This document shows, piece after piece, positions 1-28,623 of a stretch of 28,623 nt of DNA. Within the stretch, counting starts at the first letter, position 1. Each line of letters starts with the position of its first letter. The DNA comes from a virus (lineage: Duplodnaviria; Caudoviricetes), in IMG/VR virus record IMGVR_UViG_3300017903_003153, positions 1 to 28,623 of that record; one strand, given 5' to 3'. Position numbers and translations under genes: made by a program. The notes under the pieces were generated by a model. It worked only from the letters and a program-made list of their open reading frames with translations. It was not told the DNA's origin and ran no database searches.

Positions 1-1
1 A

Positions 2-133
2 TCCAATTTTTGGATGAAGGCTTCAGACAACCTTTACTCACGAGGCAAGGCTGAGGAGCTGGGCGAAACCCGTGCTTCTCGTATGCCTGCTTTCTTCGAG
101 ACGAACGCCAAAGATCTCCCCATGTATGCCTGA
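2..133 (+). CDS. 3' end of hypothetical protein (partial, ...RMPAFFETNAKDLPMYA*)
   Basis: Open frame from position 2 to TGA 131-133; TGATG overlap with the next ORF. Confidence 0.55.
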   Translation, partial: SNFWMKASDNLYSRGKAEELGETRASRMPAFFETNAKDLPMYA

Positions 134-303
134 TGGCAGTAGCTCCATTTCAACCCGACAAGCCCACCTCCTTTCAGACCGCTCTTGACACTGGCAATGC
201 CCCTCGTAGCTCAGGCGCCCTAGCCTCTCTCCACGGGCTCACTCCCAAAAGGCCTCGGAACATCAAGTTTCGACTGGCCAAGCACAAAAATATTTTCAAC
301 TAA
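133..303 (+). CDS. 56-aa hypothetical protein (MAVAPFQPDKPTSF...KHKNIFN), not in ORF track
   Basis: Translated by hand; coupled by TGATG upstream and TAATG downstream. Confidence 0.6.
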   Translation: MAVAPFQPDKPTSFQTALDTGNAPRSSGALASLHGLTPKRPRNIKFRLAKHKNIFN

Positions 304-944
304 TGCACGACGCTAAACTTGTCTGGATCACACCAGAAGCTGAAAAGGTCATTGGCTATTGTGCCCGTGTCTCCAATCCTGCTAACCAGAACAATCCCAA
401 TGTCGCTGGTCTGTTGAGATGCTGCATTAAGAACAAGCACTGGAGCATCTTCGAGATGGCTTCCATGTGTTTAGAAATTAAGACCACCAGGGCAATTTCT
501 GCTCAGCTGCTGAGGCATTCTTCCATGTCATTCCAGGAGTTCTCGCAGCGCTATGCAGAGACGACTGAGATTGATATGCCACTCCTTCGAACTCAAGACA
601 CAAAGGACCGGCAAAATAGCATTGATGACCTCGACATGAAGGACAAGTACTTCTACACTAAGAAGGTCAAAGAATACTTTGATACTGGGCTTGACCTTTA
701 TAAGCAAATGCTTTCTAAGGGTATTGCACGTGAATGTGCCAGGGCTGTGCTTCCTATGAACTCAGTCTCTACCGTCATGATGTCGGGCAATATGCGTTCG
801 TGGCTCCACTACTGCGATTTGCGAATGGCGAATGGTACGCAATGGGAGCACAAGCAAATTGCATCAAAGGCTCAACGAATCTTCCGCGAGCACTGCCCAT
901 CTATTTGTGAGGCAATGTGGCCACAAGAGTCCACAGAATCCTAG
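303..944 (+). CDS. thyX: Flavin-dependent thymidylate synthase ThyX
   Basis: YCARVSNP, HWSIFE, QLLRHSSMSFQEFSQRY (RHRx7S-type motif, here RHS), ARECARAVLP, GNMRSWLHY, TQWEH. Confidence 0.95.
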   Translation: MHDAKLVWITPEAEKVIGYCARVSNPANQNNPNVAGLLRCCIKNKHWSIFEMASMCLEIKTTRAISAQLLRHSSMSFQEFSQRYAETTEIDMPLLRTQDTKDRQNSIDDLDMKDKYFYTKKVKEYFDTGLDLYKQMLSKGIARECARAVLPMNSVSTVMMSGNMRSWLHYCDLRMANGTQWEHKQIASKAQRIFREHCPSICEAMWPQESTES

Positions 945-959
945 TCTTTGACTTATATT
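931..959 (+). promoter_or_regulatory. Phage-type promoter copy 1: CCAC-N19-TATATT
   Basis: CCAC at 931, TATATT at 954, ATG at 982; same spacing as four other copies. Confidence 0.6.
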
Positions 960-981
960 GTTTCTGATCCAGAACTGCTAT

Positions 982-1647
982 ATGAACTTCATCACTGCCA
1001 CACTTGAACTGCGATCCCATCACCCAGACGAAATTACTCTTCACGGGATTACTTATAGCGCTGCTGACGCTGTTATCCCCGCTACTGATAGTCGTGGAGA
1101 GACTCGATTCAGGCTCCTTTGCTATTCCGGAGCAGCCTCGAAAAACGCTACCTTTAAAGATATGAAGGTAGGAAAACGTGCTCTCATTTCTGGTCATATC
1201 TGTTTTGGCGACGACCCCACCCAGCCTCTTGACATCCAGGTCTCTACTATTGAGACAAACATCCCTGGTGACATGTATGTCAATCAGGTTGTTATGGGCA
1301 ATACTTTCTTCACTAAAAAGGAACCTAAGGACAAGGGAACTGGCAAGGCGATGTTCTGCAAAATTGGTACAACCCTTGACAACAGTGATACTACAACTTG
1401 GCTTTTCCTTGAAGTCCCTGATGCACGTAAGAAGAAGCTCTCTGAGTATTATCGCTCAGGACGTAATTTTTGCGTTCAGGGTTATCTTCGTGAATATAGA
1501 GCTGGTGATAATGACGAGCCTTATCGCGCTCTTGTCGCCACTGAATTCACTGTGCGTAAAGAGAAACCTAAGCTTGCAGGCGCGACACCGAAGGCAAGCA
1601 CTGCGGTGGGCTACGACGAAATCGACCCTACGCCGGAAGGCTATTAA
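982..1647 (+). CDS. SSB-like protein, probably two tandem OB folds, with acidic C-terminal tail
   Basis: Two beta-rich halves (KVGKRALISGHI; RSGRNFCVQGYLREY) resembling the SSB VxVxGxL strand; tail GYDEIDPTPEGY; ATG 982 preferred over TTG 958. Confidence 0.6.
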   Translation: MNFITATLELRSHHPDEITLHGITYSAADAVIPATDSRGETRFRLLCYSGAASKNATFKDMKVGKRALISGHICFGDDPTQPLDIQVSTIETNIPGDMYVNQVVMGNTFFTKKEPKDKGTGKAMFCKIGTTLDNSDTTTWLFLEVPDARKKKLSEYYRSGRNFCVQGYLREYRAGDNDEPYRALVATEFTVRKEKPKLAGATPKASTAVGYDEIDPTPEGY

Positions 1648-1665
1648 TTAACTTCTCATTGAATC

Positions 1666-1689
1666 GCCCCCACTAAGGGGGTTTTTTTT
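1666..1689 (+). terminator. Rho-independent terminator
   Basis: GCCCCC-ACTAA-GGGGGT hairpin ending in an 8-T tract (1682-1689). Confidence 0.85.
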
Positions 1690-1708
1690 CTCAAATTGAT
1701 GATCATTT

Positions 1709-1740
1709 ACCCCACGTAACTCCTTCCTAATCCTTATATT
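1709..1740 (+). promoter_or_regulatory. Phage-type promoter copy 2: ACCCCACGTAA-N15-TATATT
   Basis: 11-mer identical to 7337-7347; -10 hexamer at 1735; ATG at 1764. Confidence 0.7.
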
Positions 1741-1763
1741 GATGATGTCCATGACTAATCAAT

Positions 1764-2501
1764 ATGACTCTCCAAGTACTTCCACCTGAATTACTCGAAA
1801 AGAAGGATCAAATTGAAACCAAAGAAGCGCAGCCATATTGGAAACCTTCTTCCCTGGAAGATGGTCAGTCCGAAGAGTTCAGACTCCTCGGTTGCTATGA
1901 AACAGGTCACGCAATTGTTGGATGGCAATATGCATCTGAAGCGCAAGATGCTTCCACGGGTGAGCTTAAATTTAATGGGTATGTCGTTACTCGGAGCCAT
2001 CCTGGCCAGCCTTCTGACCTTGCCCGTGAAACAGACTGGTCTAAGCCCGACCGACCCAAGATTGATGGAAGCTATGTCAAGCCCCGTCGATTCCTCGCCT
2101 GGGTTGCCACCTCAGCATCACGTAGTCGACTCGAGGTTGTGTTCATTGAACAGAAATCTCTGCGTGAACAACTGACCGAGATCCTGCAGGAAGCGGAGGA
2201 CTACACCTGGACTGAAGACGGTCTTGCCAACTTCTCTATCAAGATCACACGTAAGGGAACTGGTCTCGACACCTCCTACAGCATCTTGCCCAAGGTCCGT
2301 GCTGTGCCTGAGAAGATCAAGAAGCAGTGGGCTTCTGACAAAGAATCTATCTGGCTTCCTAACTTCTTCGAGGGCAAGGACCCTTTTGAAGGCAAGCAGA
2401 CCGAGGAAAGGGGGCTTCCGGCTGGTGGAGTTGATAAACGCGGCTCTACTGTTATGCCGAAGCAGTCAAAAAAAGCTATCCCTGACGACGCGGAGTTCTG
2501 A
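1764..2501 (+). CDS. ssDNA-binding protein, gp32-like OB family
   Basis: YWKPSSLEDGQSEEFRLLG and FSIKITRKGTGLDTSYSILP segments typical of phage gp32-like SSBs; acidic-aromatic end DDAEF. Confidence 0.6.
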   Translation: MTLQVLPPELLEKKDQIETKEAQPYWKPSSLEDGQSEEFRLLGCYETGHAIVGWQYASEAQDASTGELKFNGYVVTRSHPGQPSDLARETDWSKPDRPKIDGSYVKPRRFLAWVATSASRSRLEVVFIEQKSLREQLTEILQEAEDYTWTEDGLANFSIKITRKGTGLDTSYSILPKVRAVPEKIKKQWASDKESIWLPNFFEGKDPFEGKQTEERGLPAGGVDKRGSTVMPKQSKKAIPDDAEF

Positions 2502-2503
2502 TC

Positions 2504-2695
2504 ATGCTTGATATTACGATCGAAAAATCAGATGCAACTGGTCTTTGGAGGGCTACCTGCACTTTGGAGGGTGTGCCCCCTTTGACCATCATCCGCCACA
2601 AAGCTGATAAGGATGATCTCGAGTATGAAATCCGCCGTGCTTACTCAGATCTCATCGAAGAACTTGTCACTAAACAACTTAAGGAGTACTTCTAA
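2504..2695 (+). CDS. Hypothetical protein (63 aa)
   Basis: Tight operon packing; TAATG overlap with the next gene. Confidence 0.7.
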   Translation: MLDITIEKSDATGLWRATCTLEGVPPLTIIRHKADKDDLEYEIRRAYSDLIEELVTKQLKEYF

Positions 2696-2922
2696 TGAGT
2701 TACCCTCAAAAGCACCCTTATGGCAGCGTTGAGTACTACGCAGATTACTTCTCTGATGTAATTGCTGATGCTGGTGACGACAACGACCCCGAAGCCGCTC
2801 ATCGGATTCTGCTTGCCTTTCGTGAGGCAGTTCAATCTTGGCTGGATTACCACAAAAATTCTGCCAAGACTTACGAAGAGCTTCTTTATAAATTTCTTTC
2901 CAACTATCCAGGTACTAACTGA
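2695..2922 (+). CDS. Hypothetical protein (75 aa)
   Basis: TAATG and TGATG coupled overlaps. Confidence 0.7.
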   Translation: MSYPQKHPYGSVEYYADYFSDVIADAGDDNDPEAAHRILLAFREAVQSWLDYHKNSAKTYEELLYKFLSNYPGTN

Positions 2923-3263
2923 TGTCTACAGCAATGCAAAACCTGCCTCCTGAGATGCAGGCACGCTTAGCTCAAATCATGGCTCAAGCACAACAAGGCA
3001 ATCCCACACTTGCTGAGTCCCCTCATCAAGCAGCAATTGCTAAGCCCACTCCAGCACCAACGCCATCTTTGATGGATCACGTCATTGCGCTTCGTCAAGA
3101 GGTTGCTTCTGCACGTCAGCAGCTTGAGGCTCAGAGTCAGGTGGTTGAGGCAGTTGGTAATGCTGTTGGCCAGCTTTACCAGATGTTTCAAGTCCAGACC
3201 CAGCCTACAAATCGCGGCGCAAATTTCCAAGCGCAGGGCGGGGTAGAAGAGGGTGAGTACTGA
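2922..3263 (+). CDS. Gln-rich coiled-coil hypothetical protein
   Basis: Coupled start; heptad-like LMDHVIALRQEVASARQQLEAQ. Confidence 0.7.
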   Translation: MSTAMQNLPPEMQARLAQIMAQAQQGNPTLAESPHQAAIAKPTPAPTPSLMDHVIALRQEVASARQQLEAQSQVVEAVGNAVGQLYQMFQVQTQPTNRGANFQAQGGVEEGEY

Positions 3264-4026
3264 TCGTCCCTACCGCATCCAGACGGACGCCGGCCATCGC
3301 AAGTACCTGTGCTCAGGGCTGTATATGCCCTCAGTCACAACGGTGCTCTCAGCTACTGAGACTGAGAAGTCGAAGGCTGGTCTCCGTACCTGGCAGAAGA
3401 ACAATCCAGGTGCACTTGAGGAGGCTTCAAAGCGCGGTTCAGCTATCCACAAGTGTTGTGAGGACTACATCAGAGGGCTGCCCATTGACTGCCCTCCTGA
3501 GTATTCCGGATTTTGGTCTGGGATCTCGACCTATCTGGATTGGTTTGATACGATTCACTGGTCAGAGCGACCACTCCGAAAGGACTGGTACCACCTGCGT
3601 AGTGACGATAAGGAAGTTGCCTATGTCTGGTCCACTGAGCACCTCTACGCCGGTTGCCCTGATCTAATTGGGGAGATCGGTGGAGTTCGGGTGATCGCGG
3701 ACTTTAAGACAAGCAACGCACCGTATTCAAACTGCTTCCCCGATCGAGGGGATCGCATTGGCTTTGGCGGCTTCAGGAAATATCAAAAGTGTGCTCAGCA
3801 AATGGCTGCGTATCGCTTGGCTCTTGAAGAGAGAACTGGATATCGCTGTGACGTTGCCTTGATCATCGCCACCACCGAGGAGACGACTCAAGGCATTTTC
3901 ATTGATGGTGACCAGATGGAGTTATATGAGTCTCGTTTTTTAAAACGGGCTAAACAGTTTCACGAGATGGAGAATAATGAAGCTCAGGGTGTCGATTCAC
4001 CAGGAGATGCACAACAAGGAGACTAA
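3253..4026 (+). CDS. PD-(D/E)XK phage exonuclease (RecB/Cas4-like superfamily)
   Basis: PSVTTVL, RGSAIH, YAGCPD, ADFKTS, QMAAY motifs. Confidence 0.85.
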   Translation: MSTDRPYRIQTDAGHRKYLCSGLYMPSVTTVLSATETEKSKAGLRTWQKNNPGALEEASKRGSAIHKCCEDYIRGLPIDCPPEYSGFWSGISTYLDWFDTIHWSERPLRKDWYHLRSDDKEVAYVWSTEHLYAGCPDLIGEIGGVRVIADFKTSNAPYSNCFPDRGDRIGFGGFRKYQKCAQQMAAYRLALEERTGYRCDVALIIATTEETTQGIFIDGDQMELYESRFLKRAKQFHEMENNEAQGVDSPGDAQQGD

Positions 4027-6283
4027 GCCTGCTCACGGTTGGTCTCCCCAAGCTGCAACACTCCAGTTCCTAATGAAGTGGGTTTGCGCCGGTCATGGCT
4101 GGTGCGCCACTCATTTCCTGAATCGCCATCGTCTTGCTGAAAATGCAAGAGGCAGCAACCTCGTCGTTGTTGACGTTGATGGTGACACAAATCTCGATGA
4201 CTTCTGGAACACACCAACGGCTTTGTCTTGGTGTGCTGCGACTTATACGTCGTGCAGTCATACCGACGAAGCCCATCGCTTCCGAGCTCTCTTTCCACTT
4301 GGTTATGAGCTAACCAGTGCTGCTCAGCACAAAGCTGCTTATTTCCTTATCGCTAACAGGCTCATGGCTGACCTTGGCCTTGAGTCCTGGAATGACCACT
4401 GTGGTCAGAAGCCCGAGCGCCTTTGGTACGGCAATTCAAATGCACTCGTACTCTTCAACGAGTTCGTTTCCTATGAACTTGTTCCCGCTGACATCCTTAA
4501 AGACATCGAAGTCGAAGAGGAAGTCGAGTTTATCAAATCAGACATCACTGATCTTGATCTGAAACGCTGTAAATGGTTGCTCAAGAACTTCATACACGTC
4601 ACTGAGGATGGCGAGTATGAGCAGAGCGAACACCCCAACCGTTCTGGCTATGTCCAGGTCCTCTCTGCTTGTGCTGGCATTGGCGAAGTTATCTTTGATG
4701 ACTGGGTTGACTGGGTGTCCCGTGGTCATCACGGCGAGAAATCGTCAAATATGTCATCAGCAAAATGGAAGGGCATTGGCAAATTTGGCGGCCATCAACG
4801 TCTTTATGGCATTGCCAAGAAGCAGGATCGAGATTGGAAATTAAAACTTCCCCCTGAATTGCAGTTCCGTGCTGCTGGTACAGCTGTTGGCTATACCGAA
4901 ATTGATCCTGAACCCATCTACGAAACAAAAACTGAGGATAAACCCGTGACTATCGAGGATAAACCCATGACTATCAATGAAGAAATCGATCCAGAACCTG
5001 AGAAGCCAAAACGAGGCCGTCCTGCTCAGTCTGAGGACAACTACGCCAACCAACGCATTCAAGATGTTAGAACAGTTCAAGAACTTCTGCCAAATATTGG
5101 TATCAATCTTCTGACTGGTCAGATTGAGTACGACAATCCCCGCACTGGCAAGAAGGAAGCACTTCAGGGTAATGATATGGAGATTATGTCTACCAAATTT
5201 TCTTTTGAGAACGGGATCTACATTCCTGAAACACGGTGTAAAAATGCCATTCTCTTTGCAGCCAAGCTAAACCAGTTTGATCCGCTCACTCAGTATTTGG
5301 ATCGTTGCGTCAAATCTGCATTGCCACATCCTGAATGGGACAAATGTGGAAAGGTTTTTCTTGGCAATAACCATATCCTTGCAACACAAGCTTTGCAGCG
5401 GTTGATGGTTGGCGCTGTCGCACGCGCCTATAACCCAGGCTGCAGCATGTCCTGGATCCCAATTCTTGTCGGTGCTCAAGGGGCCGGCAAATCAATGTTT
5501 GCCCGCAACCTTGTACCTGACGATTTCTTCGCTGAAGTTACCACTCCTCTAGAGCTGCTTATGAAGGAGCAGTTTAGGCTTCACACGGGTTGGGTTCTTG
5601 AACTTCCTGAAATTGATAACTTCTTTTCAGTCAAAAATATCGAGAATTTTAAAAATCTTATTACAACTCGTGTTGACGAAACACGTAGACCATATGCCAG
5701 TCTTCCAGAAAAGATGCGTCGTCGTTTCATTATGATTGGTACGACTAATAGAAGTCAGTTTCTGATTGACGCAACTGGTAACAGGCGTTTCATCCCGATT
5801 GAAATCCCACCCAATTTCAACATCCCATTCAAAAAATTAGAAGCAGAGCGTGATCAGCTGTGGGCAGCTGCTGTAAATGCATATCGCGAGAATTTTCAAT
5901 ACGAATATAAGGCTGATGAGATTGGCAAAATCACTACTTATATTCAAGAGTTCGGTGATCCGGATCCATGGCTCGAAACTATCAATGACTATCTCAAGCC
6001 AAAGACTGAAATCACTACTGCAGAAATTTTGGACAAGTGTTTGCGCATCGACTCTCTCAAACAGGATCGTCGCCTATCTCGTCGTGTCGGTGACGTACTG
6101 ACATCACTTGGCTGGCGTCGATCTGTTATTGCCTTCTATGTCCACATTAAAAACAATAGAAGGCTTAAGGACGACGAACGTGACAACTATCCAAAGGATG
6201 AGGTTAGACGCAAAACACAAAGAGTTTGGCTTCGACCTGAAGATCAACCTATTGAAGAAGACCACATTCTTAATGAGTTTTAA
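3977..6283 (+). CDS. Primase (AEP-like N-terminus, PriCT-like domain) fused to a VapE/VirE-type P-loop helicase
   Basis: VVVDVDG, YTSCSH..HRFRALFPL primase motifs; Walker A GAQGAGKS, Walker B LELPEID, IGTTN..FLIDATGNRRF. Confidence 0.88.
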   Translation: MKLRVSIHQEMHNKETKPAHGWSPQAATLQFLMKWVCAGHGWCATHFLNRHRLAENARGSNLVVVDVDGDTNLDDFWNTPTALSWCAATYTSCSHTDEAHRFRALFPLGYELTSAAQHKAAYFLIANRLMADLGLESWNDHCGQKPERLWYGNSNALVLFNEFVSYELVPADILKDIEVEEEVEFIKSDITDLDLKRCKWLLKNFIHVTEDGEYEQSEHPNRSGYVQVLSACAGIGEVIFDDWVDWVSRGHHGEKSSNMSSAKWKGIGKFGGHQRLYGIAKKQDRDWKLKLPPELQFRAAGTAVGYTEIDPEPIYETKTEDKPVTIEDKPMTINEEIDPEPEKPKRGRPAQSEDNYANQRIQDVRTVQELLPNIGINLLTGQIEYDNPRTGKKEALQGNDMEIMSTKFSFENGIYIPETRCKNAILFAAKLNQFDPLTQYLDRCVKSALPHPEWDKCGKVFLGNNHILATQALQRLMVGAVARAYNPGCSMSWIPILVGAQGAGKSMFARNLVPDDFFAEVTTPLELLMKEQFRLHTGWVLELPEIDNFFSVKNIENFKNLITTRVDETRRPYASLPEKMRRRFIMIGTTNRSQFLIDATGNRRFIPIEIPPNFNIPFKKLEAERDQLWAAAVNAYRENFQYEYKADEIGKITTYIQEFGDPDPWLETINDYLKPKTEITTAEILDKCLRIDSLKQDRRLSRRVGDVLTSLGWRRSVIAFYVHIKNNRRLKDDERDNYPKDEVRRKTQRVWLRPEDQPIEEDHILNEF
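4934..4975 (+). repeat. 2 x 21-bp tandem duplication in the primase linker (EDKPVTI/EDKPMTI)
   Basis: GAGGATAAACCC(G/A)TGACTATC twice, one mismatch. Confidence 0.9.
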
Positions 6284-6290
6284 GTAAACT
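6262..6290 (+). promoter_or_regulatory. Phage-type promoter copy 3: CCAC-N19-TAAACT
   Basis: CCAC 6262, TAAACT 6285, ATG 6320. Confidence 0.5.
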
Positions 6291-6319
6291 TAAACAGTCA
6301 GGAATGTATATAAGCTTCA

Positions 6320-6562
6320 ATGCTTGCAAAAGATATTCAAATCGGACAACGTGTTCGTGTTATTCCTAATGGAATGACTGCTTTGATTGTTGGTCGTCCT
6401 GAGTATTATTCACCTAATGCTCAGCTCGTCCGCATCAAATATGAGGATAGTACTCGTTATGAGTACATGATTAATCCTCTTATTGAATTGCTACCCCAGG
6501 TTGACCAATACCCTGCATTTGGCGGCACTCATCAGCGCACACAAGGAGGTACCGATGTCTGA
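6320..6562 (+). CDS. Small SH3/KOW-like beta protein
   Basis: IQIGQRVRV..GMTALIVG..LVRIKY pattern. Confidence 0.6.
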   Translation: MLAKDIQIGQRVRVIPNGMTALIVGRPEYYSPNAQLVRIKYEDSTRYEYMINPLIELLPQVDQYPAFGGTHQRTQGGTDV

Positions 6563-7337
6563 GGCAAAACCCAAAGGCACTGGCCATGCTTATGGCAGAC
6601 GCAACTTACAACTTTCAAACACCTCTGAAGAGGGAGAACTTTGTATCTATAGCGGCCACTCCGTAGGTCGTTTCTCTGCTTCCAGCATGCGGTACGACAG
6701 CCATCAAGCTTGTACCCGTTGTGTTGCTGCAGCCCGTGAGGGGCGTCTTAGTTTTGATGTCAGTCGTCTTCTACGCAAGCACCGCAAACGTGCTTTGAAA
6801 TTTTGGTCACAAGTTGATATCTCCGAACCTGATGAATGCTGGAACTGGCAGGGAGTGATTAATACCAAAACCGGTCAACCACAGTTTGCATGGCGTCGTC
6901 ATGGAATCTCGAGTTCAACTCAGCATCACCCTCAGCGCGTTGCTATGTGGTTTACTTGGGGTGATCTTGGATATACAGGTGTTAAAACTACTTGTGGCAA
7001 TAAGTATTGCTGTAATCCTTTTCACCTTATTCCTCAGAATATTGGAGTCTTTGTAGACGACGATAGCTACATTGAAAGTTTTGAGCTTGCAGTTCAAATT
7101 CATACTCTTAAACAGCAAGTTATGGAGTATCAGATGGAAGAAGCAATCAAAGAAGAGCAGAAACTTTTGGGTGATCCAGATGCCATTGAGCGTTCTGGTC
7201 TACTGTTCGAAGACGATGCAGATTTTTCTGATCGCTTGAATGCTGTAATGACTGATTTGGTTCAGGGATATCACATTTCGCAAATTGATCCTGGCAAAGA
7301 TCATGACTTAAATGATCACATTGATAATGCTGAATAA
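6555..7337 (+). CDS. His-Me/HNH endonuclease-derived protein with degenerate active site
   Basis: AGGAGG at 6544 then ATG 6555; FWSQVD..DECWNWQG, RVAMWFTWG, VKTTCGNKYCCNPFHL (canonical VxHxCDNxxCxNPxHL). Confidence 0.7.
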   Translation: MSEAKPKGTGHAYGRRNLQLSNTSEEGELCIYSGHSVGRFSASSMRYDSHQACTRCVAAAREGRLSFDVSRLLRKHRKRALKFWSQVDISEPDECWNWQGVINTKTGQPQFAWRRHGISSSTQHHPQRVAMWFTWGDLGYTGVKTTCGNKYCCNPFHLIPQNIGVFVDDDSYIESFELAVQIHTLKQQVMEYQMEEAIKEEQKLLGDPDAIERSGLLFEDDADFSDRLNAVMTDLVQGYHISQIDPGKDHDLNDHIDNAE

Positions 7338-7368
7338 CCCCACGTAATACAACTTTATCTCTTATTCT
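7337..7368 (+). promoter_or_regulatory. Phage-type promoter copy 4: ACCCCACGTAA-N15-TATTCT
   Basis: 11-mer identical to 1709-1719; -10 at 7363; ATG 7389. Confidence 0.7.
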
Positions 7369-7388
7369 TAATAAAGAGTCTAATCGAT

Positions 7389-7811
7389 ATGTCTCGACGC
7401 ACAGATTTAATCCAACAGCTCATCAGATCTGATAAGTTTGGTGATGAGAAAGAGCAGGAGCAGCGCTTTCTAGCTGCCACTGCTGAGCTGATTCTGACTG
7501 ACCTTATTAACATCTCTATTAACGGTGTTAAAACAAAAGGGGCAGGATCGCTGGTCATCAATCTAATCAACGATTCTTCTGTCTATATGTCCGGTGAGGA
7601 CGTAGAGCGGGACATCGCTGCTGCTGAGTCTGCTGAAGATTCTGAAGTGCTTGATTTTCTTCGGTCCCTGATCGAAAAAATTGACGAAACCGATTGGTCC
7701 AAATATGTCTTAATTACTTTGATCAGCGATGCAGGAACAAGAACTTTTGAAGTCGAAGCAGGAGGGAGCCAAGAAAGCCTCCGAACGCTCGCATCTGAAT
7801 TTAGCGGATAA
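7389..7811 (+). CDS. Acidic hypothetical protein (140 aa)
   Basis: ORF directly after a promoter motif, in operon context. Confidence 0.75.
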   Translation: MSRRTDLIQQLIRSDKFGDEKEQEQRFLAATAELILTDLINISINGVKTKGAGSLVINLINDSSVYMSGEDVERDIAAAESAEDSEVLDFLRSLIEKIDETDWSKYVLITLISDAGTRTFEVEAGGSQESLRTLASEFSG

Positions 7812-8397
7812 ACTCAAATCCTCTGGATTAAAACTTCCCCTCTATCCAACTCCTCAGATCATTGAACGAGCACGTACTGTTATGGGGTCTATTGATTTTG
7901 ACCCTACTGCTGATCCCGTTCAGCAAGTACTTGTGGACGCTACTTCTATTCCTTCTTTAGAAGTCAATCCACTTCAAGAGCATTGGCACGGGAATGTTTG
8001 GGTTGCCCCTAAGGGTGCTGTCCGTAACTCACGCATCTGGTTAAACAAGACCATCAGTGAGTATCGCAATGGGCATATCAAGAGCTTTGTGTTCTTCTCC
8101 AGTGCTTCTGAACTTCTTCGTGCTTCCCCAGTGATCTGGGACTATCCCGTCTGCATCCCATTCAAGCGAGTCAAGCAGCTACGAGCCACCACAAAAGGTT
8201 TTGAACCTGTATGCCCCTCGACATGGAATTTTCTGGTTTACGGTCCGCCGATGGATCAGGTCATGTCTGATGTCGATAAAATCACGTTCTTTTATAACAC
8301 CTTCCGTGATATTGGCCGTATTATCTACAACGAGTATGCGGGTGATAACTGGTTCAAGGATCTCGAATATTTTGAGGAGACTAAGGGGGAGATCTGA
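7729..8397 (+). CDS. Phage Dam-like N6-adenine methyltransferase homologue lacking NPPY
   Basis: YPTPQIIERARTVMGSIDFDPTA matches the family YTP..ARxVMGxIDLDPAS; WHGNVWVAPKG in place of WxGxVxxNPPY. Confidence 0.65.
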   Translation: MQEQELLKSKQEGAKKASERSHLNLADKLKSSGLKLPLYPTPQIIERARTVMGSIDFDPTADPVQQVLVDATSIPSLEVNPLQEHWHGNVWVAPKGAVRNSRIWLNKTISEYRNGHIKSFVFFSSASELLRASPVIWDYPVCIPFKRVKQLRATTKGFEPVCPSTWNFLVYGPPMDQVMSDVDKITFFYNTFRDIGRIIYNEYAGDNWFKDLEYFEETKGEI

Positions 8398-8792
8398 TGC
8401 CAAAGTCTATCAATGAAGCTGCCTTGATGAAGCTTCCTTCAGGACATGTCGTGCACCCATCACGCCTAATTCATAAGGACGGAATCCTAATGTGGAAGCA
8501 CGCTTGTCAGAGCCCTCCTTCATGCCAAGCACACGAAGCGCACATACAAAAAACTGCTCAGCGTTTGGAAGAGCTGAACAGTTGGATTATGCCTTATTTT
8601 GAGCCTTGGGAGGCTCTTAAGGTACTTCGCTGGTATGACCCTGCAGATCCTGAACTAACTGAGGGCATTTCTCTTTATTTTGTCCACCATCACCTAGATA
8701 CTGAACTTATATACGACATGCTCAAGAACCACATATATGATCACGAGACTCTCCAGCTACGAGATTCAAATATATTCTTCAGCCGCTGCTAG
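8397..8792 (+). CDS. Hypothetical protein, possibly a degenerate peptidase M15-like fold
   Basis: HIQKTAQRLEEL..LKVLRWYDP..EGISLYF resembles NIxxxAxxLExxR..ITSWYRP..HxxGxAxD without the Zn ligands; product call is weak. Confidence 0.55.
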   Translation: MPKSINEAALMKLPSGHVVHPSRLIHKDGILMWKHACQSPPSCQAHEAHIQKTAQRLEELNSWIMPYFEPWEALKVLRWYDPADPELTEGISLYFVHHHLDTELIYDMLKNHIYDHETLQLRDSNIFFSRC

Positions 8793-8811
8793 CCCGCTTA
8801 CGCGGGCTTTT
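8791..8811 (+). terminator. Terminator hairpin between convergent genes
   Basis: AGCCCGC-TTAC-GCGGGCT followed by TTT. Confidence 0.75.
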
Positions 8812-8816
8812 CTATC

Positions 8817-9113
8817 TTATGGACACTCCGACTCAATTTTTTCGATGAGCCTTTTTAAGTACCAAAGACTTTTTTCAGCGTCCTGCTTTGCGTTTTCCTT
8901 ATGCCACAGACGCAACATGTACTTCAGTACTTGACCTTGAAGCATTCCTGCAACTACGCTGGGTGCCGCAGCGATCGAGTCTTCAATAACGTCAATCACT
9001 TCCACCCCTTTCAATTGGGTGTAGTGAGCCGGACTGTTGACCATATCGACCTGCTTCTCTCCTTCGTAATTGTCATATGCATCCAGTTCTTTCAACATTG
9101 ATTCATAGTCCAT
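8817..9113 (-). CDS. DUF3310 / T7 gp1.7-like nucleotide kinase family protein
   Basis: DMVNSPAHY, VEVIDVI, GQVLKYMLR..K..QDAEKSLWYLKRLI. Confidence 0.85.
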   Translation of the reverse strand: MDYESMLKELDAYDNYEGEKQVDMVNSPAHYTQLKGVEVIDVIEDSIAAAPSVVAGMLQGQVLKYMLRLWHKENAKQDAEKSLWYLKRLIEKIESECP

Positions 9114-9119
9114 GGTTAT

Positions 9120-9148
9120 CCACATATTGTGATCTACGCCCTTAATAT
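9120..9148 (+). promoter_or_regulatory. Phage-type promoter copy 5: CCACATAT-N15-TAATAT
   Basis: CCAC 9120, TAATAT 9143, ATG 9174. Confidence 0.6.
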
Positions 9149-9173
9149 AGTGGGGCGTGAGCAGTTTTGTGAT

Positions 9174-9725
9174 ATGCCAAGTCCAAAAGGTGATCCCACC
9201 TACATCAAAAATAAAGAGAAGTTCTTTATGGATGTAGCCAAGGTTATTAGCAACGGTTCAACTCATCCAAAAGTACAAGGGGGTTGTGTCCTTACCCGTG
9301 ATCGCGAGATTATTGGTGATGGTCGATCTCTGCTTACTCATTCAAAAAATGAGATTTGCTGTGTTGGCCATGCCGTGGCAGCTGCTGCTAAAAGAGGCAC
9401 GCCAACTACTGGTGCTGTTGTCTACACAACCCGTTATCCATTTAGTCAGTCTGTCTTTCAGTGTCATGTGATGGGTATCCGCCAGATCTACGTTCTTGCC
9501 CATGAATGGGAGGCTTTTTATAAGGATGAATTTCGCCGTGCCGCTCGCCTTGCCCGTGATGTAAATCTGTCCATTGAACCGGTATTTGACAACGAGGATC
9601 CTCGTTTTGCTCAAAATGCTCAGGACATCATGGATAAGCAGGTTGATACATCCCTCTATACCAATGCCTACAAACCAGATGAGTACGACCCAGAAGAGCA
9701 AAAAGACATCCGAGACGAAGACTGA
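9174..9725 (+). CDS. dCMP deaminase-fold protein lacking HAE and PCxxC
   Basis: FFMDVAKVISNGST..GCVLTRDREIIGDG..AVAAAAKRGTPTTGAVVYTTRYP..GIRQIY; HAE reads CCV and PCxxC reads PFSQS. Confidence 0.75.
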   Translation: MPSPKGDPTYIKNKEKFFMDVAKVISNGSTHPKVQGGCVLTRDREIIGDGRSLLTHSKNEICCVGHAVAAAAKRGTPTTGAVVYTTRYPFSQSVFQCHVMGIRQIYVLAHEWEAFYKDEFRRAARLARDVNLSIEPVFDNEDPRFAQNAQDIMDKQVDTSLYTNAYKPDEYDPEEQKDIRDED

Positions 9726-10242
9726 GCTCCTGTTTGATATTGAATCGACTGGGCTTCTTCGTGAGGGTTCACGAATCCACTGTATTGTTGCCCGTGATTT
9801 GAGTGATCCTGAGACACCACTCGTCTTTGATCACCGACCTGATCGCGAGTTGCTTGTTGGTGTTCACCAGATCATGCAGGCTGATGTACTCATTGGCCAC
9901 AATATCTTGGATTATGACCTGCCTCTTCTCAAGGAACGTTATCCAGATCTAGACCCTCAGGGTGAAAAGCTGGACACCCTTGTCCTGAGCAGACTGTTCT
10001 ATCCGCATATCAAGGAGCGTGATTTTGACCGTCGCCCAGATGGCATGCCGCTCAAGCTCTATGGCAGACATAGTCTTGAGGCATGGGGTTACCGTTTGAA
10101 GTGCTTCAAAGGTGACTACGGCAAAGGTGTAAACGCCTGGGATAAGTACACCCCTGAAATGCTTGATTATTGCAAGCAGGACACTGAGGTGACATACAAG
10201 CTCTATCTACATTTCAAAAACAGGATGAATAACCATGCTTGA
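9679..10242 (+). CDS. 3'-5' proofreading exonuclease subunit of a split family A DNA polymerase
   Basis: ExoI FDIES, ExoII GHNILDYD, HSLEAWGYRL, ExoIII YCKQD; ATG 9679 preferred. Confidence 0.9.
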   Translation: MSTTQKSKKTSETKTELLFDIESTGLLREGSRIHCIVARDLSDPETPLVFDHRPDRELLVGVHQIMQADVLIGHNILDYDLPLLKERYPDLDPQGEKLDTLVLSRLFYPHIKERDFDRRPDGMPLKLYGRHSLEAWGYRLKCFKGDYGKGVNAWDKYTPEMLDYCKQDTEVTYKLYLHFKNRMNNHA

Positions 10243-11551
10243 TTACGTTGCACTCGAAATGCGGATGGCTGAGCTGATGGCTGTCCAGCAACGCAGTGGT
10301 TTCCGCTTCGACTTGGAGCGTGCCATCCAGGTTCGTGGAGAGCTCCAACAAGAGTTCGATGACCTTCAGCAGAAGATCCTGACCAAGTTTCCCTATGTCG
10401 CAGGCAAGGTGTTTACTCCTAAGCGTGCTGACAAGAAGAAGGGCTATGTGGCGGGTGCACCGATGACGCGTCTCGAGGTGTTCAATCCGACCAGCCGGCA
10501 GAACATCTCTTGGGCACTTCAAACATTTCGCAACGCTCGCTTTACCAAGGTCACCGATACAGGCAAGCCGAAGGTTGATGAAGCAGCACTCGGTGAGCTC
10601 CAAGAGCGTGCTTTACAGGAGGACAACCAGCTACTTCACGAGGAATGCGGGATGTTCATCCGTCTGCTTACCCTCCAAAAGTGGCTTGGGCAGCTGTCTG
10701 AAGGCTCCAATAGCTGGTTCAACACGATTGAGGGTGATGGCTGCATTCACCATTCCTGCACACTGAACACACAGACGGCTAGAAATGCTCACCGTGGGCC
10801 GAATCTTGGTCAAGTTGTGAGTGCACCCTGGGCACGGCAGCTCTTCATCCCGCATCCCGGTCATCTTATGGTCGGTTGCGACCTTGAAGGACTTGAGCTT
10901 AGGGCGCTTGGGGGGTACTTGCACCGTTTTGATGGAGGCTCCTTTGCTGACGTCGTGATTAACGGTGATATTCACCAACAGAATGCCGACAGAGTAAGTA
11001 CCCCAGAAGTCCCTGTCTCTCGCAAGGCAGTGAAAAATTTAACTTATGGGTTCATCTATGGAGCTGGTGACCTCAAGCTGGGTCACATCATTAAGCCTGA
11101 ATACTCTGACGCAGCCAAAAAGTCTCTTGGGTCTGATCTTCGTAAGAAATTTCTTGAAGCTATCCCAGGTCTCGAGCCTCTGATTGATGCAGTCAAAGCT
11201 CGCGTGCGTGAGTACGGCTACATCAAGGGGCTTGATGGTCGCCCTATCTACACTCGCGCTGAGCACAGTGCGCTGAACTTCTTGCTTCAGTCATGTGGTG
11301 CGATTTTGAGCAAGCGGTGGTGCGTCATCTCACAGGACATGCTTGATGAAGCAGGCCTGACCTATGACGTGGACTACACCCGTTGTGCCTATGTGCATGA
11401 CGAGCAGCAGTTCTCTGTTGTGCCATCAGAAGCAGAGCGAGTCGCCAAGATCCTTGTCGATGCAGCACCCAGGGCTGGTCAGTACTATAACTTTAAAGTA
11501 CCAATCACAGCTTCATCCGATATCGGTAAAACCTGGGCTGACACTCACTAA
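10235..11551 (+). CDS. polA: Polymerase subunit of a T7-like family A DNA polymerase (Tyr762 type)
   Basis: Motif A DLEGLELR, motif B RKAVKNLTYGFIYG, motif C YVHDE; FNPTSR; ALNFLLQS. Confidence 0.93.
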   Translation: MLDYVALEMRMAELMAVQQRSGFRFDLERAIQVRGELQQEFDDLQQKILTKFPYVAGKVFTPKRADKKKGYVAGAPMTRLEVFNPTSRQNISWALQTFRNARFTKVTDTGKPKVDEAALGELQERALQEDNQLLHEECGMFIRLLTLQKWLGQLSEGSNSWFNTIEGDGCIHHSCTLNTQTARNAHRGPNLGQVVSAPWARQLFIPHPGHLMVGCDLEGLELRALGGYLHRFDGGSFADVVINGDIHQQNADRVSTPEVPVSRKAVKNLTYGFIYGAGDLKLGHIIKPEYSDAAKKSLGSDLRKKFLEAIPGLEPLIDAVKARVREYGYIKGLDGRPIYTRAEHSALNFLLQSCGAILSKRWCVISQDMLDEAGLTYDVDYTRCAYVHDEQQFSVVPSEAERVAKILVDAAPRAGQYYNFKVPITASSDIGKTWADTH

Positions 11552-11584
11552 TTGTTACCATGTACCTAAACAGAAGATTTTCAT

Positions 11585-11974
11585 ATGAAAAAATTAAGCA
11601 ATGAAGAGATATATAATGATCCTGAACTTATGGAGGCTGTTGGACATTATATTCGAAACCAGATTATCGACGAAAGTTATTCGCGATTACGCTATCAGGG
11701 CAAAAGCCATGAAGATGCAATGATCGGTGCCCGCCGTGAAGCTGGCATCAAGGTCAAACCTAATACTAAGATTGGTCGTGAAAGTTATGCCAACGCCATG
11801 ATGGCAAAAGACTACCGTGATAAACAAAAACTTTTATCCGTAGCCTCTAATGAAAAGCGGAAAGCAGGTGCCCTAATTGCAGCAATCCTTGGTTCTGGAG
11901 CTGCTGGTTTAGCCCTTGCTGACCTATTAAATATCGACAATGTGCAAGCTGATGATGAATCAACCTATATGTAA
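11585..11974 (+). CDS. Hypothetical protein with C-terminal hydrophobic segment
   Basis: TGnTACCAT extended -10 at 11553-11561; ALIAAILGSGAAGLALADLL. Confidence 0.7.
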   Translation: MKKLSNEEIYNDPELMEAVGHYIRNQIIDESYSRLRYQGKSHEDAMIGARREAGIKVKPNTKIGRESYANAMMAKDYRDKQKLLSVASNEKRKAGALIAAILGSGAAGLALADLLNIDNVQADDESTYM

Positions 11975-12055
11975 TGATCCTGAGTTTATGTGGGGTGCTA
12001 ACGCTAGTATCTTATTTTTTATTTGAGAAGCAAGGTTGATGGTCCATGTCCTAAC

Positions 12056-12072
12056 GTAAAATTTGCTACACT
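12056..12072 (+). promoter_or_regulatory. NtcA-type box (GTA-N8-TAC) overlapping an extended -10 (TGnTACACT)
   Basis: GTAAAATTTGCTAC at 12056-12069; TACACT at 12067-12072. Confidence 0.65.
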
Positions 12073-12081
12073 TTAATCAAG

Positions 12082-12137
12082 TGCGTTGAACCTTTAGCTA
12101 GGTCGCAAGTAACCCCAGAAGGGGGCGAAGCAACGGG
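12082..12137 (+). ncRNA. Glutamine riboswitch class I (glnA RNA motif)
   Basis: P1 CGTTG/CAACG, P2 ACCT/AGGT, junction CGCAAGTAA, P3 CCCC/GGGG, GAAG; directly upstream of a DUF4278-like gene. Confidence 0.85.
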
Positions 12138-12167
12138 AATTCATTCACACTTATTGAGGACAACCCA

Positions 12168-12353
12168 ATGACTTCTCTCGAACTTCGGGCTATTGAAAAG
12201 GCTCGTTCTGAGTTCAAGCGTGCACGCAAAGAACTTCAGCGTGTGCGTCTTTCCGAAACCGCTTATCGCGGTGTACCCTACTGCACTGATGTAATCAGTG
12301 GCAATAAGCCCCATTCTAACTGTGTTTATCGCGGTGTTTCTTACATCAACTGA
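12168..12353 (+). CDS. DUF4278-like small protein (two YRGVxY motifs; gifB/IF17-related family)
   Basis: AYRGVPY and VYRGVSY; SD GAGGA at 12156-12160. Confidence 0.8.
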   Translation: MTSLELRAIEKARSEFKRARKELQRVRLSETAYRGVPYCTDVISGNKPHSNCVYRGVSYIN

Positions 12354-12533
12354 TTAACCAACAAACCCTAGTGGTTCGAGGGGGCGCACAGGCTGCACTC
12401 CCTCCAATTCTTTCAACATCTCAGGATCTCTAAGTGGTTCAAGTGCTTGTAAATCTTCAAGTGGCACAACACCGCGTATTCCTGGTAGTCCTGTCAGGTC
12501 TACACCTAATCTCACCCCAGCTACTCTACGCAT
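12354..12533 (-). CDS. 59-aa hypothetical protein (MRRVAGVRLGVDLTGLPG...), not in ORF track
   Basis: Translated by hand; TAACAT -10 about 26 nt upstream. Confidence 0.6.
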   Translation of the reverse strand: MRRVAGVRLGVDLTGLPGIRGVVPLEDLQALEPLRDPEMLKELEGVQPVRPLEPLGFVG

Positions 12534-12573
12534 TTAATGTCAAGCAATACCTCACTTAATGTTAACTAATTAG

Positions 12574-12720
12574 TTACTTTGCTTCGATATTTTCTGGTAT
12601 GTAATAGTCTTTATATCCAGCACATTCAGCTATTTCTTTGTGAAGTTCCCAGTAGCGTTCGTACCAATCGGGTACTAAGCCGGAATGTGGTAACACAAAA
12701 TAATCGTATTCGTTCTTCAT
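12574..12720 (-). CDS. 48-aa hypothetical protein (MKNEYDYFVLPHSG...), not in ORF track
   Basis: Translated by hand; fills the gap in the minus-strand run. Confidence 0.5.
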   Translation of the reverse strand: MKNEYDYFVLPHSGLVPDWYERYWELHKEIAECAGYKDYYIPENIEAK

Positions 12721-12743
12721 TAATAACTTAACTAGCTTTTCCA

Positions 12744-13022
12744 TTAGTCGGGCACAAACGATTCAGCTCTTCTGTTTTCCATTCCGAGTTGACGCATTCT
12801 TTGCTGCTGAATTGCAATATCACCAAAGAACTCATTGCGTGGCGTCCTGCTTTGTGTGTTAGGTGGACGATTTCGTTCATACTTTTGACGTCCGCGATAA
12901 GCACGGGTTCTGGCTAAAGCTCTTTGAGCCATTGAGTGCATGCCGCTTCTGTTATATAAAGCCTTGTCTTCATCTGACAATCTCCGCCGGTCAATTGGCG
13001 GATTCATTACGTTTACAGACAT
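12744..13022 (-). CDS. Arg-rich hypothetical protein
   Basis: TAAAAT -10 at 13043-13048 (minus strand). Confidence 0.65.
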   Translation of the reverse strand: MSVNVMNPPIDRRRLSDEDKALYNRSGMHSMAQRALARTRAYRGRQKYERNRPPNTQSRTPRNEFFGDIAIQQQRMRQLGMENRRAESFVPD

Positions 13023-13045
13023 GTGGCATTCTCTTTATTTCTATT

Positions 13046-13216
13046 TTATCTACTCTCGCAATTGATCTCGTCATCACAATCAAAACACGTGACCCACGTT
13101 GCGTCATATTTTAAAAGCTCCTTAGGCAGTAGCCCTTGGAGCTCTTGAATTGCTGCAATCTGATGAGATAGACCTTTGTATTTTTTGAAGTAATCGATCA
13201 GCTTTATTTGCCGCAT
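13046..13216 (-). CDS. 56-aa protein resembling the N-terminal accessory domain of cyanophage endolysins, not in ORF track
   Basis: MRQIKLIDYFKKYKGLSHQIAAIQELQGLLPKELLKYDATW; TGATG overlap with upstream gene. Confidence 0.6.
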   Translation of the reverse strand: MRQIKLIDYFKKYKGLSHQIAAIQELQGLLPKELLKYDATWVTCFDCDDEINCESR

Positions 13217-13461
13217 CAGATACCTACTGTCTGATTGAGTTTTTGAACTGCTTTTGCAACTGGCATCAGTGTTGCCAGTACTTTCTTGGAGTACTCCTCA
13301 TCACGCTTCGTGTCGTACTCCTTAATGTTCTCCAGGTCGTCCATGACCAACTCAATTTCTTCCTCCATACCGTTGACCTTATCTTCGACAACTTTCAACT
13401 GCAACTTAGTGAACTTGAGACTAACGAGCAGGGCCAGGATAGGTCCGACAATATATTCCAT
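13216..13461 (-). CDS. N-terminal membrane anchor plus coiled-coil protein
   Basis: MEYIVGPILALLVSL then heptads; TAGAAT at 13484-13489. Confidence 0.7.
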   Translation of the reverse strand: MEYIVGPILALLVSLKFTKLQLKVVEDKVNGMEEEIELVMDDLENIKEYDTKRDEEYSKKVLATLMPVAKAVQKLNQTVGI

Positions 13462-13496
13462 TTGTTGATGTCAATTCAATTGAATTCTAACCAAAT

Positions 13497-13835
13497 TCAA
13501 ACGAATGTGAGACCATCATCATCAAGATCGTCAAACTCATAACCTGCATCTTCAATATCGGTTGGCATCTCGTCATCCTCGGCGCTATTCATAATAAGCA
13601 GGTCCATAAACGTTTCTTCAGAAATGATTTCTGGCATCCCATTCGTGATTTCATCAACCTTGAAGACAATACCGTTCTGCATCAGAGTCTGTTGAATCCC
13701 GTTTTTCTGTTCCATCCGACTCTTCAATAATCGAAGTGCTGTCAATTCCAGAGCAGGGCGGCTCATCTTCGCCATTTCGTAGCGTGCTCTGCTTAATGCA
13801 AATCGTTGCTCGATCGTCAAGTCGTTCATGGTCAT
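13497..13835 (-). CDS. NblA-like protein with acidic C-terminal extension
   Basis: LTIEQRFAL..MSRPAL..LLKSRMEQKNGIQQTL fits the NblA L(S/T)xEQxFxL..MSRxQ..M..xN helix-loop-helix pattern. Confidence 0.55.
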   Translation of the reverse strand: MTMNDLTIEQRFALSRARYEMAKMSRPALELTALRLLKSRMEQKNGIQQTLMQNGIVFKVDEITNGMPEIISEETFMDLLIMNSAEDDEMPTDIEDAGYEFDDLDDDGLTFV

Positions 13836-14175
13836 GATTCAAAAAGCGCTTATTTGTGGTCCACTCGGTAATTAGATCAGCTGCGTCTTGATTAAAAAAC
13901 GGCTGCTCCTTGAACCAATCATACCAGTCTGTTCTATTACCTTTTGATTTTTGGCAGTCAACACAGCACGGAACTAGATTGCTTCGGAGACTACTACCAC
14001 CACGCGAGCGCGGATGAACGTGATCTAGTGAAGTAGCTTTTTTATTTCTGCAATAAGCACAGAGCCCTCCCCAACTCCATCTAATTTCATAACGCCATTG
14101 ACGTTTTGCATTTCGTTTCGTCAGGTGATCCAGGTTGAACAGAAGTTCTCCCCAGTGCTCTGCATATTGTGCCAT
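13654..14175 (-). CDS. HNH endonuclease
   Basis: CAYC..LDHVHPRSRGG..SNLVPCCVDCQKSKG; ATG 14175 preferred; TAGACT upstream. Confidence 0.85.
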   Translation of the reverse strand: MAQYAEHWGELLFNLDHLTKRNAKRQWRYEIRWSWGGLCAYCRNKKATSLDHVHPRSRGGSSLRSNLVPCCVDCQKSKGNRTDWYDWFKEQPFFNQDAADLITEWTTNKRFLNHDHERLDDRATICIKQSTLRNGEDEPPCSGIDSTSIIEESDGTEKRDSTDSDAERYCLQG

Positions 14176-14219
14176 GAAGTTGCTTAACAACTTACCACTA
14201 GTCTATATTTTGTTTGAGT

Positions 14220-14456
14220 CTAATTTTTTGTAAGTCCAGTAATTCGATCTAGTTTTTCTTCAATTCGTGTCATATGCAACTCAACCCGATCAAGCACCGC
14301 TGTGAAATCACTTTTGGACACGTAGGATTCAGCTACTCGAAGTTCTAGTCTGTCGATTCGTCTATCCAATTCTTTGATATTGCTGTTGACCTTTCCCATG
14401 AGGATAAATCCTCCTGAGATCAGAGCAACAGTACCAGTGAGTATTGGTTCAATCAT
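14220..14456 (-). CDS. TM plus coiled-coil protein (lysis-module-type membrane protein)
   Basis: Hydrophobic N-terminus; LDRRIDRLELRVAESYVSKSDF..RIEEKLD. Confidence 0.75.
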   Translation of the reverse strand: MIEPILTGTVALISGGFILMGKVNSNIKELDRRIDRLELRVAESYVSKSDFTAVLDRVELHMTRIEEKLDRITGLTKN

Positions 14457-14706
14457 GTTTTTTCACTGATGGATGTGAGTATGATATCGACCATCCTTCT
14501 TGTCCAAACTTTCCTTTTTCCTTGTAGATCGGTCGTGGATTTAGGTTTTGCTGCTTCTTATGCCAGTCCTTCTCCGCCTGATCCAGTTTTCTAGGCAGAG
14601 AGGTGTAGAACTTTCTTTCCTGCAGATAACGCCTGAAACGTTCCCGCTCTGTCATCGTGTTGTACCGGAACAGCCACTTTGCGTCCTTTGGTACAACCCC
14701 GTCTAC
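14449..14706 (-). CDS. Basic ORF, most likely made as a -1 frameshift extension of the 46-aa membrane protein
   Basis: Frame is open from just upstream of the slippery site through ATG 14655 to the stop at 14449. Confidence 0.65.
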   Translation of the reverse strand, partial: VDGVVPKDAKWLFRYNTMTERERFRRYLQERKFYTSLPRKLDQAEKDWHKKQQNLNPRPIYKEKGKFGQEGWSISYSHPSVKKHD

Positions 14707-14712
14707 TTTTTT
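14659..14712 (-). other. Programmed -1 ribosomal frameshift signal
   Basis: A_AAA_AAG (14712-14706) in correct phase before TAG, 8-nt spacer, stem GTTGTACC/GGTACAAC. Confidence 0.75.
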
Positions 14713-14843
14713 ACTGGCTTCAGCTTAGTGATCAGGCTCATGATCAGTTGAACCACACTATTATCCTTGAGTGGACTAATAGCAATAATTTCAGAAAGTG
14801 CAGCGACAATAATCCAAAGCTCGGCAGAATGTAGGAATTCCAT
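14703..14843 (-). CDS. 46-aa holin-like membrane protein (MEFLHSAELWIIVAALSEIIAISPLKDNSVVQLIMSLITKLKPVKK), not in ORF track
   Basis: Translated by hand; hydrophobic helix, SExxxxSPLKxNSxxQ motif, basic tail; TAGAAT at 14867-14872. Confidence 0.75.
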   Translation of the reverse strand: MEFLHSAELWIIVAALSEIIAISPLKDNSVVQLIMSLITKLKPVKK

Positions 14844-14911
14844 TGTTTTATAGCTGATTTTCTTTTATTCTAACTATATTTCTATGTATTCTCTGCTAAC
14901 ATCTTTTCGTT

Positions 14912-14995
14912 GGGACCATGGCGGAATTGGTAGACGCGCCGCACTTAAAATGCGTTCTCCGCAAGGAGGTGAGGGTTCAATTCCCTCTGGTCCCA
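14912..14995 (+). tRNA. tRNA-Leu (anticodon UAA), CCA not encoded
   Basis: Acceptor GGGACCA/TGGTCCC, D-loop TGGTAGAC, anticodon loop CTTAAAA, long variable arm CTCC-GCAA-GGAG, T arm GAGGG-TTCAATT-CCCTC; TGnTAACAT upstream. Confidence 0.95.
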
Positions 14996-15049
14996 CTGAC
15001 TTGACGGTCTTCGGTTTTCCGTTACAACTGGCACTGGCGTTCTCAGTGT

Positions 15050-15529
15050 GTGCCCAAACCACGGACATGGGCAGAACAAGACTTGAGGTTGGCTGTTGCT
15101 GAGTCGACTTCTCTTCGCCAGGTGCTGAGCAAGCTTGGTCTTAAGGAAGCAGGTGGGAACTACACAACCATTCGCAACGCAATTAATAAGTTTTGTATCG
15201 ACACCAGCCATTTTAGGGGTCAGGCTTGGAACAAAGGTCTCACGAACATAAGAACTGGTCCTCAAAGACCCATATCTGTTTTTCTTGAAGATGGTGTTCC
15301 GATCCAGTCCTACAAATTAAAACACAAGATTTTGATGGAAAGACTGCTTCCCAGAAAATGTGCGGGCTGTGGACTTAAACGTTGGAGAGGAAAACCAATT
15401 CCACTTGAGCTCGAGCACAAGGATGGCAATAACTCAAATAACAGCCTTGACAATTTAGAGTTGCTTTGTCCTAACTGTCACGCCCAGACAGCCACGTATC
15501 GAGGCCTGAACATACGACGAGCTGCGTAG
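15050..15529 (+). CDS. tRNA-adjacent HNH homing-type endonuclease
   Basis: N-terminal HTH-like SLRQVLSKLGL..GGNY; CAGC..LELEHKDGNNSNNSLDNLELLCPNCHAQT. Confidence 0.9.
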   Translation: MPKPRTWAEQDLRLAVAESTSLRQVLSKLGLKEAGGNYTTIRNAINKFCIDTSHFRGQAWNKGLTNIRTGPQRPISVFLEDGVPIQSYKLKHKILMERLLPRKCAGCGLKRWRGKPIPLELEHKDGNNSNNSLDNLELLCPNCHAQTATYRGLNIRRAA

Positions 15530-15629
15530 TCGTTCATAAAACTTAACCTTGAGCAGCTCTGGTGACCCTTCTGCTCCGATATATTCCTAATCGTGGCCCC
15601 TTGGGGTCTGGTCCTGACTGCACATAACA

Positions 15630-15848
15630 ATGGCAAGAATTCCTTCCGAGTGGGCGTCGTCTTCTGATGTCGCTCGTCATTTCGGTATTAGTACACGTCA
15701 TCTTCGATCATTGCGTCGAGAATGGGAGGAACGTGGTCTGCTCCTCGAGGGCAAGCACTTTTGGCAATTTTCTCCTCGTGTTATTCGTTTTGACTTAGAT
15801 GCTATGTCGAAACTTGCCCATAGTCAGGGCAGGATCATCCGACCTTAG
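15630..15848 (+). CDS. Excisionase/MerR-like winged-HTH DNA-binding protein
   Basis: SSSDVARHFGISTRHLR..GLLLEGKHF..IRFDL; converges on the recombinase. Confidence 0.75.
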   Translation: MARIPSEWASSSDVARHFGISTRHLRSLRREWEERGLLLEGKHFWQFSPRVIRFDLDAMSKLAHSQGRIIRP

Positions 15849-17085
15849 CTTTTTTACGAACGTACAAATGCAACTCTCTCGCATAGGTCTTTTCGATCAT
15901 GCTTGCTGAGTTTCCAACTGCCGCTGCACAAGTTGCTGCTGTGTGAAGACCAGTAATAAGGCTTACTGAGCAGTAGCGATGTCGCAAATCCGTTGCGCTC
16001 ACACCCATCTTTTCCTTGACTGCTCGAGAAAGTTCGGATGAGCGCAACTCCCATTTTCTATTTAAGTCACCTTGAGGCCTCTTCCCGAATACAAATAATT
16101 CTTCGTAATTCTTGGGCCGCCAGTCGCTTAGATCAATCAGCTCCCCATTTTTAAACGGGCATGGAACCGCGCAGCACCCATAGTTGTTTTTGGTCGCCCA
16201 GTAACTTACATATCCAGTTTCCTTGTCGTAGGTCTCCCAGTCCGATGAGTAAATCTGCATAATCCTGTGCCCGTAGATGGCAATGGCATAGATGTGCTTT
16301 TTCAAATCCTCGTCCTGTATAGCGTTCAGCCTTTCCCACAGCACCTCGTCATCAGGAATCCTCAGCCTGCTTTGTGGCTCGTACTGATAAGCAGGTTTTT
16401 GGTTTTCGCGGACTCCTAACGGTTGCCCGAGGTGTTCACAAACTTTTTTCATGATGTCGAATGCGTTTCTATAGCTCTTCCTCCTTCGGTCTCCGTAGAA
16501 GTCCAGCAGGGCATCAGCGCAAACTTCCAGTGAAATATTTCTTGATTCTTCGGCTGCCCATGCGAAGCAGATGTCCAGCCAGCGGAGATGGTATCTCAAG
16601 CTTGTATCACGAATTCTCATCGTTCCACATCGATCTATTAAATATGCCTTTGCTTTTTTCTGCAAATTCTTCTGAGCTAGCGGACTGAATGCCAGGGCTG
16701 TCCTGTCGTAGCTCTCAAGATTCCTGCGCGTGTCCCTCCCGAGCTGCCCCAAGGCGATCAAATCTTCCGCTTCTTTTAGCGCTTGAGTCAGGGAATCCTG
16801 AATCCTGTTCGGCCTGAGAGGGGTGTGCAGTCTTCTCGAGGTCTCCTTTTCATTCCCCTTCCAAAGGCCATCAAGGTCGATCGCGTGATGACCGTTCTCA
16901 TTAGGCCTTGCTTTGACCCGCAACCTGCACCGCTTATCGGCAATGTACAGGTGGCTCTGATGCCTCAGGTATTTGTTCGCTGCTTTTAGCTCCTTATTCC
17001 AAGAGGTAGTCATAGCCTGAAACCAATCTGTCGAGACTCTACCAAACTCGTCTACCAATTTCCCCGCTCTTCCCCCTTTCTTCAC
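15835..17085 (-). CDS. Tyrosine recombinase/integrase with non-canonical catalytic set
   Basis: YGHR (box I Arg), ATK, TDLRHRY (HxxR reads TxxR), VGNS (GH reads GN), KTY nucleophile. Confidence 0.75.
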   Translation of the reverse strand: MKKGGRAGKLVDEFGRVSTDWFQAMTTSWNKELKAANKYLRHQSHLYIADKRCRLRVKARPNENGHHAIDLDGLWKGNEKETSRRLHTPLRPNRIQDSLTQALKEAEDLIALGQLGRDTRRNLESYDRTALAFSPLAQKNLQKKAKAYLIDRCGTMRIRDTSLRYHLRWLDICFAWAAEESRNISLEVCADALLDFYGDRRRKSYRNAFDIMKKVCEHLGQPLGVRENQKPAYQYEPQSRLRIPDDEVLWERLNAIQDEDLKKHIYAIAIYGHRIMQIYSSDWETYDKETGYVSYWATKNNYGCCAVPCPFKNGELIDLSDWRPKNYEELFVFGKRPQGDLNRKWELRSSELSRAVKEKMGVSATDLRHRYCSVSLITGLHTAATCAAAVGNSASMIEKTYARELHLYVRKKAKVG

Positions 17086-17123
17086 CTATCAACCACCGCT
17101 CCATTCCTCCTCGCTTCCTAACT

Positions 17124-17235
17124 AGATCCCAGTTGCACAAAGGGTTCTCGTTCGGTACAAAGGGCTGAACCTCATTTCAGTCTCGGAATGCACCCGCTTT
17201 TAAGTCGTTTGCAATTACGACCAACACTGGGATCT
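17124..17235. repeat. 10-bp inverted repeat AGATCCCAGT/ACTGGGATCT enclosing ACAAAGGG direct repeats
   Basis: IR arms 17124-17133 and 17226-17235; DRs 17137-17144 and 17157-17164. Confidence 0.7.
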
Positions 17236-17246
17236 CAGCGGCGTTT

Positions 17247-17260
17247 GGTAGACGTCTACC
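17247..17260. promoter_or_regulatory. Perfect 14-bp palindrome GGTAGACGTCTACC next to a TACGAT -10 (17263-17268)
   Basis: Seen directly; operator role is inferred. Confidence 0.5.
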
Positions 17261-17270
17261 GATACGATTC

Positions 17271-17600
17271 GGGTTGGAGCTTTGGACCACGTGAGAAGCA
17301 CTGGGACTTTGTTCCCTGTCAAAGCAGCTCTTGGGTCCAGACCTCGCTTGAGCCCGAGCACAAGCACCTGTGGACCCGTCGTCGCTCCTCTGCTAAAACT
17401 GAAGCATGGACGTAGGTCCTACTAACTCGGGATCCCAGAGGCACTCCCTCCAGGCCGGTGTAACGCAGTGACGCCTCCCTTCGGGGAGTTCCACAGGACA
17501 CGGCTAATAACCGGTCCAAAAGCGGTGAAGCCGAGATTGTTCCTGGATAACACCCACAAACCTGCTTCTCAAAAGGATGCAGGACCCACCCCGAAACACC
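17271..17600 (+). ncRNA. Candidate large structured ncRNA of unknown family
   Basis: More than 10 mutually compatible helices, a C(UUCG)G tetraloop, two potential pseudoknots, upstream -10, downstream terminator-like stem. Confidence 0.6.
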
Positions 17601-17601
17601 A

Positions 17602-17643
17602 GGAGCCCCCATCGCCCTTCGCCGGGACTGGGGGTTCTGCTTT
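17602..17643. terminator. GC-rich stem between the ncRNA candidate and the convergent operon
   Basis: GGAGCCCCCA/TGGGGGTTCT followed by GCTTT. Confidence 0.55.
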
Positions 17644-17896
17644 AGGAGCGGTACTTGGCCGTCTTCTTAGCCACGTCCTCAGGCTGCTTGGAGTGCTGCT
17701 GACCCTTGCGAGCCGCTGCACGCTTCTTGGCGCTTGAGCGGGCGTACTCCTTGTCGGAGAGTGCTTCACGAGCCTTACGGGGTAGGTAACGCTCTCCTGT
17801 TGCGTCCTTGCCCTGAGTGGAGTTCTTGCCGCTCTTGGTGCCCCAGTCCTCCTTGGTCCAGGAATCAAGACTTTTTTGGGAGCCCTTCTTGGCCAT
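17642..17896 (-). CDS. Basic protein (SLDSWTKEDWGTKSG..GERYLP), C-terminal-half partner of DUF5872-like proteins
   Basis: ATG 17896 overlaps the upstream TGA; recognisable motif. Confidence 0.75.
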   Translation of the reverse strand: MAKKGSQKSLDSWTKEDWGTKSGKNSTQGKDATGERYLPRKAREALSDKEYARSSAKKRAAARKGQQHSKQPEDVAKKTAKYRS

Positions 17897-18081
17897 CAGT
17901 CCCGGTAGCCTCCACCCTTCTCTTTGTAACGTTTCGCAAGCATTTGAGCTTTGCGGGCAGACCACTGACCTGGCTTACCGCCTTTACCACCAGCTTTGAT
18001 TGATTCAAACAGGCGCTTTCTCATGCCAGGTTTTGTGTAGTTACCTGCTTCATTTACTTTGGAATCTTTTTTTTCAGCCAT
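17896..18081 (-). CDS. DUF5872-like basic protein
   Basis: YTKPGMRKRL..GGKPGQWSARKAQMLAKRYKEKGGGY. Confidence 0.8.
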   Translation of the reverse strand: MAEKKDSKVNEAGNYTKPGMRKRLFESIKAGGKGGKPGQWSARKAQMLAKRYKEKGGGYRD

Positions 18082-18230
18082 CACTTTTGCCTCTTAGACA
18101 TAACTTCCTTCATCTTCTTATCTTTAAATGATTGAGCAGCGGGTTGTTTGGCTGCATCACGCATTGGCTCTTCTTTGTCACCGTCCTTATCCATGTCGAG
18201 GAAATCAGGCTTAGAGTTATGTCCGGGCAT
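18081..18230 (-). CDS. 49-aa protein with a DxDxDG Ca-binding-type loop (KPDFLDMDKDGDKEEPM), not in ORF track
   Basis: Translated by hand; TGATG overlaps at both ends. Confidence 0.75.
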   Translation of the reverse strand: MPGHNSKPDFLDMDKDGDKEEPMRDAAKQPAAQSFKDKKMKEVMSKRQK

Positions 18231-18475
18231 CAGTCTTTGTTGATAATGTTTTTGTAGAAGTTGGCCTTCTTCTTCATTTTAGGTGATGCATTTGGGTCTT
18301 TTAAAACTTCATTTGCATAAGCTTTACGACCCTCTGGTGTATCCGGATGTCCTGCTTTTGTGGCTGCAGCAGTAAAGGTTCCCTTAGTTCCACCCTTCTT
18401 ACGGTGGCTCATTTTCTTAAAAGCCTTGGCTAAACCCTTAGCTTTTTTACGCTGCTTCATCATTCTATCCAACAA
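18230..18475 (-). CDS. Lys-rich small protein (true start may be ATG 18463)
   Basis: KGTFTAAATKAG..AYANEVLK..KKANFYKN. Confidence 0.7.
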   Translation of the reverse strand: MLDRMMKQRKKAKGLAKAFKKMSHRKKGGTKGTFTAAATKAGHPDTPEGRKAYANEVLKDPNASPKMKKKANFYKNIINKD

Positions 18476-18751
18476 TTACCACTTAACTTTATGTGACCAA
18501 TAACGAGCTGATAATTTGCTCGGACTGGAATCCTGAGCATTATGTCGTGCGTGATAAGATTTCTTCCTTGCTTTGTCTTTTTCAGTCTTTGGATTTTTTC
18601 CAGCACCTTTCACACCTTGCTGACCAAAACGAATCAACTTTTCCTTATTACCAACCTTGGCAAGCACAGCGTGCGATTTAGTCGGATGGTTTGGTGTCTT
18701 CTTGGGCTTGTTAAAACCGGAGAAAACTTCACCTGCTTTTCTGATAGACAT
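18476..18751 (-). CDS. Basic phage protein of the RFG..ARH..SARYWS family
   Basis: KLIRFGQQG..ARKKSYHARH..LSARYWSHKVKW. Confidence 0.8.
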   Translation of the reverse strand: MSIRKAGEVFSGFNKPKKTPNHPTKSHAVLAKVGNKEKLIRFGQQGVKGAGKNPKTEKDKARKKSYHARHNAQDSSPSKLSARYWSHKVKW

Positions 18752-18752
18752 A

Positions 18753-19670
18753 TTAGATACCTGGGAACATTATTTCATTAAGTGATTTACTTTCGCTGAT
18801 GGGCGTGTCAACTGTACGAATTAAATCTCCAATAGATAGAACGCGACTTGCTGCTTCTGCTGCTTCTTTGAGGCGTCTATTTGTTTTCCATTCTGCAAGC
18901 AGATCGTTATCCAATTGACGGTCTCGACCACGTACAAGATCAGCTGTCATTTCATGTGGATCAAAGTCATCTCGTGCGTCTGACCACATCTTTGCAGTAC
19001 GATCAAATTGTTCGTATTTAAGACGTCTATACTCAGCAGCTTGAGCGGGAGGGAGAAGACTTAAATAGTCAACCAAACGGTTGTTACCTTCATCATAAAA
19101 ACTCTGACCTGATTTATGCTGAGCCCGAGCGGCCATATTCATCAGTTCAGACTCGGTATCATATTTAAAATCAACGTCTTGCTTAAATGTATTTCTAACT
19201 GTCCTTGACCTAGGGTTAGGATTGTTTCGATTAGCTCTTTCTTTCCATTCAGCTTCAATCGGATCCCACGTTTCGATTGATTCACGGATGGCACCAGTGC
19301 GTTGTAAGATTCTATTGACTTCATCCTTGGACATTCGTCCATACCCATGGACACTTGGGCGGTTCCATACTTTCTGCCTCTTCCGCGCAGGCTGACGCAG
19401 CATCCGATTTATCGGTAAAGGCTTCAAGCCTGCAATAAGAATCTCACTATCAGCTTCTGACAGCGGTGATTGAGGCGATAAAAGGTATCGATATTTCTCT
19501 TGTTCTTGGTAAGGATAGTAAGGACCATCATCAGGTGATCCAGGAATATAAATATCATCGGCATCAATCCTGACAGGCGGATTTTCATCGCCGTTTTTAA
19601 TATCAAAATTGATCGGATCTACACCTAGACCCCTAAGGTCTAAACCAATACTGAATCCAGCGGGTCTCAT
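18753..19670 (-). CDS. Hypothetical protein (305 aa)
   Basis: Long ORF; ATGA overlap with upstream gene. Confidence 0.75.
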   Translation of the reverse strand: MRPAGFSIGLDLRGLGVDPINFDIKNGDENPPVRIDADDIYIPGSPDDGPYYPYQEQEKYRYLLSPQSPLSEADSEILIAGLKPLPINRMLRQPARKRQKVWNRPSVHGYGRMSKDEVNRILQRTGAIRESIETWDPIEAEWKERANRNNPNPRSRTVRNTFKQDVDFKYDTESELMNMAARAQHKSGQSFYDEGNNRLVDYLSLLPPAQAAEYRRLKYEQFDRTAKMWSDARDDFDPHEMTADLVRGRDRQLDNDLLAEWKTNRRLKEAAEAASRVLSIGDLIRTVDTPISESKSLNEIMFPGI

Positions 19671-19945
19671 TTTGCTTCCTCACCCATCACAAAATCCATT
19701 TCTGCGTGCATCAAGTCACTGAGGTTTGAGACCTGAGCACAGCAACTCATGATTAGGCCACGCTGATTTGGAGTTAAGTTCTCTGCATCTACTGCATCTT
19801 CAGAAAGCACGTTTGAAATATCACCGAGGCACATCACAATTGCTGGCATACCCCATCGTTCAACAAGTGAGGACATCGCAGACAGTAATGGATTATCACC
19901 ATTTTCTACTGCATTCCAAAATTTTTTACGCTCCTCAGGTGTCAT
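19667..19945 (-). CDS. Hypothetical helical protein (92 aa)
   Basis: TAGAAT at 19966-19971 upstream. Confidence 0.75.
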   Translation of the reverse strand: MTPEERKKFWNAVENGDNPLLSAMSSLVERWGMPAIVMCLGDISNVLSEDAVDAENLTPNQRGLIMSCCAQVSNLSDLMHAEMDFVMGEEAK

Positions 19946-20036
19946 ATTAAAAATCCCCCTAACTTATTCTAAACGACTTTAAGATTCAGCGTATGAGGGT
20001 GATTTATGTGGAACTAAACTGAGATGGAAGGATCGA

Positions 20037-22031
20037 TCAACACTCCTTTAAGGAATCTATTTCGATAGCTAAATCATCAACATTTCTCTTGAGCTCTTTA
20101 ATTGACTCAATTAACAATCCGACCATATTGCCATATGCAACAGACTTGATGCCCTCTTCGTTCTCTTGAACAACTTCCGGTAAAACTTTTTCTACTTCTT
20201 GGGCGATAACGCCGGATTGCCGATTCTTATTTGTTAAATCTATTCTGTTATATGTAACACCTCGAAGTGTAGAAATCTTTTTCAAGGCATCGGGAATTAC
20301 TTTGATGTTTTCCTTTAACCTTATGTCGGAATAAGCGGTGATATTTCCAACATGTGTCAAACCAACCCTTGTAATCGTGCATATATCAGTATAAGTGCCG
20401 GTGTCCGACCTTTTGAATTTGAATCCATAGCTGTCACTGTTGAGATATTCAACAAAATTATGATAGTGACCTGCTGAGACTGATGGACTGCTGGTGGATC
20501 CCGTTACATCTGCACGAATTGTATGAAAATGATTGTTGTTGGGAAACCCTTTTATCCATCCATAAGTACTACCTCCTCCACTATTAAGTGTTAAAACACC
20601 GAATAATTCGGTCGATCCTCTCACCTCAAGTGCATTTGCGGTTGACTGGATATGATTTGGATATGTTCCTGTTGCTCCAACAAGAACGCCATTACTAAAT
20701 ACTCTTACTGGAGTTATGCCGTTCCATCCTGCGATTCCTCTATGCGGATTACAGTCTGTATTTGTGCCATAACCGCCACCAGAGAATCCGACATCGAGCC
20801 ATCTACCTTGACCTGTTGTGCCTACAACAATTTGTTCATTTGAATCGTAGCCGTTGTGTATAAACTGAATAGTAGGTCCGTGATTTGAGTTGGTTGTAAC
20901 TGTATGGTTTAAACTTAAACATGGATACTGACCAGTTGCTTGTATGATAGGCCTTAAATTAGTGTCTCGTACTGTAAATTGGGGACTAGAATTGCCAACA
21001 GTAATTTCATTTCCATAACTGCCACTAGCTCCGGCATTAAGATACATGGCACGGACACCTGAACCATAAATGGTGCCTGTGTTGTGGTACAGATTAACAG
21101 TTCCGCTATTGAAAGCAAACTTGAGTAAATTAGTCGTATCGTGATAAATACCGACATGGGAATAACCATTTCTATGTAAACCTATTCCACTAGTTCCGCT
21201 TGTTGCTCTTATTTCAAGTTGAAGGCCAGCATAATAGTTACTGGGTGTTGGGATGTTTCTGTTTAATACAAGAGTGCGGTCTGCATTTGGACTTATTTCT
21301 ATTGTTCCAGTTGTAGTATCACTGGCATCAGACCTTAAAAACTGAGTGCTATCAAGTCCATCTAGTGTTTGTGCATTGCCTCCATCTGCACTAGTGATAT
21401 ACCCAGCATCATTAGTAAAAGCACTGACAACAGTGGGGTTAACTTGTGCTCCACTGGCAATGTTATTCAGTTTATTGAGCAGTGCATCAGTGAATGCATT
21501 AGTATCAGCTTCTGATTCATATAGCGATTTTATCTCTGCACTTGTTTGGTCGGCAGTTGCTCCAGTTTCAATGCCATCTAATTTCGTCTTGTCTGCAGTA
21601 CTCATCGATGACAAAGCCCACGATAAGTTACCAGACCCGTCTGTTGTCAGGACTTGACTATTACTCCCTGCTGAGTTTGGGAGAGTCAGTGTGTAAGAAG
21701 CAGTGGCACTAGTCGGGGGTGCCTTAATGTTTACAGCATATAAATCAGTCTCACAGCTCAAGGTGAGTTTGCCTGCACCGTTTGTCGAATCACCTTTGAT
21801 TTTGACGTTTCCATCGAAATTAACGTCACCTGTAAATGTAGTTCCAGCTACTTTGGCATAGGAATCTAATATTCTAATTACAGAACCACTACTATCTTTG
21901 ATAAACAATTGTGGATCCGTAGAGTTGTAGTTGATTGCCAACTCACCATAATCCAGCTGGGCAGAACTAGGGGCACGCGAGGTGGTTGCGTTGTTTAAAG
22001 CACTACTTCGCTTCAGCTGGATCTTAGTCAT
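20037..22031 (-). CDS. Tail fibre protein with C-terminal peptidase S74 intramolecular chaperone
   Basis: N-terminal KIQLKRS..LDYGELAINY; DGLDSTQFLRSD; AYSDIRLKENI..GVIAQEVE. Confidence 0.9.
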   Translation of the reverse strand: MTKIQLKRSSALNNATTSRAPSSAQLDYGELAINYNSTDPQLFIKDSSGSVIRILDSYAKVAGTTFTGDVNFDGNVKIKGDSTNGAGKLTLSCETDLYAVNIKAPPTSATASYTLTLPNSAGSNSQVLTTDGSGNLSWALSSMSTADKTKLDGIETGATADQTSAEIKSLYESEADTNAFTDALLNKLNNIASGAQVNPTVVSAFTNDAGYITSADGGNAQTLDGLDSTQFLRSDASDTTTGTIEISPNADRTLVLNRNIPTPSNYYAGLQLEIRATSGTSGIGLHRNGYSHVGIYHDTTNLLKFAFNSGTVNLYHNTGTIYGSGVRAMYLNAGASGSYGNEITVGNSSPQFTVRDTNLRPIIQATGQYPCLSLNHTVTTNSNHGPTIQFIHNGYDSNEQIVVGTTGQGRWLDVGFSGGGYGTNTDCNPHRGIAGWNGITPVRVFSNGVLVGATGTYPNHIQSTANALEVRGSTELFGVLTLNSGGGSTYGWIKGFPNNNHFHTIRADVTGSTSSPSVSAGHYHNFVEYLNSDSYGFKFKRSDTGTYTDICTITRVGLTHVGNITAYSDIRLKENIKVIPDALKKISTLRGVTYNRIDLTNKNRQSGVIAQEVEKVLPEVVQENEEGIKSVAYGNMVGLLIESIKELKRNVDDLAIEIDSLKEC

Positions 22032-22071
22032 TGAATGTCAACACTTCGCCCTTCTTAAATTTTATCGTGGA

Positions 22072-22416
22072 CTAGGTGTTGAGCCAAGGAAGCGCATTTT
22101 CATCGGCGACCTTGACCTGCCTTTCACTATCAATGGACTCTTTGATCTGATCAAGAATGTGCTGCTTGTATTGAGGATCAGCACCAAGTACATCCTCAAT
22201 CCAGGAGATGAGCTGTTTTTCTTGGAGTTCTGAGTATGGAATAAATGTTAAACTATCAAGTTGAGTAAGATCCTCAATTGGCGTACCACCCTGAAAATGA
22301 GCCACATAGCCATCAGGAGATGTAGCGGTTAATCGCCAGCTGACATGAGTAACAACATCGTTAAAGTCATCAACATCTTGACGTTTTAAGCCAGTGATGT
22401 GAATTGTATACTTCAT
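22072..22416 (-). CDS. Tail-fibre-associated protein
   Basis: VVTHVSWRLTA..FIPYSELQEKQLISWI..LPW, a pattern common beside fibre genes. Confidence 0.7.
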   Translation of the reverse strand: MKYTIHITGLKRQDVDDFNDVVTHVSWRLTATSPDGYVAHFQGGTPIEDLTQLDSLTFIPYSELQEKQLISWIEDVLGADPQYKQHILDQIKESIDSERQVKVADENALPWLNT

Positions 22417-22610
22417 TCCTCTTCAGATTCAGGAGGTGCTTGATCATTTTCTTCAGCCTTTTTAAGAGAACTCAAATACTCGATAATACCGCTATATTTG
22501 AGAAACATTTCCTTTTTTTGCTCCATTGTGGACTGAAGTTCATTGAGTTCAGCAGCAAGAGCCTTGCGAGCTTCAATAACAGTTTCGAGGTTTTTATTGT
22601 GATCAACCAT
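22413..22610 (-). CDS. Small coiled-coil protein (possible fibre chaperone)
   Basis: Heptads ending GIIEYL; TAGAAT at 22633-22638. Confidence 0.7.
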   Translation of the reverse strand: MVDHNKNLETVIEARKALAAELNELQSTMEQKKEMFLKYSGIIEYLSSLKKAEENDQAPPESEEE

Positions 22611-22642
22611 GTTTAATGTTTTGGCTATATAGATTCTACCAC

Positions 22643-24892
22643 TTACAAATTATTTTCGAGGTCAGTTAACCGAACAGAAAGTTCTTTGACAGCTTCAATC
22701 AAAACAGGCACAAGCTTGTCATAGGCAACTGTTTTGTACTTATCACCATCTGGAGATTCGTGCGCTGATTCATGAATCACTTCAGGAAAAACCTTTTCTA
22801 CCTCTTGAGCAATAATTCCGAAATCTTTTTCACCAGGATGTCCAACAACATCTGGTAGATCTTTCCAGCGGAATGAAACACCGTTTAGCCCAATTAACTT
22901 AGCGAGGCATCCATGTAAAGGTTCAATTTCTTCTTTAAGGCGGATATCAGAGTAGGCAGTGACATTACCAGCTGCTGTCATATTGCCTGTACTCATTTGA
23001 ACATACCAACGCCAGGTTGAAGCAGACCAGCCACCAATTCCAAAATAACTGTCATGGCGAAGGTGCATGTGCATTGCATAGTAACTGCGACAGTGAAAAG
23101 ACATGGCTGCAACACCACCGTCACCAGTACCTCCATTATTTTCAATTTCTAGAGAAACATTATTACCAGTGGAAACACTACCGTTGTAGTTTTTAAATTC
23201 ACCTCTATGGAATACAGACCAGGATGATGGATCACAGTAATATGCTGTGTTGTTGGTGTCATACATGATCGGGCTATAGAAATGGCCTGAGTTATTGATC
23301 CATGCAACGTCACTACCACTTCTTCTAAACTTTACGACTTCAGTAGAGTTAGACCCGGCGGCAATATAGAAACGGTTTGAGTGATATTCAATCTTTCCTT
23401 CATCAGCGCCAGGGTTTCCAGTCCAAGTCTCATTAGCCTCTTCGTCAAACCATAAATTTGGAGAGTAACCATCAATGTGGTACTGCTTAAGTTGCCACTG
23501 CCCACCAGTGTTTAAAACTCCAAGCCAACCACCACCATTGGAATGAATCCACCCTTCAATATTTCCATTATGAGTGCCTCTGAATTTAAGGTTTGTACCT
23601 TGGTTTTGGGTATTACCAGTTAGATTCCAAACACCATCACTGTCTGAATACCAATGAGCGCCGGTAGCTTGGTTATATAAACCTTCTCCACTGTTATAAT
23701 TTCGGAACCAATTATCAGCGTAAAACTCAGTGGCGCGTACGTCCTTACCAGAAGAACCCCAGGTATAACCGTCTAAATTGTCAGCGTCTAAACCAGAACC
23801 CGCACCATCATTCCCTGCGTGCCAATACTTACTGCCACTATTGTCTGAACTACCTTTCCAAAGGTCACCATCTGGACCCATTACAGCAACAACGCTACTA
23901 GCACCACTACCAAATTTAATTCCACCCGTACCTGCATAGTAATTCAAAAAAATCCCATTGGTAGAAGCAGCAGCATCGAGATGTAAGTTTCCGTCAGTCG
24001 TAACAACACTTGCCATCTCCGTACCAGTAGCAGTGCGTCCATTACCTCCAACACGTAGAGTAGAACCCCAAGTTGTATTTGGACCGAAAGTAATATGATT
24101 ATCTGCGCCAGTCGTTAGATTGCCAGTAAATGAATCATTAGTATCAGACCTTAAAAACTGACTGCTGTCTAAGTTGTCAAGAGTCTCAGCATTACCGCCA
24201 TCTGCAGAGGTAATGTACCCAGCATCATTGGTAAAAGCACTGACATTAGTAGGCTTATTTAAAATTTGGGCATCACCAGAAGTTGCATTCCAGTCAGCAT
24301 TGACATTGACTTCAGCTCCAGTTGCAATTCCACTAAGCTTGGTTTTTTCTGTATCTGTGAAGGCATTCGTATCATTCTCTGCTTCATACAGTGCTTTAAT
24401 CTCTGCTCCTGTCTGATCAGCGGTGGCTGCAGTTTCAATACCGTCGAGTTTGTTTTTATCAGCCGTACTCATTGAAGAGAGTGCCCAGGAGAGGTTCCCA
24501 GAGCCGTCTGTGGCAAGCACGTTCGAGTTACTGCCTGCACTACTTGGCAAGGTCAGTGTGTAACTGGTTAGGGAACTGTTGGCCGGTGCCTGAATCTTGA
24601 CGTACTTAGCGTTGGTCTCACTATTAAGTGTCAGAGCACCAGAATTGGTGGAATCACCTTTGATGATTGCTTCAGCATCAAAGTTCACGTCACCAGTGAA
24701 AGTCGCTCCATCTAACGGTGCATATGAACTCAGGATACTAATGACTGATCCACTACTGTCTTTAATAAACAGTTGTGGATCAGTACTGCTGTAATTGATG
24801 GCAAGTTCACCGTAATCCAACTGAGCTGAAGTAGGAGCTTTAGCGGCACCACTGACCAGGACACTACTGCGCTTATGCTGGATTTTAGTCAT
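22643..24892 (-). CDS. Tail fibre protein with S74 chaperone
   Basis: Same N-terminal module; GSGLDADNLDG; AYSDIRLKEEI. Confidence 0.9.
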   Translation of the reverse strand: MTKIQHKRSSVLVSGAAKAPTSAQLDYGELAINYSSTDPQLFIKDSSGSVISILSSYAPLDGATFTGDVNFDAEAIIKGDSTNSGALTLNSETNAKYVKIQAPANSSLTSYTLTLPSSAGSNSNVLATDGSGNLSWALSSMSTADKNKLDGIETAATADQTGAEIKALYEAENDTNAFTDTEKTKLSGIATGAEVNVNADWNATSGDAQILNKPTNVSAFTNDAGYITSADGGNAETLDNLDSSQFLRSDTNDSFTGNLTTGADNHITFGPNTTWGSTLRVGGNGRTATGTEMASVVTTDGNLHLDAAASTNGIFLNYYAGTGGIKFGSGASSVVAVMGPDGDLWKGSSDNSGSKYWHAGNDGAGSGLDADNLDGYTWGSSGKDVRATEFYADNWFRNYNSGEGLYNQATGAHWYSDSDGVWNLTGNTQNQGTNLKFRGTHNGNIEGWIHSNGGGWLGVLNTGGQWQLKQYHIDGYSPNLWFDEEANETWTGNPGADEGKIEYHSNRFYIAAGSNSTEVVKFRRSGSDVAWINNSGHFYSPIMYDTNNTAYYCDPSSWSVFHRGEFKNYNGSVSTGNNVSLEIENNGGTGDGGVAAMSFHCRSYYAMHMHLRHDSYFGIGGWSASTWRWYVQMSTGNMTAAGNVTAYSDIRLKEEIEPLHGCLAKLIGLNGVSFRWKDLPDVVGHPGEKDFGIIAQEVEKVFPEVIHESAHESPDGDKYKTVAYDKLVPVLIEAVKELSVRLTDLENNL
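23758..23812. repeat. 55-bp repeat (53/55 identical) shared with 26556-26610
   Basis: Direct comparison; encodes NDGAGSGLDADNLDGYTW. Confidence 0.9.
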
Positions 24893-24934
24893 CTCTATTG
24901 ATTACTTCTTACCTATTTCAAGTATATCTAGGAC

Positions 24935-25357
24935 TCAGCTATCTTCCGCAAAAAGATAGTAGCTACCGGCCTTCAAGTGTGCGTAAGCTTGCTGTGTGAT
25001 TGATAGGTCTGACTCCATGTCAATAAAGAACTTAAGTTCACGCGGATTGATTTCTGTAACATGTCCATTAAAACGCACATCGGTGGGATTGCATGAAACA
25101 GCACCGATTGGGAACTTACCTTCATCGCGTGCTTCCTTTGATGTATAGACATCAAGAGCGATATGACCGATGTAACCTTTTTTATAATCAATGTCAGCAC
25201 GACCTCCATCAGCTGTAACGCCATCTGCCCGCGAAGAGTCTTTAGGAAGAGGAATATCCTCAAGGCGCTTTTCCTGGCGGATTTCGTTGATTAGGTGATA
25301 AGCATCAGGGACCGTCAATCCTGTGTTTGGAATAGTGAATTCACGAATAAGAGCCAT
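24935..25357 (-). CDS. Tail-fibre-associated protein
   Basis: GLTVPDAYH..VYTSKEARDEGK..QAYAHLK. Confidence 0.7.
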   Translation of the reverse strand: MALIREFTIPNTGLTVPDAYHLINEIRQEKRLEDIPLPKDSSRADGVTADGGRADIDYKKGYIGHIALDVYTSKEARDEGKFPIGAVSCNPTDVRFNGHVTEINPRELKFFIDMESDLSITQQAYAHLKAGSYYLFAEDS

Positions 25358-25359
25358 GA

Positions 25360-27675
25360 TTATGCCAGTGATTCTTTGAGTTCAGTCAGTTCTATTTTAA
25401 GCTCTTTTATTGCTTCAATGAGGAGTGCAGTCAAGTTGCCGTAACTAACACCATACTCATCTACATCCTCAGCATATGTGACCACTTCTGGTACAATCTT
25501 CTCGACTTCTTGGGCGATTACACCCATTTCATCTTTTTCGCTAACGGTTTTGTCAACGTTGATTTTGTTATAGGTAACACCACGAAGATTTAGGACTTTG
25601 CTAAGTGCTGACTCAATATTTTTGATATTTGTCTTCTTCCTTGCATCAGAATAAGCAGTAATATTACCTGTTGCATAAATCGCCCCAGTTACATAGAGAT
25701 CATACGAGGAAGAAGTATTTGAACCTGCTATAGCCATGCAACTATTACCACGACTCCAATGAAGAGTCCAGCCTGAACCATTTGGTTGATACCAACCACC
25801 ATTACCATTATTCCACATAAGGGTGTTATGGTAACCCTGGTCGTCCAATATCATCAGCCCAGCATAGTTGCCTCTGCTTCCATTTATTCGCCAAGCTCCA
25901 TAAGAACTGGTCGTATTGGGCTGAATGTGAGCACTGTTGGTATCTGAATGAATTCCAGTTGTATTCGTTTTCAACCAAACATATTTATAGGTGTACCCGC
26001 TGCTTCCGTTGAAATGCCAATGGAGAGAACCAAGATCTTCATTATTATATAACCTAATCCCTCCATATTGAGATTGAGCACCCATACGAATACCGGTGTG
26101 CCAACGCAGGTCTAACTTGGTGTAAGTACCTCCATAGTTTTCAGAGTTCGTACCAAGGTGATAATTCCCAAAATCATTGCCGCCGCCAAAACTCATTCTC
26201 GAAGAGGAAATTGAGTTGTAGTGGTTATTGGATGTATAACCTCCCACAATAAGAGCATTAGAATAGGAGCCAGATGGAGGAATGTTGACGCACCAATTTC
26301 CATTACTATTCAATAGACCGAATCCATTACTATCCCAGTACACATAACCTTTGCGATTAGTAGCGTTTCCTGCGCTGGCGTTATATCCGTCGTAGAAGAT
26401 AAGGCCATTACTGGAATTCAGATGCCAGTATTGTGAACTTGCTGAGAAAAAGTGCTTTCCCGTTGCTTCATTGTAAAGCCCCTCACTTGCATTATAATTT
26501 CTGAACCAGTCATCAGCGTAAATATCTGTACCACGTATATTTTTCCCAGAAGTATCCCAGGTATAACCGTCTAAATTGTCAGCATCTAAACCAGAACCCG
26601 CACCGTCATTACTGCTGTCCCAGACTGTTCTCCAGGCTTGCCAAGTTCCATTGTTTTTTCCTCTTATCGCAATTTGACCAGTTCTATAGTCTTGAAAAAT
26701 CTGTGCTTGCCAGCTAGAACTATAAGCTTGTGAGAACAAAGCACCATCAGTCTGCCCAAAAAGGGAGACGCTGTTGGCGTAATATAATCCATTGATAGTT
26801 GTATTGTTTGGGTTTATAGCACCACCAGAATTCGATGAGATGAATTGTGATGAGCTGCTTGTTGTCTGAACGAAACCACTTGCTTGTATTCCATCAAGTA
26901 AATCAGCATCTAAGCCTGATCCACTTCCGTCAACAGTTAGAAGTGCTGAAAGAATTTCAGCAGCAGTTTGATCAGCCGTAGCATTAGTCTCAATTCCATC
27001 CAGTTTGGTCTTGTCTGCACCGGTCATTAAGCCTGAATCACCCGCTGCAATAACCTCAGGAATTGTGGCGTCATTTCCAGTTGAACTGGCCAGCACCCGC
27101 GTTGATGCTGTGTAACTCAAATCCGTGGATCCACTAACAGTGACAGCACCGGTTTGACCATTGACGCTGGTCACTGTATTGACCTGGGCACCAGTTTCAA
27201 TGCCATCTAACTTATTTTTGTCTGCAGTGCTCATGGAAGAGACGGCCCAGGACAAATTGCCCGAACCGTCTGTCGTAAGCACCTGGGAGCTTGTCCCTGC
27301 ACTGCTTGGCAAAGTCAGTGTGTAATTAGCTGCTGAGCTATGAGCCGGAGCCTTGATATTGACAGTGTGAGTATTCTGCTCACACGTCAGGCTCAACTTC
27401 CCCGATCCGTTTGTTGAGTCTCCTTTGATCGTGACAGCGCCATCAAAATCCACATCTGCTGAGAATGCTACGTCTCCAGTAAACGTTGCTCCACCTAACG
27501 CTGCATAGTTATCAAAGAGACTGACTACTGACCCTGTGCTGTCCTTAAAAAATAATTGAGGATCACTACTGTTGTAATTAATTGCTAATTCACCGTAATC
27601 CAGCTGACTCGAAGTCGGTGCTTGAGCTGATCCCGAAAGCAGGGCGCTACTGCGTTTTAGCTGAATCTTGGTCAT
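25360..27675 (-). CDS. Tail fibre protein with S74 chaperone
   Basis: Same N-terminal module; VTSVNGQTGAV; two GSGLDAD repeats; AYSDARKKTNI. Confidence 0.9.
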   Translation of the reverse strand: MTKIQLKRSSALLSGSAQAPTSSQLDYGELAINYNSSDPQLFFKDSTGSVVSLFDNYAALGGATFTGDVAFSADVDFDGAVTIKGDSTNGSGKLSLTCEQNTHTVNIKAPAHSSAANYTLTLPSSAGTSSQVLTTDGSGNLSWAVSSMSTADKNKLDGIETGAQVNTVTSVNGQTGAVTVSGSTDLSYTASTRVLASSTGNDATIPEVIAAGDSGLMTGADKTKLDGIETNATADQTAAEILSALLTVDGSGSGLDADLLDGIQASGFVQTTSSSSQFISSNSGGAINPNNTTINGLYYANSVSLFGQTDGALFSQAYSSSWQAQIFQDYRTGQIAIRGKNNGTWQAWRTVWDSSNDGAGSGLDADNLDGYTWDTSGKNIRGTDIYADDWFRNYNASEGLYNEATGKHFFSASSQYWHLNSSNGLIFYDGYNASAGNATNRKGYVYWDSNGFGLLNSNGNWCVNIPPSGSYSNALIVGGYTSNNHYNSISSSRMSFGGGNDFGNYHLGTNSENYGGTYTKLDLRWHTGIRMGAQSQYGGIRLYNNEDLGSLHWHFNGSSGYTYKYVWLKTNTTGIHSDTNSAHIQPNTTSSYGAWRINGSRGNYAGLMILDDQGYHNTLMWNNGNGGWYQPNGSGWTLHWSRGNSCMAIAGSNTSSSYDLYVTGAIYATGNITAYSDARKKTNIKNIESALSKVLNLRGVTYNKINVDKTVSEKDEMGVIAQEVEKIVPEVVTYAEDVDEYGVSYGNLTALLIEAIKELKIELTELKESLA
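26556..26610. repeat. Second copy of the 55-bp fibre junction repeat
   Basis: Direct comparison with 23758-23812. Confidence 0.9.
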
Positions 27676-27677
27676 GA

Positions 27678-28623
27678 TTATTCACCCTTAAGTTCTTTTA
27701 CTTCCTGGCGTAACTCCTTAATTGCCTCAACAAGCAGACCTGCGAGGTTGCCATACGCAACTGTAAGTTTTCCATCCTCACCTTCACGAACAACTTCTGG
27801 TAGAACCTTTTGTACGTCTTGTGCAATCACACCAGCTTGACGAACGCCAGTGTCTATATCAGTGCGCTCAAAAGTGACGCCATTGATCTGGTCAACTTTA
27901 TCTAGTGCTTTGGAAATCAACTCAATATTTGTCTTAAGTGAAACATCTGAGTAAGCCGTTATATCTCCAGATGCTGTGAAGTTACCGGTAGAAATAGTAA
28001 ATATAAACTTGTCAATACCAGCATTACCATCACGCATAAGGATACTGCCGGTCCCACTCATCCAATCCATATACTGATTAACGCCGTTGTTATACATTTT
28101 GAAGTCATCGCCAGTTCCAAAGCGAAGAACATCGTTATCAGCAAGGTCGATTGCTGATCTAATGTTGAGCGTTCCATCCATAGTTATGTTGTTAGCAGTA
28201 GAGATATCGATGTCAGATCTCATGAACTGAGACGCATGTATGTTGTCTACCTTATCCGCGTTTGTTGCATATTCAACCTCCGCACCTGCGTGGAAATTAT
28301 CGCCGTTATATCCTTGAATTAACCATCGACTACCCGACCAATGATGCTGAATGCTATAGTCACTATCGTTGTCCCTACGGTACAGTCGTGTTACACCACG
28401 ACTATTTCGACTATCACTGTTCAAAGACGAGTTGTAAGTTGTCTGTACAAATGAACTATCAGGTTTGCCATTTAAAGCTAATGCATTTGAAGCAGCAGAA
28501 GCAGCGTCTTGTTTGGCATTAAGTGCTGTTTGAAGTCCATCAATATTTGCGATGACGTGATTGTGGCTATCATCAACAACACTCACTGAGATTGAAACGT
28601 CTGCTGTGCCGTCAAAATTGACG
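27678..28623 (-). CDS. Tail fibre protein with S74 chaperone (5' end lies outside the window)
   Basis: Frame open to window edge (VNFDGTADVSISVSVVDDSHNH); AYSDVSLKTNI. Confidence 0.88.
   Translation of the reverse strand, partial: VNFDGTADVSISVSVVDDSHNHVIANIDGLQTALNAKQDAASAASNALALNGKPDSSFVQTTYNSSLNSDSRNSRGVTRLYRRDNDSDYSIQHHWSGSRWLIQGYNGDNFHAGAEVEYATNADKVDNIHASQFMRSDIDISTANNITMDGTLNIRSAIDLADNDVLRFGTGDDFKMYNNGVNQYMDWMSGTGSILMRDGNAGIDKFIFTISTGNFTASGDITAYSDVSLKTNIELISKALDKVDQINGVTFERTDIDTGVRQAGVIAQDVQKVLPEVVREGEDGKLTVAYGNLAGLLVEAIKELRQEVKELKGE

Follow-up and report, generated by a model that had tools for sequence, protein, structure and literature searches.

A short gene with a slippery heptamer at its end

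The window (the whole 28,623-nt stretch of DNA analysed here) carries on its minus strand a 46-aa ORF that ends in the heptamer A_AAA_AAG (Table 1). An earlier note on this DNA had placed the heptamer in the slippery X_XXY_YYZ phase directly before the stop codon, with a −1 frame that opens four codons upstream of it. Both readings hold: the match is exact on the minus strand (14712-14706), and the −1 frame runs 85 codons to 14449, where it closes with TGA (14451-14449), for a predicted total product of 131 aa. Three in-frame X_XXA_AAG sites occur in the 8,079 codons of the 32 window ORFs, and only that at 14712-14706 lies at the end of a gene with a long −1 frame (85 codons, versus 9 and 15). 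The other two, both G_GGA_AAG, are at codon 21 of the gene at 14220-14456 (minus strand), with a −1 frame of 9 codons, and at codon 406 of that at 25360-27675 (minus strand), with a −1 frame of 15 codons.

Table 1. Features at and near the candidate frameshift site in the window
Feature	Position	Strand	Remarks
46-aa ORF, short form	14703-14843	minus	hydrophobic helix 7-22 (invariant Glu18), turn, amphipathic helix 27-41, Lys-Lys end; PHROG 22542, no assigned function
Slippery heptamer A_AAA_AAG	14706-14712	minus	X_XXY_YYZ phase; conserved
0-frame stop TAG	14703-14705	minus	abuts 3' end of heptamer
−1 frame, 85 codons, tail of predicted 131-aa long form	14449-14706	minus	predicted helix 20-52, Pro-rich linker, C-terminal motif common to T4-GC 410 proteins
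Internal ATG of the called 68-aa ORF	14653-14655	minus	not conserved; probably no real start
Hairpin, 8 nt 3' of heptamer	14659-14697	minus	probable stimulator in the window lineage; not conserved across the family
Second stable hairpin, tail codons 33-49	14560-14610	minus	empirical p 0.005
78-aa protein	14220-14456	minus	N-terminal hydrophobic segment, heptad-like helical tail; ATG overlaps tail end by 8 nt
56-aa stand-alone homologue of cyanophage endolysin N-terminal domain	13046-13216	minus	same minus-strand run; own HMM, E 7e-11

The short gene is labelled hypothetical in several cultured phages, and a joined CDS is absent from all 10 phage regions viewed. Existing annotations miss the predicted frameshift, calling a truncated second ORF or none. 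The second ORF of the window is called from the ATG at 14655, which, as the earlier note had observed, has no Shine-Dalgarno (SD) sequence and a leader that is largely buried in structure; the 20 nt upstream are mostly paired, with a mean unpaired probability of 0.23, as opposed to 0.54 and 0.40 for the flanking starts. The missing SD says little by itself, because the true start of the 46-aa ORF, at 14843, has none either.

We modelled the short form and the tail separately. The short form is predicted to consist of two helices (residues 7-22 and 27-41; pLDDT 73), the first hydrophobic, with invariant Trp10, Ala14, Ala15, Ser17 and Glu18, and the second amphipathic. It has a single marginal membrane segment of 16 residues that includes a Glu (best 17-residue hydropathy 2.1). 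In the tail model a single helix spans residues 20-52, and what follows it has low confidence. The tail had previously been described as basic, which is true of the window (20 Lys plus Arg, 11 Asp plus Glu) but does not extend to the family, since many homologous tails are visibly rich in Asp and Glu. Neither the short ORF nor the tail contains a Cys, and the 78-aa protein has none either, which argues against a spanin.

Neither the short form nor the tail could be assigned to a named family. No holin family was matched when 73 family members were compared with Pfam, NCBIfam and PHROGs, and 80 distant members with PHROGs. Sequence searches of the PDB returned nothing for the short form or the tail, and a fold search of viral models (BFVD) returned nothing for the short form; in the ESM Atlas, the short protein matched hypothetical clusters only and the tail matched nothing. 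Matches to SecD and YmiA were weak (best E 0.008-0.05), and we judged them to be hydrophobicity noise. The short family is broad, with 190 representatives at 50% identity, many of them without the Lys-Lys end; these distant members are protein records with no DNA context, and it follows that the shift may be confined to a subfamily. Two distant members, P0138 and P0172, both singletons, are in-frame fusions with a lipoprotein-type signal and one more domain.

Conservation of the heptamer and of the −1 frame

Conservation was analysed over 171 loci. Besides the window itself, these comprise 10 phages, cultured or from fosmids, together with the best 80 of 540 matches in viral contigs and the best 80 of 312 in metagenomes, a choice that is biased towards the window. 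Complete parsing of 160 of these loci gave 81 clusters at 85% nucleotide identity; one incomplete locus and 10 loci missed by our regular expression lie outside the cluster counts. When these 10 loci were read by hand, seven were found to have A_AAA_AAG and a tail, and three to have neither. There were nine matches in genome contigs, and six of the eight that we read have both signal and tail. One weak Lentilactobacillus genome-contig match was dropped. The short protein has matches in 15 phage records, every one of them from a cyanophage or from an uncultured marine phage, and the arrangement is kept in seven of the 10 cultured cyanophages, which include podoviruses and siphoviruses. A search of viral contigs with the tail as a single-sequence locus query found no relative, and the exact DNA pattern of heptamer plus stem had no matches.

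Conservation of the heptamer in homologues had been proposed as a check, and a canonical heptamer is indeed present in 66 of the 81 clusters (A_AAA_AAG in 55, G_GGA_AAG in 11), with a stop codon 0-1 codon 3' of it in all 66; six of the other clusters have A_AAA_AAA or A_AAA_AAC, and nine have none. AAA-AAG is preceded in 55/55 clusters by a codon whose wobble base is A, across nine amino acids, and the codon before GGA-AAG is CCG in 11/11, i.e. its wobble base is G, such that the first base tracks the heptamer type. As a background, the remaining ORFs of these loci contain 242 Lys-Lys dicodons, of which 6 are A_AAA_AAG. As at −1 frameshift sites of the dnaX/IS3 type, the in-phase heptamer is conserved beyond amino-acid need. 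Both A_AAA_AAG and G_GGA_AAG rank among the most efficient heptamers in E. coli, according to the accessible text of PMC4066793 and PMC5009743. We examined tRNA-Lys patterns in 61 genomes from the family of a Prochlorococcaceae genome, the presumed host, and found tRNA-Lys(UUU) in 60 and tRNA-Lys(CUU) in four; for this presumed host, AAG would be read by tRNA-Lys(UUU).

The heptamer and the tail occur together. Both are present in 65 clusters, the heptamer alone in one, the tail alone in two and neither in 13 (Fisher p 4e-12, for clusters that are related by descent). The two clusters with a tail alone carry other A-rich heptamers, and 13 of the 14 tail-less clusters also lack the canonical signal. 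On a poorly resolved tree of 111 columns, from which the heptamer columns were excluded, the tail has to be gained or lost 11 times, and supported branches force at least four of these changes.

An open −1 frame in homologues had also been anticipated, and 65 of the 66 clusters with a canonical heptamer have a homologous tail in this frame. With a leave-one-out HMM, tail homology was found in the −1 frame only, the 0 and +1 frames scoring below 3 bits in all 81 clusters; the +1 frame is open for at least 40 codons in 2 of 72. The possibility that the tail is a separate gene, translated from the ATG at 14655 or by reinitiation after the 46-aa ORF, gains something from the existence of that ATG, its use by gene callers and an ESM Atlas sequence that begins at residue 18. 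Nonetheless, the ATG is replaced in all four of the closest relatives, and an ATG is missing altogether from 24 of the 70 complete tails and confined to the second half in 32. Homology to the tail begins at tail residues 3-4, and differences in tail codons 1-17, which precede the ATG, are distributed over the three codon positions as 0.28/0.29/0.51, the third being highest, as in the rest of the tail. In a near relative from public contigs, 14 of the 15 differing sites listed at 14566-14656 are third positions of the −1 frame. The −1 frame is thus open and conserved and lacks a start of its own, and conservation of the heptamer would be needless for two separate genes, an arrangement that we consider very improbable.

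We also considered transcriptional slippage on the A run as the source of a fused product. The run is 7-9 long in five of the 55 A_AAA_AAG clusters, and some database proteins carry indels here. By contrast, the run is 6 long in the other 50 and there are only three A in the 11 G_GGA_AAG clusters, which disfavours polymerase slippage, and conservation extends to the final G and to codon phase, neither of which slippage requires; it is hard to credit slippage as the explanation at all. As for the database proteins, 18 of the 38 longer ones are in-frame fusions of short protein and tail, and 11 run into wrong frames, mostly as singletons. None of the contig loci has an in-frame fusion, and indel errors are therefore the likely origin of those in the databases, which we did not count as genuine.

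The earlier note's central proposal, a programmed −1 frameshift that gives a short and a long form, is strongly supported by this comparative evidence, in which heptamer, stop codon and open frame are conserved together, and we regard such a frameshift as very probably real. Overall, the sequences point to a well-conserved recoding signal of a familiar kind, found here in a class of gene that is new for it, with a function that is plausible but unproven.

Structure downstream of the heptamer and likeness to known sites

The stem that had been seen after an 8-nt spacer is present as described, with 8 bp (14697-14690 with 14666-14659) plus an inner helix. Its energy is −16.3 to −17.3 kcal/mol, with z about −2.2 relative to dinucleotide shuffles and an empirical p of 0.05 relative to synonymous shuffles. 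Among the changes listed for the near relative at 14667-14712, six are in unpaired bases, one turns a G-C pair into G-U and none is in the heptamer or stop codon. Covariation, which had been suggested as a further check, did not appear: across 28 aligned relatives the stem pairs in 44.7% of cells, which is the level of shuffles. RNAalifold found no consensus structure and no covariation in these relatives, and none of three named hairpin models (the window stem and two others) was above shuffles.

Over tail codons 9-25, 21 of 54 clusters fold in excess of synonymous shuffles, compared with 3-9 of the 54 from codon 21 on (paired test, p about 0.012). This loose excess without a consensus suggests that structure 3' of the heptamer is favoured but is reinvented by each lineage. 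A scan for H-type pseudoknots gave 54 of 65, versus 50.6 expected, with no excess over synonymous shuffles. Rfam found only a tRNA in the window, and a scan of the window for promoters and terminators was at chance level.

The site resembles those of E. coli dnaX and the IS3 family (IS911, IS3) in its in-phase A_AAA_AAG, in the 3' hairpin of the window and in a host family that mostly has tRNA-Lys(UUU) only. Unlike these, the cyanophage family lacks an internal SD (an SD-like 4-mer lies upstream of the heptamer in 1 of 54 clusters) and a conserved 3' structure, and it is a small membrane protein that would be extended at its stop. We envisage that two tRNA-Lys(UUU) would re-pair on A_AAA_AAG, and tRNA-Gly and tRNA-Lys on G_GGA_AAG, the slip being aided by local 3' structure that varies by lineage. 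Most ribosomes would stop after Lys-Lys and yield an abundant 46-aa membrane protein, while a minority would slip and yield the 131-aa form, such that the shift would set a ratio of many short to few long.

The predicted shift falls in the last codons of a short ORF and would give a minor, C-terminally extended form that shares its N-terminal domain with the short one. This recalls lambda gpG/gpGT, for which the accessible text of PMC5009743 gives a ratio of 30:1; some tail-assembly-chaperone frameshift sites also use G_GGA_AAG. Unlike gpG/gpGT, the cyanophage gene encodes a membrane protein in a lysis module, occurs in podoviruses too and has no tape-measure gene among the neighbours scanned; these are lysins, terminase, integrase and HNH genes, which, together with the hydrophobic N-terminus, argues against a tail chaperone.

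Genomic setting and candidate roles of the two forms

Pfam lysin domains (lysozyme, glucosaminidase, M15, C39, YkuD) lie at most 900 nt from the gene in 27 of 80 clusters, as judged from 131 scanned ORFs of at least 130 aa. Endolysins at these loci share an N-terminal domain of roughly 55 residues, and an HMM that we built from 20 of them matches 48 of the 80 clusters, such that the union with the Pfam set is 51 of 80. The window, a partial record of 28.6 kb in which we found no catalytic endolysin, has a split endolysin N-domain only. Stand-alone N-domain ORFs are also found in the window-like loci L024, L027, L035, L037, L040, L043, L057, L088 and L094-L096; the domain may have been separated from its enzyme and may serve in export or in binding a partner. 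Directly upstream of the N-domain ORF in the window is an 81-aa ORF (13461-13216, minus strand) with a hydrophobic N-terminus and a helical tail, a second small membrane candidate for which we found no family match.

Of the 81 clusters, 51 have in their locus a gene of about 80 aa with the build of the 78-aa protein; it falls into two subfamilies, and its side varies, some clusters having it upstream and others downstream. In T7-like phages the frameshift gene sits between the tail fibre and the small terminase, the position of the holin in T7. The nearest relatives of the window locus lie among integrase and HNH genes, which counts against a role in lysis. Taken together, a lysis-module context for the gene is supported. 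Known phage frameshifts are mostly in tail chaperones, capsid or tail proteins, whereas the predicted frameshift here is in a membrane gene of a lysis module, in marine and freshwater cyanophages. In two window-like loci, a SET-domain gene on the opposite strand abuts the tail stop (L024 2898-3299 and L037 2892-3290, both minus).

Residues of about 41-83 of the tail are homologous to T4-GC 410 / PHROG 6464 proteins (hhalign 90.8%, E 1.2e-6), such that our analysis links two families without a known function, PHROG 22542 and PHROG 6464. The T4-GC 410 homologues (55 records) are single-frame genes of T4-like cyanomyoviruses; their products share the helix, linker and C-terminal motif, behind an N-terminal amphipathic helix of their own (moment 0.41), and the genes lie beside gp3, nrdB or tRNA genes, not lysis genes. 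In T4-like genomes with T4-GC 410, we found the short protein in none of six (at E 0.001) and the 78-aa protein in none of five. S-SRP01, a phage whose small gene has no heptamer, has a possible stand-alone homologue of the tail (L188 920-1252; weak, E 6e-4) beside thymidylate synthase. All eight T4-like loci (L011 1433-1786, L181-L187) also carry, in a different frame, a conserved ORF that overlaps the gene for T4-GC 410 in its 3' half; we did not find this ORF in the window or the other loci, and it matches no annotated feature in most of the T4-like records viewed.

The earlier note had suggested a holin/antiholin-like lysis timer. In lambda, S105 and S107 are a holin and an antiholin made from one gene by dual start, and the cyanophage gene is similar in being a small membrane-protein gene beside an endolysin, with two forms predicted at a set ratio. 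It differs in that the two forms would be distinguished by a C-terminal tail of 40-110 aa added by recoding, and in that it has no sequence link to any holin family, its holin activity being only putative. The part of the suggestion that stands is the lysis-module context; no holin family was matched, and the C-terminal half of the tail is a separate gene in T4-like cyanomyoviruses, in genomes where we did not find the short or the 78-aa gene, which argues against a simple antiholin. The strict timer version is doubtful, and the label "holin" for the short form is unproven.

Granted a real frameshift, we think it fairly probable that the gene acts in the lysis module. More specifically, and with a slight preference, we propose that the short and long forms are a fixed-ratio pair in this module, in which the long form is an adaptor or regulator built on the membrane part common to both. 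With the same membrane helices, the two forms would be expected in the same place, much as lambda gpG and gpGT have a domain in common; the long form would offer its helix and C-terminal motif, and could thus link the membrane component to another partner, or temper it.

Alternatively, the frameshift may be real and the long form a membrane-anchored host-interaction module outside lysis, with the short protein mainly an anchor. T4-like phages would supply the anchor by their own amphipathic helix, and they keep the tail motif away from lysis genes, and the weak stand-alone match in S-SRP01 is next to thymidylate synthase. Against this, in podoviruses and siphoviruses alike the frameshift gene keeps company with the approximately 80-aa membrane gene and with endolysins that differ in catalytic type. 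T4-like cyanophages may also have lysis genes that are scattered or too diverged to be recognised, and we consider a module outside lysis unlikely. It is also conceivable that the shift chiefly meters the next gene: only shifted ribosomes would end on its start, which would set a low output of endolysin or the 78-aa protein by coupling. The next same-strand ATG overlaps or abuts the tail stop in 34 of 64 clusters, and does so by 8 nt in the window; in the tail-less clusters L010, L083 and L170 the endolysin ATG overlaps the stop of the short ORF, and in L138 it lies 6 nt beyond. Stop/start overlaps are nonetheless common in phage operons, and in 19 of the 64 clusters there is no near downstream gene. 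Coupling cannot be the only role of the tail, because the tail is conserved as a protein, and we judge it improbable as the chief one.

The fixed-ratio pair can be placed in a wider scheme, which we advance as speculation: recoding-based control of lysis across cyanophage podoviruses and siphoviruses, in which a single −1 slip would do two things, namely fix the ratio of a holin-like membrane protein to a tailed regulator and bring ribosomes to the start of the next lysis gene. The tail would then be a portable cyanophage module, alone in T4-like myoviruses, pointing to a shared partner such as the endolysin N-domain or a host membrane factor. The gene is a candidate for the timing of Synechococcus lysis in the cultured phages S-CBS1, S-CBS3, KBS-S-2A, S-B28 and S-EIV1, which bears on burst size and carbon turnover.

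Other links between frameshifting and lysis genes have been proposed. Streptomyces cluster BI phages have putative frameshifts in genes near holins and endolysins; unlike the cyanophage site, these are GeneMarkS predictions, with no heptamer named and no conservation test in the accessible text (PMC9671017). In MS2, frameshifting or termination at the upstream coat gene was proposed to set translation of the lysis gene, and a later paper cited there credits activation to termination at the coat gene (accessible text of PMC10885494 and PMC5009743). MS2 is an RNA phage with no conserved heptamer and no extended membrane protein; the cyanophage gene has such a heptamer and a predicted extended form. 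We found no description of the frameshift site in the literature searched, which includes the accessible text of PMC3556154, PMC3711429 and PMC8557907 and leaves aside most subscription papers as well as the original S-CBS and S-EIV1 genome papers. The words "holin" and "cyanophage" are absent from the first 300,000 of the 449,034 characters of PMC5009743, and in the literature searched we came across functional holin studies for two freshwater cyanophages only.

The rest of the window contains thymidylate synthase, helicase-primase, a two-ORF DNA polymerase (9574-11551, plus strand; exonuclease 9574-10242, polymerase 10235-11551), tail-fibre genes, a tRNA-Leu gene and a weak NblA match. The last of these is an ORF at 13835-13497 (minus strand) that matches NblA over residues 5-53 with E 0.0023, below the cut-off, has a long acidic tail and overlaps an HNH ORF at 14190-13654; it had no match among cultured phages, and a search with the primase-helicase found no close cultured phage. 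An uncultured cyanophage lineage with NblA, integrase and a split polymerase is described in the accessible text of bioRxiv 10.1101/325100, and the window resembles it in gene content. Upstream of the short gene are tRNA-Leu(TAA) (14912-14996, plus strand), an HNH gene (15050-15529, plus strand), an HTH gene (15630-15848, plus strand) and a 416-aa ORF without a family match (15835-17085, minus strand). In several relatives the small gene is preceded, upstream, by integrase-like genes, and this region of the window is a possible integration module.
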